DNA of 62,999 bases from the NCBI GenBank assembly GCA_045605805.1, contig JAZUQR010000007.1, forward strand, positions 1 to 62,999, given 5' to 3'. Shown here one piece after another: positions 1 to 62,999 of this stretch. The position numbers and the translations under genes are program-made. Source of the stretch: Alphaproteobacteria bacterium (lineage in GTDB: Bacteria > Pseudomonadota > Alphaproteobacteria > CAAHEQ01 > UBA3637). Below the pieces are notes generated by a model. That model saw only the letters and a list, made by a program, of their open reading frames with translations. It was not told where the DNA came from and searched no databases. Position 1 is the first letter of the stretch. Every line of letters starts with the position of its first letter.

Positions 1-954
1 AAGCGTTATGGCACGAAGGTTGCGCCAACGGATCTGACAGTCATATTGGGTGGTTATATGACTGGTGGAGGTGATCGTACTTCTGAAGATGATCTAACTT
101 GTGCCTCTTGGTCCGCGTCTTCAAGTGGGTATGAAAGCGTGCGTTGCGTCTACTATGAGGGCGATAAGAACTGGAATTACACGTATAGGCGTCTACTCTC
201 GGCGCGCCCCGCTTTGCCTCCATCGGAGGCATCTAAAATCAGCCCGAGCGAAGCGAGGGTTCTCGCTGGAATCCGCGTAGCGGAATATGGGGAATACCCG
301 CAAACGGTCGCCGATGACGAGACCCGCGAGAAATTAGAAAGATTACATGATTCAAGATCTCTCCGTCCAACCGGAAAAAATTACACATTTGATTCAGTTG
401 ATTTACGCGATTATGGCACGTCTTTTAAGGCCACATCCTATCAGGAATATGAAATGGATGGCAAAAGGTATATCCGCGTTCCTGGACGGCCTGCTAACGA
501 CGATAGCAAGCTATCTACCGGGGAACAGGTAAAGCCCGGAAAACCCTACTGGGTTGAGGTCCAACCGATAGAATGGCTGATGGATGAAAGTGGCTTGATG
601 GTCGCCAAAAAATGCTTGTTCGCCGGTATTCAATTTGATACAAAGAGCGCATATGATGGCGACTTTTCCAAAATGTCCATGAAGCACTATTTGGACACTT
701 ATTTTGCTAAAGAAATAGAACCGTCTCAAACGTTGGAAAAAACACAAAAGAAAGAAAAGAGAAATCCTATTTCTAAAGAAAGAAAGGTCGACGATCTTGT
801 TTCAAAAGCAGCAAGATTGGACGAAGTATCTGAAAAAGCTCAAGAGACTTTAAAAAAGCAAGGACTTATAGGCAAAGCGTTGCATGACGCTGAACAAAAA
901 GAGCGCTTGAAAGTTAGTAAAGCCATTTTAAAGAAAAGACAGACCACAAGATAG
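1..954 (+). CDS. Hypothetical protein, 5'-partial (frame open from base 1); DUF6273-like motifs with a basic C-terminal tail
   Basis: Frame 1 is open from position 1 (KRYGTKVAPTDL...). Motifs WSASS...RPAL, EYGEYPQ, VQPIEWL, LFAGIQF; family assignment from memory only. Confidence 0.6.
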   Translation, partial: KRYGTKVAPTDLTVILGGYMTGGGDRTSEDDLTCASWSASSSGYESVRCVYYEGDKNWNYTYRRLLSARPALPPSEASKISPSEARVLAGIRVAEYGEYPQTVADDETREKLERLHDSRSLRPTGKNYTFDSVDLRDYGTSFKATSYQEYEMDGKRYIRVPGRPANDDSKLSTGEQVKPGKPYWVEVQPIEWLMDESGLMVAKKCLFAGIQFDTKSAYDGDFSKMSMKHYLDTYFAKEIEPSQTLEKTQKKEKRNPISKERKVDDLVSKAARLDEVSEKAQETLKKQGLIGKALHDAEQKERLKVSKAILKKRQTTR

Positions 955-966
955 CCTTTTCAAAAT

Positions 967-1001
967 AAAATAACCTCAGTTTCGGCTGGGGTTATTTTTT
1001 T
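967..1001 (+). terminator. Rho-independent terminator
   Basis: AAAATAACCTCAG-TTTCGG-CTGGGGTTATTTT followed by a T run, just after the stop at 954. Confidence 0.8.
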
Positions 1002-1158
1002 GTTCCCAGTTCGAATGTCGGTAAGGGCTTTAAATAGACGCAAAAATACGAAACATAATGAAATCAAGCGCTTACTGCGTTATCGGTTCGATTGTTGGAC
1101 AAAGTAAATTGTTTTTATTTTACCTCCAATCGAACTGACTTAACGCGCTAATAAATAT

Positions 1159-1185
1159 AAAAAAAGTCGTCATTTCTGACGACTT
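1159..1185 (-). terminator. Terminator downstream of tRNA-Ser
   Basis: AAGTCGTCA-TTTC-TGACGACTT hairpin with an A run on the left (U tract on minus strand). Confidence 0.7.
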
Positions 1186-1193
1186 GTCCAATT

Positions 1194-1284
1194 TGGCGGA
1201 GAGAGAGGGATTCGAACCCTCGGTGGGGGGCTGCCCCACGCCGGTTTTCAAGACCGGTGCCTTAAACCACTCGACCACCTCTCC
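1194..1284 (-). tRNA. tRNA-Ser(TGA)
   Basis: Reverse complement GGAGAGGTGGTCGAGTGG...CCGGT-CTTGAAA-ACCGG, long variable arm, GGTTCGAATCC, ending GCCA. Confidence 0.97.
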
Positions 1285-1400
1285 AAAAGGTGCAGTAATC
1301 TTAAAACAAAACCATTTTATTCAAAAAAAAAGAAAAAATCAAGTGCTTTTTTCATAAAAATAAGGTATGATAAAATACGAATCGAGGGGAAAAAATCAAA

Positions 1401-2603
1401 ATGGTTGTAAAATCAATAGGTTGGATTATTTTTAGTGTTTCTTTTTTGATGGGACAAATTGCAACTGCAAGTGACGATTTTGCCGCATGGAAACAAAACT
1501 TTGCAAAACAGGCAATGCAATCAGGGGTTTCCGAACAAACATTAAAAAAGTTTCTCCCCAAAATGCAACTGTTGCCACAGGTCATAAAAGCGGATAAAAA
1601 ACAACCGGAGTTTGTTTCAACTTTCTGGGAATATACGGATGCACGTCTGTCTCCCATACGAATTCAGGAAGGCAAAAGATTGCTTAAAAAATATCCCACT
1701 TGGTTAAAGCGGGTGTCCGACAAATATCAAGTTCAACCAGAGTTTATTTTGGCGTTTTGGGGGCTTGAAACAAACTATGGGAAAACCATGGGAAATATAG
1801 ATGTTTTGAACGCTTTAACAACATTGGCCTATAATCCAAGAAGGCGGACATTTTTTACCAAAGAGCTGATTGCCTTTTTGAAAATTATGGAAAAAGAAAA
1901 GTGGGATAAAGTGAAAGGATCATGGGCAGGGGCATTTGGACACTTTCAATTTATGCCTACAACCTTTGAGGCATACGCAGTGGATGCCGATAACAACGGC
2001 ACACGCAATGTTGTGGCCAGTATGCCTGATACATTTGCTTCGGCCGCAAACTATCTGCATCAAATGGGATGGAATCCAAATGAAACATGGGGACAGGAGG
2101 TCTTTTTGCCACAAAAGTTGGATTGGCATTGGGCGCAAGATAACAGCCGTAAAACAGTTGCGGATTGGATGAATATGGGAATAATGCCTGCTAACGGTCA
2201 ATGGAATGCCCCCTATAATATGCCGGCATCCTTGCTGTTGCCGATGGGAAAAAATGGCCCTGCATTTTTAACATACCCGAACTTTCGTCGTGTGATGCAA
2301 TGGAATAAATCGGAATTATATGCGCTTTCGGTATGTTTTTTGGCAGACATTCTTTCGGGGAAAACACAAAAAATTGAATATCCTCGCACAACACAACGTT
2401 TTTCAACGGAACAAGTCTATCAAATCCAACAGCGTTTGGCAGAGCTAGGCTATTATGAATCCAAACCAGATGGGATGATTGGCAAAAAAACACGTCAAGC
2501 CATAATGAACTTTCAACATGATAAAGGGGTTGACAAAGATGGCTATCCCAGTATAGAATTATTAAACTTGTTAAACATAAACGAAAGGAGTCCGAATGAT
2601 TAA
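1401..2603 (+). CDS. mltB: Lytic murein transglycosylase B (SLT_2 + peptidoglycan-binding domain)
   Basis: WGLETNYG, GSWAGAFGHFQFMP, SAANYL, C-terminal DGMIGKKTRQAI..FQ. Confidence 0.9.
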   Translation: MVVKSIGWIIFSVSFLMGQIATASDDFAAWKQNFAKQAMQSGVSEQTLKKFLPKMQLLPQVIKADKKQPEFVSTFWEYTDARLSPIRIQEGKRLLKKYPTWLKRVSDKYQVQPEFILAFWGLETNYGKTMGNIDVLNALTTLAYNPRRRTFFTKELIAFLKIMEKEKWDKVKGSWAGAFGHFQFMPTTFEAYAVDADNNGTRNVVASMPDTFASAANYLHQMGWNPNETWGQEVFLPQKLDWHWAQDNSRKTVADWMNMGIMPANGQWNAPYNMPASLLLPMGKNGPAFLTYPNFRRVMQWNKSELYALSVCFLADILSGKTQKIEYPRTTQRFSTEQVYQIQQRLAELGYYESKPDGMIGKKTRQAIMNFQHDKGVDKDGYPSIELLNLLNINERSPND

Positions 2604-3480
2604 ATATACATTATTGCTGAGTACAGCATTGCTTTTATCAGCCTGTACCTCTGGTCCGATTTTTGAACCATGGGAAGAAGAAGGGGAGGTAGCAGATGTT
2701 GTACTTGCCCCCACAGGAAGTGTCTATAAAATGGAAAAACCTTATGAAATTAATGGGGTATGGTATTATCCTGCCGAAAATTACAACTATGTGGAAGAAG
2801 GCTATGCTTCGTGGTATATGCCGGCAAATGGTACAACAGCTAAAACAGCCAATGGCGAAGAATATATCGCAACAGAAATGTCTGCACGTCATAAAACATT
2901 GCCCTTACCAAGTTTGGTGAAAATTACAAACCTTCAAAATGGTAAAGCAATTATTGCACGAGTCAATGATCGTGGTCCAATGGTCAATAATCGTTTAATT
3001 GATGTGTCACAAAAGGCAGCTCAGGAATTAGAGTTCCCTGTCACCGGAACAACCAAGGTGCGTGTTGAGATTTTAGCAAAAGAAAGCCAACAAATGCGTG
3101 ATGAGCTGTTGTCCGCAGGTCAGGTCTATATGGAAACAATGCCACAAGAAGAAGCCGTACCCGAAGTGGTTTCGGCAGAACCAGAACCAATAGTTCAAGA
3201 AGTAGTGCAACCCGTTCAACCTGTTCAAACACCAAAGGTGATAACAGTTGCCCCAACAGGTACTTATATCCAATTGGGGGCTTTTGGAAATCCAGCGAAT
3301 GCCGCCAAAGCTGAACAGGCCGCTTCCTCCTTCACAAAGGTGATAACAACCACAAAAGCGCAAGGAAACAGAACATTGTCCGTTGTAAAAGCAGGCCCTT
3401 ATGCCAACCCAGCCGAGGCTGAACAGGCCTTAAAGCAATTAAAACAATTGGGCTATCGGGATGCCTATATTGTAAAATAA
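2596..3480 (+). CDS. rlpA: Septal ring lytic transglycosylase RlpA lipoprotein with SPOR domain
   Basis: Lipobox LLSAC; GYASWY, TANGE, HKTLPLPS, RVNDRGP; C-terminal IQLGAF SPOR. Confidence 0.93.
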   Translation: MIKYTLLLSTALLLSACTSGPIFEPWEEEGEVADVVLAPTGSVYKMEKPYEINGVWYYPAENYNYVEEGYASWYMPANGTTAKTANGEEYIATEMSARHKTLPLPSLVKITNLQNGKAIIARVNDRGPMVNNRLIDVSQKAAQELEFPVTGTTKVRVEILAKESQQMRDELLSAGQVYMETMPQEEAVPEVVSAEPEPIVQEVVQPVQPVQTPKVITVAPTGTYIQLGAFGNPANAAKAEQAASSFTKVITTTKAQGNRTLSVVKAGPYANPAEAEQALKQLKQLGYRDAYIVK

Positions 3481-3507
3481 GGAGAAAAAGATAAGGAGTA
3501 AAAGACA

Positions 3508-4641
3508 ATGAATAAGCTGTTGTTTGCTTTATTGATGTTGGGAAGTGCCAGCCTTGCCAAAGCATCACTTTTTGAAACAAAGGCCACCCATGCCTTGTTG
3601 ATGGATGCGGACACAGGGGCCATCCTTTTTGAAAAAAAAGCCGATGAAAAAATGCAACCGGCATCAATGAGTAAATTGATGACAGCTTATCTTGTCTTTG
3701 AAGCCTTACAAAAGGGGCAATTTACTTTGGATACAGAATTCCAAGTATCCGATAATGCTTGGCAAAAGGGCGGGGCAAAAACAGGCGGTTCAACCATGTT
3801 TTTAGAGCCAAAACAATCTGTAAAAATCAAAGACTTGTTGCGAGGAATTATTGTCCAATCCGGAAATGATGCGTGTATTGTTGTGGCCGAAGGAATGGCC
3901 GGTTCGGAAGAGGCATTTGCTCAAATGATGACAGCCAAAGCCAAACAGCTGGGGCTAAAAAACTCAACATTCAAAAACGCCACAGGATTACCACACAAGG
4001 AACATTTGATGAGCGCAAAAGATTTGGCTTTGTTAGCCCAACGCCTAATCAATGATTTTCCTCAATACTATACCATCTATTCCGAAAAAGAGTTCACTTA
4101 CAATAAAATCAAGCAACAAAACCGCAATCCGTTGCTTGGACAAATCCCAGGGGCAGATGGCCTGAAAACAGGGCATACAGAAAGTTCGGGCTATGGTTTA
4201 ACGGGGTCGGCAAAAACCTATGACGGACGCCGTTTAATCATGGTGGTGAATGGCCTTAAAACAATGGCAGATCGTTCAAAAGAATCTAAAAGTTTGATAA
4301 GCTGGGGTATGGCGAACTTTGAAAACGCACAAATTTTGTCCCCCGAAAAAACTTTGGTGGAAGTGCCAGTGTGGCTTGGCAAAGAAAAAACTGTTCCTGC
4401 CGTGCCGGATCAACAATTAGTTTATACAATCAATAAATGGGATAATCCTAAGATAGAATCACAAGTACAGTATAATCAGCCTGTCAAAGCTCCCATTAAA
4501 AAAGGCCAATATCTGGGCACAATTACAACCAAGCTCCCAAACGGCCAAATGGTGGAACGAAAGCTGTTAGCAGGAAAAGATATTGAAAAATTAGGATATT
4601 TTGCAAAAGTAAAAGCATTGATTTTTGGTCAAGGGGATTAA
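3508..4641 (+). CDS. dacA: D-alanyl-D-alanine carboxypeptidase (PBP5/6, S11)
   Basis: PASMSK (SxxK), SGN, KTG motifs; signal peptide. Confidence 0.92.
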   Translation: MNKLLFALLMLGSASLAKASLFETKATHALLMDADTGAILFEKKADEKMQPASMSKLMTAYLVFEALQKGQFTLDTEFQVSDNAWQKGGAKTGGSTMFLEPKQSVKIKDLLRGIIVQSGNDACIVVAEGMAGSEEAFAQMMTAKAKQLGLKNSTFKNATGLPHKEHLMSAKDLALLAQRLINDFPQYYTIYSEKEFTYNKIKQQNRNPLLGQIPGADGLKTGHTESSGYGLTGSAKTYDGRRLIMVVNGLKTMADRSKESKSLISWGMANFENAQILSPEKTLVEVPVWLGKEKTVPAVPDQQLVYTINKWDNPKIESQVQYNQPVKAPIKKGQYLGTITTKLPNGQMVERKLLAGKDIEKLGYFAKVKALIFGQGD

Positions 4642-4642
4642 A

Positions 4643-5281
4643 ATGAAAGGGTTATTTATCACATTTGAAGGGGGCGAAGGTTCGGGCAAATCCACCCAAA
4701 TTCGCTTACTTGCAGAGGCATTAAAAAATAAAGGCAAAAATGTTATCATCACCCGTGAACCAGGGGGATCTCCCGATGCCGAAGAAATCAGAAAACTGCT
4801 TGTCACAGGAAAAGCCGATCGTTGGGATGATATCACAGAAACCTTGCTGTTTTTTGCTGCCAGACGCAACCACCTAACAACAAAAATATGGCCGGAAATG
4901 GAAAAAGGAGCTATTGTTTTATGTGATCGTTTTGCTGACAGTACAATGGCTTATCAAGGGTATGGATATGGAGATAATCCGGCCCAACAAACTTTGATTA
5001 AAAATCTTTATAAGGAAATAGCAGGTTCGTTTCAGCCAAACTTAACAATTTTGTTGGATATTCCTGTACAGCAGGGCCTAAAACGAAGTCGCCGTGAAGA
5101 TAATAAAGAGCAACGCTTTGAGGATAAAGAGGTTTTGTTTCATGAACGGCTGCGTCAAGCATACTTGAATATGGCACAAGAAGAACCAAATCGCTTTGTC
5201 GTCATTTCTGCCGAACAACCCATTGAAAAAATCCATCAACAAATTATGAACACCTTAGAATCCAGATTGCCTAATGTTTGA
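4643..5281 (+). CDS. tmk: Thymidylate kinase
   Basis: FITFEGGEGSGKST, TREPGG, DRF..ST.AYQG; ATG at 4643 preferred. Confidence 0.96.
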   Translation: MKGLFITFEGGEGSGKSTQIRLLAEALKNKGKNVIITREPGGSPDAEEIRKLLVTGKADRWDDITETLLFFAARRNHLTTKIWPEMEKGAIVLCDRFADSTMAYQGYGYGDNPAQQTLIKNLYKEIAGSFQPNLTILLDIPVQQGLKRSRREDNKEQRFEDKEVLFHERLRQAYLNMAQEEPNRFVVISAEQPIEKIHQQIMNTLESRLPNV

Positions 5282-6203
5282 AAACGAAGAAAATCAAATC
5301 CTTGCCTCATTGAACACAGAAAATCCGGCTAAATCGTGGCTGATTATCGGAGAAAAGGGAATCGGCAAAAGTGCTTTTTCAAAAAAACTGATACAAAAGT
5401 TGACAAAAAATTACAATGACTATAATCCCTCTGTTCAATGGATTGAATGCGGTTTAACAGATGCTGCCAAAAAGGAAATCCAAAAAGCGATATTGGCGGG
5501 TGAAAAACCAAACGAAAAAGAATGGAGTAAAAAAACAGAAATCACAGTGGATGATGTGCGCCAAGGCTGCCATTTTCTTTCACTAAAATCTAATCAAATC
5601 AAGGTGTTGGTTATCAATTTGGCAGACGATATGAACGAAAATGCCCAAAATGCTTTACTTAAAACATTGGAAGAACCATATCCCAATACGTTGATTTTGT
5701 TGCTGTGCGAAAATATCGGTCACTTGCTTCCAACAATTAAATCTCGTTGCCAACAAGTACATTTGCTTCCACCAAAAGAAGCAGATTTTGTGACAACTTT
5801 GTCGCAAAAACATCCCCATTTATCGTCCGATGAAAAACAAGAAATTCAATTTCTTTCTGATAACATCATCGGTCAAGCCGAAGCAATCATTCAAATGGAT
5901 GGCTTGGAGATTTATCATCAGCTGGTTGATATTTTATCCAATCCTTTGAACCCGCAACGCATAGTCAACTTTGCCGAACAGGTCATTCAAAATCCAAAAT
6001 ACTATCTTCTGACAACAGATATTGTGTTGAAATATCTGTCCTTCAAAGCCAAAGAAGCCACATCATTTTCTTTGGAAAAAGCGTTTGATATAACCAATCT
6101 GTACGAAAAAATTAAACATTTAATCCAGCAAACAGACAGCTTAAATTTGGATAAAAAACAAACCATGATAACAATCATTCATCAGATATCGGAGTCCCTA
6201 TGA
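5274..6203 (+). CDS. holB: DNA polymerase III delta' subunit
   Basis: GEKGIGKS, ITVDDVR, AQNALLKTLEEP, LLPTIKSRC; follows tmk. Confidence 0.9.
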   Translation: MFENEENQILASLNTENPAKSWLIIGEKGIGKSAFSKKLIQKLTKNYNDYNPSVQWIECGLTDAAKKEIQKAILAGEKPNEKEWSKKTEITVDDVRQGCHFLSLKSNQIKVLVINLADDMNENAQNALLKTLEEPYPNTLILLLCENIGHLLPTIKSRCQQVHLLPPKEADFVTTLSQKHPHLSSDEKQEIQFLSDNIIGQAEAIIQMDGLEIYHQLVDILSNPLNPQRIVNFAEQVIQNPKYYLLTTDIVLKYLSFKAKEATSFSLEKAFDITNLYEKIKHLIQQTDSLNLDKKQTMITIIHQISESL

Positions 6204-6976
6204 CCATAGACAGCCATTGCCATGTAGACCAAGCAGATTATCAAGAACCAATAGAGCAAATTATCTATCGTGCCTTGCAGGCAGGGGTAAAACATATTCT
6301 GGCCGTTGCGTGCAATCCATCAGATTATGAAGAATTATACCAACAACAGCAAACATTTCCAATGCTTTATACAGCGTTTGGCGTCCATCCGGAATATGCA
6401 CATCAGTCGCAAGATATCGCCTTGCTGGAAGAAACACTTATCAAATCCAAAGCCATTGCTGTTGGCGAATGTGGTTTAGACTATCACGAATCCGAAGCCA
6501 GCCCACAAGAACAAAAAGCACTGTTTTGGCAACAAATTGAGCTGGCAGAGAAGCTAAATCTACCGCTGATGATTCACTGCCGTGACGCCGAAGGGGATAT
6601 GCGTGAAGTGCTTCAAAAAGCCTATACATCCGGAAAATTAAAAAATGGCTTTGTCTTGCATTGTTTCTCAGGCAGCTTAGATATGGCAAAAGAAACAGTA
6701 AAAATGGGGGGATATTTGTCTGCCTCTGGGGTCATTACATTTAAGAATGCCGAACGTGTGCGAGAGATTTTTGCGCAAATCCCATTGGAAAATCTGTTGG
6801 TGGAAACGGATGCCCCATATTTGGCTCCCCATCCTTTGCGGGGAAAACCAAACGAACCTGCTTATGTGCAACATACATTGGCAAAATTGGCTGAAATCAA
6901 AGGAATATCTGTTGCCCAAATGGAACACATCACCACCCAAAACTTTAACAAATTATATCAATTGGAGAACAAATGA
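6200..6976 (+). CDS. tatD: TatD family DNase
   Basis: DSHCH, GVHP, VGECGLDY, IHCR, LHCFSG, LVETDAPYLAP. Confidence 0.95.
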   Translation: MTIDSHCHVDQADYQEPIEQIIYRALQAGVKHILAVACNPSDYEELYQQQQTFPMLYTAFGVHPEYAHQSQDIALLEETLIKSKAIAVGECGLDYHESEASPQEQKALFWQQIELAEKLNLPLMIHCRDAEGDMREVLQKAYTSGKLKNGFVLHCFSGSLDMAKETVKMGGYLSASGVITFKNAERVREIFAQIPLENLLVETDAPYLAPHPLRGKPNEPAYVQHTLAKLAEIKGISVAQMEHITTQNFNKLYQLENK

Positions 6977-7725
6977 AAATCACGATTCTTGGATGCGGTC
7001 CTTCTTATGGAATGCCTTCAATTACAAGGGGATTTGGCCCGTCTGACCCAAACGAGCCGAAAAATGTCCGAACCCGTTCCGCAATCTTACTACAAGATAA
7101 AGAGGTGGGATTGTTGTTTGATACTGATCCAGAAATCCGCCTGCAATTGTTAAAGGCAGGCAGCCCAAATATCACTCATCTGTGTTATACGCACGCCCAT
7201 TATGACCATATGGGTGGGGCAGAGGATGTGCGTGTCGTTGCCCGAGAATTAAATCAAGTCGTGCAAGTCTATGGTACACAAAAGGATATGCTGGCATTGC
7301 GTCGGCAAATGCCGTATGTTTTTGAACCAACACGCCAAAGCACAATGAAATTGCACTATATAAAGCCTTATAAATCCTTCAAAATCAAGCACTTGGAAAT
7401 CATGCCGATTTTGCAATATCATGGTCAATGTAATTCAATCGGCTATCGGATTGGGGATTTTGCCTACTGTACGGATGTCAAATCTATAGACAAAGAAGGA
7501 TGGGGTCTTTTGAAAGGTATTAAAACATGGGTTTTAGGCTGTGTCACAACAACCGAAAACGAAAAACATATTCACCTTGAAGAAGCCTTGAAATGGATAA
7601 AAAAAATCAATCCAAACACCGCATATTTAACCCATATGGGATCAAAAATGGATTATAAGCATCTGAAAAAAACATTACCCAAGGGTGTCTATCCATGCTA
7701 TGACGGCATGGTAATAAAGCTGTAA
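6973..7725 (+). CDS. MBL-fold metallohydrolase, PhnP/YycJ-like
   Basis: ILGCG, THAHYDH, AYCTD, LTHM; usual position after tatD. Confidence 0.88.
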   Translation: MKITILGCGPSYGMPSITRGFGPSDPNEPKNVRTRSAILLQDKEVGLLFDTDPEIRLQLLKAGSPNITHLCYTHAHYDHMGGAEDVRVVARELNQVVQVYGTQKDMLALRRQMPYVFEPTRQSTMKLHYIKPYKSFKIKHLEIMPILQYHGQCNSIGYRIGDFAYCTDVKSIDKEGWGLLKGIKTWVLGCVTTTENEKHIHLEEALKWIKKINPNTAYLTHMGSKMDYKHLKKTLPKGVYPCYDGMVIKL

Positions 7726-7789
7726 AACAAGGAGTTAGGGAAGGGGATACAGCGTTTCAAAAAGCGACGCATCCCCCCAGAAAACTACC

Positions 7790-7936
7790 TTAAACCGCTC
7801 CATCAGAGGACGTTTCAACAACAATTTGCGTTTGAGGCTGTTTTGGAAAAAAATAATCCCAAGCATCTGTAAAAACATACGCAATTCCAATGCAGGCCAT
7901 CACAAGTAAAAATAAAGTAAACCATAAAAACTTCAT
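7790..7936 (-). CDS. Small single-pass membrane protein (48 aa), not in the ORF track
   Basis: GGAGG SD then MKFLWFTLFLLVMACIGIAYVFTDAWDYFFPKQPQTQIVVETSSDGAV*. Confidence 0.55.
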   Translation of the reverse strand: MKFLWFTLFLLVMACIGIAYVFTDAWDYFFPKQPQTQIVVETSSDGAV

Positions 7937-8077
7937 CGTAAAACCTCCGTTAAAAACAAGATGGAATTAAAAATCAATTGATGCAAGCAAACAAAAGTAT
8001 AGCTAAACTTTATTGTTTAGACAAAAAATATAACTCATTGAAACAAAAGGGAATAATACAAAACATTACACGTCACA

Positions 8078-8105
8078 TTGTCGCATAATTTATATTATGT
8101 ATCCA
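8078..8105 (+). other. Probable chromosomal dif site (XerC/XerD)
   Basis: TTGTCGCATAA-TTTATA-TTATGTATCCA; 11-6-11 layout with the CGCATAA/TTATGT core of proteobacterial dif; intergenic where gene orientation flips. Confidence 0.72.
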
Positions 8106-8330
8106 AATAGGAGGGGGATAGATGAAAAATGAAATCATCCGCAAAGAGGCTCATGTCTGAAAATCTTTGTAAGGTTTCATACAAAAAAGATGGGACACGA
8201 TTTTTCAGCCAGCTTATGGTACACGGATACGATTTTGTAAAAAGATTTTGACCACAGAGAGTTCTTAAAAAAAATCAAGGCACTTGAAAAGCACCTTGAC
8301 AAAAGATATACAAAGTAAATCTTGATAAAA

Positions 8331-8645
8331 TTATATAGATGATTTAATCCAATCCACCAATTCACTTTTACCACAAGCACCATGATGTTCGGCAACTTTT
8401 TGGCCAGCCTTGAATAAAATCATTGTTGGAATAGATTGAATTTCGTATTTAGCCGACACCTGTTCTGCCTCATCCACATCCAATTTGACAATTTTGACAA
8501 CATCTGCCATTTCGTTTGATAATTCGTCTGCAATCGGCAACATCTGACGACATGGCCCACACCAAACGGCAAAAAAATCAACCAATACAGGTTTTTCTGA
8601 TTTTAACACTTCTTGTTCAAAATTTGTGTCATTTACTTGTTCCAT
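8331..8645 (-). CDS. trxA: Thioredoxin
   Basis: WCGPC active site; start MEQVND at 8645 behind an AAAGGAG SD. Confidence 0.96.
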   Translation of the reverse strand: MEQVNDTNFEQEVLKSEKPVLVDFFAVWCGPCRQMLPIADELSNEMADVVKIVKLDVDEAEQVSAKYEIQSIPTMILFKAGQKVAEHHGACGKSELVDWIKSSI

Positions 8646-8685
8646 TTTTCTCTCCTTTGTTAAATCTGTGGTATATATAACATAA

Positions 8686-9732
8686 TCAATTTGTCTTGTC
8701 AAGCTCTTCCAAAGGCCATCTCGGACGTGCCTTAAAATCCAAATTATCTGTCATATTTAAGCGCAAGCGCTCCATACCCGCCCACGCAATCATCACCCCA
8801 TTATCTGTGCAATAAGACATAGGTGGGGCAGAAAAAACCATTTTATTTTTTGTGGCCAATTCTTCTAACATAGTCCGCACCGCAGCATTGGCAGCAACAC
8901 CACCACCAACAACCAAATCCTTTGCCTTTGGAAAATCAGCCTTAAATTGTTTCAATGCATGTGACACTCTGTCCTTCATCTGAGCCACAACAGCCGATTG
9001 AAAACAAGCACACATATCGTTTTTTTCTGCGTCAGATAAAACACCCAAGCGTTCAATCTGAACCCGCACAGCAGTTTTTAAGCCGGAAAAAGAAAAGTCA
9101 CACCCTACTCGCCCTTTCATGGGAACCGGTAATTGAAAAGCCTTTGGATTACCCAAATAAGCCCGTTTTTCCAAATTGGGCCCGCCAGGATAACCAATAT
9201 CCAACATTTTTGCAACCTTATCAAAGGCTTCTCCGGCAGAATCATCAATCGTTGCGCCTAATTTTTTATATTGACCCACGCCTTTAACCTCCAAAATCTG
9301 ACAGTGTCCGCCCGAGGTCAATAACAATAAATAAGGAAACGCAACAGGATTCGTAAGCCGAGCAACCAAAGCATGGCCTTCTAAATGATTCACAGCAATA
9401 AATGGCAGGTTATGTGCAAAAGCAATAGCCTTAGCTGTCATCACGCCAACCAGAACACCACCAATAAGCCCAGGACCAGCCGCCACGGCAACGGCAGATA
9501 AATCTTTGAATTCTAAGGATGCTTTGTTCATACATTCCTTGATAAGTAAATCGCATTTTTCTAAATGAGCTCGGGCTGCAATCTCCGGTACAACACCTCC
9601 AAAACGCCTATGCTCATCATATTGCGACCACACAACAGAAGATAAAACTTCACCTTTATCATTCACCAAAGCACAAGCCGTTTCATCACACGATGACTCA
9701 ATCCCTAAAACTATGTGTTCTTTTTTAACCAT
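8686..9732 (-). CDS. tsaD: tRNA N6-adenosine threonylcarbamoyltransferase TsaD
   Basis: LGIESSCDET, GGVVPE, NHLEGH, DDSAGEAFDK, FSFSGLKT, CTDNG. Confidence 0.97.
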   Translation of the reverse strand: MVKKEHIVLGIESSCDETACALVNDKGEVLSSVVWSQYDEHRRFGGVVPEIAARAHLEKCDLLIKECMNKASLEFKDLSAVAVAAGPGLIGGVLVGVMTAKAIAFAHNLPFIAVNHLEGHALVARLTNPVAFPYLLLLTSGGHCQILEVKGVGQYKKLGATIDDSAGEAFDKVAKMLDIGYPGGPNLEKRAYLGNPKAFQLPVPMKGRVGCDFSFSGLKTAVRVQIERLGVLSDAEKNDMCACFQSAVVAQMKDRVSHALKQFKADFPKAKDLVVGGGVAANAAVRTMLEELATKNKMVFSAPPMSYCTDNGVMIAWAGMERLRLNMTDNLDFKARPRWPLEELDKTN

Positions 9733-10094
9733 AAATTGACTGCTCCTTTGTCATTTGTCCAATCTGCTTTACGAACATAGGCCTGAAAAGAGGAAGTGTC
9801 CAACCATCCGGAAAACTCACAACGAATAGCCCCTTCTCCCGAATGCCCCTTGCCAGTAATAATTTGAACTTTTTTTGTCCCTTTTTGAAAATGAGTTGCC
9901 AAAAAATTCAAAGTTTCGGCATAAGCCTCTGCAAGTGTTTTGTGATGTAAATCCAATACACAGGGCAAAGTTTTTATAACACGATGCACCTTCAATTTGG
10001 GAGGCAAAGGAAAATCTGAGACACCAGACGGTAGCTGTTGTACCGTTAGTTTAAGTTTTTCCCAAAGTTCAAAATCACTTGTCTTCATCCTCAT
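9711..10094 (-). CDS. Smr/MutS2-domain protein
   Basis: LDLHH..., IITGKG, GA motifs; adjacent to mltA as in alphaproteobacteria. Confidence 0.85.
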   Translation of the reverse strand: MRMKTSDFELWEKLKLTVQQLPSGVSDFPLPPKLKVHRVIKTLPCVLDLHHKTLAEAYAETLNFLATHFQKGTKKVQIITGKGHSGEGAIRCEFSGWLDTSSFQAYVRKADWTNDKGAVNLWLKKNT

Positions 10095-11105
10095 CTACCT
10101 TGGCAAAAGCAAATAGTAAGAACCTTGTTGATTCATATGACCTGCCACATGAAAAGCAGCCGGTCCATAGCCCCAAAAGAAATCCGCACGAATGGGGCCT
10201 TTAATGGCGCTGCCTGTATCCTGTGCCAACATCAATTGTTGAATCACACCGCCATTCGGATTCGTTGTTTCTAACCACATAGGTGTATGCATCGGAATAT
10301 AATGGGTATCAACAGCCAAAGACCTTGCCGGAGTTAAAGTCACCCCCCCAGAGCCAATCGGCCCTTCCCCAATAATTTCCTTAAAAAAGATAAAACGATC
10401 GTTTTTTTGCATTAAATGACGAGCTGCATCTGGATGTGCCATACACCATTCTCGGATACGAGGCATAGAGTTTGCAACAGAAGGATCAATACCCTCCTCT
10501 TTCATAATCGCCCCAATACCTGTAAAAGGTCTGCCGTTATTGCCGGCATAGCCAAGCTGAATCACCTCACCATCCGGAGTCACCATACGCCCCGAACCTT
10601 GAACATGCATAATAAATAAATCTATGGGGTTGTCTGCCCAAGCAATAATGGGTAAATCCTCGTTCCCTTGTTCAATTGTTTTGCGTGTTGGATATTTCTT
10701 GTTGGGATAATATCCTTCTGGCAAACCATACACGGGGACTTGCGCCCCATTTTCATGATGGCGAGTGCCTGTTAATTCAGCCTCATAATAGCCGGTAATT
10801 TTCCCAAATTTTTGCCCCTTAGAAGTCACCTTGTATGGCCTTAAAGTCCCTTCAATTAAACTTCTTAAATCTGATTCAGAATGAACGGATTGAAGGCCGT
10901 AGCAAAACTTTTCATATCCTACTGGTGTCATTTGGCAGCTTTTTTTCATGGCTGGCAAAGCATTGATAAGATTATCTTCCTTCCAACCATGTAAATCCTC
11001 AAAATCGGCTTCGGTCACCATAAAACGCCTGCCCTTAGATAAATAATGAGAAGAAGAACACGCCGTTAAAAAAGAAAAAAACAATAAAGTCAATAACTTA
11101 TGCAA
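10095..11105 (-). CDS. mltA: Membrane-bound lytic murein transglycosylase A
   Basis: TGYYE, MHVQGSG, GYAGNNG, SLAVD, AQDTGSAIKG..RADFFWG; lipobox FLTAC; TTG start at 11105 behind GGAGG inferred. Confidence 0.92.
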   Translation of the reverse strand: MHKLLTLLFFSFLTACSSSHYLSKGRRFMVTEADFEDLHGWKEDNLINALPAMKKSCQMTPVGYEKFCYGLQSVHSESDLRSLIEGTLRPYKVTSKGQKFGKITGYYEAELTGTRHHENGAQVPVYGLPEGYYPNKKYPTRKTIEQGNEDLPIIAWADNPIDLFIMHVQGSGRMVTPDGEVIQLGYAGNNGRPFTGIGAIMKEEGIDPSVANSMPRIREWCMAHPDAARHLMQKNDRFIFFKEIIGEGPIGSGGVTLTPARSLAVDTHYIPMHTPMWLETTNPNGGVIQQLMLAQDTGSAIKGPIRADFFWGYGPAAFHVAGHMNQQGSYYLLLPR

Positions 11106-11667
11106 AATGTGCCTCCATATTTTCAATGGCACTGACCACCCACGCATTTTCACCTTTTTTTTCAAAGGTCCAATTTTCCGTCACCGTAGCCACATAAAGA
11201 GGATCCCCTTCAATGACATTATTATCTGCATCTTTTAATAAGTTCACTTGTTCTGTGGTAAAAGTCACAATTTTTTTGTTTGGCTCATCTGAGATAATCT
11301 TAACCTCCTTAAAACCAATTAAGCTGAACTCTGTTGTCTGTTTCAAGGAATCTCTTTGAGCAATCGCTTCTTGGAACACAGGCAAAACCTTTTCATTCAA
11401 ATAACTTTTTACGCAAGAAAGATGTCCTTTCGCAAAGGCATTGGCTACTTGGGAAAAAATAACTTTGGCCGTATGCGTAAAATCAAGTTGGATTTCCTTT
11501 TCAATAAGTTGAGTCATTGTTTCGGCATCCAAGGGAAAAGTTTGCCCAGTCTGTTTGCAAACCAAACAATAAGGTGTCTGTTTTTTGTTTCCTTCACGAA
11601 TGGCCAAAACAAAATGAACAATAAAAAAAACAATCAGTGCGCCCAAAAGAATATTGCTAAAATTCAT
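11098..11667 (-). CDS. Tim44/TimA-domain protein
   Basis: N-terminal TM, F...A...F...AF..G, VTF.TEQ, V.E.WTF.K; between mltA and secB. Confidence 0.85.
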   Translation of the reverse strand: MNFSNILLGALIVFFIVHFVLAIREGNKKQTPYCLVCKQTGQTFPLDAETMTQLIEKEIQLDFTHTAKVIFSQVANAFAKGHLSCVKSYLNEKVLPVFQEAIAQRDSLKQTTEFSLIGFKEVKIISDEPNKKIVTFTTEQVNLLKDADNNVIEGDPLYVATVTENWTFEKKGENAWVVSAIENMEAHFA

Positions 11668-11757
11668 TTTTTACCTTTACATTTAATTTTTTTTGTTGAA
11701 TAATACACTTACTAGTAAACCAAATTTTCAAACTTTTTTCAAGAGGATTTTATAAAA

Positions 11758-12249
11758 ATGACAGAAAATACACAAAATACCAACCAAGAACAACCCATCT
11801 CTATGCAAATCAATGCTCAATATGTGAAGGATTTGTCTTTTGAAGCCCCTGCGATGCCTCACGCCTTGCTCACTTTAACAGAGGCACCTGAAATCAACAT
11901 AAATGTGGATATTGGCGCACACAAGGCAGACGACAAAAATCATTATACCGTTGATTTGAAATTAAAAATCCAAGCAACAAATATAAAAGAAAATAAGCCA
12001 CTATTTTTGTGTGAATTAGTATATGGTGGATTACTAACAATACAAGCACCGGAAACACATATAGAACCGTTATTGTTGGTAGAAGGGCCACGCATGTTGT
12101 TCCCATATGCTCGGGCAATTATCGGCAACCTTGTGCGTGAATCTGGTTTCCCTTCTTTGCAAATCAACCCAATTGATTTTGCCGGCTTATATCAAGCAAG
12201 ATTGAAACAAAAAGAAGCACAGGCAAATCAAACAAATAAGGATGTATAA
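11758..12249 (+). CDS. secB: Protein-export chaperone SecB
   Basis: INAQYVKDLSFEAP, LFPYAR, GFP.L...PIDF. Confidence 0.95.
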   Translation: MTENTQNTNQEQPISMQINAQYVKDLSFEAPAMPHALLTLTEAPEININVDIGAHKADDKNHYTVDLKLKIQATNIKENKPLFLCELVYGGLLTIQAPETHIEPLLLVEGPRMLFPYARAIIGNLVRESGFPSLQINPIDFAGLYQARLKQKEAQANQTNKDV

Positions 12250-12548
12250 TGTTTTTATTTTTATCATTGGGATTTTTATCCGGCATATCACTTATTATAT
12301 ATAAGGGGTTGTATTTAGGGCCATGGCCTCAGGCTTTGCAAATTATGATAAGCTGTATTACAGCTGCTTTAATTATCTATTTTATTCTGCGAGTTTTAGT
12401 TGGCGTAGGTGGTTTTTTGTTCAAATTAGCTTTTTTGGCTTTGATTATTGGTGCCGTCTTCTTTGGTGGCAAAAAAGTTTGGTACAGATATCTGCCAAAT
12501 CAACCAATAAAAATCCCAACTGAAATAGGTATAACAAATGTTCGGTAA
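12249..12548 (+). CDS. Hypothetical membrane protein (99 aa)
   Basis: Coupled to secB (TAATG); about three hydrophobic segments. Confidence 0.7.
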   Translation: MFLFLSLGFLSGISLIIYKGLYLGPWPQALQIMISCITAALIIYFILRVLVGVGGFLFKLAFLALIIGAVFFGGKKVWYRYLPNQPIKIPTEIGITNVR

Positions 12549-12553
12549 AGCAA

Positions 12554-12970
12554 ATGGAATGGATTGTTAAAACAGAAAGTGAAACAAAACAAGTGGCAAA
12601 AATAATTGCCCCCCTTTTACAATCAGGGGATGTAGTGGCTTTACAAGGGACATTAGGTGTAGGAAAAACCACCTTCACAAGAGCATTAGTTCAATGTTTA
12701 ACACATGAAAAAACTGATGTTCCAAGCCCAACATTCACCCTTTTACAAACATATGAAACACCTGATTTTACACTGTACCACTTTGATTTTTACAGGTTAA
12801 AATCCCCCCAAGAAGCATATGAAGTGGGGATAGAAGATGCTTTTGAACAAGGGGTGTCCGTCATAGAATGGCCCGAAAAAATCGGCCGACTGATGCCTAA
12901 AAGGCATAAAACAATATCGTTTGAAATCATGAATGATGGTACAAGAAAAATCTCAACACAAGGATTTTGA
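12554..12970 (+). CDS. tsaE: tRNA threonylcarbamoyladenosine ATPase TsaE
   Basis: GTLGVGKTT, VPSPTFTL, HFDFYRL, IEWPE. Confidence 0.96.
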   Translation: MEWIVKTESETKQVAKIIAPLLQSGDVVALQGTLGVGKTTFTRALVQCLTHEKTDVPSPTFTLLQTYETPDFTLYHFDFYRLKSPQEAYEVGIEDAFEQGVSVIEWPEKIGRLMPKRHKTISFEIMNDGTRKISTQGF

Positions 12971-13936
12971 ATGAAAGATAGAAACTTTTATCTAAATTGT
13001 TTTTTGAAAAAACATCATATTTCACAAATTCAATGGCTGTCCGGTGATGCCTCTACAAGACGCTATGCCCGTGTGACAAAAAAGAATAAAAGCTATATTT
13101 TAATGGACAGCCCTCTTTCAGAAAAGCCAAAAGAGTTTGTTCTGGTGGACAAGATATTGCGTAAGCACTATATCTCTGCCCCCAAAATATATGCCAAATC
13201 GTTGCGTCATGGTTTTATGTTGTTGGAAGATTTTGGCTCAGAAAATCTGTCTCAAAGTGTTAAAGATAAATCAAAAGCCGATGAGTTGTATATTTTGGCC
13301 TTAGACACACTTATCCGGCTTCAAAAAAATGTCACAGAACACCATCGATTTGAAAACGGTCTGCCTTTAATGATAGAACAAACAAACCTTTTTATTGAAT
13401 ACTATGTGCCAAAAATCTTAAACATTTCTTTATCCCAACAAGCACAAGATGAATTCAAATCAATTTGGTACCGTCTGTTGAAACAAACCGAACAATTGCC
13501 ACAAACATTGATGTTGTATGATTATCATTTGGATAACATTATGTTAAAAAAAGATAACACATTGGGTTTGCTTGATTTTCAAGATGCTATGCGTGGTTGT
13601 GTTTTTTATGATTTGGTTTCCTTAGTGGAAGATGAACGCTATCCGTTGCCGTTAAATAAACGAAATGCTCTTTACCGTCACTATTTTGAATTATGTCCCG
13701 TTTTGGCCACATCAAAGTATGCCGATTTTGTGCCTGTTGTGGCGGCGCATCGTCACACAAGAGTGATGGGAATCTTTGCCCGATTAGCCATCAAGTATCA
13801 TAAAGAAAACTATTTGAAATATATTCCAAATGATTGGGATTTTTTGAAAGAAAATCTAAAATCTCCTTTACTTAAAGATTATAAAAAATGGCTGGAAACA
13901 TATCTGCCTCAGCAAATGAAAGATGTATATAAATAA
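12971..13936 (+). CDS. amgK: N-acetylmuramate/N-acetylglucosamine kinase (APH-like phosphotransferase)
   Basis: GDASTRRYAR, LLEDFG, DYH.DN.M, LDFQDA, GIFARL; follows tsaE. Confidence 0.82.
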   Translation: MKDRNFYLNCFLKKHHISQIQWLSGDASTRRYARVTKKNKSYILMDSPLSEKPKEFVLVDKILRKHYISAPKIYAKSLRHGFMLLEDFGSENLSQSVKDKSKADELYILALDTLIRLQKNVTEHHRFENGLPLMIEQTNLFIEYYVPKILNISLSQQAQDEFKSIWYRLLKQTEQLPQTLMLYDYHLDNIMLKKDNTLGLLDFQDAMRGCVFYDLVSLVEDERYPLPLNKRNALYRHYFELCPVLATSKYADFVPVVAAHRHTRVMGIFARLAIKYHKENYLKYIPNDWDFLKENLKSPLLKDYKKWLETYLPQQMKDVYK

Positions 13937-16636
13937 ATGATGTATGGCGTTTCGTTTTCGGAAAGTTTGGCACAAGCGTTGGCAACAGATTTGCTGGATC
14001 GTTATCACGACAACCCATTTCAATTGGCTCAAATTCAAATTGTTGTGCCAACAAAACGTGCCTGTCTAACCCTTAAAAATGCTTTTATGAAATTGGCCCC
14101 AAAGCAAGCCTTACTCTTGCCCAAAATGAACCCTCTCTATGAATTAGATATATTGGACGAATCTATCCCCCCTGCACTGGATAATTTACAAAGAATCGCC
14201 TTGCTTGCTAAATTATGTGAAGCGAAACCCAATATATTATCATATGAACAAGCCTTAAAAATGGCCATCAGCCTAACAGAATTGTTAGATACAGCATATC
14301 AATACGATCTTGATTTATCCAATATAAATCAATTAGTTGAAACAGAACAATTTGCCTCACATTGGCAGCAAACCGTTTCATTTTTGGATATCTTGCATAC
14401 CCATTGGCCAAAGATTTTGGCAGAACGAGGAAAAATAGATAAAATGGACAGAACGGTGCGTTTAATCCGAAAGTTCACCGAAAAAATAAAACAAAATCCA
14501 AATCAAACAATCGTCTTGGCAGGTTTTAACGACCTTTTTCCCGCCGTAAAGGAGTTGATTCAAACCGCCAATCAAAACAAAAACAATTTGATTTTACAGG
14601 ATAATTTTTACGAAGAAACAAAAGAAACACCTTTCTATACCGATAAGCATTTACCACAAGAACAAGCGGTGATTCAAGCCCTGACACAAGACAGTTGGGA
14701 AAATATCCATCTAAGTGAAAAAACATTTGAAAATGTCAAACTTATCAATGCAAACACAACAACCGAAGAAGCCTTGACCATTGCCCTGCTGTTGCGACAA
14801 GCCTTAGAAACGCCCAATCAAACGGCCGCATTGGTGACCACAGATAGAAATCTGTCACGGCAGGTTATCTCACAAATGCACCGGTGGCATATTGAACTTG
14901 ATGATTCGGCCGGAACGCCGTTGAATCACACATCAATCGGTTTGTTTTTTCAGCTTATTGTAAATGTGGGCTTAAAGCCAAATGGAGAAAACTATCTGGC
15001 GTTATTAAAACACCCCCTTGCGGCAGATGGACTCTTGCCAACCGATTTGCGACAGCTCATCCAAAAACAAGAAAAAATGTTGCGACAAAAGAAACGCCCG
15101 TGGGAGTTCCCGCTTAAAACAGATTTTACCGATTGGATTCAAATTTTCCAAACAAAAGAAACGGTTGCATTTGAAAAAATAATTGTCAAACATATTGAAC
15201 TGGCCGAAAGTCTTGCAACCAGTGCCGACCGTAGCGCAGCCGAACGCCTGTGGGATTCCGATGCCGGTAAACAAATGTATCAATTTTTACTGGAATTAAA
15301 AGAGCAATCTGATCTGATTGGAAAAATTGAACCCAAAAGCTATCCTGAGATTTTGAAATTATGTATGCAACAAATTGCTGTTCGCCCCCGATATGGCACA
15401 CACCCAAGATTAGATATTCTGGGCCCGATTGAAGCAAGATTTCATCATCCGGATGTTTGTGTTATTGGTGGCTTGAATGAAGGCATTTTTCCACCACTTC
15501 CTGAAACAGGACCATGGTTAAATCGCCCCATGCGCCAAAAATTGGAATTACCATCCCCAGAAGAAAAAATCAAAACCCTATCCTTGGACTTTGCACATTG
15601 TTTTTGTTCCCAGCAGGTCTATCTCACCCGATCCCAAAAAGCAGATGGCACACAAACAGTTCCTTCTCGCTTTATCTCTCGCCTTAAAGCAGTGGCACAA
15701 ATCAATCAAATCAAGTTGCCGGAATATCAAGCAAATCTTTGTGTCTTAATGGATAAACCCGCAACCTATGAAACACCACTCAGACCTGCCCCAACACCAC
15801 CAGTTGAAGTACGCCCAACCAAATTACCCGTCACACAAATAGAGATGTGGCGAAGAAATCCATATGCTATATATGCCAGATATATTTTGAAACTATATCC
15901 TCTGCAAGTCCTTGAAAAGGAAACACAAACCTCAGATTTTGGTATCTATATACACGAAATCTTGGAAAGGTTTTTCAAAGAAAATCCTCAGTCACAAGAT
16001 AAAAATATATTGCTTCAAACCGCAAAAGAAGTGTTTCATAGCAAGCCCTTGTCTGAAACTGAAATCAAAATAATGCTGATGAAGTTTTCTGCCATTGCCG
16101 ATTTTATCATAGCGCAACAAATGCAACCAAATACCATTCAAAACAGTCAAACAGAAGAAGAATTGGAACACACTTTTGATATACAAGGAATCCCCTTCAC
16201 ACTCTATGGCACTGCCGACAGAATAGATAAACTGGAAAACAATACCTTTGGGATATTGGATTATAAAACCTATACACCACCAAGCAAAAAAGAAGTAATT
16301 GCCGGCTATTCTCCGCAGTTATCATTGGAAGCACTGTTGTTGAAAGAACAAAAGAGTTGTGCTGTCTCTAATTTAACATATTGGTATCTCTCAAATAAAA
16401 AGAATGCCTCAAAAGCAATTCAGATTACCCAAACAACCGATGAAACAAACGAAGTGATTGAAAACACAAAAAAAGGCCTTGCTGATATGGTGATCGCCTT
16501 CCGAAACGAAAACACCCCATATGAAGTGTGTCCAATTCCTTCACAAGCGCCACACTATAACGATTATGCTCATTTAGCACGTATGCAGGAATGGGCAACC
16601 GAATCAGAAGATACACCATCGGAGGACGAAGAATGA
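13937..16636 (+). CDS. addB: Double-strand break repair protein AddB
   Basis: VPTKRA, TAALVT.DRNL, DDSAG.PL, ILGPIEAR, nuclease GTADRID...DYKT, DYAHLAR..EW. Confidence 0.93.
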   Translation: MMYGVSFSESLAQALATDLLDRYHDNPFQLAQIQIVVPTKRACLTLKNAFMKLAPKQALLLPKMNPLYELDILDESIPPALDNLQRIALLAKLCEAKPNILSYEQALKMAISLTELLDTAYQYDLDLSNINQLVETEQFASHWQQTVSFLDILHTHWPKILAERGKIDKMDRTVRLIRKFTEKIKQNPNQTIVLAGFNDLFPAVKELIQTANQNKNNLILQDNFYEETKETPFYTDKHLPQEQAVIQALTQDSWENIHLSEKTFENVKLINANTTTEEALTIALLLRQALETPNQTAALVTTDRNLSRQVISQMHRWHIELDDSAGTPLNHTSIGLFFQLIVNVGLKPNGENYLALLKHPLAADGLLPTDLRQLIQKQEKMLRQKKRPWEFPLKTDFTDWIQIFQTKETVAFEKIIVKHIELAESLATSADRSAAERLWDSDAGKQMYQFLLELKEQSDLIGKIEPKSYPEILKLCMQQIAVRPRYGTHPRLDILGPIEARFHHPDVCVIGGLNEGIFPPLPETGPWLNRPMRQKLELPSPEEKIKTLSLDFAHCFCSQQVYLTRSQKADGTQTVPSRFISRLKAVAQINQIKLPEYQANLCVLMDKPATYETPLRPAPTPPVEVRPTKLPVTQIEMWRRNPYAIYARYILKLYPLQVLEKETQTSDFGIYIHEILERFFKENPQSQDKNILLQTAKEVFHSKPLSETEIKIMLMKFSAIADFIIAQQMQPNTIQNSQTEEELEHTFDIQGIPFTLYGTADRIDKLENNTFGILDYKTYTPPSKKEVIAGYSPQLSLEALLLKEQKSCAVSNLTYWYLSNKKNASKAIQITQTTDETNEVIENTKKGLADMVIAFRNENTPYEVCPIPSQAPHYNDYAHLARMQEWATESEDTPSEDEE

Positions 16637-19600
16637 CCCTTGTTAATCAAGAACAAAATCAAGCAAGCAATCCTTTTGACTCTGTCTGGGTTTCGGCCTC
16701 AGCGGGTACAGGAAAAACAAAAGTGTTAACCGATCGTGTGTTGCGATTACTGTTGCAAACCTCTCAACCGGACAAGATTTTATGTATTACTTTCACAAAA
16801 GCAGCCGCAGCAGAAATGGAAAATCGCCTCAGCAATGTCTTAAAAAATTGGGCCACCTGCTCGGAAACAGATTTAATACAGGAAATTGAAACTTTAACAT
16901 CGGAAACACCAGACAAAGACCAACTTCAAACCGCTCGCAGGCTGTTCGCAAAAACCTTGGAAACAGCAGGCGGAATGAAAATTATGACCATTCACAGTTT
17001 TTGCCAATCTATTTTGAAAAGATTTCCTTTGGAAGCCGATGTTCCACCACATTTTGAAGTAATTGACGACCTTATTGCCCACAGCATGAAAGAAGAAATC
17101 TTAAATGAAGTGCTTGCCGCCAACGATTTGCAAAATGATATTCAAGAACTAACCTATCTTATCTCGCCCAATGCATTACTGGATTTGTTGGGGCGGATTT
17201 TGAATGAAACCCCTCGTCTGTTTAAGCTGACAGAACGCTATCCCGGCAGTTTAGATTCTGTGATATATGCCATAAAGCAATACTTTAACATTCAAAAATA
17301 TTCATCTGAAAAACAAATAATAAATGAAATATGTTTGGAAGAAGAATGGGAAGAAACAAAACAAGAATATCTGACAAAAGCGGATACAGTAAGAGACAAG
17401 AAAAAAGACGAAGAAAAAGCCTATCAGGTTTTTGATACACAACAAAAATTATTGGCTTTTCAAACAACAAAAGCAACCCAAACACTGTTAAAAATTGCCA
17501 TGCGAGTTGTGGAAGAATACCAAACTTTGAAAAACAAAAATGCCCTGCTTGACTATGCCGACTTAATCAACAAAACAAACAATCTTCTGTCAAAATCAAG
17601 CATGACAAGTTGGGTACTGTATAAACTGGATGGTGGCATAGACCATATTTTGGTTGACGAAGCACAAGACACAAACAAAGAACAATGGGAAATCATCAAA
17701 GCCATTTCCGAAGAGTTTTTTAGTGGAGAAGGACGATCAGATTATTTACGCACCCTCTTTGTGGTGGGGGATAAAAAACAATCTATTTACAGCTTTCAAG
17801 GGGCTGATCCTTTCGCTTTTGAACAAATGCGCAACCACTTTGAACAGCGCATCATTGAAAGTCAAAACACATTCAAAAATGTGATGTTAAACTATTCTTT
17901 CCGATCCACCGAACCTGTTCTCAGATTGGTCAACTACCTTTTGGAAAATGAACAAGCCAAAAATGGCGTTTTGTTTAATACCGAACAAGCCTATCATTTG
18001 ACCAACAGAACACAAGATGCAGGTCTTGTTGAAATTTGGCCCCCTGAAGAACCCCAAAAAACAGACAAACCAGACCCTTGGAAGCCACCGGTTGAACGGC
18101 AAGAAAATGAATCAGCGATGAAGCGTCTGATAAATAAAATTGCCGATAAAATTGAAAGTCTTATCGCAAAAGAATGGTTGCCTTCGCAAAACAGATTGAT
18201 TGAACCGAAAGATATTTTAATCCTGCTTCAAAAACGCAGCACAATGATGTCCGAAATCGTTCGTACATTGCGTCAACGGCAAATACCCATTGCCGGTGTA
18301 GACAGATTGGCATTAAGTAATCACTTGGCAATTCAAGATTTAATCGCCCTCACCGAATTTGTTTTGCAACCGTCTAATGATTTGAATTTGGCTAACTTGA
18401 TAAAAAGCCCCATTATCAATTTGAAAGAAACAGACCTCTATCAAATATGTGTCAATCGGGAAAATCAAACGGTTTGGCACCAAATGCAAAAAAAATACCC
18501 TCAAGAGGCCAACATACTAAAAAAAATAACAAATTTGGCTGATAAAACACCTCCCTTTGAATTTTACAGCACCATTTTGGGAGCATTAAATATGCGCCAA
18601 AAGTTTATCGCCCGTTTTGGCGAGGAGGTCAATGAAGCTCTGGATGAGTTTTTGAATCTTGTCTTAAAGTTTGAACAAACAAACACCCCCTCTTTGCAAT
18701 TGTTTTTGAATTGGTTTTTGAAACATGAAATTGAAATCAAGCGAGATTTAGATAACTCTGAAACAAATGCCGTTCGGATTATGACAGTTCATGGATCCAA
18801 AGGCTTGCAAGGCAATATCGTTTTTTTGCCTGATACACGAAGTGGGCGTTCGGGCAACACAAAAGGCGGAGAATTGATTTGGCTGAACGATATTCTGCCG
18901 GTGTGGATTCCAAATGCAGCCATGCGACCAAGCAAAATCCAAGACCTGTTAAAAGAAAAGAAAAAATTGGATTATCAAGAACGTCGTCGCCTACTTTATG
19001 TGGCGCTTACCCGAGCCAGTGACAGACTTTATATCTGTGGCTTTGGTAAACCAAGTGATAATAATTGGTATGATTTAATTTTGAATGCCTTACCACAAGA
19101 AATACAACCTGATAAAAATGGTATCATCAAATGGCAATCAGAACAACAAAAACAAAATGCAGTAAAAACTTATACAACATGGGAAAAAGATTATGAACAA
19201 ATCCCAGATTGGGCCATGAAAAATCCCCCCAGTGAAACACCCATTCAACGCCCTATTTTCCCAAGCAAACTGGGAGAAAATGACACAGAAGACCCCATCG
19301 TTTCGGCAAACGACAAACAACAAGAACTTGCCTTAAAACGAGGTACCTTTTTACACTATTTATTGCAACTTTTACCCACAATTCCCATGGAAAAGCGTTT
19401 AGAAACCGCCCAAAAACTGTGTCCAAAAGAAATAGAATTACCAACAAATCTGATGGAAATCTTCACTCGCCCTATCTTAAAAGATTTGTTTGGCGAAAAC
19501 TCTTTAGCCGAAGTACCGGTGATCGGCACAATTGAAAATCAAGTTGTTTCCGGACAAATAGACCGTTTGATTATAACACCAACCGAAGTGAAAATAGTTG

Positions 19601-19758
19601 ATTTCAAAACAAATCGCATTATCCCTAAAAAAGTGCCACAAACATATAAAAAACAACTGGAAGCATATAAACACTTGCTAAAAGATATTTTTCCTGATAA
19701 GATAATCAGAACATATATTTTATGGACACAAACATTGTTTTTTGAGGAGATTGAATGA
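16633..19758 (+). CDS. addA: Double-strand break repair helicase/nuclease AddA
   Basis: VSASAGTGKT, LVDEAQDT, VGDKKQSIYSFQGA, MTVHGSKGL, GQIDRL...DFKT; ATG at 16633 overlapping the addB stop. Confidence 0.95.
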   Translation: MTLVNQEQNQASNPFDSVWVSASAGTGKTKVLTDRVLRLLLQTSQPDKILCITFTKAAAAEMENRLSNVLKNWATCSETDLIQEIETLTSETPDKDQLQTARRLFAKTLETAGGMKIMTIHSFCQSILKRFPLEADVPPHFEVIDDLIAHSMKEEILNEVLAANDLQNDIQELTYLISPNALLDLLGRILNETPRLFKLTERYPGSLDSVIYAIKQYFNIQKYSSEKQIINEICLEEEWEETKQEYLTKADTVRDKKKDEEKAYQVFDTQQKLLAFQTTKATQTLLKIAMRVVEEYQTLKNKNALLDYADLINKTNNLLSKSSMTSWVLYKLDGGIDHILVDEAQDTNKEQWEIIKAISEEFFSGEGRSDYLRTLFVVGDKKQSIYSFQGADPFAFEQMRNHFEQRIIESQNTFKNVMLNYSFRSTEPVLRLVNYLLENEQAKNGVLFNTEQAYHLTNRTQDAGLVEIWPPEEPQKTDKPDPWKPPVERQENESAMKRLINKIADKIESLIAKEWLPSQNRLIEPKDILILLQKRSTMMSEIVRTLRQRQIPIAGVDRLALSNHLAIQDLIALTEFVLQPSNDLNLANLIKSPIINLKETDLYQICVNRENQTVWHQMQKKYPQEANILKKITNLADKTPPFEFYSTILGALNMRQKFIARFGEEVNEALDEFLNLVLKFEQTNTPSLQLFLNWFLKHEIEIKRDLDNSETNAVRIMTVHGSKGLQGNIVFLPDTRSGRSGNTKGGELIWLNDILPVWIPNAAMRPSKIQDLLKEKKKLDYQERRRLLYVALTRASDRLYICGFGKPSDNNWYDLILNALPQEIQPDKNGIIKWQSEQQKQNAVKTYTTWEKDYEQIPDWAMKNPPSETPIQRPIFPSKLGENDTEDPIVSANDKQQELALKRGTFLHYLLQLLPTIPMEKRLETAQKLCPKEIELPTNLMEIFTRPILKDLFGENSLAEVPVIGTIENQVVSGQIDRLIITPTEVKIVDFKTNRIIPKKVPQTYKKQLEAYKHLLKDIFPDKIIRTYILWTQTLFFEEIE

Positions 19759-20486
19759 AAAAATCCGCCATTGTATTCGGTTCAATTTTATTAAACGCAT
19801 GCGTTTTTCATCCATCCTTGGAAAATTTTGAAGCAAAAGAAATTAAAACCGAAAAATTGACTCTTGCCGTGTGGGAAAAAAATACCATTCAAAAAGGCAA
19901 ACCAATGCGCCTTTATATTGAAGGAGATGGCAATCCCAATCCCAAACATCAAATTGCCAAAGAGTTTGCCATAAAAGATACCTCTTCAAATGTCATTTAC
20001 ATTGCCCGCCCCTGTCAATGGGTTCAAGACAAGATATGCAAAACAACCCCTGACATTTACAAAGAAGCAAAGTTCCATCCAGAACTTATGAAGGAAATGA
20101 CAGAATTGACACAATATCTTGTTCACAAACATCAAGCACCATCCGTTGAAATAATTGGCTATGATGGGGGGGCGGTTGTTGCCTTAAATATAGCACCCAA
20201 ACTGCCCACCAATAAAATTATTACAATTGCCGGTATAACAGATACAACTCTGTATCAGCAATATCATGAAATAACTTTGTCCGAAGAAACAGAAAATCCA
20301 ACTGACAATTTGCTTGTGCTGGAATCCATCCCCCAAATACATTATGTTGGTAAAGACGATACTGTCACACCACAGTATTTAACAGAACGTTTCGTACGCC
20401 AAATGAAAAACCCCAAATCGGCTGTTGTAAAAGTTATACCGGATACAAACCATACAAATTGGAGGGGCATAACGCTGGATTATTGA
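19755..20486 (+). CDS. Alpha/beta-hydrolase-fold lipoprotein
   Basis: Lipobox LLNAC; YIEGDG, YIARPCQ, elbow IGYDGG, D.V, terminal H. Confidence 0.8.
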   Translation: MKKSAIVFGSILLNACVFHPSLENFEAKEIKTEKLTLAVWEKNTIQKGKPMRLYIEGDGNPNPKHQIAKEFAIKDTSSNVIYIARPCQWVQDKICKTTPDIYKEAKFHPELMKEMTELTQYLVHKHQAPSVEIIGYDGGAVVALNIAPKLPTNKIITIAGITDTTLYQQYHEITLSEETENPTDNLLVLESIPQIHYVGKDDTVTPQYLTERFVRQMKNPKSAVVKVIPDTNHTNWRGITLDY

Positions 20487-20935
20487 TGTTTTATTATGTG
20501 ATTGCACTGATTGTTTTTGGATTAGATTGGTTGACAAAATGTCTGGCTGTGGAACACTTGATACCTCACACCCCAAAATCTATCACACCCTTTTTTAATT
20601 ATTATTTAACATTCAATCGTGGGGTTAGTTTTTCTATGTTCACCGCCAATAATAATATAGGGGTATGGTTTCTGATAAGTGTCACCTTGATAATCAGCTC
20701 ATTTGTTTTATACGCCTTTCTGAAAAGTAATGATAAAATTGAAAAATCAGCTTTTATGCTGATTTTAGGCGGAGCATTAGGCAATTTATGGGACAGACTT
20801 CGCTATGGCGCTGTGATTGACTTTTTGGATTTTCATCTGAACAATTATCACTGGCCCGCTTTTAATATCGCCGATAGTGCTATTTGTGTTGGTGTAATCC
20901 TGTTACTATGGCATACATTAAGGAGGAAAAAATGA
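20486..20935 (+). CDS. lspA: Lipoprotein signal peptidase II
   Basis: NRGVSFS, GGALGNLWDR, VIDF, WPAFNIADSAI. Confidence 0.96.
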   Translation: MFYYVIALIVFGLDWLTKCLAVEHLIPHTPKSITPFFNYYLTFNRGVSFSMFTANNNIGVWFLISVTLIISSFVLYAFLKSNDKIEKSAFMLILGGALGNLWDRLRYGAVIDFLDFHLNNYHWPAFNIADSAICVGVILLLWHTLRRKK

Positions 20936-21078
20936 AAAAAATAATCATTTTACTATTTTTAACGCTAATAATAACAGCGTGTTCGCCAGACAAGCCCCCA
21001 CTGGACGAAACACAACTCGTTAATGGGAAATCCATTGTGATTCCACCCAATTTTGATAAACTACCAAAGGAGAAATAA
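20932..21078 (+). CDS. Small lipoprotein, DUF3035-like (48 aa)
   Basis: AGGAGG SD; MKKIIILLFLTLIITAC lipobox; DE...V....VIPPNF..LP; position after lspA. Confidence 0.65.
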   Translation: MKKIIILLFLTLIITACSPDKPPLDETQLVNGKSIVIPPNFDKLPKEK

Positions 21079-22677
<1,599 letters not shown>

Positions 22678-22688
22678 GGAAAAACAAA

Positions 22689-24461
22689 ATGCTCAGACTG
22701 TTGCCCCAAAATCTTATCAATCAAATTGCTGCTGGTGAAGTGGTGGAACGCCCCGCAAGTGCCATTAAAGAATTGATTGAAAATGCCATAGATGCAGGGG
22801 CAACTCGCATTGAGATTCAAATTGAAAATGGCGGAAAAACATTTTTTTCGGTCTCAGATAATGGCAAAGGAATGTCCGACAGCGAATTGTCTATGGCTGT
22901 AGAACGCCATGCGACCAGCAAATTGCCAGATGATGATTTGATGAACATCAATTTTTTGGGCTTTCGGGGAGAGGCTTTACCCTCCATCGCCTCTGTTTCA
23001 AAATTAAAAATCATCTCTCGGCAAAATGAAACACCCAACGGTTGGATGATAGAAGTATCCGGAGGAATTAAAAAAGCTCCTGAACCAACACCGGCCACCT
23101 TTGGCACAACAGTGGAAGTGCGTGATTTATTCTATGCCACCCCTGCCCGATTAAAGTTTTTGAAATCCAATCAAAGCGAACAAATCGCTATCCGAGAAAT
23201 TGTGGATCGCTTAGCAATGTGTTATCCGCATATTGCTTTCACACTTATCAATGAAAACAAAAAATTGCTCTCCTATCCTACTACGGAAAAATTATTTGAT
23301 AGAGTGGCCATGGTAATCGGTCACGAATTCCACGAAAATGCTCTGGCACTCCAAACAGAATATGAAGGGATAGCCCTATCAGGTTTTGTGGGGCTGCCAA
23401 CTTATACCCGCCCCACAACAAGCGACCAATATCTTTATATCAACGGTCGTTCCGTGAAAGATAAAGTTTTACTGGGGGCAATTCGTGGTGCCTATCAAGG
23501 CTTAATGGGCCACGGCAGCGATGGTCATCCTGTGCTAGCATTATTTTTATCTGTACCAAATAATCAGGTAGATGTCAATGTGTCACCCGCCAAAACAGAA
23601 GTTCGTTTTGCCGATTCAGGGCGTATTCGTGGGCTGTTAGTCGCCTCAATTCGTAATGTTTTGGCTGAATATGGACACAAAACAGCCACAACATTAAAGA
23701 TTGGCGCTTTGGATAGCCCTGCTTCAACACCTGCGTTTTGCCAACCACAATACAAACCCTCTTCTTTGGTAAAATCTGTCTATTCGGAATCATCAAAAAA
23801 TACCCAAACAACCTTTCAATTGGCCGACACTTATTCGGTCAAAACAGAAACAGAAGCCATTTCTCTATCCCCAGAAGAAAACGATTTTCCAATGGGATTG
23901 GCCAAAGCCCAACTGCATAAAACATATATCATTTCTCAAACAAAAGAAGCCATTTTAATTGTTGACCAACATGCCGCCCATGAACGTCTGACCTATGAAA
24001 AAATGATGCAAAATCTGGGCGAAAAACCACAAACACAATTATTACTTGTCCCAGAAATTATAGACCTAAAACCGGAAGAAGTGGAATTATTAAATACGCG
24101 CAGTTCAGAATTAAAAGAAATGGGATGGATAATTGACACCTTCGGACAAGATTCTGTTGCGGTGCGGGAATTGCCTGCCCTGTTGGATAAAACAGACATC
24201 GCAAAAACAATCCAAGATTTGGCCGATACATTAAAAACCTTTGACGATACAATTTTATTAAAAGATAAAATGAAAGAAATTTGTGCCAAAATTGCCTGCC
24301 ACGGCTCAATCAGAGCCGGCAGAACTCTGTCTATCAATGAAATGAATGCGCTTCTGCGTCAAATGGAAAATTGTGGCACATCTGGGCAATGTATCCATGG
24401 TCGCCCAACCTATATCACCTTAAAGTTGAACGATATAGAAAAACTCTTTGGGCGGAAATAA
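22689..24461 (+). CDS. mutL: DNA mismatch repair protein MutL
   Basis: IAAGEVVERP, GFRGEAL, DQHAAHER, ACH, C.HGRP. Confidence 0.97.
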   Translation: MLRLLPQNLINQIAAGEVVERPASAIKELIENAIDAGATRIEIQIENGGKTFFSVSDNGKGMSDSELSMAVERHATSKLPDDDLMNINFLGFRGEALPSIASVSKLKIISRQNETPNGWMIEVSGGIKKAPEPTPATFGTTVEVRDLFYATPARLKFLKSNQSEQIAIREIVDRLAMCYPHIAFTLINENKKLLSYPTTEKLFDRVAMVIGHEFHENALALQTEYEGIALSGFVGLPTYTRPTTSDQYLYINGRSVKDKVLLGAIRGAYQGLMGHGSDGHPVLALFLSVPNNQVDVNVSPAKTEVRFADSGRIRGLLVASIRNVLAEYGHKTATTLKIGALDSPASTPAFCQPQYKPSSLVKSVYSESSKNTQTTFQLADTYSVKTETEAISLSPEENDFPMGLAKAQLHKTYIISQTKEAILIVDQHAAHERLTYEKMMQNLGEKPQTQLLLVPEIIDLKPEEVELLNTRSSELKEMGWIIDTFGQDSVAVRELPALLDKTDIAKTIQDLADTLKTFDDTILLKDKMKEICAKIACHGSIRAGRTLSINEMNALLRQMENCGTSGQCIHGRPTYITLKLNDIEKLFGRK

Positions 24462-24462
24462 C

Positions 24463-24490
24463 TTGACAAAAAAACATTTTATGATATAAT
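24463..24490 (+). promoter_or_regulatory. Sigma70 promoter of the orphan gene at 24520
   Basis: TTGACA-16 bp-TATAAT with TG extension. Confidence 0.7.
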
Positions 24491-24519
24491 TAGAAGGCAT
24501 TCAAAGAAAGGAAGCCTGT

Positions 24520-24969
24520 ATGAGTACATCATATAAAAAACAGATACAAAATAAACACCTGAAAAGCACTATTCTTTTAATATCTACATTATTGGTTTTC
24601 AGTGTATTGGGAAATATATCTCAAAACAACAAAAACAAAGCATTGGAAGAAAGAAATGCGCGTTCAAAAAAACAACTGTCAATTCTGCAAGCACAAAATG
24701 CTAACTTGCAAAAACAAGTGTCAAACCTAAAAGAAAAAAACACTGTCCTACAAGACTATGCAAACAACGCATCAAGTTTTTTATCAAATATACGGCCATG
24801 GCTAAGTGAAAACGATTCCAGTTGTGAAGAAAAAAATTGTAAAAACTGTGCAGAAATAGAACAAAGCAATCAAAAAGCAATGGAAACTTTTAATCGGGCA
24901 ATTAAAGACTTATCAATTGATCCGATGACATTATATAAGTTAAGTCAAGGCCCAAAAACAAGAGAATAA
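24520..24969 (+). CDS. Hypothetical membrane-anchored coiled-coil protein
   Basis: AAAGGA SD; one TM segment, heptad coiled coil, C-x4-C-x2-C cluster. Confidence 0.7.
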   Translation: MSTSYKKQIQNKHLKSTILLISTLLVFSVLGNISQNNKNKALEERNARSKKQLSILQAQNANLQKQVSNLKEKNTVLQDYANNASSFLSNIRPWLSENDSSCEEKNCKNCAEIEQSNQKAMETFNRAIKDLSIDPMTLYKLSQGPKTRE

Positions 24970-24982
24970 ATCAACCTATCAA

Positions 24983-25011
24983 AAAATCCCCGACCAAAAA
25001 TCGGGGATTTT
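24983..25011. terminator. Bidirectional terminator
   Basis: AAAATCCCCGA-CCAAAAA-TCGGGGATTTT between convergent genes. Confidence 0.85.
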
Positions 25012-25015
25012 AATT

Positions 25016-27655
25016 TTAGCCTAACAATTTCAAAATATCTTGAATCTTTATAACACCCTGCTCACTTTCGGCCAAAGATTGACGCTTGTCCGCCACCACT
25101 TGTTCTGGCGCTTTGGACACAAAAGACTCGTTAGATAATTGCGCTTTGGTCCGTTCAATAAAAGCAGTTAAATTAGCTAATTCTTTATTGAGACGTTCTT
25201 TTTCCTTGTCAACATCAATCAATCCCGCAACAGGAATCAATAAAGTCATACCATCAAAAATCTGAGCCACCTCACCGGCAGAACTTTCTTTCACAAAAAC
25301 AATCTCAGCTGTTTTGGATAAAAGTCTTAAAATCCCTTGATTTTCTTCAATGTTTTGTCGTTGAACATCGGTTGCATCTTTGATTTTTAAGGTGATTTTT
25401 GACGAAGCAGGAATGTTCACACTGGAACGCACAGAACGCACCGCAGTGATTAAATTAAAAATCCAATCCTGTTTTTCCGCCACTGCCTTATCTTCAAATG
25501 CATTCAAAGTTGGCCAATTGGCTTCCATAAGCATACCTTCACGATTGGCCGTTTTGCCCCACAGTTCTTCCGAAACATAAGGCATAAAAGGATGAATCAA
25601 CTTTAACATTTCATCAACCACAAAGGCCACTGTGGCCCGAGTTTCACGAATCGCAGCCTCATCTGCTGAGTTAAAGACACTCTTAATGGCTTCCAAATAC
25701 CAATCACAAAAAGTATTCCAAACAAAGTGGTACAACTCATTGCACGCCTCATTAAAGGCATACATATCCATCCACTTGGCAATCAAATCTGCTGTTTCAG
25801 AAATCTTGGTGATAATCCATTTATTCACAGGCAAAGAAATTGTGGCAGGGTTAAAGTCCTCCACCCGTTTGCATTCATTCATCTCACAAAAACGCACAGC
25901 ATTCCAAATTTTGGTGGTAAAGTTGCGATAGGTTTCTACCCGCCCTTCACTCATCAACACACTGCGGCCGGAACCTTCTTGAATCAACAATGAAAAGCGC
26001 AACGCATCGGCCCCATATTTGTTGCACATTTCCAAAGGATCAATTCCGTTACCCTTGGATTTGCTCATCTTCTGGCCTTTTTCATCCCGAACAAGACCGT
26101 GCAAATGAATCTCCTTAAATGGCACTTGCTTCATCGCATACATAGACATCATCATCATTCTGGCCACCCAAAAGAAAATAATATCAAAACCAGTCACCAA
26201 AACGGATGTCGGATAGTATTTTTTCAAATGTTCATCATTTTCATTTGGCCAACCCAATGTTGAAAAAGCCCACAACCCCGAAGAATACCATGTATCCAAA
26301 ACATCTGTATCTTGAACAAGTGGTTCAACTTTACCATAAAAAAGATTGGCCTGTTTTTGGGCTTCTTCTTGTGTTTCTTCACAGAACATATGTCCATCCG
26401 GCCCATACCAAACAGGCACTTGATGACCCCACCATAATTGACGAGAAATACACCATGGCTGAATATTTTCCATCCACGAATAATACATATTTTCCCAAGT
26501 ACTGGGTACAAACTTTGTCGCCCCAGACTTCACAGCATCAATAGCCGCCCCAACCAATTTGGAGGTATCCACAAACCATTGATCAGTCAACCACGGTTCA
26601 ATCACCACATCAGAACGATCGCCATAAGGAATTGTCATGGGATTATCTTCTTCATGGTCATACAACCCCAAAGCCTTGATATCTTCCAACACAAGTGGAC
26701 GAGCCTCCAAAGGTGCCATCCCCCGATATTTTTCCGGCACATTTTCGTTCAACTTTGCCTCTTTTGTCAATAAATTGACCAGTGGTAATTGATGGCGTTT
26801 GCCCACTTCAAAGTCATTAAAATCATGAGCCGGTGTAATTTTCACAGCACCAGTTCCCTTTTCTGGATCAGCATGTTCATCTGTAATCACAGGAATCGGT
26901 TTATTGATAATAGGAATTAAAACATTTTTACCAATAAAGTCCTGATATCTTTCATCTTTATCAGAAACCGCAACGGCCGTATCCCCAAACAAAGTTTCGG
27001 GACGTGTTGTCCCAACCATAATGAATTTGGAAGAATCTCCTTCCAACGGATATTTGAAATACCACATTTTTCCAATGGTTTCTTTTTGAATAACTTCCAA
27101 ATCAGAAATAGCTGTTTGAAACTTCGGATCCCAGTTCACCAAGCGTTTATCACGATAAATCAAACCATCTTTGTACATTTTCACAAACACTTTGCGCACA
27201 GCCGCAGAAAGCCCCTCGTCCATTGTAAAACGTTCTCTGCGCCAATCACATGAACAACCTAAGTGCTTTAACTGATTGACAATTTCACCACCAGACTTGG
27301 TTTTCCACTCCCAAACTTTTTCCAAAAACTTGGCACGACCTAAATCATGACGAGAAATCCCTTCTTTTGCCAACATGCGTTCCACAACCATTTGCGTGGC
27401 AATACCCGCATGGTCAGTTCCGGGTTGCCATAAAACATCAAACCCCTTCATCCGTTTATAACGACATAAAGCATCTTGAATAGAATAGTTCAAAGCATGA
27501 CCAAGATGCAAATTACCAGTCACATTTGGCGGAGGAATAACAACACAAAAAGGAGGTTTTTCAGACTCAGGATGACAATCAAACAAACCTTTGGCTTGCC
27601 ATTTAGCATAGATTTCTGTTTCGGCTGTATTGGGTGTAAATGATTTTTCTAACAT
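25016..27655 (-). CDS. valS: Valine--tRNA ligase
   Basis: PPPNVTGNLHLGH, WCISRQLWWGH, KMSKSKGN, C-terminal coiled coil; start MLEKS at 27655 behind AAGGAG. Confidence 0.98.
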   Translation of the reverse strand: MLEKSFTPNTAETEIYAKWQAKGLFDCHPESEKPPFCVVIPPPNVTGNLHLGHALNYSIQDALCRYKRMKGFDVLWQPGTDHAGIATQMVVERMLAKEGISRHDLGRAKFLEKVWEWKTKSGGEIVNQLKHLGCSCDWRRERFTMDEGLSAAVRKVFVKMYKDGLIYRDKRLVNWDPKFQTAISDLEVIQKETIGKMWYFKYPLEGDSSKFIMVGTTRPETLFGDTAVAVSDKDERYQDFIGKNVLIPIINKPIPVITDEHADPEKGTGAVKITPAHDFNDFEVGKRHQLPLVNLLTKEAKLNENVPEKYRGMAPLEARPLVLEDIKALGLYDHEEDNPMTIPYGDRSDVVIEPWLTDQWFVDTSKLVGAAIDAVKSGATKFVPSTWENMYYSWMENIQPWCISRQLWWGHQVPVWYGPDGHMFCEETQEEAQKQANLFYGKVEPLVQDTDVLDTWYSSGLWAFSTLGWPNENDEHLKKYYPTSVLVTGFDIIFFWVARMMMMSMYAMKQVPFKEIHLHGLVRDEKGQKMSKSKGNGIDPLEMCNKYGADALRFSLLIQEGSGRSVLMSEGRVETYRNFTTKIWNAVRFCEMNECKRVEDFNPATISLPVNKWIITKISETADLIAKWMDMYAFNEACNELYHFVWNTFCDWYLEAIKSVFNSADEAAIRETRATVAFVVDEMLKLIHPFMPYVSEELWGKTANREGMLMEANWPTLNAFEDKAVAEKQDWIFNLITAVRSVRSSVNIPASSKITLKIKDATDVQRQNIEENQGILRLLSKTAEIVFVKESSAGEVAQIFDGMTLLIPVAGLIDVDKEKERLNKELANLTAFIERTKAQLSNESFVSKAPEQVVADKRQSLAESEQGVIKIQDILKLLG

Positions 27656-27724
27656 AGTAAACTCCTTAATGTATAAATTAGAAGTATGATACCGCAAAAA
27701 AACAAAAAGGTCAACCATTATTTG

Positions 27725-27862
27725 AAAAAACCCCCGCTTTTAGCGGGGGTCTGCGATGTTGAGAATAAAAAAGGGGGAGGTAACCTCAACAATCGCTTAC
27801 AGATGTCTGTTGATATAGGGAGACTAAATGACACAAACATCTGGTCCTGCTCTACACAGGAT
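27725..27862 (-). ncRNA. Putative trans-acting sRNA with two anti-SD (CUCCC) loops
   Basis: Own TTGACA-17-TAAAAT promoter (27892-27897 / 27869-27874), three hairpins, CCCCCGC/GCGGGGG terminator plus U6; no ORF seen. Confidence 0.7.
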
Positions 27863-28016
27863 AAGTATATTTTAACTTATTATTTACTATTTGTCAACAC
27901 TTTTTTAATAAAAAAACAACATTTTTTACATTTTTCTTCAAAAAAAAAGAAGCTGTTGAATTCAAACAAAAAACTCCCCCTGTTTAACAGGAGGAGACTT
28001 TGAAAAAACACACAAA

Positions 28017-30008
28017 CTAACCATCTTCCAAAAAGCTGCGTAATTTTCTGGAACGAGAAGGATGTTTTAACTTGCGCAAGGCTTTGGCTTCAATTTGCCG
28101 AATGCGTTCACGAGTCACAGAAAATTGCAACCCCACTTCTTCCAAAGTATGATCCGAGTTCATTCCAATCCCAAAACGCATACGCAACACCCTCTCCTCA
28201 CGAGGAGATAAAGTAGAAAGAACCGCTGTACAAGATTGACGCAAATTGCTTTGAATAGCGGCCTCCAAAGGTTGCAAAGTATTTTTATCTTCAATAAAAT
28301 CACCTAAATGGCTGTCATCCTCATCCCCAACCGGTGTTTCCAAAGAAATGGGGTCTTTGGCAATCTTCATCACCTTTTTAATTTTTTCAGGCGTCATGTT
28401 CACCCGAGGGGCTAATTCTTCCGGAGTTGGTTCATGCCCTGTTTCCAATTGCATCTGATGACTTGTACGCATCATTTTATTGATGGTTTCAATCATGTGA
28501 ACAGGAATACGAATCGTTCTGGCTTGATCAGCAATAGCCCGAGTAATAGATTGACGAATCCACCAAGTTGCATAAGTAGAAAACTTATTTCCCCGCTTAT
28601 ATTCAAACTTATCAACCGCCTTCATCAAACCGATATTTCCTTCTTGAATCAAGTCCAAAAATTGCAAATTACGATGCATATAGCGTTTAGAAATAGAAAT
28701 CACCAAACGTAAGTTTGCTTCAATCATTTCTTGCTTGGCTTTTTTCATCTCTTGACGGCCTTTGCGCACAACATTCACTAACTGACGATATTGCGACACA
28801 GGCATTTTGGTTTCAACAAGCAACCCTTTAATGGCCGACATGATATCCTTTGCTTCCGTCAAAGACTTTTCTACAAAGGCTTTCCAATGTTTTTCTTTTT
28901 TATTTTTAAGGGTATCTAACCATTTCGGATTGGCCTCGCTTAATGCATACACTTTCAAAAACTCATCACGATCAATTTTATGTGCATTCGCCAAACGCAA
29001 CAATTTACCTTCTAACATCATCAATTTCTGGTTCAATTCGTTGATAGTGTCCATAATTTCACCCAAACGACCTTGTGTTAAATGAAGCTCTTTAATAAGC
29101 TCAACCAGTTCAGCCTGAATTTTTTTGTACTTTTCCTCAGCGGCAGACACCAACTTTTCCTTCAAAGTAATTTGTTTTACCCGAGCAGATTGAAGTTTTG
29201 CAAACTTTTGATAAGCGACCTCTATTTTACCAAAAGTTTCTATTACAGAGGGACGCAGGGTTTCTTCCATCTCATCCAACGATAAAATATCGTCATCCTC
29301 ATCATCTTCATCTTGATCATCTTCTGTGTCTGATGACGAACTCATATCATTAAACAAATCATTTTGCACCTGCTTTTCTTTTTTTGCCTCATTCTTTGCT
29401 TCCGTAGTTGTTATTTTTTCCTCAGAATCCAAAGCAGCAGTTTTTGGGGCATTTTCCATGGCGGTTTCAAGATCAATTAAATCTCGTAAAGCCAATTCAT
29501 TGTTTTCCAATTGTTGATGCCATTGATGAAGCAGCATATAAGTAGCCGAACATTCGGCCAAACCGTTCATCATAACATTAAAACCGGCCGCAATACGCTT
29601 GGCAATGGCCACCTCTCCTTCACGGGAAAGCAAATCTACCGCCCCCATTTCCTTTAAGTACAAGCGCACAGGATCTTTAATGCCAACAATGTCTGTTGTT
29701 GAAGATTGTTCCACTTCGGCCACAGGGACTTCATCTTCCACCATATTGTTCTTAGATGGAACTTCCGTTAAATCAGCCACATCATCAGAACCATCTACCA
29801 AACTGATACCCATTTCTGTAAACGAATTTACAAGTTGTTCCCATTTTTCCTCAGTCTGATATTCCTGTGGCAAACAACGACGCAATTTTTCCACAACAAT
29901 AAAACCTCTTTCACGCCCCTGCTCAATCAAGGTCTTCATCAAAGTTTTCAAATCGGTGGAATTATCATCTAAAATCTCATTATTTTGTGTTTTGGAAACA
30001 GAACTCAT
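28017..30008 (-). CDS. rpoD: RNA polymerase sigma factor RpoD
   Basis: [11 protein letters not shown], long non-conserved region, [33 protein letters not shown]...[17 protein letters not shown]. Confidence 0.98.
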
Positions 30009-30078
30009 AATTGCAACCCCTCTAAATTATAAAAAGATAGGAAGATTATACCCTATTATCAATAAAATGTCAAACAAA

Positions 30079-31806
30079 TTATTCAGATAGATTCAGTTTT
30101 TCCATCTCACGATTCAAAAGATCCAATTCATTTTTAATTTTTACATCTTCTGTTTCAAAATAGGCCCGAGTTTTTTCAGCAATTTCTTTCTTCAAAGCCG
30201 TTTTCTTGGCATTGCGAACCAAACCGGCAACCGACAAACGAATAGCTTCTTGATTTTCTTGTCCTTTTTGAAGAATAGATAATGGCAAAGAAATAACTTG
30301 TTGCTGTTCCTGTGTCAATAATTGAAGCAAATCAGAAGTCTGAACATCCGGATTTTGAACCAACTCTGTCACAAGCACCTCAAAGGCCTCTTGTAAAAAA
30401 GGCGTTGAAAACCTAAAATATTGTAAAATCTCCTCGGTAAATTCAGCACACAAACGAGGATATGCTAACAGATAAACCAATAATTGTGTAGAATCACTAG
30501 GGCTGACAAGAGGCGTCACAAGATTGGCGGATTGGCGGCCCTTTTCTTTACCCAAGGCACGAATGCGTTTTTTTAATTCCCTCTGATAATAGGAACGCAC
30601 CCGTTCATCTTCTATTTTGACAACAAGTTCATCGGCATCTTTTTCCAATTTTGCCAAGCGTTCTGGCGTATCCAAAGTCCGACCGTCAAGCAACATCTGC
30701 CACAGTGCCCAAATAAAAGGTTTTGCCGATTGTACTTCTTCTTGCAAAGCCTGAACAGACTTTTTACGCAACATATCGTCTGGATCCATCCCATCCGGCA
30801 AATAAGCAAACTTCAAAGACTTCCCTGCTTTCAGCATAGGTAAAGCCCGTTCAAGTGCCCGCACCATCGCTTTACGGCCCGCCCCATCACCATCAAAACA
30901 AATCACCGGTTCATCACACATAGTCCATAATAGGCGGATTTGTTCCTGTGTAAAAGCCGTTCCCAAAGGAGCCATTGCCTGTGTAAAACCAGCCTCATGC
31001 AGCGCCAAAACATCCACATTTCCTTCAACCACCAACGCTGTATTCTTTTTGCGCACAGTTTCAATGGCTTGTGGCAAACCATATAGTAAATCTCCCTTGT
31101 GAAATAAATCTGTTTCTGGTGAATTCAAATACTTCGGCTCACCCCCATGTAAAACCCGACCGCTGAACCCAATTACTTGACCTTTTCTGTTCATCACAGG
31201 GAACATCACCCGATCATAAAAATAATCATGATATCCATGGCCGTCACGATTGGGAGCAACCAAGCCCAAAGCCTGCATTTCTTTAACAGAAAACTTATTG
31301 GCCGTTAAATGGGCAAGCAAACCAGAACCAGATGGGGCATAGCCCAAACGAAATCGTTTAGCCAAGTCAGAACTCATCCCTCTACGGATAAGATATTGAC
31401 GGGCATCCGAACCAACAGCTCCAAATAAATTATTTTGAAAATAACGACACGCACATTCCATTAAACGCAACAAAACAGCGTTTTTTTCATTGCGATAAGC
31501 CTGTTTTGCATCTGGTTGCGGCATCTTCATACCAGCCATATTTGCCAAATACTCCACCGCTTCTAAAAACGGCATTTTTTCCGATTCAATCAAATAAGTT
31601 ATTTGGTCACCATGCGCCCCACATCCAAAACAATGATAAAACCCCTTGTCATCATTTACCGTAAAAGAAGGAGTCTTTTCTTTGTGAAAAGGACACAAAC
31701 CCAAAAACTCACGGCCTTTTCGGGCCAGTTTTATCTTCCGCCCAATCACCTCTGATAAGGGAATCTTACTGCGCAGCTCATCCAAAAAAGAAGTTAAATC
31801 AACCAT
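30079..31806 (-). CDS. dnaG: DNA primase
   Basis: CPFH.EKTPSF...CFGC zinc finger, PKYLNSPET, VVEG..DV, FDGDGAG, DPDD. Confidence 0.97.
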   Translation of the reverse strand: MVDLTSFLDELRSKIPLSEVIGRKIKLARKGREFLGLCPFHKEKTPSFTVNDDKGFYHCFGCGAHGDQITYLIESEKMPFLEAVEYLANMAGMKMPQPDAKQAYRNEKNAVLLRLMECACRYFQNNLFGAVGSDARQYLIRRGMSSDLAKRFRLGYAPSGSGLLAHLTANKFSVKEMQALGLVAPNRDGHGYHDYFYDRVMFPVMNRKGQVIGFSGRVLHGGEPKYLNSPETDLFHKGDLLYGLPQAIETVRKKNTALVVEGNVDVLALHEAGFTQAMAPLGTAFTQEQIRLLWTMCDEPVICFDGDGAGRKAMVRALERALPMLKAGKSLKFAYLPDGMDPDDMLRKKSVQALQEEVQSAKPFIWALWQMLLDGRTLDTPERLAKLEKDADELVVKIEDERVRSYYQRELKKRIRALGKEKGRQSANLVTPLVSPSDSTQLLVYLLAYPRLCAEFTEEILQYFRFSTPFLQEAFEVLVTELVQNPDVQTSDLLQLLTQEQQQVISLPLSILQKGQENQEAIRLSVAGLVRNAKKTALKKEIAEKTRAYFETEDVKIKNELDLLNREMEKLNLSE

Positions 31807-32265
31807 TTATCCTGCAAGCAACCCTTTAATAATCCCAGAAGCAGAACCAAAATCCATCTGGCCAGCATATTTTTCTTTTAAGGCTGCCATCACTTTTCCC
31901 ATATCTTTAATAGAAGAAGCACCTGTTTCGGCAATAACCGCCTCAATGGCCTGTTGAACAGCCGCTGTATCCATTTGTTTTGGTAAAAACTGTTGAATCA
32001 CATCAATTTCTGCCTGTTCATGAGCCACCAAATCCTCACGATTGCCTTTTTTATACATCTCAATGCTTTCCTTGCGTTGTTTAATCATCGTCTGTAATAA
32101 AGACAACACGGCCGCTTCATCAATACCATCGGTCAAGCCTTTAACCCGACCGTCAATATCCTTTTGCTTAATAGCCGCCTGCACCAACCTTAAAGTATTC
32201 ACTTTATCGGCATCTTTATTTTTCATTGCTTCTACCAAAGCATTTTTAATATCATCACGCAACAT
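31807..32265 (-). CDS. yqeY: GatB/YqeY-domain protein
   Basis: AMK.KD, KQRKES, FLPKQM, KDMGKVM; start MLRDD at 32265. Confidence 0.92.
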   Translation of the reverse strand: MLRDDIKNALVEAMKNKDADKVNTLRLVQAAIKQKDIDGRVKGLTDGIDEAAVLSLLQTMIKQRKESIEMYKKGNREDLVAHEQAEIDVIQQFLPKQMDTAAVQQAIEAVIAETGASSIKDMGKVMAALKEKYAGQMDFGSASGIIKGLLAG

Positions 32266-32383
32266 TTTTACACTCCTTATTTTTTGTGAATGTACATATT
32301 GTATCTTTTTTTTCATCAAATGAAAAGAAAAATCTTGCCTTCATATAAAAATTATATATAATAGCCAAAAAGGAGAGGAAAAA

Positions 32384-33067
32384 GTGGCTTGCTTAATTGT
32401 TGGATTTATGCTGGGGCTAACCATCCCATTTATCGCCAGAAGATTGGGGAAAATCTTGCCTGCCACAATGGGAGAAATCATTTTACAGCTGATACACTTG
32501 CCCAAAGTACCACAAACACATAATCCATTGCAATACAATCTTTTGAAAAGAAAATGGATTGTCTTATGGTGCTATGCGCTTGGAATGGGCTGTTTAACGG
32601 CTGGACTGTTTTGGGCCGCCAAAACATATCTGCCCAATGTGGCCCATATTTTTGCATATATCTTCATCTGGACCAGCCTGTGCGCTGCCGAAACAGATAA
32701 ACGTCACTATCTGTTGCCTGATTGCTTAACCCTACCTCTTCTTTTGGTTGGTTTTTTATTCGCAGTTAGAACAAACATTCTAACACCAATTCAAAGTTTA
32801 TATGGAACCTTTTTTGCCTATTTATTGACAACACTAGCCGTATTTATACTCAACCTCAAAAAACAAATGATTTTTGGGGCCGGTGATACAAAAATGGCAA
32901 TCGCCTTGGGGGCATGGCTTGGTATACAGGGCCTGAACTATACCATCTTTTTATCATTTTTCCTGTTTTTAATGAACAGTCTGATTAAACAAAAAAACAC
33001 AGGAGCTTATGGGCCAGCCCTTGGCCTAGCCGGCTTGATTACTTTTTTTATTCAATATCTAAAATAA
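32384..33067 (+). CDS. Prepilin peptidase (A24 family)
   Basis: Two aspartate motifs TD...LLPD and FGAGDTK, C-terminal YGPAL; multiple TM segments. Confidence 0.8.
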   Translation: MACLIVGFMLGLTIPFIARRLGKILPATMGEIILQLIHLPKVPQTHNPLQYNLLKRKWIVLWCYALGMGCLTAGLFWAAKTYLPNVAHIFAYIFIWTSLCAAETDKRHYLLPDCLTLPLLLVGFLFAVRTNILTPIQSLYGTFFAYLLTTLAVFILNLKKQMIFGAGDTKMAIALGAWLGIQGLNYTIFLSFFLFLMNSLIKQKNTGAYGPALGLAGLITFFIQYLK

Positions 33068-33129
33068 TACTGGACAACAGATTATAAAAAGTTTATAATC
33101 TTATCAAAACAAACAGAAAGGTGATTTTT

Positions 33130-34038
33130 ATGCCAAGAAAAAAGAAAGAAACACTGGTTCATTTTGATATTGATACGCTGTCTAAACAAACCGAACAAAA
33201 ACAACCGGAACATCCCGCTTCATTAGGCCAAACATTAAAGGCCAAACGGGAAAAGAAAAAACTGACATTGGAAGATGTATCAAAGAAGTTGTTCATCAAA
33301 GAAATATACCTGCAAGCCCTAGAAGATGGCCATTATTATGCTTTTCCAAGTCGGGTGTATGGTATCGGTTTTTTGCGTACCTATGCCAAGTTTTTGGGTT
33401 TGGATGCCGATTTAATGGTTGCCGAATTCCACGCTGAAACATCCGACATCAAAGATGCCCCATTGGATATGCCAGTGATTGAAAAACATTTGGCTCTGCC
33501 CTCCAAACGCACATTGACCATTGTGTCATTGTGTATCTTGGTTCTTGTTGTGGTATGGTTCACCGTGGCCACATTGATAACAACTGATATTTTTAAGGTG
33601 GCACAACCGGATCAAATGCCTGTGCCCACCCAAGAAGAAGTTGTCTCACAAGAAGAGATTCCCCAAATTGCTGACGAATCTTTAAATCAAGAAACAACCA
33701 AAGAACAAGACACAGCAATAGAAGCACCGCAAGAACAAGTGAAAGAGAACAAACAACCCGAAAACACTGTAAATCCTTTGGCCTTCACAGCCAAAGCTGC
33801 TTTTGTTGCCACAAACGAAGTGTGGGTGCGTCTGTATAATACAGAAACGCAAAAAGTGATATTGGATAAAGTATTGAAAAAAAATGATTCTTTTATTCCG
33901 GAGGCCGATTTATCTGTTTTGGAACTGACAACAGGTCGTCCAAAGTTATTGGTCTTATATAAAAATGGACAGCAAGTAAAAACATTTGGACAAGAAAAAA
34001 GCCTCTCACTGGCGGACTTTGCTGAAAAACAAAATTAG
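33130..34038 (+). CDS. rodZ: Cytoskeleton protein RodZ (HTH_25 + TM + C-terminal domain)
   Basis: LGQTLK.KRE, ALEDG, GFLRTYAKFLGL, TM, A..EVWVR. Confidence 0.85.
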   Translation: MPRKKKETLVHFDIDTLSKQTEQKQPEHPASLGQTLKAKREKKKLTLEDVSKKLFIKEIYLQALEDGHYYAFPSRVYGIGFLRTYAKFLGLDADLMVAEFHAETSDIKDAPLDMPVIEKHLALPSKRTLTIVSLCILVLVVVWFTVATLITTDIFKVAQPDQMPVPTQEEVVSQEEIPQIADESLNQETTKEQDTAIEAPQEQVKENKQPENTVNPLAFTAKAAFVATNEVWVRLYNTETQKVILDKVLKKNDSFIPEADLSVLELTTGRPKLLVLYKNGQQVKTFGQEKSLSLADFAEKQN

Positions 34039-34090
34039 CCCACATATTTTTACATACAAAACAAACTCACTTAAAACTTTTTAAGCAAGG

Positions 34091-35164
34091 ATGATGACGA
34101 TGGACTATCAAGAAAAACTACAAACAATCTTGTCTCACGCACAAGAATTGACCCAACTTTTAACAACGGAAATGGATACACAAAAAATTATCCAACTGTC
34201 CAAGGAATTAAAATCATTAGAAGATGTGGTAAAAGTGGGCAAAGAATACTTGTCTGCCTGTACCAATTTAACAGATGCAGAACAAATGATGAATGATACT
34301 TCTTTGGATTCAGAAATGAAACAAATGGCCACCGAAGAATACTATGAGTTAAAAGCAAAACTGCCCGAATTGGAAAAACAAATTCAAATTTTGCTGATAC
34401 CCAAAGACGAAGCTGATGAACGAAATGTGATTTTGGAAGTGCGTGCCGGCACAGGCGGAGATGAAGCAGCCTTGTTTGCCGAAGAATTGTTTCGTATGTA
34501 TGAACACTATGCCATGCAAAAAGGATGGCGTTTTGAAACATTGTCACTGAACGCCACCGGATTGGGCGGATACAAAGAAGCCGTTGCCCAAATCACAGGC
34601 TATGGGGCGTTTGGTCGCCTGAAATTTGAATCGGGCGTTCATCGTGTTCAACGTGTTCCCGAAACAGAATCCAGCGGTCGGGTTCACACCTCTGCCGCCA
34701 CAGTTGCCGTTTTACCAGAAGCCCAAGAAGTAGACATTCAAATCAATCCGGAAGATTTGGAAATCACCACCTGTCGTGCCAGCGGTGCTGGTGGTCAACA
34801 TGTGAACAAAACCGACTCAGCCATCCGTATTGTTCATAAACCCACAGGTGTTGCCGTTGAATGCCAAGAAGAACGATCACAGTTCAAAAACAAAGACAAA
34901 GCAATGATGCGTTTGCGCACACTTTTATATGATATGGAACGCCAAAAATTAGATGCCGAAAGATCCTCTAATCGTAAAAACCAAGTTGGCAGCGGCGACA
35001 GATCTGAACGTATTCGCACCTACAACTTTCCACAAGGTCGCGTCACAGATCACCGAATCAACAAAACAGGCTATCAATTGGCCAATTTTATGGAAGGTGA
35101 TTTAGATGAATTTATTGATGCCTTGATAACCGAAGAACAAATGGCAAAACTTGCTGATATATAA
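34091..35164 (+). CDS. prfA: Peptide chain release factor 1
   Basis: [14 protein letters not shown] (PxT), [22 protein letters not shown]. Confidence 0.97.
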
Positions 35165-35880
35165 TGGAAAAATTACCTTTTCTTGACCAAAGATTATTAG
35201 AAGAAGCTGCCTCCTCACCTCAGGAGTTGCAATCGTTCATCCAAAGACGCCTACAACACGAACCTGTTGCCAAAATTATCGGAAAAAAAGGCTTTTGGAA
35301 AGACGATTTTATCGTCAACAAAGATGTGCTTGATCCCCGTCCAGATTCCGAAACTTTAATAGAGGCGGTCTTGGAACAATATCCGAACCACACAATGCCT
35401 TTGCGTTTTTTAGATTTAGGCACAGGCAGCGGCTGTCTTTTGCTTTCTCTGCTTCAAGAATATCCAAATGCCACAGGAATGGGTATAGATATTTCCCCAA
35501 AAGCCATTGAAATTGCAAACAAAAACAAAAAAAATCAAAACGCTGTTTTTATGCAAAGGGATATGTGTTCGGATTTATCCGATTTAGGAACATTTGATGT
35601 GATGATTTCAAACCCACCCTATATTCCAACAGCCGAAATTGAAACACTTGAAAAGGATGTCAAAGATTATGATCCACTACTTGCCTTGGATGGCGGCGCG
35701 GATGGGCTGGATTTTTACCGTACGCTTGCCAAGCAACATCTTGCCCCTCGCCTATTTATAGAAATTGGAATAAATCAAGAACAACAAATCATCCCCCTGT
35801 TTGAATCAGAGGGATGGCAATTTGTCAAATCGTGGAAAGATTTAGGTGGCATTACACGTGTGCTTGCATTTGATAGATAA
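35164..35880 (+). CDS. prmC: Release factor glutamine methyltransferase
   Basis: PRPDSE, LDLGTGSG, SNPPYI, ALDGGADGL; N-terminal domain shortened. Confidence 0.95.
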   Translation: MEKLPFLDQRLLEEAASSPQELQSFIQRRLQHEPVAKIIGKKGFWKDDFIVNKDVLDPRPDSETLIEAVLEQYPNHTMPLRFLDLGTGSGCLLLSLLQEYPNATGMGIDISPKAIEIANKNKKNQNAVFMQRDMCSDLSDLGTFDVMISNPPYIPTAEIETLEKDVKDYDPLLALDGGADGLDFYRTLAKQHLAPRLFIEIGINQEQQIIPLFESEGWQFVKSWKDLGGITRVLAFDR

Positions 35881-35938
35881 AAATGAAGCATCCATCTTTT
35901 TCGGAGGATGCCACATTTATTACCTATTAGGGCACTGT

Positions 35939-36334
35939 TTATTTTGACCAAGTAGAACTCTCATACCGTGGCACCATTCTTTTCCATTCATAAACAGTCT
36001 TTGTCGTACCATTTGTCACATTATAAAATGGAACCGCCTTTTCTGTTTTAATACTGGACACATCAAGTACCGCCTCAACAGTTTGAGGATTGCCATCAGT
36101 ATCAAATAACAGAGAGATATCTCTACGATGGTAGGTACATCCTGGAGCAATATTCTTTCCAATCAAGGTCGCAGGGGTCTTTTTGTCCAACGCCTCTTGT
36201 GCTTTGTTCTTTTGGTCTTGGATGCGATAGCAACTGGAGCAACCTTTTAGGCATACAGCCAAAGCAAATAACCCAATCAAAGTTTTCGCCGTTATTTTAG
36301 GGAGTTTGATTTTTGGAATATTCAATTTTTTCAT
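35939..36334 (-). CDS. Hypothetical exported/membrane-anchored protein
   Basis: AAGGA SD; basic N-terminus, hydrophobic segment and cysteines; own promoter. Confidence 0.7.
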   Translation of the reverse strand: MKKLNIPKIKLPKITAKTLIGLFALAVCLKGCSSCYRIQDQKNKAQEALDKKTPATLIGKNIAPGCTYHRRDISLLFDTDGNPQTVEAVLDVSSIKTEKAVPFYNVTNGTTKTVYEWKRMVPRYESSTWSK

Positions 36335-36446
36335 ATAATATCCTTATAGCTATATGTTCACTTGCCCCCTACCTTAAATCCAGATAACGGCTTGCCGCCA
36401 TTACCCAAAGTGACCACAGTATAGCATATCCCAAATCATATGTCAA
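36335..36446 (-). promoter_or_regulatory. Sigma70 promoter plus structured ~80-nt 5' leader
   Basis: TTGACA (36441-36446)-17-TATACT (36418-36423) with TG extension; 13-bp hairpin at 36379-36409. Confidence 0.6.
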
Positions 36447-36454
36447 GCAAAAAC

Positions 36455-37363
36455 TTAATACCCTTCCAATTTTTCTTCTAATGTTGCCCCTGGCAAACAA
36501 TCAATCAAGGGCCGCTCAATTAAAGTATAAGCACCAAATTCGCCCCGTTCTTTTGCCGCAATACAAGCACGCACACAAGAAACCATCACATTGGCTGTAA
36601 ATTCTGGATTTTCCCCCGATACACGATACATTTGATGCACTTCCATAGCCGTTCTTTCAACTTCACCTTCGTGATGCAAGGTATTGTATTTATTGATATC
36701 CTTCACAAATAAAACCTCAGTTGGCGCATCAGCAAAATACACATCTTTTTTAATGGCTTTTTCCACCTGAGCCTCTTGCGCCCCTTCGGCTAATTGAACA
36801 TAAACACGGCGTTTTTGTTTGCCACGACCATTGGCCAAAGTCAAAGCCACAGCATCTTCCACACCATCAATAGCCTTCACAGCAACAGTATGCCCCATAC
36901 TGCGCCCGCCCTTTTCTCCGCCAAAAGTTGTGGTAGTCTGTCCGGTAATGGCAACAATCTTCATCAAAGCACGCACCACAGAATCGGTACCTGGATCCCA
37001 TCCGCACCCAATCATAGAAACAACATTATGTGCTTTAGCATCCAAATCGGCATCCTTTTTCAACGAAACAATGTGTTGATGTTCATCATAGCTGTCCACC
37101 GTACAAAGCCCCATTTTTTGATACATTTTCATCTTAGCAGGCACTTCACGAGAAGGCACGCACAACAAAACAGCATCCACTTTATCCAACTCAGAGATAT
37201 CCGACACAACTTTTGTATGTTGCAACTCCTCTCTGTTTTTCAACAAACTGGCCGGACGACGAACAACACCCGCCAAAGCCATATCCTTACTTTCCTCAAT
37301 AGCACGCTTACATCCACGGCCAACATTTCCCCAACCAATAATCGCAACATTTATTCTTTGCAT
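36455..37363 (-). CDS. ddh: meso-diaminopimelate D-dehydrogenase
   Basis: IIGWGNVG, TVDSYD.H, GWDPG.DS, GRSMGH.VA.K, NPEFTA. Confidence 0.9.
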   Translation of the reverse strand: MQRINVAIIGWGNVGRGCKRAIEESKDMALAGVVRRPASLLKNREELQHTKVVSDISELDKVDAVLLCVPSREVPAKMKMYQKMGLCTVDSYDEHQHIVSLKKDADLDAKAHNVVSMIGCGWDPGTDSVVRALMKIVAITGQTTTTFGGEKGGRSMGHTVAVKAIDGVEDAVALTLANGRGKQKRRVYVQLAEGAQEAQVEKAIKKDVYFADAPTEVLFVKDINKYNTLHHEGEVERTAMEVHQMYRVSGENPEFTANVMVSCVRACIAAKERGEFGAYTLIERPLIDCLPGATLEEKLEGY

Positions 37364-38826
37364 CAGACAATCACTCCTGTCATCTCGTTATATAATTGAC
37401 AATAATCTTCGCTGGATTTATCCCAGGAATAGTTTTTACTCATAGCCATTTCCCGCATTTTTTCAATGTGTTGTGGCCGATCGTAATAGGTTGCATTTGC
37501 CCATCCGATTGTGTTATACAACGCCTGAGCAGACACATCATTAAACTTAAAGCCTGTTCCAACGCCATAGTATTCATTATAATTCAAAACAGTATCTTCC
37601 AACCCGCCTGTTGAACGCACAATAGGCAAAGCCCCATAAGTTTGGCTAACCATCTGTGTCAAACCACACGGTTCATATAAAGAAGGAACCAAAGCAAAAT
37701 CCGCTCCCGAACACATCACATGTTCTGCCTCGGCCTGATAGCCAATCCCTACGGCAATTTTACCAGGGTACTTTTTCGGCAACGAGGAAAAATAATCATT
37801 TGCCCATGGTTCACCTTGACCCATAATCACAAATTGTGTTTCCATTGTATTCAAAACCGGCTCAATACATTCGGCCAACATCTTAATCCCTTTTTGTTCC
37901 GCCAAACGCACACACATAGAGATAATTGGTTTATCAACACTGGAAAGACCAGCTTTTTCAACCAAATAACGTTTGTTTTCTTCTTTACCTTTATTATGCG
38001 TTTTCACAGAATATGTTTCAGGAATAATCAAATCATGCTTAGGATTCCACAGTTCCGTATCAATACCATTCAAAATCCCCTTCAAATCAGCTTGGCGTTC
38101 ACGCAACAACCAATCCAAACCTGCCCCAAACTCTGGGGTTAAAATCTCTTTGGCATAGTTTGGAGAAACAGTATTCAGCTTGTCTGCAAACCGAATACCA
38201 CCCTTCAAAAAATTGATGCAACCATAATCTTCAAACGCACCGGCATGAAAGTCCTTAAACTCAATCCGAGCATAACTTAAAACATCTGCCCCAAAACGTC
38301 CTTGATAAGGCAGATTATGAATAGTCAACAAAGTTTTTGTTTTCATAAAGAAAGAATCTTGCTCATTCTTTATATAATAAGGAATCAATCCGGTTTGCCA
38401 ATCGTGCAAATGAATGACATCTGGTTGAAAACCAATATCTTTTGCCAATTGCAAAGCAGCCCGATCAAAAAAAGCATAGCGATAAGCATTATCTTGATAG
38501 GCTTGACGAGACATCCGATCATCATAAACACCATTGCGGTCAAAATACTTCTTAAACTCAATAAAATAAGTATCAACACCCTTAACATAGCTGGAATGAT
38601 GTACTGAGAAAAACTCTAAACAATTACCCATCCGCACACAATTGCCATCCATAATTTTTTTCAACCGATAGCGTTTGTAGTCAATCATAGAATACAACGG
38701 CACAATTGCTTTAACCTGAACGCCTTTTGAAATCAAAGATTTAGGTAATGCCCCAACAACATCTCCCAATCCCCCTGTTTTAATAAACGGAGTCATTTCA
38801 CTTGCGATAAATAAAACTTTTTTCAT
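37363..38826 (-). CDS. glgA: Glycogen synthase
   Basis: KTGGLGDV, HLHDWQ, TIHNL.YQG, GILNGID, PSLYEPCGLTQM, TGGL.DTV. Confidence 0.95.
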   Translation of the reverse strand: MKKVLFIASEMTPFIKTGGLGDVVGALPKSLISKGVQVKAIVPLYSMIDYKRYRLKKIMDGNCVRMGNCLEFFSVHHSSYVKGVDTYFIEFKKYFDRNGVYDDRMSRQAYQDNAYRYAFFDRAALQLAKDIGFQPDVIHLHDWQTGLIPYYIKNEQDSFFMKTKTLLTIHNLPYQGRFGADVLSYARIEFKDFHAGAFEDYGCINFLKGGIRFADKLNTVSPNYAKEILTPEFGAGLDWLLRERQADLKGILNGIDTELWNPKHDLIIPETYSVKTHNKGKEENKRYLVEKAGLSSVDKPIISMCVRLAEQKGIKMLAECIEPVLNTMETQFVIMGQGEPWANDYFSSLPKKYPGKIAVGIGYQAEAEHVMCSGADFALVPSLYEPCGLTQMVSQTYGALPIVRSTGGLEDTVLNYNEYYGVGTGFKFNDVSAQALYNTIGWANATYYDRPQHIEKMREMAMSKNYSWDKSSEDYCQLYNEMTGVIV

Positions 38827-38944
38827 TGTTTTCTCCCTATCCTAACCGCAGTATAAAGAACTTTTTTCAAATACGCAAGCCTTTTTTTATTTTTTTCTTG
38901 CTTTTTTATAAAAATAGTTTTACCCTACAACAGAAAGGAAGAAA

Positions 38945-40708
38945 ATGAGTGTAAATCAGCAAGAGAATTATTCTCTCAGCGGTTATATTTGGCAAATAAA
39001 AAAAACGGACGAGCGCATGGCAAACGCCATCAGCCAACGTTTTGGTCTGCCTGATTTAATTGCCTCTATTTTGGCAGGGCGTGGCTTTAATTTAGAAACC
39101 ACACAGGATTTCTTAAATCCCACATTAAAACAACACTTGCCCAACCCTTTTTCATTAAAAGATATGGAAAAAGCCGCTGTACGCACAGCCGAAGCAATTC
39201 TCAAAAAAGAACCCATAGGCCTTATGGGGGATTACGATGTGGATGGGGCAACCTCTACCTCCGAGTTAAAACTCTATCTTGAAAAATGCAACATCCAAAC
39301 ACACACCTTCATCCCTGAACGAGAAGATGGATATGGCCCAAACGCCAACAAAATGAAAGAGTTCAAAGAAAAAGGGTGTTCTGTCATTTTAACCTTAGAT
39401 TGCGGAACAACTTCTTTTGAACCAATCCAATACGGCACAGATTTAGGGATAGATGTCATTGTTTTAGATCACCATAACACCGAAACACAACTTCCCAACG
39501 CATATGCCATTGTAAACCCCAAACGATTAGATGAAGATACAAACCATCCCTGTCATCATATGGCCGCATGCGGTGTGGTTTTTTTGTTTATCGTTGCCCT
39601 AAATAAAACACTCCGAGAAAAAGGATTTTGGCAATCCAAACAAGAACCTAATCTGATTCAGTTTTTGGATTTGGTGGCCTTTGGCACAGTTTGTGATGTG
39701 GTAAAATTGATTGGCGTCAACAGATTGCTTGTCAAATCAGGCTTAAAGCAAATGGCCACAGGGCAAAATATCGGCTTAAACGCCTTAGCACGTCAAATCA
39801 ATATGGAAGAAAGTCCAAACACCTATCACTTAGGATACCTCATGGGCCCCCGTGTCAATGCAAGTGGTCGTGTCGGCAAATCAGATATCGGCATGCGTCT
39901 GCTATCTTGTCAAGATGTTTTGGAAGCCAATTTATTGGCAGAAGAACTAGAAAGTCTCAACACTTTAAGACGAGAAATTGAAAATGATGTCTTTTTACAA
40001 GCCATTGAACAAGTGGAATCAAAACCGTTGGATACCCCCTTCATCCTTGTCTGTGGCGAAAATTGGCATCAAGGCGTTGTCGGCATTGTGGCGGGACGCT
40101 TAAAAGAAAGATATAATTTACCTGTCCTTGTCCTTTCCAAAGAAGGAGAAAATATAAAAGGATCATCCAGATCCGTCACAGGTATAGATATCGGCACACT
40201 AATTATGAACGCTATGGACAAAGGTATTTTAACCCGTGGCGGAGGCCACCCAATGGCCGCAGGCTTTTCGCTACTCAGTAATAAAATACAAGATTTTTAT
40301 GACTATCTAAAAGAAAACATTAAACCGGAACTGTTAGATCAACGCCCCAATCATTTAGAAGCAGAAGGCGTCTTAGACTTGGGCGGACTCACCTTGGATT
40401 TAGTTCAAAAACTGGAAGAATTGGCCCCTTTTGGGGAATCAAACCCAGAACCGCTGTTTATTATCAAACAAGTTCACATAACATATACAAATCTGTTAAA
40501 AAACGGACATATCAGTGTGGGACTCAGCAATAAAAATAACCAAAAAATGTCTGCAATTGCTTTTCGGGCAGCCGATACACAAATGGGGCAAGCCTTTTTG
40601 AAAACACATGGAGACGAATTTTTTGATTTAATGGTTTCATTAAAAAAAGATACCTGGAAAGGAAAGACAAAAATTCAAATTCAAATCTTGGATGCAAAGC
40701 GAGTATAA
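38945..40708 (+). CDS. recJ: Single-stranded DNA exonuclease RecJ
   Basis: GDYDVDG, LDCG, LDHH, WHQGVVGIVAGRL, GGGHPMAAG, PFG..NPEP. Confidence 0.97.
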   Translation: MSVNQQENYSLSGYIWQIKKTDERMANAISQRFGLPDLIASILAGRGFNLETTQDFLNPTLKQHLPNPFSLKDMEKAAVRTAEAILKKEPIGLMGDYDVDGATSTSELKLYLEKCNIQTHTFIPEREDGYGPNANKMKEFKEKGCSVILTLDCGTTSFEPIQYGTDLGIDVIVLDHHNTETQLPNAYAIVNPKRLDEDTNHPCHHMAACGVVFLFIVALNKTLREKGFWQSKQEPNLIQFLDLVAFGTVCDVVKLIGVNRLLVKSGLKQMATGQNIGLNALARQINMEESPNTYHLGYLMGPRVNASGRVGKSDIGMRLLSCQDVLEANLLAEELESLNTLRREIENDVFLQAIEQVESKPLDTPFILVCGENWHQGVVGIVAGRLKERYNLPVLVLSKEGENIKGSSRSVTGIDIGTLIMNAMDKGILTRGGGHPMAAGFSLLSNKIQDFYDYLKENIKPELLDQRPNHLEAEGVLDLGGLTLDLVQKLEELAPFGESNPEPLFIIKQVHITYTNLLKNGHISVGLSNKNNQKMSAIAFRAADTQMGQAFLKTHGDEFFDLMVSLKKDTWKGKTKIQIQILDAKRV

Positions 40709-40766
40709 CTTTTTTGCTTGCTTTTTACCCCAAGAATGCGTAAAATGATAAAAAAAGGAGTATAAT

Positions 40767-41363
40767 ATGACAACACTTTTAATTTCTGGCTTGATTGGTT
40801 ATCTGTTTGGCTCTATCCCATTTGGATTGGTTTTAACATACTGCGCCGGCTTGGGCGATATCCGTAAAATTGGTTCTGGCAATATCGGCACAACAAATGT
40901 GCTCAGAACGGGCCATAAAGGTTTGGCATTGCTGACCTTAATTTTGGATGTTTTTAAGGCCGCCTTTGCTGCCCTTCTCTGCCAATGGCTATTTTCCCAA
41001 TCTATGGGCTTTGTCGCCGGTGTGATGGCCGTTTTAGGGCATAATTACCCCATCTGGTTAAAGTTCAAAGGAGGCAAAGGTGTTGCCTCTACGCTGGGTT
41101 TGATGTTGGCAATGACACCGCTTGTTGGCATACTCACCTGTCTGACATGGCTTGTTGTTGCGCTGATTTGGCACTATTCTTCATTGGCTGCTTTAACGGC
41201 CTTAGCAGCAGCCCCCATCTTTGCACTTTTTTCGGGAAACATGACAGCAACTTGGGCCTATCTCGGTTTAATGGTATTATCCTACTACCGTCATAAAGAT
41301 AATATCAAACGTTTAATTAAAAAAGAAGAATCTAAAATATCCTTTCATAAGAAGACCACATGA
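40767..41363 (+). CDS. plsY: Glycerol-3-phosphate acyltransferase PlsY
   Basis: GSIPFG, GSGNIG.TN, GH.YP..FKGGKGVA, H..NI.RL. Confidence 0.96.
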   Translation: MTTLLISGLIGYLFGSIPFGLVLTYCAGLGDIRKIGSGNIGTTNVLRTGHKGLALLTLILDVFKAAFAALLCQWLFSQSMGFVAGVMAVLGHNYPIWLKFKGGKGVASTLGLMLAMTPLVGILTCLTWLVVALIWHYSSLAALTALAAAPIFALFSGNMTATWAYLGLMVLSYYRHKDNIKRLIKKEESKISFHKKTT

Positions 41364-42487
41364 CAGAACAAGAACAACTTGATTGGTTGCGCCTACTCTT
41401 ATCAGAAAATGTAGGAGCCATCACATTCCGCAAACTTCTTGCCGTCTTTGGCTCAGCAGCCGAAGCCTTAAAGAATATATCGGCATGGGCTCAAAAAGGT
41501 GGGGCAAAAAAACAAATCAAAGTTGCCGAAGAAAAAGTGGCTGTTTTTCAATTAAAACAAGCTCAAAAGTCGGGTGTTAAACTGTTGTTTTCATGTGATA
41601 AAGACTATCCTAAGTTGTTAAAATATATCACAGATTATCCACCCGTTTTATTCATCAAAGGACAAACACACTTGCTTGAAAAAGAATGTGTTGCCCTTGT
41701 TGGTACACGTGCAGCCACCTTAAATGGAAAAAACTTTGCAACGCATATATCCAAAGAATTGGCCGAACAAGACTATGTCATTGTTTCCGGACTTGCAAAA
41801 GGCATAGATAAAGCTGCCCATATTGGTGCATTACAAAGCGCAAACGGAAAAGGCGGCACAATTGCTGTGCTTGGCACAGATATCAACACTTGCTACCCTG
41901 CCGAAAATCAAGAACTGTACAACGAAATTGAAACAAGGGGCTGTTTAATTTCAGAATTTCCATTCAAAACAATGATAACCCCACAAAACTTTCCAAGACG
42001 AAACCGTATCATCTCTGGTCTATCACAAGGGGTTGTCGTTGTGGAAGCCAACCTTCATTCTGGTTCTTTAATCACAGCAAAAGAAGCTCTTTCACAAAAC
42101 CGAGAGGTTTTTGCTGTCCCTGGTTCGCCACTTGATCCCCGAGCCGCAGGGCCAAACGCATTGATTCAAGATGGGGCAACACTGGTCACAAAAACACAAG
42201 ATATTACAGATGTTTTAACACACAATGCCTCGTTCCATTTAACAGATGCTGTTTTGAAAACACCTTACAATCTGGATAATATTCCCAAAGAAAAAGAGTT
42301 GGATGCAGCCCGCACATTGATTTTAGAAAACCTCAGTCCGGAAATGACAGAAATTGATGCCCTTATCCGAGAAACAAACTTAGAACCAAGAATTGTCCAT
42401 GTTATTTTAACACAACTGGAATTAGCAGGCCGCATTGAACATTTCACAGGCAACAGAATTGCCCTGATTTATGGAGGAAAAGAATGA
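41360..42487 (+). CDS. dprA: DNA-processing protein DprA
   Basis: VGTR, VSGLA.GID..AH, FPRRNRIISG, SGSLITA, REVFAVPG. Confidence 0.96.
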   Translation: MTEQEQLDWLRLLLSENVGAITFRKLLAVFGSAAEALKNISAWAQKGGAKKQIKVAEEKVAVFQLKQAQKSGVKLLFSCDKDYPKLLKYITDYPPVLFIKGQTHLLEKECVALVGTRAATLNGKNFATHISKELAEQDYVIVSGLAKGIDKAAHIGALQSANGKGGTIAVLGTDINTCYPAENQELYNEIETRGCLISEFPFKTMITPQNFPRRNRIISGLSQGVVVVEANLHSGSLITAKEALSQNREVFAVPGSPLDPRAAGPNALIQDGATLVTKTQDITDVLTHNASFHLTDAVLKTPYNLDNIPKEKELDAARTLILENLSPEMTEIDALIRETNLEPRIVHVILTQLELAGRIEHFTGNRIALIYGGKE

Positions 42488-44940
42488 AACTGGTAATCGT
42501 GGAATCCCCCGCAAAAGCAAAAACCATCAATAAATACCTTGGCTCGGACTATTTTGTCATGGCCAGTTTTGGTCATATCCGTGATGTGCCCGCCAAAAAT
42601 AACAGTGTTCGCCCCGAAGAAGATTTTGCCATGGATTGGGAAATGAGCGCTCGGGGTGAAAAAACGGTGCGTGAAATGATTAAATCCTTGGAAAAAGCAG
42701 ATGCCTTATATTTGGCGTCTGACCCTGATAGAGAGGGAGAAGCAATCGCATGGCATGTCATTCAAGAATTAAAAAGGCGTAAAAAATTAAAACCAGAAAT
42801 GCCTGTTTATCGTGTAGTATTCCACGAAATTACAAAAAATGCCATCTTGGATGCCATCAAAAATCCTCGTGAAATTGATATGCAATTGGTAGACGCTTAT
42901 TTGGCCAGACGAGCTTTGGATTATCTGGTCGGATTCCATATTTCCCCCCTTCTTTGGAAAAAATTACCTGGTGCAAAATCGGCCGGTCGTGTTCAATCTG
43001 TTGCCTTGCGTCTTGTGTGTGAACGAGAAAGTGAAATCACGGCCTTCAAACCACAAGAATATTGGGGAATTGATGTAGATTTAGCCACCCCAACAAACGA
43101 AGTTTTTAATGCAAAACTAACCCATATAAACGGCAAAAAACTTGATAAGTTTGACTTAAAAAACAACAAGATAACAAACGAAGTTAAAGAAAAAGTTGAA
43201 TCATCTTCATTTGTTGTTGGCAACATTGAACGCAAACAAACAAAGCGCAACCCTGCACCAGCCTTTACAACATCCACTTTACAACAAGAAGCCAGCAGAA
43301 AGTTGGGGTTTGGGGCAAAAAAAACAATGCAACTGGCCCAAAAATTATACGAAGCCGGTTTAATCACCTATATGCGTACAGACAGCATCAACCTGTCACA
43401 AGAAGCCATCAAAGTAATTCGGGAAGTTATCCAAGCCGACTATGGCGATAAATATCTACCCGAAAAACCACGCTTATATAAAAACAACAGCAAAAATGCC
43501 CAAGAAGCACATGAAGCCATCCGTCCAACCAATGCCGCCAAAAAACCGGAAACCTTGGAAGTAGATTTAGACAGCCGAAAATTATATGAATTGGTTTGGA
43601 AAAGAACATTGGCCTGTCAAATGGAATCAGCATTATTAGATAAAGTCGCCATTGACATCCCTTCACAGGACGGCACTTTACAATTGCGTGCCACCGGACA
43701 AACCATTGCCTTCCCTGGATTCATCAAAGTCTATAAAGAAGATTTGGATGATGAAAAAACGGAAGATGACAATGCCCTGCTTCCAAATATGAATGAAAAA
43801 GATACCTTGGAAACAAAAGAAGTACATGCGACCCAACATTTTACCGAACCACCGCCTCGTTTTTCAGAAGCAAGTTTGGTGAAGAAATTGGAAGAACTTG
43901 GCATCGGTCGCCCATCAACATACGCCACAATTTTGTCCGTATTACAAGAACGAGAATATGTAAAACTCGCAAATAAACGCTTTATTCCAGAAGATAGAGG
44001 GCGCATCGTCACCGCCTTTTTGGAAAATTATTTCAATCATTATGTTCAATATGATTACACCGCCGGATTGGAAGATAAATTGGATAACATCACAAACGGC
44101 TCAATCAAATGGAAGGATGTATTGCAAGATTTTTGGGCTTTATTCCATAAAACGGTGCAAGATGCCGAGCCTCATAAAATGGGGGAAGTACTTGAAACTG
44201 TGGCTAAATCATTGGAAAAAGATCTGTTTCCAACAGAAGAATCCAAAGTCTGTCCAGAATGTAAAACAGGCACACTTTCGTTGCGTGTTGGCCGTTTTGG
44301 GGCATTCATAGGATGCTCAAACTATCCAACCTGTAAATATACAAAGCAATTTGCAAGCATTGAGGCCGAACGGGATGAAAACGGAAATCCCATTGAACCA
44401 TCTGTGGAAACACAAAACGCCACCTATGAACTGGGCAAGGATGCAAACGGGGCGGATATATCTGTCCGCAAAGGCCCCTATGGTTGGTATGTCCAGCAAG
44501 GCAATGGAAAAGAAGCAAAACGAGTCAGCCTTTCCAAGTCTATGAAACCAGAAGAAGTAGACATCAAAAAGGCCCTAGGCCTACTCTCTTTACCTCGTCC
44601 CTTAGGCAATGACCCCAACACAAATGAATTGATTGAAGTGGGCATCGGACGCTTTGGTCCCTATGTCAAACGAGGTAAAACATTCCAATCCCTTACTCCA
44701 GAAGATGATGTTTTGACAATTGAATTACCTCGTGCTATGACACTTCTTACCGATGCAAAAGAAAAACAAAAAGCCAAAGTTTTAGGCAAATGGCAAGACA
44801 AAGAAATCACCTATCAATCGGGAAGATACGGTCCTTATGTTAAATGGGAACGCATTATGGCAAGTTGTAAAAAAGACGGTACAGTTCCAACCTTAGATGA
44901 AGCCATCATTTTAATTCAAAATAAAATGCGTGAAAAATAA
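42484..44940 (+). CDS. topA: DNA topoisomerase I
   Basis: VIVESPAKAKTI, ASDPDREGEAI, SAGRVQS, ITYMRTD, AHEAIRPT, zinc ribbon, GRFGPY repeats. Confidence 0.98.
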   Translation: MKLVIVESPAKAKTINKYLGSDYFVMASFGHIRDVPAKNNSVRPEEDFAMDWEMSARGEKTVREMIKSLEKADALYLASDPDREGEAIAWHVIQELKRRKKLKPEMPVYRVVFHEITKNAILDAIKNPREIDMQLVDAYLARRALDYLVGFHISPLLWKKLPGAKSAGRVQSVALRLVCERESEITAFKPQEYWGIDVDLATPTNEVFNAKLTHINGKKLDKFDLKNNKITNEVKEKVESSSFVVGNIERKQTKRNPAPAFTTSTLQQEASRKLGFGAKKTMQLAQKLYEAGLITYMRTDSINLSQEAIKVIREVIQADYGDKYLPEKPRLYKNNSKNAQEAHEAIRPTNAAKKPETLEVDLDSRKLYELVWKRTLACQMESALLDKVAIDIPSQDGTLQLRATGQTIAFPGFIKVYKEDLDDEKTEDDNALLPNMNEKDTLETKEVHATQHFTEPPPRFSEASLVKKLEELGIGRPSTYATILSVLQEREYVKLANKRFIPEDRGRIVTAFLENYFNHYVQYDYTAGLEDKLDNITNGSIKWKDVLQDFWALFHKTVQDAEPHKMGEVLETVAKSLEKDLFPTEESKVCPECKTGTLSLRVGRFGAFIGCSNYPTCKYTKQFASIEAERDENGNPIEPSVETQNATYELGKDANGADISVRKGPYGWYVQQGNGKEAKRVSLSKSMKPEEVDIKKALGLLSLPRPLGNDPNTNELIEVGIGRFGPYVKRGKTFQSLTPEDDVLTIELPRAMTLLTDAKEKQKAKVLGKWQDKEITYQSGRYGPYVKWERIMASCKKDGTVPTLDEAIILIQNKMREK

Positions 44941-44968
44941 AAAAGCGCTGAACCTCAGCGCTTTATTT
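44941..44968. terminator. Bidirectional terminator
   Basis: AAAGCGCTG-AACCT-CAGCGCTTT between convergent genes. Confidence 0.75.
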
Positions 44969-45667
44969 TTAATAATCATCGTTTGGAATAATCGCTTTGG
45001 CAAACTTCTTGCCCCGTTTCATTTTTTTCAATTTCAAAGACGGCACAACATCCAAAACAACATCATATAATTCTTTTAATTTATTCGTGTATAAATGGTC
45101 CGTTTTGGCCAGAGAAACATATTCCACATTCACAGAAGGATTTTCATCCAATTGTTCAGCCAACCGAGCCACAGCATTTGCGTCTACAAGCGCATCATCC
45201 GCCCCTTGTACAATTAAACCAGAGGCCGGACAAGGCATTAAAAAGTTAAAATCATGTTCTCCCACACAAGGTGTTGCAAAAACAAAGCCTTGAATCTCTG
45301 GGCGACGCATCATCACCTGAGCTCCAATCCATGCCCCAAAAGCATAACCAGCAATCCAACATTTGTTACCATCAGAATCTAAGGCTTGCAACCAATCCAA
45401 AGCCGCAATCGCATCTGCCAATTCGCCCACACCAGTACCATCCTTTTGTCCAGCAGAAGTTCCCACGCCACGATAATTTAAGCGTAAAACAGAAAAACCC
45501 AAACCAGCAAAAGCCTGAAACAAAGCGTAAGTCACCTTATTATTCATAGTTGCCCCTTGTTTGGGATCAGGTGGCAAAACCAACATCAACGGTGCAGTTG
45601 GATTTTCTGAACGATAAAAACGCCCTTCTAAACGGCCACAAGGACCAGCAAAAAATACCTCAGCCAT
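44969..45667 (-). CDS. Alpha/beta-hydrolase-fold protein (conserved alphaproteobacterial family), nucleophile Ser replaced by Ala
   Basis: GRLEGR, TMNNKV, NYRGVG.S.G, CWIAGYAFGAWIG, RRPEI.GF, FL.PCP.SGL. Confidence 0.85.
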   Translation of the reverse strand: MAEVFFAGPCGRLEGRFYRSENPTAPLMLVLPPDPKQGATMNNKVTYALFQAFAGLGFSVLRLNYRGVGTSAGQKDGTGVGELADAIAALDWLQALDSDGNKCWIAGYAFGAWIGAQVMMRRPEIQGFVFATPCVGEHDFNFLMPCPASGLIVQGADDALVDANAVARLAEQLDENPSVNVEYVSLAKTDHLYTNKLKELYDVVLDVVPSLKLKKMKRGKKFAKAIIPNDDY

Positions 45668-45778
45668 AAAACAAACCTCCTATAAATAAGAACTTAAAAG
45701 TAAAAGTACAATATTTTTTCAAAAAATGCAAGATTTTTGTTGACATTCATAAAAAAAAGAGGTATAACTATCATCACA

Positions 45779-45854
45779 GGCGGAGTAGCTCAGTTGGTAG
45801 AGCGGTGGAATCATAATCCATGTGTCGGGGGTTCGATCCCCTCCTCCGCTACCA
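45779..45854 (+). tRNA. tRNA-Met(CAT), elongator type
   Basis: GGCGGAGTAGCTCAG...GTGGA-ATCATAA-TCCAT...CTCCGCTACCA; base 1 pairs with 72 (G-U) and there is no GGG/CCC anticodon stem; TTGACA-17-TATAAC promoter upstream. Confidence 0.93.
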
Positions 45855-45855
45855 A

Positions 45856-45892
45856 AAAAACCAGTAAGATGAATAACTTACTGGATTTTTTT
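45856..45892. terminator. Terminator between tRNA-Met and the convergent CDS
   Basis: CCAGTAAG-ATGAATAA-CTTACTGG flanked by A and T runs. Confidence 0.75.
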
Positions 45893-45913
45893 ATATCAGA
45901 ACTTGAACTTATC

Positions 45914-46705
45914 TTACCGCAGTTTAATACACACCCCTGGCTTCGGATTTCCAAAAACTTGAGCAGCAGAACCGCCACGCAAACAAATTTCAACACAGGA
46001 TTTGCCATTAAACCCAGACGACCCCGGTGCCAAAATTAAACTGCCATCGGCCACCGAAAAAATCCCTTCACCAACCGAAACAGACCTTTCAATCCCATTT
46101 ATTTCAACACTTTGAATAGATGAATCCAAAATAATATTGGTTTTCAAATTACCATATCCGTCAATAAAACAAATTGTGTTATCTGGCACAGGTAAAACAT
46201 CCATTACCATCTCACCCAACAAAGGCCACTCTTTCAATGGTTTATCAGCCCATTCGGCCAACGAGGCCACACAAGGAGGAAACACATCCCGAGAACGGAA
46301 TTGAGAGCCATCCACAGCACATTTCACCCGATACACCGGCACACCCAAGAATGAAAAAGTATAACCACCAAACACACCAATCACACGCACCCCATTGGGC
46401 AATTCAGCCACAGCCAAAAACTCTCCCGCATTATTGTTCCGAGCCGAAAGTTCGTCCTTGCGTGGGGCGGTGTTGTGATAAACAATGTGTTTGCTTCCCA
46501 ACCGAGAATGTGTTGCCAATTGTGCCACCGCAAAGCCTGTTTCAACAGTATTAAAGGGATGAACAGATAAGTTTTTAATGATGGGAAAATCAAGTCCCTT
46601 ATCCAAAAACTCTTCCATCAAAGTGCGATTCACCTCGGAAAAAGCCAAATCATCAATACCAGCTTGCGCACCATAATCAGCAATAAAATCTATATAAAAA
46701 GTCAT
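45914..46705 (-). CDS. SAM hydrolase / SAM-dependent halogenase (DUF62-like) family protein
   Basis: N-terminal ADYG..D, FRSRDVF, IDGYGNLKT, GSSG, A...F; start MTFYID at 46705. Confidence 0.7.
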   Translation of the reverse strand: MTFYIDFIADYGAQAGIDDLAFSEVNRTLMEEFLDKGLDFPIIKNLSVHPFNTVETGFAVAQLATHSRLGSKHIVYHNTAPRKDELSARNNNAGEFLAVAELPNGVRVIGVFGGYTFSFLGVPVYRVKCAVDGSQFRSRDVFPPCVASLAEWADKPLKEWPLLGEMVMDVLPVPDNTICFIDGYGNLKTNIILDSSIQSVEINGIERSVSVGEGIFSVADGSLILAPGSSGFNGKSCVEICLRGGSAAQVFGNPKPGVCIKLR

Positions 46706-46762
46706 ACATTCTCCTTTTGTTATAAAGCGAAAGTCTAACAAAAAACAAAAGAAAAGTCAATA

Positions 46763-46792
46763 AAAATACCCCACCCGAAAGTGAGGTATTTT
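46763..46792 (-). terminator. aspS terminator
   Basis: Minus strand AAAATACCTCAC-TTTCGG-GTGGGGTATTTT plus U tract. Confidence 0.8.
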
Positions 46793-46805
46793 AAGCAGTT
46801 GTCGC

Positions 46806-48572
46806 TTAACGCAACTTGATATGTACCTCTCTCAACTGTTTTTCTGACACTGCCGAGGGGGCATTCATCAACAAATCTTGCGCTTGTTGGTTGAATGGGA
46901 AGGCTATCACTTCACGGATATACTCTTCATTTTCCAACATCATTACAATGCGGTCAAAACCAAAAGCAGCCCCACCATGAGGCGGTGCGCCAAACTTAAA
47001 GGCATTCAACATACCACCAAACTTGGCTTCAACCACTTCTGGTCCATATCCGGCAATTTCAAATGCCTTATACATCACATCCGGTCTGTGGTTCCGAATA
47101 GCACCAGACAACATTTCTAATCCATTTCCAACCATATCAAATTGATAGGCCTTGATTTCCAACGGATTTTTGTTTAACAATGTGTCCAATTCGCCTTGCG
47201 GCATAGAAAATGGATTGTGGCTGAACATCGGTTTGCCGGTTTCCGGATCCATTTCATAGAATGGGAAATCAACTACCCAACAAAAGCGATAAGCATTCTT
47301 TTCATACAACTCCAATTCTTTACCAAGCAAATTGCGCACTTTGCCGGCAAACAAGGCCGCAGCATCACCAGAGCCACAAACAAAGAACACACTGTCCCCT
47401 TGTTCTGTACCAGTCAATTCAAACAATTTGGCCAAACGAGCTTCATCCAATTTTTTTGCAATCGGACCTTTGTTGCCTTCTGCTGTCCGTACAATATAGC
47501 CCAAACCGCCCATATTATTGTCCACAGCAAAGGCATTCATCTTGTCAAACCAACTGCGTGGCCGATCCTCTGTTTTTGGGGCCCGAATAGCACGCACAAA
47601 ACCGCCTTCTGCCACTTTGGAAGCAAAAATACCGAATTCAGAACCTGCAAACACCTCTGACACATCAACAATAGTCAAAGGGTTACGCAAATCTGGCTTA
47701 TCTGTTCCATACTTTAACATAGCTTCATCAAACGGAATGCGTTGAAACGGAGCCGCAGACACAGCAGCATTCGGTGCAAACTCTTTGAAAATAGAACTAA
47801 TCAAGTTCTCGGCTACCTCCAAAATCTCATCTTGTGTCACAAAAGACATTTCCCAGTCAATCTGATAAAACTCACCAGGAGAACGATCTGCACGAGAATC
47901 TTCATCTCTGAAGCAAGGAGCTAATTGGAAATAACGGTCAAACCCAGCCACCATCAGTAATTGCTTAAATTGTTGCGGAGATTGAGGAAGCGCGTAAAAC
48001 TCGCCTTTATGAACACGGCTTGGCACCAAATAATCCCGAGCCCCTTCCGGACTGGAAGAAGTCAAAATAGGCGTCTGAAACTCTGTAAACCCCATATTCC
48101 ACATAGCATCACGCACAAACTTGTTTAAGCGATTACGCAATAAAATATTCGCATGAGGTTTGGCTCTGCGTAAATCCAAAAAGCGATAAGTTAAACGTTG
48201 TTCTTCACTCAATTCAGACGAATCGGCAGTAATTAAAAATGGCAAAACCTGAGCCTCACTTAAAACTTCAACCGCTTGAACCGAAACTTCAATTTCACCT
48301 GTCGGCATTTTAGCATTGATTGTTTCAGGCGTTCTGCTTAAAACTTTTCCTTCAATACGCACTACAGATTCAGGACGAGCTTTTTCCAACACAGAAAAGC
48401 TATCAGACGAAGTGTCCACCACACATTGTGTCACGCCATCATTATCCCTTAAATCAATAAATAATAAGTTGCCGTGATCACGCTTTGTTTGAATCCATCC
48501 GGATAAAACAACAGTTTCACCTGCATTTGAGGAACGCAATTGTCCACAAAGTTTTGTTCTATAATTTTGCAT
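46806..48572 (-). CDS. aspS: Aspartate--tRNA ligase (probably non-discriminating)
   Basis: [53 protein letters not shown]; ATG 48572 lies 9 nt after a GAAAGGTG SD. Confidence 0.98.
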
Positions 48573-48751
48573 TGTAATTTTCACCTTTCATTTTGTTAAG
48601 TGCAAGGGCGAATTTCGTCCGCTGTGCCACCTTGCTTCAGGGTCTGAATAAACCCCCTTAAACACGCTGTAACGGGCGCAACCCGAAGGGTTCTAATAAG
48701 CAAAAAGCCGTTCTTCCCTTATGCTCCCCTGTGTCATCAGGATCATTGCAT
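48573..48751 (-). promoter_or_regulatory. T-box riboswitch, ultrashort Stem I / translational type, Asp (GAC) specifier
   Basis: K-turn Stem I with terminal loop AU-GAC-A, Stem II, IIA/B with CCGUUA, Stem III, antisequestrator GCAAGG-UGGCACA-GCGGA...UUCGC-CCUUGC directly upstream of the aspS SD. Confidence 0.9.
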
Positions 48752-48756
48752 ACACA

Positions 48757-48785
48757 ATTTTACCAAATAAAAACTCAAAAAGCAA
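48757..48785 (-). promoter_or_regulatory. Sigma70 promoter of the T-box/aspS transcript
   Basis: TTGCTT (48780-48785)-17-TAAAAT (48757-48762) with TG extension; predicted +1 at about the first base of Stem I. Confidence 0.7.
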
Positions 48786-48830
48786 TCAAAAACTTATGAC
48801 ATTTACAAAAAAATATGATATAATAACACC

Positions 48831-49814
48831 ATGTTAAAAGAAAAATGTCCTTATTTTAACCAATGTGGCGGATGCGTCTGGCAAGATTTATCCGAGCAAG
48901 AATATATTCAAAAAAAAGAAAACTTTGTCAAAAACGCCTTTCGGGATGTCAATCTGGAAATCAACCTATCCCCCATGATTTTAATCCCAACCGGCACTCG
49001 CAGACGGGCCAGCTTCTCCTTCAACGGCAACCATTTTGGCTTTAATGGGCAAAAAAGCCATCAAATTATTGATATTGCCACCTGCCCGCTTTTAACACCA
49101 ACCATCAATCAAGCCCTTCCTTTCTTGAAAAAGGTGATAGCCCAACTGAAATCAAGCGGAGATGTATTTGTTCTGGCAACAGAAATGGGATTGGATGTTC
49201 ATATCAAAGATAAAAAAGGGTATCCACACCTACAAGAAATTGAATTGCTGAATACCCTCAGCCAATATACGATAATTGCCCGAGTGATGTATAATAACAC
49301 ACCCATCTTCCAGAAAACACCACTCAGCGCAAGTGCTGATGCTTTTATGCAGCCCAGCCTTGAAGGCGAACAAACCCTGATACAACAGGTTTTGGAAAAC
49401 ATTGGACCTGCCAAAACAGCATTGGATTTATTTTGTGGCAAAGGAACATTCACAATTCCATTGCTCAACAAAGGATTAAAAATCAAAGGTTATGATAGTT
49501 CTCCCTCTGTCCTCGCTTTACAAGAAAATGGCGAACAACGAGATTTATTCAGAAACCCGCTTACACCAGAAGAATTTGAAAAAATTGATTTGGTAGTTCT
49601 AGACCCTGCCCGAGCAGGTGCTTTAACCCAAATTGAACAACTGGCTCAAACACAAGTACCTAAAATCATTATGATTTCTTGCAATCCCAAAACAGCCGCC
49701 CGGGATATCAAAATCTTAATAAAAAACGGTTGGAAGATACAAAAAATCACACCAATTGACCAATTTACCTACTCAAACCATATAGAATTGGTCACCATCT
49801 TGAAAAAAGAATAA
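48831..49814 (+). CDS. RNA m5U methyltransferase, RlmD/TrmA family (no TRAM domain)
   Basis: CPYF..CGGC Fe-S motif, F.Q, LDLFCGKG, LDPAR.G, ISCNP.T..RD, DQF..S.H.E. Confidence 0.88.
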   Translation: MLKEKCPYFNQCGGCVWQDLSEQEYIQKKENFVKNAFRDVNLEINLSPMILIPTGTRRRASFSFNGNHFGFNGQKSHQIIDIATCPLLTPTINQALPFLKKVIAQLKSSGDVFVLATEMGLDVHIKDKKGYPHLQEIELLNTLSQYTIIARVMYNNTPIFQKTPLSASADAFMQPSLEGEQTLIQQVLENIGPAKTALDLFCGKGTFTIPLLNKGLKIKGYDSSPSVLALQENGEQRDLFRNPLTPEEFEKIDLVVLDPARAGALTQIEQLAQTQVPKIIMISCNPKTAARDIKILIKNGWKIQKITPIDQFTYSNHIELVTILKKE

Positions 49815-49895
49815 CATAAATATATATATTTTTTATTGACATCACAATTTTCTTTGATTAAACTACTAACAGTTGTAGAAAAAAAGGAGGAAGCG

Positions 49896-50420
49896 ATGAA
49901 AAGAAAAAATGCAAACGGTAATGCAAGAGGACGCCTCTCCGATGGTGCTCCTAATCCTATTGATGTTTATGTTGGATCTCGTGTACGAATGCGTAGGTCT
50001 GTATTAGGAATGAGCCAAGAACGCCTTGCCGCAGAGTTGGGTGTCACCTTTCAACAAGTTCAAAAATATGAACATGGCTCAAACCGTATTGGAGCAAGTC
50101 GTTTATGGGATTTAGCACAAGTTCTTGGCGTTGATGTTGATTTCTTCTATAAGGATATAGATAAAAATGCCATTGAAAACAGCCCCCGCAAAATAACAAA
50201 CACATATACTCTTTCCGATAATGTTCAATTCTTTGATATGGGTATTTTATTAAGGAAAGATGCCCGAGCCCTTATCAACAACTATGCAAAAATAACAGAC
50301 CCGAAAATTCAAAAAAATATCGTGGATATTGTCTGTGCATTGGCCGAAACAAGCCAAAAGCAAGAAGAAAATCAGCAAGAATACGATAACGGCGATGAAA
50401 ACGATTTTGAGGACTATTAA
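49896..50420 (+). CDS. XRE-family HTH transcriptional regulator
   Basis: PNPIDVYVGSRVRMRR...SQE.LA..LGVTFQQVQKYE.G.NRI; AGGAGG SD before ATG 49896. Confidence 0.92.
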   Translation: MKRKNANGNARGRLSDGAPNPIDVYVGSRVRMRRSVLGMSQERLAAELGVTFQQVQKYEHGSNRIGASRLWDLAQVLGVDVDFFYKDIDKNAIENSPRKITNTYTLSDNVQFFDMGILLRKDARALINNYAKITDPKIQKNIVDIVCALAETSQKQEENQQEYDNGDENDFEDY

Positions 50421-50815
50421 ATCCCCATCATCAATTTAATTTCTTCCGAAAGTTTGTCTGTTGTCCACGGTGGATCAAAAGTAAGGTTCACCGTCACAAC
50501 ACCTACACCCACAACAGACGAAACAGCCAACGCCACCAAATGAATCATCTCTTCTCCCATAGGACAAGTGGGCGAAGTTAAAGTCATCACAATCTTCACA
50601 TCCCCATTGTCTTCTTGTTTGATATCATAAATTAAACCCAAATCAAAAACATTTAACATCAATTCAGGGTCTTGAACAGATTTCAAAGCAGCTACAATAT
50701 CTTCTTGTGAAGCCTTGTGCTCCCCTTCTTTTAACGGCTCACCCACAACAGATTCATAGTCCAATTCAATCGGGGTGGGTAATTCAAGCTCGTCTAATGT
50801 TTTATTTTCGGTCAT
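50417..50815 (-). CDS. sufT: Fe-S cluster assembly protein SufT (DUF59)
   Basis: DPE...N..DLGLIY, MTLTSPTCP, FDPPW. Confidence 0.9.
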   Translation of the reverse strand: MTENKTLDELELPTPIELDYESVVGEPLKEGEHKASQEDIVAALKSVQDPELMLNVFDLGLIYDIKQEDNGDVKIVMTLTSPTCPMGEEMIHLVALAVSSVVGVGVVTVNLTFDPPWTTDKLSEEIKLMMGI

Positions 50816-51999
50816 TTGAAAAATCCTATCGCTTTATGTAAAGCCCGCAAAAAGGTGGCTATATCATTTTCATCATTATACATCCCCAAAGAAACACGCA
50901 CACTGCTGTTCACAGCAAAACGATGATGCAACGGCATCGCACAATGATGCCCCACACGCACACACACATTTTCTTTGGCCAAAATTAAATTCAAATCATC
51001 CGCATGAATGCCTTCTATATTGAATGCAACCAAACCTTTTTTTAAGGAGGCATCGCCCAAAAACTTCACACCTTCAATTTTGTTTAATCCATTGATAAGT
51101 AAGTTAAAAACCATTTCTTCTTTTTTCAAAACCTTATCCAGCCCAACTTGATTCAAATAATCAATGGCGGCCCCCAAACCAACCGCATTAGCAATAGGTG
51201 GAGTCCCCGCTTCCAAACGAGCCGGCACATCGGCAAAAGTTGTATTTTCAATAGTCACTTTATCAACCATATCCCCACCAAATTGATATGGCTTCAATGC
51301 CTGTAAAAAAGTTTTTTTACCATATAAAACACCAATACCTGTCGGGCCATAAATCTTGTGACCGGAAAAAACCAAAAACTCGCAACCAATATCACGCACA
51401 TCGGTTGTTTGATGAGCAATACTTTGGGCCGCATCCACCAACACCACAGCCCCCACAGAATGAGCCAAATCACAAATATGCTTCACCGGATTCGCAACAC
51501 CCAACACATTGGAAAATGCACTCACCGCCACAACCTTTGTCCGTTCATTCAACTTAGACTTAAAGTCGTCCAAATCCCACTCACCGGCATCTGTCACATC
51601 AAATGTTTTGAACACAGCACCCGACTTCAAACAAGCCTGTTGCCAAGGCACAAAATTCGCATGATGTTCAGCAATACAAACCAAAACTTCATCCAAAGGC
51701 TGCAAAGTCTCCGCATAACTTGAAGCAACTAAATTGATGGCTTCCGTTGCGCCCTTGGTAAAAACAATTTCATCTGAGCTTGCCCCAATAAAATCAGCCA
51801 CCGTACCCCGAACTTTTTCATAGGCTTGCGTTGCCAATTGTGCCAAATGACACGATCCACGGTGTACATTTGCATATTCTGTTTCATAAAAACGCACAAT
51901 CCTATCCACAACAACAGAAGGCTTTTGTGCCGAAGCGGCCGTATCCAAATAAGTGTAAGAGCCATCTAAAATCTTAAAATCTTTTTTACACATTTGCAT
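50812..51999 (-). CDS. sufS: Cysteine desulfurase SufS
   Basis: YLDTAASAQKP, NVHRG, EHHAN, FSGHK.YGPTG, EAGTP, RVGHHCA. Confidence 0.95.
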   Translation of the reverse strand: MQMCKKDFKILDGSYTYLDTAASAQKPSVVVDRIVRFYETEYANVHRGSCHLAQLATQAYEKVRGTVADFIGASSDEIVFTKGATEAINLVASSYAETLQPLDEVLVCIAEHHANFVPWQQACLKSGAVFKTFDVTDAGEWDLDDFKSKLNERTKVVAVSAFSNVLGVANPVKHICDLAHSVGAVVLVDAAQSIAHQTTDVRDIGCEFLVFSGHKIYGPTGIGVLYGKKTFLQALKPYQFGGDMVDKVTIENTTFADVPARLEAGTPPIANAVGLGAAIDYLNQVGLDKVLKKEEMVFNLLINGLNKIEGVKFLGDASLKKGLVAFNIEGIHADDLNLILAKENVCVRVGHHCAMPLHHRFAVNSSVRVSLGMYNDENDIATFLRALHKAIGFFK

Positions 52000-52600
52000 C
52001 CATCCATTGTTGAATATATTCAGAAAATGCCTCTGGCATAATATCGCCTAAAAATGAAGAAACCAGCATCTTCTTTGCCTCAGTCTCACTTAACCCTCTT
52101 GTCCGTAAATAAAACAACTGCATTTTGTCTAACGGTCCCACAGCCGAACCATGCGCACAAACAACATCATCAGCCCAAATTTCAAGTTGTGGCACAGCAG
52201 ATATAGTGGCTGTATTGGATAAAAGCAATCCTCTGTGTTGTTGACGGCCATCGCACTTTTGGCTGTCTTTCGGAATCTCAATAAGTCCATTAAAACAAAC
52301 CGAACTTTCATCCGTAGCAATCCCTTTGATATGCTGTTCCGAACAAGTATTTTTTGCTTGATGCAACACTTTAATATCTATATTTAACTTATTGTTTTTA
52401 TTGGCTAAATAAGCACAATTTACCTCACATTTAGCATCTTCCGCCATCAATCTTATTTCAACAGACAAATCCGCATCCGTCTGTAAAAAATCCACTTTTA
52501 ATACACCAGATTTGCCCACATCAAAAAACCATTGTGAACCATTTTGTTGAACGGCCACATTTTCTTGAACATGTATCAAAAAGGGATTAGAAGATGTCAT
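51986..52600 (-). CDS. sufD: Fe-S cluster assembly protein SufD (short form)
   Basis: FNG.I, P.LEI.ADDV.C.HG..VG.LD..LFYL.TRG; start MTSSNP at 52600. Confidence 0.88.
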   Translation of the reverse strand: MTSSNPFLIHVQENVAVQQNGSQWFFDVGKSGVLKVDFLQTDADLSVEIRLMAEDAKCEVNCAYLANKNNKLNIDIKVLHQAKNTCSEQHIKGIATDESSVCFNGLIEIPKDSQKCDGRQQHRGLLLSNTATISAVPQLEIWADDVVCAHGSAVGPLDKMQLFYLRTRGLSETEAKKMLVSSFLGDIMPEAFSEYIQQWMDANV

Positions 52601-53330
52601 AACCTTTTTCCTCCACCTTTTGAACCAAAGAGCTGTCAGCAGTTGTAATAATTTGTCCGTCACGCATAATAGAAACCTTATCAGGCATCACATATTGCAA
52701 CAAATCGTCATGATGAGTAATAATCATAAAGCTGCGATGAGCTTCACGCATCACAGAAACGCCCTGACCAACCACTTTCAACGCATCAACATCCAAACCC
52801 GAATCCATTTCGTCTAAAATACAAAAATCAGGTTCAAGCATCGCCATTTGAAAAGTTTCTAAGCGTTTTTTTTCACCACCCGAAAAACCAACATTGACCG
52901 ACCGCTTTAACATTTCAGAGGTCACCCCCAAAGCATTGGCACGCACATTCATATGTTTCATAAATTGCACCGCATCCAATGGCTCTTGTTGATGATACTT
53001 ACGCTTAGCATTGACAGCTGTTTTCAAAAATTGAGCCAAACCAACCCCTGGCAATTCAATCGGATGTTGAAAAGCCAAAAACACACCAGAGTTAGCTCGT
53101 TCATCAGCAGTCATTTTTAATAAATCCTGCCCCTTAAATAAAATCTCACCTTGTGTCACTTCATAGGCCGGATGCCCAACAATAACCGAGGACAAAGTGC
53201 TTTTGCCGCATCCGTTTGGTCCCATAACAGCATGAACCGTACCGGCTTCAATTTCTAAATTGACTCCTTTCAGGATTTCCTTATCCGCCACCTTAGCATG
53301 CAAGTTCTTAATTTGTAATAAAGCTACCAT
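52587..53330 (-). CDS. sufC: Fe-S cluster assembly ATPase SufC
   Basis: MGPNG.GKSTL, FLAFQ.P, GFSGGEKKR, LDE.DSGLD.D. Confidence 0.96.
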   Translation of the reverse strand: MVALLQIKNLHAKVADKEILKGVNLEIEAGTVHAVMGPNGCGKSTLSSVIVGHPAYEVTQGEILFKGQDLLKMTADERANSGVFLAFQHPIELPGVGLAQFLKTAVNAKRKYHQQEPLDAVQFMKHMNVRANALGVTSEMLKRSVNVGFSGGEKKRLETFQMAMLEPDFCILDEMDSGLDVDALKVVGQGVSVMREAHRSFMIITHHDDLLQYVMPDKVSIMRDGQIITTADSSLVQKVEEKGYDIF

Positions 53331-53599
53331 TCTAACCTCTTTTCAATCTTTTCCAATTTTTCAGGACGATGATTTTGCACCTGATTTTCCACATCATAAA
53401 TCATTTTTAATTGTGTTAACATAATTTCCACATCTGTGATTTCATCAACTAATTCAGCAACATTTTCCTTGCCGCGATTAATATTTTTCAAAATCTCTTT
53501 TTGAAGTTCCGCCATTTCTTCCAATACCATCAAAACTTGAGCTTGCTTTCCCCAAGTTTGAATAGCTTTGGTTAAAATTTCTTTTTCTGTATGTTTCAT
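53324..53599 (-). CDS. MazG-like nucleotide pyrophosphohydrolase
   Basis: Q....EEMAEL.KE...ELVDEITDV all-alpha NTP-PPase pattern. Confidence 0.75.
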
Positions 53600-55035
53600 C
53601 CCACACTTCCTTCCAATTGCACACCAATCAATTTTTGTGCCTCAATAGCAAACTCCAAAGGAAGTTTTTGCATAATTTCACGACAGAAACCATTTACAAT
53701 CAACCCCACAGCTTCCTCCGCAGACAACCCTCGTTGCATAGCATAAAACAACTGATCTTCGCTTATCTTACTTGTAGTTGCTTCATGTTCAATCACAGCA
53801 GTATCGTTGCCACATTGCATCACAGGAATCGTATGCGCCCCGCACCTGTCACCAATTAAAAGGCTGTCACACTTGCTGACATTTTTGGCATTCTCGGCCG
53901 AAGAAGCCATTTTAACCAAACCACGATAAGTATTGGAACTATACCCCGCAGAAATCCCTTTTGATAAAATCGTTGAAGAAGTATTTTTACCAATATGAAT
54001 CATCTTTGTACCGGTATCCGCCTGCTGATAGTTATTTGTTAAAGCAACCGAATAGAACTCACCCACAGCATTATCACCCTTCAACACGCAACTGGGATAT
54101 TTCCAAGTGACAGCAGAGCCTGTTTCCACCTGAGTCCAAGAAAGTTTGGCATCATTCAAAACCAATCCTCGCTTTGTCACCAAATTATAAATACCCCCCT
54201 TACCTTCTTTATCCCCAGGATACCAATTCTGCACAGTGGAGTATTTCACATTTGCCTTATCTTTCACAACAATTTCCACAATTGCCGCATGCAGCTGATG
54301 TTCATCTCGCTGAGGAGCTGTACACCCTTCCAAATAACTGACAGAAGAAGCCTCATCCGCAATAATCAATGTGCGTTCAAATTGCCCCGCCATACGAGCA
54401 TTGATACGAAAATAGCTTGACAATTCCATCGGACAAGCAACACCTTTTGGAATATAAACGAAAGAACCATCCGAAAACACAGCACTGTTCAAACAAGCAA
54501 AAAAGTTATCCGTATATGGCACAACAGACCCCAAATACTCTTGTACCAGTTCGGGATAATCTCGTACAGCTTCCGACATAGAGCAAAACAAAATCCCCCG
54601 TTTTTTTAATTCCGCAGAATAGGTTGTCCCAATGGAAGTGCTATCAAAAATCGCATCAACCGCCACACCAGCCAACATTTTTTGCTCTTTCAAAGGAATA
54701 CCAAGTTTTTCATAAGTCTTCAAAATCTCAGGATCAACCTCATCCAACGAGTTCACAGTTTTCTTTTTGGGTGAACTGTAATAATACAAATCTTGATAAT
54801 CAATAGGACCATAACTTCCCTTAAACCAATGCGGTTCGGCCATTTTTAACCAATGACGATAGGCCTTCAAACGAAAATCCAACAACCACTGGGGTTCATT
54901 TTTCTTGGCCGAGATAAAATGAATCACTTCCTCAGACAAACCTTTTGGCGCATATTCTGTTTCAACATGCGTTTCAAAACCCTCTTTATAAGGGGTATTC
55001 ACCATATCCAACAAATCTGATTTTTTCGCATTCAT
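53596..55035 (-). CDS. sufB: Fe-S cluster assembly protein SufB
   Basis: [45 protein letters not shown]; start MNAKK at 55035. Confidence 0.97.
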
Positions 55036-55135
55036 AGGTATAGTGTGCCTTATTTTCACAAAAAAGTCAAGAAAAAGCATTTTTCTCTTGCAAGAAAATT
55101 AAAAAAAGATTAGCCTAAAATAAAAAGGAGGTACC

Positions 55136-56128
55136 ATGTCTTATATTCCATTCATTATTTTAAGTGTTTTGATATTTGTCTCAATGCTTATCAATTTTTA
55201 CTTAGCCATTCAATTAAGGCACCTCAGAATACGTGCAAACAAGCTATTGGAAGAAAAGGCAAAAGCATTGGAAGAAGCCGACCATTATGCCGAACTGGCA
55301 AACAATCCATTAGGGCCAATTATGAATAAAAACGCCCAACCTTTAATTTTATCTTTTGATGAAAAAGGAACAATCACTGACATCAATCAAACCCTTTTGG
55401 AAAAGCTTAAATTCAAAAAAAGTGAACTTATCGGAAAGAACATTATCGGAACCATCTTACCCCATCCCAAAAAGCTCACAGAAAATATCGTTTATAGATT
55501 ATTCAAAAACCCCAATCTATTTATAGATACAGAAACACAAACACTCACAAAATCCGGAGAAACGATTTGGATTTCATGGACAAACAAAATGGAATATACC
55601 GCCAAAGGCAAAGCCATTGCGGCCACAGCCGTCGGTTTTGATATCACAAAACGAAAAGAAATGGAAGCAAAATTAAAATATCTGTCCAGCATAGATCCAC
55701 AAACAGGCGTGATGAACCGAAAAGCCTTGCTCACCACAAGCGAAATTGAGTTAAAACGAGCAAAACGCTATCACCGCACACTGTCTGTTGCGGTATTAAA
55801 GTTTGAAGCCGAAAATACACTCAGCGATGAACAATTACAAAATATCGTTGCCCTTACCCGAGAATGTATCCGTTCTGTTGACTATTTGGGACGTATTAAC
55901 GACACAGAATTTGCATTAGTACTGCCTGAAACAAGTGAAAAAAACATTCAATACCTTATCAATCGCCTAAGCCAACAAATTGAAGAAAGCAACAAAAAAA
56001 CAAAAGAAAAAATATCCATCAAATACGCAACCGCTTCGTATAAAAAAACAAGCGACAACATTGATAACCTGTTGACTCAGGCTTGGAAAAAAGTCAATGC
56101 AACCACACAAAAAAAGAGTAAAAAATGA
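55136..56128 (+). CDS. TM + PAS + degenerate GGDEF domain protein
   Basis: PAS (ELIGKN...DIT.RK), D..TG..NR, R..D..GRINDTEF..LP. Confidence 0.85.
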   Translation: MSYIPFIILSVLIFVSMLINFYLAIQLRHLRIRANKLLEEKAKALEEADHYAELANNPLGPIMNKNAQPLILSFDEKGTITDINQTLLEKLKFKKSELIGKNIIGTILPHPKKLTENIVYRLFKNPNLFIDTETQTLTKSGETIWISWTNKMEYTAKGKAIAATAVGFDITKRKEMEAKLKYLSSIDPQTGVMNRKALLTTSEIELKRAKRYHRTLSVAVLKFEAENTLSDEQLQNIVALTRECIRSVDYLGRINDTEFALVLPETSEKNIQYLINRLSQQIEESNKKTKEKISIKYATASYKKTSDNIDNLLTQAWKKVNATTQKKSKK

Positions 56129-56982
56129 TATCCATAAAAAACAAAGAGATAGAAATTGAAATCAACCCAAACCTTGGGGCAGGACTGCACAAGTTCACAT
56201 TTCAAGGCAAACATCTTTTAAGACCAACAAAACAGGTGCCCTCTTTGCCGCAAGAACAATCCCTGTTCTTAATGATACCGTATTGTAGTTATATCAAAAA
56301 TGGGCAATTCAACTATTTTGGCATAACCCGCAAAATAAACACTCACGCAAAAAACCCAATACACGGCGATGTTTGCCAACAAGAATGGCAAATAATAAAC
56401 CACAGCGAAAACGAAGCCACACTGACATATACTCACAATAAAAATAGCGGCTTTCCCTTTAACTATCAGGCATCGGTTCGCTATCAAATAAATGACGATC
56501 AATTGAATATTACGCTGGGTATAAAAAATTTGTCCGAGCTGCCAATGCCGGCTGGCATGGGAATCCATCCCTATTTTCAATTTCAAAAAAATGCCCTTGT
56601 GAAATTTGAATCTTCCCACATTTGGCATCATAAAAATGACCCGATTTTTGACCGTCCATACCCCACACCAAAAGAGTGGAACTTTTCAAAAGGAGCCTCC
56701 ATTACTCAAGATTTTGACACAGCCTTTGGCGGATGGAATGGGCAAGCCGAAATCACCTATCCTGACGAAAAAATCAAGATTCAATTGGAAGCACAAGACA
56801 TATTCCACCACTTGATTTTGTATCATCCAGCCAATACAGATTTCTTTTGCCTTGAACCAGTAAGCAACACACCAGATGCCTTTAATTTGGCAGCCTATGG
56901 CGTAATTGGAACAGGCATCCAAAGCATCGGAGCCGGCCAAACACTTGAAAAAAGCATTACATTTACCTGTACACAAGAATAA
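56125..56982 (+). CDS. Aldose 1-epimerase family protein
   Basis: IHG, FPF, G.HPYF, D..F, FFCLEP.S; overlaps the upstream stop. Confidence 0.88.
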   Translation: MISIKNKEIEIEINPNLGAGLHKFTFQGKHLLRPTKQVPSLPQEQSLFLMIPYCSYIKNGQFNYFGITRKINTHAKNPIHGDVCQQEWQIINHSENEATLTYTHNKNSGFPFNYQASVRYQINDDQLNITLGIKNLSELPMPAGMGIHPYFQFQKNALVKFESSHIWHHKNDPIFDRPYPTPKEWNFSKGASITQDFDTAFGGWNGQAEITYPDEKIKIQLEAQDIFHHLILYHPANTDFFCLEPVSNTPDAFNLAAYGVIGTGIQSIGAGQTLEKSITFTCTQE

Positions 56983-57025
56983 AATGCTTGCAATATCAAA
57001 AACAATTCTGTATAATACAGTCCAT

Positions 57026-57100
57026 GACCCTATCATCTAATGGTTAGGATACGGCCCTCTCAAGGCCGGCATACGGGTTCAAATCCCGTTAGGGTCACCA
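57026..57100 (+). tRNA. tRNA-Glu(CTC)
   Basis: GACCCTA...CGGCC-CTCTCAA-GGCCG...GGTTCAAATCC...TAGGGTCACCA. Confidence 0.96.
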
Positions 57101-57161
57101 CTTTCAATTTAATCCCTTGTTTATCAAGGGTTTTTTAATACCTAAAATAGGGTTTTACAGG

Positions 57162-57196
57162 TGGGACACAGGACTGGGACACAATACTGGGACACA
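57162..57196 (+). repeat. Three direct repeats TGGGACACA (13-bp period), probable integrase arm-type sites
   Basis: Copies at 57162, 57175 and 57188, about 60 bp from the tRNA end. Confidence 0.7.
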
Positions 57197-57524
57197 AAGC
57201 CATCCAAACAGTACGAATTCTTCTGCCATTTTTAAACACATTTAGAGAATATTTATATGCATCTGATTTGAGTGTTTCATCTGTTATTTTGCCCTACTGA
57301 TTTTATAGGTCTTTCTGCCTATTTGCCCCTTTACTTTTTTAGCCCTTTGGAACAGAATCTGCTCATTAATGACCTTTGGTCTGATGACAAAAGTAGATAT
57401 TTTGACAAAGTGGCTTTTATGACCTCCATCCCCAATGTTCATCGGTAACAAAAATGGTCTTGTAAGACATTCTGCATATCTTGACAAGACCAATGTTATG
57501 AAGACCACTTTTATCAAAAGTGCA

Positions 57525-59279
57525 CTATTTCATTACATAACTGTCCATAAATGCTTTTTTCAGGTTGTTTAGTTCACGGTTGATGGGATATTCAATTTTG
57601 CTAATTTCCTCCAACATTACCCTTACATCTTTCTTATGAGCATATAACCTTTGTCCAATTCCCTGTTCTGCCCATCCGCATATAGCATTTTGATATTGCG
57701 GAGGAATCTTTTTTTCCGTAGCCATTGTTTCAAAAGTGTGCCGAAATGAGTGAAATACTTTTGATGGCTCGCTCATGCCAATCTTATCCAAATATCTTGC
57801 AAACCAATGTTGAACTTGACAATTATACAATCCTCTCTTGATTTTCGCAAAATCAAATAATTTTACCTTATGTTCTCTTCTTTGGTATTCAACATAACGC
57901 AAAAATCCCATATCAATCAACTTTGGATGGATTGGTATTACCCGTTCAGAACCTTTATTTTTTACTGATTTATCGGGAGCATTTGCATTAATACTGATAC
58001 AAGGTATTCCTTTTTCCTGTACAATATCATTGACATCTAATTGACAGATTTCATTCAGGCGGCATCCATGATAAAGAGCTATAATTGGCACCCAAAATTT
58101 ACCTTGGTTATTCCTACAATGTGGGTCAATGTATGTATTGGGATTAAATATTTTATGTAAATCATCGGCTGTAAATGGCTCTCGCAAAATGTGTTTAATT
58201 CTTACAGGACTATCAATGGATGTATTCATACTGTTTGATATAATTTCTTCCTTTTCAGCATATCTCATAAACTCCTTAAACACCGCCAAATATCCTTGAA
58301 TTGTATTCTTTGATAAAACTTTATTTGGGTTATCTGTAAGCAAACTAAAAATATCATCGTTTTCTATTTTTTCATTCCAGCGTTTAGGAACTCGGTGAAT
58401 CAGTTCAGAAAATTGACGACAATCCTGTTTCGTAATATCTTCAAGATATTCCCGTTTCATGAGTAAAAATGCCAACCATATACATTTTTTTAGCTTAGAA
58501 AGTCGTTTATCTGAACTTCCTTTAATGTTTTTTTTCATGAACAAATACCGTTTGAAAAACTTTTCCCAATGGGTAGCAGCCATAGAATGATGAATCCGTT
58601 CATCGGTTTTCATACTATCATAAGTTCGGAGTAAGGTTATAACCTTTGGGTTGGTCGGAGTGTACAGTTTTTCCTCCCTCCCAGCTTGTACAGCTTTCTT
58701 GGCATAGTGGTCCAGTTGGGCAATATGTGTTGAAAACTCCTTTAGCCAGTCATATTTTGCCCCCTTTTCCACAAGTCCTAACTCAATTTCCTTGTTTCTC
58801 AGTTGGTTATAAACGCTTCTTAAAGTGATATTTGCTTTATTTTTATCCACTAATCCCTTCAGATAATTCAGAATCATATCCTGCATCAATTTCCGAATAT
58901 CGGCTTCTTTTTTCCCATTAGGGAATAAAATAATGTCCGCCTCGGTCTTATGGCGAGATTTAATCTCGTCTGTATTGTTTTCCAAGAATTCTTGAATTTG
59001 TTCCAATCTGTGGAGCAATAACTTGTCCACATCAGCTTTATTTAGAATTAATTGTTTTTGTTCATTTACTTTCATAATAATATCCTTAAATATTGTTAAA
59101 AATGCTTGTAAATGAGCAAATTCTACACGCCATTTTTCTATTGCTTCCTGATACACAGAAGTGTTCAGCGAGAACTTAATCTCCGAACATCTGGCAAGGA
59201 CTTTTAGGTAGGATGGAATCCTAATCCTAAAGTAAAAGAGTCGTTGTCTTGCGAAGAGTCCTGGGTAATGGTACGACAT
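57525..59279 (-). CDS. Tyrosine recombinase/integrase with N-terminal DUF6538-like domain
   Basis: N-terminal FYFRIRIP; catalytic HGCRLNE (R), VKN (K), FHSFRH (HxxR), CGW (W), RLY (Y). Confidence 0.92.
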   Translation of the reverse strand: MSYHYPGLFARQRLFYFRIRIPSYLKVLARCSEIKFSLNTSVYQEAIEKWRVEFAHLQAFLTIFKDIIMKVNEQKQLILNKADVDKLLLHRLEQIQEFLENNTDEIKSRHKTEADIILFPNGKKEADIRKLMQDMILNYLKGLVDKNKANITLRSVYNQLRNKEIELGLVEKGAKYDWLKEFSTHIAQLDHYAKKAVQAGREEKLYTPTNPKVITLLRTYDSMKTDERIHHSMAATHWEKFFKRYLFMKKNIKGSSDKRLSKLKKCIWLAFLLMKREYLEDITKQDCRQFSELIHRVPKRWNEKIENDDIFSLLTDNPNKVLSKNTIQGYLAVFKEFMRYAEKEEIISNSMNTSIDSPVRIKHILREPFTADDLHKIFNPNTYIDPHCRNNQGKFWVPIIALYHGCRLNEICQLDVNDIVQEKGIPCISINANAPDKSVKNKGSERVIPIHPKLIDMGFLRYVEYQRREHKVKLFDFAKIKRGLYNCQVQHWFARYLDKIGMSEPSKVFHSFRHTFETMATEKKIPPQYQNAICGWAEQGIGQRLYAHKKDVRVMLEEISKIEYPINRELNNLKKAFMDSYVMK

Positions 59280-59360
59280 ATTGGTTTTCCTTTATGTCGC
59301 CGATCGTATTGATTTAATTTCTTAAGTCAAGATCGTTTTTGTAGAATTTGCTCTTTTTTA

Positions 59361-59522
59361 CTATGCCGGCATATAGCCCTTTTCAAGAACGGTCTGCACA
59401 ACATGTTCCAAGAATCTTTGGTCTTCTTCAGAACTGTTCAGATATTCCAGATAAACCGCTTCCGGTTGTCGGAGTTGCCGCAAGGCATCTCGCATTTTTA
59501 TTTGACTTTTGTTTTCTGTCAT
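59361..59522 (-). CDS. Small hypothetical protein (53 aa), not in the ORF track
   Basis: AAAGGA SD then MTENKSQIKMRDALRQLRQPEAVYLEYLNSSEEDQRFLEHVVQTVLEKGYMPA*. Confidence 0.55.
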   Translation of the reverse strand: MTENKSQIKMRDALRQLRQPEAVYLEYLNSSEEDQRFLEHVVQTVLEKGYMPA

Positions 59523-59585
59523 AGTATAATTCCTTTGTTAAGTGAGAGCAGAAGAAGTTCCAGTTCTTCCACTCTCGGTTGATAT

Positions 59586-60092
59586 TTAAACATTCTGAGG
59601 CAGATGCTCTTTAGCTTCTGCTTCTTTTTTTGCTTGAGCTTCTCTTTCGGCTTTACGCTTGGCTTTGCGTTTTTCTTTCTGCTTGTCTTTACGAGCATTT
59701 GCCAAATTGACCTCGGATTCACAAAAATCCTCAATCTGCTTATTCAAGCAGCCACGGGAAACACCTTCATAGAATTTCGTTAAAAATTCAATTTTGGTGG
59801 GCAAGTCCATCAACTCAGTATGGCAGCGATAGATTTTTTTACCCCCAAGCCGAACCGTAAAAACTGTTTTGTTTTTCTTGGTATCAAGGTCAACCAATAA
59901 CTTTTGCATACGGTTTTTCTTGTTCCAGACATTTGCCTTAAAGAGTTTGATATTCTCTTGGATGAGGTTCAGGATTCTTTCCTTACACACATCAAAGGAC
60001 ATCAGCCCTTCATCTTTGGCTGTCTTCATCGGTACAATACCAAAAGAGCTCATGAAGCTCTCAATTCCTACTACATTTTCATTTTCTGACAT
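59586..60092 (-). CDS. Hypothetical protein with basic C-terminal helix
   Basis: GAAAGGA SD; 168 aa; K/R/E-rich tail. Confidence 0.7.
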   Translation of the reverse strand: MSENENVVGIESFMSSFGIVPMKTAKDEGLMSFDVCKERILNLIQENIKLFKANVWNKKNRMQKLLVDLDTKKNKTVFTVRLGGKKIYRCHTELMDLPTKIEFLTKFYEGVSRGCLNKQIEDFCESEVNLANARKDKQKEKRKAKRKAEREAQAKKEAEAKEHLPQNV

Positions 60093-60223
60093 TTTAATTT
60101 TCCTTTCTTTTAATCAGATTTTTTACACCTTTACGGGACCACCCCGCATCGGTGAGCAAGATAATATGCATTTAGAAAAATAAAACAAGCCCATCAAAAT
60201 TAAAATTTTTGGAAAATGCCCAT

Positions 60224-60263
60224 TTTCGATATATTTGGATATATTACGATATATTTCGATATA
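60224..60263 (+). repeat. Four tandem 10-bp repeats TT(T/A)(C/G)GATATA
   Basis: TTTCGATATA, TTTGGATATA, TTACGATATA, TTTCGATATA in the divergent intergenic region. Confidence 0.8.
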
Positions 60264-60424
60264 CTTTTTATTTTTAGTTCGGATGAAATTTGAGTGATTT
60301 TTACCCCATTTTGAATCCAAAATTGGAAAAATTTAACCGAATCGGTGAACGATTCGTTTCTGTTCGATTCCAAAAATGAATCATTTTAACGATAAATATT
60401 TCTATCAAGAATAAGGAGTTTGAA

Positions 60425-60889
60425 ATGGATTTAGAACTTATATTGGATAGCGATACCATATCTGAAACTTTTAGTGATTTGGGTAAGATAAAGGAGTTTC
60501 TCTCAACACTAGAGTATATAGACCAACCCATCAATACGACATTAAGTTCACTTTTGCAGGTTTGTTGCCAGTATGCCAAGGATGATACTGTGGTAAAATA
60601 TCTTTTGGAAAATGGAGCCAATCCCAACTATTTGGACATCAACGGAAAGGATGCTCGGTTTTATATAGACCATAATAAAAATACAATGGCTGGGTTAATC
60701 TGCCTCAATGAACTTTGTGAGTATACGGATTTATTCCCCAAGGAAGACCCTGAACAAAGAAAACAAATTGGCTTTGATTTAATTCGGGGGGAAATTGCCA
60801 AACACAGGGAAAAAGAACAAAAAAGGAATGAAGCGATGGAAGAATTAAAATATCTTTGTACAGAATGGGAGGCGGAAGATGGACAATAA
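60425..60889 (+). CDS. Ankyrin-repeat protein
   Basis: LL..C......VVKYLLENGANPNYLDING; AAGGAG SD. Confidence 0.8.
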   Translation: MDLELILDSDTISETFSDLGKIKEFLSTLEYIDQPINTTLSSLLQVCCQYAKDDTVVKYLLENGANPNYLDINGKDARFYIDHNKNTMAGLICLNELCEYTDLFPKEDPEQRKQIGFDLIRGEIAKHREKEQKRNEAMEELKYLCTEWEAEDGQ

Positions 60890-61163
60890 TGAAGTATGTC
60901 ATATTGACACTATTGAAGGGGCAAAGAAATTGCTTACCATGCTCCCTAATATAAACACAGAGATTGGCAAGGAAGGCGGGACTTTGTTGGAACTTGCTTG
61001 TGCCTTTACCACAGATATAGAGCTGATTAAGTACCTTTTGGAACAAGGGGCTGATGTGCATCATACCGACAAATATGGTCGTAATGCCTTTGCCTATAGT
61101 TGGTTCAATAAGAACCCTTATATGGATGTGTTTATTAATGAAGAATTGAAAAAATACTGGTAG
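60879..61163 (+). CDS. Ankyrin-repeat protein
   Basis: GGTLLELAC....IELIKYLLEQGADVHHTDKYGRNA. Confidence 0.85.
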   Translation: MDNNEVCHIDTIEGAKKLLTMLPNINTEIGKEGGTLLELACAFTTDIELIKYLLEQGADVHHTDKYGRNAFAYSWFNKNPYMDVFINEELKKYW

Positions 61164-61255
61164 CCATAATATTTTCCATAAAAACTAAAGAACCCCGTTC
61201 AGACATGACAGGGTGTTTTTATGAACTGTGGTTGAAAGCTTTCCCACAAAGATAT

Positions 61256-61798
61256 TTATTGATTGGATTTCTGGATTAACTCTTCCAACTGATTTTGCGA
61301 CATTCCATTTTGATAAAAGATATTTTCTAAACTGGATACACGCTTTTTAAGTCCTGCCAGTTCCTCCTCCAACTTTTGGACACGCTGTGTCAGTTCCGCA
61401 TTAGATAGAACCAACTCTGTATTTTGATTAGATAATTGCTCAACATGTGATGTTTCCATGGAAAGTTGTTCATTCAGGTACTTATTTTCCCTCTCAAAGT
61501 TATCCCTGTCTTCCTTTAACACTTTCTTGTCAATGTTCCGCATATCCTCAAACAAGGGGCGATATTCTTTACCAGTTAAGGACAAGATGCGTCTCCCTTG
61601 TTTATCCAACTCCCTATAAAGGTATCCGTCCCGAACCAGTTCATTGACAAACACCTTTGCCGAAGATGCCTTAATATCCAGTGCTTTGGCTATATAGTCA
61701 TTACTTTCATAGAACTTGAATTGATTGCGGGTTCTGAATTGAATATAACTGAGCAGAACCCTTTTTGTGATTGATAAATCTGATTGTTTTTTTGGCAT
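61256..61798 (-). CDS. Winged-HTH + coiled-coil protein, possible replication initiator
   Basis: LLSYI....FYESNDYIAKAL.I...S....V.EL...GYL...RRIL resembles N-terminal HTHs of phage/plasmid initiators; lies next to the repeat array. Confidence 0.6.
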   Translation of the reverse strand: MPKKQSDLSITKRVLLSYIQFRTRNQFKFYESNDYIAKALDIKASSAKVFVNELVRDGYLYRELDKQGRRILSLTGKEYRPLFEDMRNIDKKVLKEDRDNFERENKYLNEQLSMETSHVEQLSNQNTELVLSNAELTQRVQKLEEELAGLKKRVSSLENIFYQNGMSQNQLEELIQKSNQ

Positions 61799-61879
61799 AT
61801 TTAACTCCTTTAATCTTGTTTACGGAAGTATTTATTGTCAAAGAAAGTGGATTTTGCTTTTGACAAAAATTATTTTCAC

Positions 61880-62022
61880 GGATAGCGTTGTTTCCGCCTT
61901 TTTAGGGGGTGGATAGCGTTGTTGCCGATATGTGCCATTTGGGATAGTGTTGTTGCCACCAGCGGATAGTTTTGTTTCAATCTGGGATAGCGTTGTTTCC
62001 ACTAACGAATAGTGTTGTTTCC
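61880..62022 (+). repeat. Six 16-bp iteron-like direct repeats G(G/A)ATAG(C/T)(G/T)TTGTT(T/G)C(C/A)
   Basis: Starts at 61880, 61911, 61942, 61964, 61985, 62007 (periods 31, 31, 22, 21, 22). Confidence 0.85.
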
Positions 62023-62374
62023 ACCACATTTTAAGAAACGCCAATAAACATAAGGGCTTTCGGGGTGTTTTTTACGCCTACAATATATTATACAATATAA
62101 AGACAATAGTATTATAATAAGAAAAATTTGACACCACTTCTTTTCTTTTTCATGTACAATAGAGCCCTTTGGGGAGTTGATAACAAAGTAATACCAATAA
62201 CAGCCAAAAGCCATCATAACCTAAAATAAAGTAACCCCAGCCGCCTTTTGGCGAGGGAGTGGGTTTTTATGCAAAGCGACTTGACTTTTGTATGTATCAT
62301 AACCATATATCAATAGCTGGTAAAAGCAACAATCATAAAAAAGAAAAATCTTAACAGTTTTAAAAGGAAAAATA

Positions 62375-62932
62375 ATGTTTGAAGGTTTATTAAAAGACAA
62401 GATAAAACTTAGAAAATCTAATGGTACGGAAATTGATGGTATAAATGCCAGTATTCAAAGGGATAAAATTTTCATAAACGATAAAAATGTAGTGATTGAT
62501 GAAGGCGATATTCTTTTAAGAAAATTACCAAATGGAAAAGAAGAAAATTATGAAGTTATTGATCCAGAATTTTTTAGTGATTTCCACGGAATTCCTGCTC
62601 ACTACGAAATAAAAGTGAGAAAGACAACTTTAAAGCCAAAAACATCTGCTATTATTATTCATGCAAACAATAATGCACATGTTAATGTCAATTCAGTAGA
62701 CAACTCTGTTAATAATTCTTTTAACAATAACTTGGATATTTTTGATAAATTAAAAAGTATAGCAGAAACGTTACAGGATAATGCAGAGATACTGAAATCT
62801 ATTCTTGAAATGAAGCATTCTGTTAATGACAAAAAAACTTTTAAAGAAAAATATAATAATTTTATACAAGCTGCAGCTGCTCATATGACATTATTTACAC
62901 CTCTCATAACAGAGTTAAGTAATTTTCTCTAA
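62375..62932 (+). CDS. Hypothetical cargo protein with Asn-rich linker
   Basis: AAAGGA SD; 185 aa; very AT-rich. Confidence 0.75.
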   Translation: MFEGLLKDKIKLRKSNGTEIDGINASIQRDKIFINDKNVVIDEGDILLRKLPNGKEENYEVIDPEFFSDFHGIPAHYEIKVRKTTLKPKTSAIIIHANNNAHVNVNSVDNSVNNSFNNNLDIFDKLKSIAETLQDNAEILKSILEMKHSVNDKKTFKEKYNNFIQAAAAHMTLFTPLITELSNFL

Positions 62933-62999
62933 AATACCCCATAATATACAGTTCAAATGGATAAAAATTGCAGAAGAACTTTATGGATATCTGTATATC

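Follow-up and report, generated by a model that had tools for sequence, protein, structure and literature searches.

The window analysed here is a stretch of 62,999 nucleotides from an alphaproteobacterial genome (contig JAZUQR010000007.1 of assembly GCA_045605805.1). Apart from the aspS locus, this 63 kb contig also carries rpoD, topA and valS. On the minus strand aspS is preceded by a leader whose RNA (48596-48751) reads letter for letter as it was first listed, and the aspS start lies 23 nt further 3'. A preliminary description of the locus had proposed an ultrashort-Stem-I T-box riboswitch re-specified for tRNA-Asp. All elements that it listed were found at their claimed minus-strand places, among them GAC (48735-48733), UGGCACA (48629-48623) and the ATG (48572). 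In the order of transcription, the locus comprises the following features.

48757..48765, minus strand: TGGTAAAAT, putative promoter box of the extended -10 type, lying 6 nt before the pairing of Stem I starts; TGnTATAAT in relatives
48596..48751, minus strand: T-box leader, entire sensor domain; RF00230 match at 48601-48755, match of covariance model R1 (built from 20 leaders) at 48595-48751 with 178.1 bits
48722..48750, minus strand: ultrashort Stem I with basal UGC/GCA, K-turn AAUGAU/GGA, a 5-pair stem (U-G, then CCUG/CAGG) and a 6-nt apical loop
48733..48735, minus strand: specifier GAC (Asp codon) in the apical loop AUGACA closed by CCUG/CAGG, followed by a conserved purine, A, at 48732
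48686..48720, minus strand: Stem II with purine string GAAGAA and S-turn-like internal loop, aligning to Rfam's Stem II
48664..48685, minus strand: Stem IIA/B, with IIA CGGG/CCCG, F-box CCGUUAC and the IIB pseudoknot of GCG with CGU
48657..48661, minus strand: UUAAG, 5' half of a possible additional helix, which would enclose Stem III and the antisequestrator in a three-way junction
48639..48656, minus strand: Stem III (helix 8), 92.9% paired, 4 of 7 pairs changed on both sides
48602..48635, minus strand: helix of the antisequestrator type with the T-box bulge, made up of GCAAGG/CCUUGC and GCGGA/UUCGC
48623..48629, minus strand: T-box bulge UGGCACA, invariant in 20 leaders; UGGC is complementary to the GCCA 3' end of a G73 tRNA
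48596..48600, minus strand: 3' strand (CUUAA) of the possible extra helix, partner of UUAAG
48582..48588, minus strand: Shine-Dalgarno sequence AAAGGUG, 9 nt before the ATG
46806..48572, minus strand: aspS, bacterial-type aspartate--tRNA ligase of 588 aa, ATG at 48572

The aspS product scored 788.1 bits with NF001750 (cut-off 443) and 636.2 bits with TIGR00459. Its Pfam domains are tRNA-synt_2, an OB anticodon-binding domain and GAD. Among the 20 aligned leaders, the -10 box had the consensus TGnTATAAT, with A5, A8 and T9 conserved to at least 90%. This extended box just upstream is taken as the putative promoter of the aspS leader. A simple promoter scan did not have it among its calls.

Match to the T-box family model

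With reporting by E-value, RF00230 spanned all of its 219 model positions at 48601-48755 with 48.8 bits (501 bases searched). The Rfam check proposed earlier thus yielded a full-length match with an E-value of 9.3e-10, though under the gathering score of 93. In the alignment, 72 distal Stem I positions of the model were reduced to 2 nt in the leader, and the score falls short of the gathering value because of this deletion. What is missing is the distal Stem I platform, that is the AG bulge and distal loop that bind the tRNA elbow, and this absence defines the ultrashort subclass. A default Rfam scan of the window at gathering thresholds listed 3 tRNAs and no T-box. As the leaders lie under the Rfam threshold, threshold-based pipelines would overlook them. 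Across the 1.21-Mb genome (31 contigs, 98.9% complete) the leader was the sole RF00230 match (E 5.3e-10). Folding of the single sequence gave a z of 0.26 versus shuffles and a minimum-energy structure that differs from the T-box fold. Single-sequence folding is therefore uninformative here, and support was taken from the family model and from relatives instead of from folding energy.

Conservation and covariation of the leader

Twenty leaders were aligned with MAFFT, and the T-box pairs were counted on that alignment (46 pairs, 907 cells). In total, 96.5% of the cells were paired. Changes on both sides were seen at 15 of the 46 pairs, and none of 500 shuffles equalled this number. On four of five measures, 0 of 500 shuffles reached the observed value. 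As a control the register was slid, and pairing fell to 26-52%.

The individual helices were evaluated on the same alignment. Helices 1 and 2 of Stem I were 91.7% and 99.0% paired, and four of their pairs showed double-sided changes. The lower end of Stem I is predicted to form a K-turn (GA motif), since the RF00230 K-turn aligns with UGA of the 5' strand and GGA of the 3' strand; the G and the A on both strands were invariant. For Stem II (helices 3 and 4), pairing amounted to 95.0% and 91.7%, with four pairs changed on both sides. Stem IIA (helix 5) was the sole helix without variation. The IIA/B pseudoknot (helix 6) was 100% paired, with one pair varying between G-U, A-U and G-C. Together with Stem III these elements, including the F-box (helices 3-6 and 8), reached 91.7-100% pairing and eight double-sided changes. 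The antisequestrator-type helices 9 and 10 were 100% and 99.0% paired, and three of their pairs had changed on both sides. All helices apart from the invariant Stem IIA vary yet stay paired. The unpaired positions that did not vary in the 20 leaders were the K-turn G and A, the loop GACA, the Stem II purine string and GGUGGCAC.

The module order of the ultrashort Stem I type, as read in the preliminary description, is thus backed by the RF00230 alignment and by covariation in 20 leaders. Judged by these comparisons, the leader is a real and conserved T-box RNA of the reduced, ultrashort Stem I type.

The extra helix formed by UUAAG and CUUAA behaved differently across genera. Over the 20 leaders 94.0% of its cells were paired, with one-sided changes only, and it stood in register in all lineages. 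In genus g11 it extended to 9 bp and showed one swap from U-A to C-G; at most 6 of 1000 shuffles reached 9 bp. Its 5 bp in the window's genus were reached by 12-67% of shuffles. A UUAAG/CUUAA helix closing a three-way junction is weakly suggested as a possibility, and its statistical weight comes from genus g11 only.

tRNA specificity

The genome encodes 52 tRNA genes, including tRNA-Asp(GUC). This tRNA has G73 and a GCCA 3' end that matches UGGC, and its anticodon GUC matches GAC. tRNA-Asn(GUU) likewise has G73 and ends in GCCA, and UGGC by itself is therefore not Asp-specific. It had been proposed that two determinants co-switched to Asp. Both GAC and UGGC are invariant and fit tRNA-Asp(GUC) with G73, and to this extent the proposal holds; as UGGC fits tRNA-Asn too, the second determinant does not single out Asp.

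Three lines of comparison support the apical-loop triplet as the true specifier. The first is that GAC is fixed while the loop residues 5' of it vary across the family (AU, CC, CU, CA or C). GAC with its following A, and UGGC, were unchanging in the family leaders read (33 of the 34 genomes with a match). The second line comes from genus g2, in which the same RNA precedes another type of AspRS gene. In three genomes of this genus an RNA with GAC and UGGC that lacks Stem III stands before an archaeal-type aspS2, not before the bacterial aspS, which lies on a contig separate from the T-box leader. The aspS2 product is a 432-aa archaeal-type aspartate--tRNA(Asn) ligase (NF003483, 453.3 bits, cut-off 353). 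Thirdly, leaders outside the family have GAC or AAC as the triplet, while UGGC and a following AspRS gene are always found. There the triplet keeps the same register to the K-turn, and in the AAC leaders it is again followed by A.

Five genomes were tested for the route to Asn-tRNA. In all five the asnS model matched only AspRS and a lysS-sized paralogue, all below cut-off, and gatB scored over its cut-off in each. With asnS not found and gatB present, the AspRS is probably non-discriminating. It would then charge tRNA-Asn as well as tRNA-Asp, with Asn-tRNA made via transamidation, and GAC and AAC are exactly the codons for the two tRNAs that such an enzyme would serve.

These data also bear on the question of which tRNA is read. 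With a non-discriminating AspRS, the sensor could respond to tRNA-Asn, or to tRNA-Asp and tRNA-Asn together, if GAC paired with GUU through a G-U wobble at tRNA position 36. The GCCA end and G73 of tRNA-Asn(GUU), the asnS and gatB results and the AAC triplet in the same loop register of sister lineages would all suit such a reading. However, only tRNA-Asp gives a perfect match to GAC, and AAC is used where Asn is wanted, which suggests a strict reading of the first position. Moreover, the Stem II purine string is said to monitor the geometry of the codon-anticodon duplex (in the available parts of PMC7778990 and PMC7583486). We regard reading of tRNA-Asn as improbable and tRNA-Asp as the likely ligand of the window's leader.

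Expression platform and proposed function

All 29 family leaders that were examined have a Shine-Dalgarno sequence of the AAGG type at this position, and their ATG follows 17-24 nt beyond the model end. In the window the ATG lies about 30 nt past the 3' helix, and the A-rich linker between them contains the Shine-Dalgarno sequence. Both the linker and the start of the coding region are rich in A and C and poor in G. No terminator-like site was detected within 48300-49000 (0 versus a shuffle mean of 0.6), and none of the 29 leaders had a hairpin plus U-run after the 3' helix. These findings speak against an action at the level of transcription, by intrinsic or Rho-dependent termination as in class I. 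The A/C-rich, G-poor stretch would suit Rho if translation were blocked, but any effect of Rho would then be secondary to translation. We give transcriptional control next to no credence and favour an output at the level of translation.

A conserved sequestrator was sought by pairing the Shine-Dalgarno region against each leader with RNAduplex. The best partner varied among the genomes, with energies of -4 to -10 kcal/mol. In the window's leader, UUCGCC of the 3' strand is able to pair with GGUGAA at the Shine-Dalgarno sequence, and this pairing is not conserved. Only CCUU in the 3' strand recurred as a complement to the Shine-Dalgarno sequence, and the alternative fold is predicted to be less stable than the antisequestrator. 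The isolated antisequestrator domain took its expected fold in 13 of 16 sequences, and over the 16 sequences it was predicted at -10 to -14.6 kcal/mol versus -1.2 to -6.5 kcal/mol for the 3' strand with the Shine-Dalgarno region. RNAalifold returned an open chain for the 3' part of the 29 leaders. The leader was earlier described as an intact sensor of uncharged tRNA. The sensing part of that description is borne out at the level of sequence, while for the output no conserved sequestrator was found. Based on the predicted energies, the leader might be ON by default, unlike the ileS T-box of Mycobacterium tuberculosis.

Three other pairings were tried and rejected, as each holds only in subsets of leaders: the Shine-Dalgarno sequence with the 5' strand of Stem I, the start codon with the 5' end of the leader, and the 3' strand with GGCGAA, a stretch of early codons.

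Taken together, we assign a probability of roughly 0.8 to the reading that the aspS 5' leader is a functional T-box riboswitch transcribed from the extended -10 promoter. Its most likely function would be translational control by uncharged tRNA-Asp. The mini Stem I would present GAC in its apical loop for pairing with the anticodon GUC of tRNA-Asp. The Stem II purine string and the IIA/B pseudoknot would support this codon-anticodon duplex, as in the solved ileS T-boxes. The UGGC bulge of the 3' helix would pair with the free GCCA of uncharged tRNA-Asp, and binding of the uncharged tRNA would lock the 3' helix and leave the nearby Shine-Dalgarno sequence open. Falling charging of tRNA-Asp would then lead to more AspRS being made. 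Both the tRNA binding and the translation-level output of the leader are inferred.

The platform data raise the alternative that the conserved fold binds tRNA but does not switch. Such a leader would be constitutively open and kept for instance for mRNA stability or as a tRNA platform, with aspS uncontrolled by charging. In its favour, neither a terminator nor a conserved or stable sequestrator was found, and many relatives in the family do without the leader altogether, having a plain promoter and an AGGAG-type Shine-Dalgarno sequence. On the other hand, across three orders UGGC, the specifier and the 3' helix either do not vary or change in a covarying manner, which is hard to explain without sensing of the acceptor end. 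The specifier also changes only between two cognate codons. In addition, nearest-neighbour energies cannot be relied on where a helix carries a 7-nt bulge or where folding occurs during transcription. A non-switching leader is therefore considered unlikely, and the riboswitch reading is retained.

Sequencing runs were also inspected. Of 24 such runs, represented by contigs and mostly of gut DNA, four were compared with the region. One run, guessed to be RNA, gave a 204-nt contig over 48531-48731, and in a metatranscriptome a contig of a relative covered 48699-48900. As contigs can neither show RNA ends nor exclude DNA, these runs provide no evidence of expression.

Distribution and history of the leader

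The alphaproteobacterial origin claimed for the host is supported. The about 30 closest AspRS loci belong to metagenome-assembled genomes named 'Alphaproteobacteria bacterium' from ruminant and other animal guts, and one of these is filed by NCBI under unclassified Alphaproteobacteria. Genome kinship places the genome in the same class, which by this measure comprises more than 150 families. TopA identity within the window's genus was 77-89%; given this identity and the presence of rpoD, topA and valS on the contig, a mis-binned contig is unlikely.

Within the host family, RF00230 gave matches in 20 of 36 other genomes. One of these, in genome G021 (E 0.0023, 23.9 bits), was rejected as spurious, as it showed no T-box features and had no R1 match. 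In a first sample of 24 other families of the class, RF00230 found none. A covariance model from related aspS leaders had been suggested earlier as a check. This model, R1, matched 34 of the 80 host-family genomes, distributed over 6 of 16 genera, and the leaders covary; the family is the sole family of its order. By genus, the leader was found in 16 of 20 genomes of g1 (the window's genus), 4 of 5 of g11, 4 of 4 of g14, 3 of 3 of g5, 3 of 10 of g3 and 3 of 21 of g2, and in no genome of the ten other genera. In the four genomes of the window's genus that were missed, aspS was either cut at a contig end (two) or not found (two). With these misses explained, all 16 of the 16 assembled 5' regions in this genus carry the leader. 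Leaderless relatives in the family show a short promoter region and a Shine-Dalgarno sequence of the AGGAG type.

The search was extended to about 150 other families of the class with one genome each. RF00230 matched in two of them (G185, E 7e-12; G156, E 2.9e-4), and on the same sample R1 matched in one (G185). No RF00230 match was obtained in 150 other genomes across the phylum. In 41 genomes of the order of G156 (0.5-1.1 Mb), R1 gave at least 8 matches in 4 of 6 families; this count is a lower bound, as G156 itself was lost to the stricter filters. Related leaders are thus present in two further alphaproteobacterial orders, making at least three orders in all. The leaders outside the host family are as follows.

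G372: specifier AAC, no Stem III, before aspS
G368: specifier AAC, before aspS
G391: specifier AAC, before aspS
G377: specifier GAC, before aspS
G382: specifier GAC, no pseudoknot or Stem III; gene aspS2-like, judged from its N-terminus only
G156, G387, G399 and G407: specifier GAC, reduced to the mini Stem I and T-box helix only, before aspS
G185: specifier AAC, before an AspRS gene; order represented by one genome

In genus g3 the AspRS proteins of the three T-box genomes were 82-85% identical to that of the window, versus 72-75% in the other seven. The TopA values of the two groups were 73-74% and 73-76%. The AspRS identity is thus out of step with TopA, which hints that leader and aspS may have moved together into part of g3.

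An AspRS tree was calculated in a quick version from the first 470 residues (56 rows, truncated and duplicate rows dropped); its row L029 was scored 'none' only because the contig starts at the gene. Basal T-box-linked genes were those of G185, of G156 with L072, and of genera g5, g11 and g14. The window's genus and part of g3 formed a well-supported nested T-box-linked clade. Leaderless genes stood between the T-box-linked branches, and 3-5 gains or losses are needed. An old element with repeated loss would be compatible with this tree.

A wider picture can be drawn from these observations, which we put forward as tentative and rather doubtful. The leaders may belong to a lineage of minimal T-boxes that is ancient, has been passed on mostly by vertical descent and is dedicated to AspRS genes in gut Alphaproteobacteria with reduced genomes. 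Its specifier would alternate between GAC and AAC since both tRNA-Asp and tRNA-Asn are substrates of the enzyme. Branches would have shed Stem III, or Stem II, the pseudoknot and Stem III, and there would be no dominant sequestrator but an output mechanism undescribed for T-boxes. One candidate for such a mechanism is the helix that would close the discriminator domain into a three-way junction. Another candidate is direct competition of the Shine-Dalgarno sequence with the T-box 5' strand, as the AAGG(U) motif is common to both.

Comparison with known T-boxes

T-boxes are textbook regulators of Gram-positive bacteria, and structural work on the ultrashort architecture has dealt with Ile. The actinobacterial ileS T-boxes have the specifier AUC and the bulge UGGU. 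The aspS leader, in contrast, combines GAC and UGGC with aspS in Alphaproteobacteria, where the ileS type is Ile-specific, precedes ileS and is actinobacterial.

The module order of the aspS leader is that of the ileS T-boxes of Mycobacterium and Nocardia, termed 'class II' in TBDB (accessible sections of PMC7583486 and PMC12647780). Common to both are the K-turn, a mini Stem I with an apical specifier followed by a purine, and the lack of a distal elbow platform. Stem II with its S-turn and purine string, the IIA/B pseudoknot, Stem III and a short purine linker are likewise shared, as are the bulged antisequestrator, the absence of a terminator and the downstream Shine-Dalgarno sequence. In the ileS type, which has no Stem I platform, it is the S-turn purine string of Stem II together with the pseudoknot that holds the duplex of codon and anticodon, according to the available part of PMC7583486. 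The two types differ in the output. The M. tuberculosis ileS T-box has a sequestrator more stable than its antisequestrator (as given in the accessible text of PMC12647780), whereas none such was found in the aspS leader. The latter is further set apart by the distance of about 30 nt from the 3' helix to the ATG and by the possible extra closing helix.

The class I Asp and Asn T-boxes of Firmicutes, which are of the RF00230 seed type, belong to the same family model as the aspS leader. In these the specifier lies in an internal loop of a long Stem I, and a distal platform and an intrinsic terminator are present; the aspS leader lacks 72 Stem I positions and the terminator. AspRS genes under T-box control have been described, an instance being aspS of Clostridium acetobutylicum (PMC2494555, in the part available). 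In TBDB, two-codon families such as Asp and Asn favour a C-ending specifier (available text of PMC7778990), which compares with GAC and AAC here.

The comparative papers, as far as their accessible parts go, place T-boxes in Firmicutes, Actinobacteria, Chloroflexi and Deinococcus-Thermus and at leuA of Geobacter and Pelobacter (PMC2494555, PMC3766115). The leuA T-boxes, covered in the same parts of these two papers, are a proteobacterial, Gram-negative precedent. They are typical T-boxes at a biosynthetic gene in Deltaproteobacteria, whereas the aspS leader is reduced and precedes a synthetase gene in Alphaproteobacteria. The TBDB class II model for reduced, translational T-boxes was applied only to Actinobacteria and to truncated class I hits, as described in the accessible part of PMC7778990.

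Our search of the literature, which covered the full text of papers, retrieved no report of a T-box in Alphaproteobacteria or of an Asp- or Asn-specific ultrashort T-box. The preliminary description had considered both host and specificity to be new. No paper reporting either was found; the case is not a one-off, however, with at least three orders involved and AAC as a further specifier. As far as this search shows, the host class, the specificity of the reduced architecture and an expression platform unlike the current sequestrator model are new.

A conserved alphaproteobacterial lineage widens the known host range of T-boxes, and natural Asp and Asn versions are added to the ultrashort architecture. 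The leaders show specifier switching between two tRNAs of one, probably non-discriminating, synthetase. Natural deletion variants, either without Stem III or without Stem II and the pseudoknot, are on offer. The leader RNAs are short (~155 nt), a size that suits structural studies and the design of tRNA-responsive switches.

T-box use in the window's genome

Genome-wide, aspS was the sole gene preceded by a T-box. The valS gene of the window is without a T-box, and the gene divergent from the T-box leader gave a weak database match.

25016-27718, valS, no T-box
48831-49814, divergent neighbour of the T-box leader, weak match to tRNA (uracil-5)-methyltransferase

AspRS genes and leaders in relatives

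In the 230 nt upstream of aspS (L037-L048), members of the host family that lack the T-box show a short leader and a strong SD of AGGAG type. The SD of T-box-bearing members is weaker, reading AAGGA or AAGGU.

Three genomes of genus g2, within the same family, hold a second AspRS gene, which encodes a 432-aa aspartate--tRNA(Asn) ligase of archaeal type and is preceded by a GAC/UGGC T-box. This T-box has no Stem III and its bulge is longer by one U. The bacterial-type aspS of these genomes lies on a different contig and is without a T-box.

L106 155-296, T-box of the genus g2 type
L110 317-1615, archaeal-type aspartate--tRNA(Asn) ligase gene (genome G082, its contig C18)

Still smaller T-box-like leaders before aspS comprise just a GAC-bearing mini Stem I plus the UGGC helix, and were devoid of Stem II, the pseudoknot and Stem III.

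L105 1719-1817, minimal leader (G156, of a further alphaproteobacterial order)
L072 about 1290-1400, minimal leader
L117, L118 and L119, minimal leaders

A tRNA gene lies directly upstream of the minimal leader in G156 and L072. The motif GGGUGCC, complementary to the T-box GGCACC, follows on the 3' side; its L072 version is GGUGUC. The record title of L072 reads Muribaculaceae, yet its AspRS clusters with alphaproteobacterial AspRS, and the contig may therefore be mis-binned.

Genes beside the T-box in relatives

L101 1681-2040, small ORF between T-box and aspS (G030, one genome of genus g11)
L104 2-982, minus strand, queA-like gene (G185, of another alphaproteobacterial order)

The small ORF of G030 starts with MKRLLILLLF and has a lipoprotein-like signal with a cysteine after LSA. 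Since it lies between T-box and aspS, with its stop 2 nt 5' of the aspS ATG, a single T-box would control both genes. In G185, the gene divergent from an AAC-type T-box and aspS looks, from its N-terminal sequence only, like queA of queuosine synthesis. Queuosine is a modification at position 34 of tRNA-Asp and tRNA-Asn. The proximity of this gene to the AAC-type T-box may be a coincidence.

tRNA genes and a possible integrated element

Six tRNA genes lie within 555 bases at the start of contig C26 of the window's genome. Among them, tRNA-His(GUG), tRNA-Arg(UCU) and tRNA-Lys(UUU) are second copies, and there is a further tRNA-Gly(UCC). Two adjacent genes on contig C18 of this genome had no CCA end in the ARAGORN output, where the other 50 tRNAs end in CCA.

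C26 21-575, tRNA genes Gly, Arg, His, Gln, Lys, Lys
C18 18961-19190, tRNA genes Gly(CCC) and Leu(UAG)

In the window, a tRNA gene adjoins an ORF with an integrase domain, and the pair may mark the edge of an integrated element.

57026-57100, tRNA-Glu(CUC) gene
57525-59279, ORF of 584 aa, phage-integrase domain at E 7.9e-12
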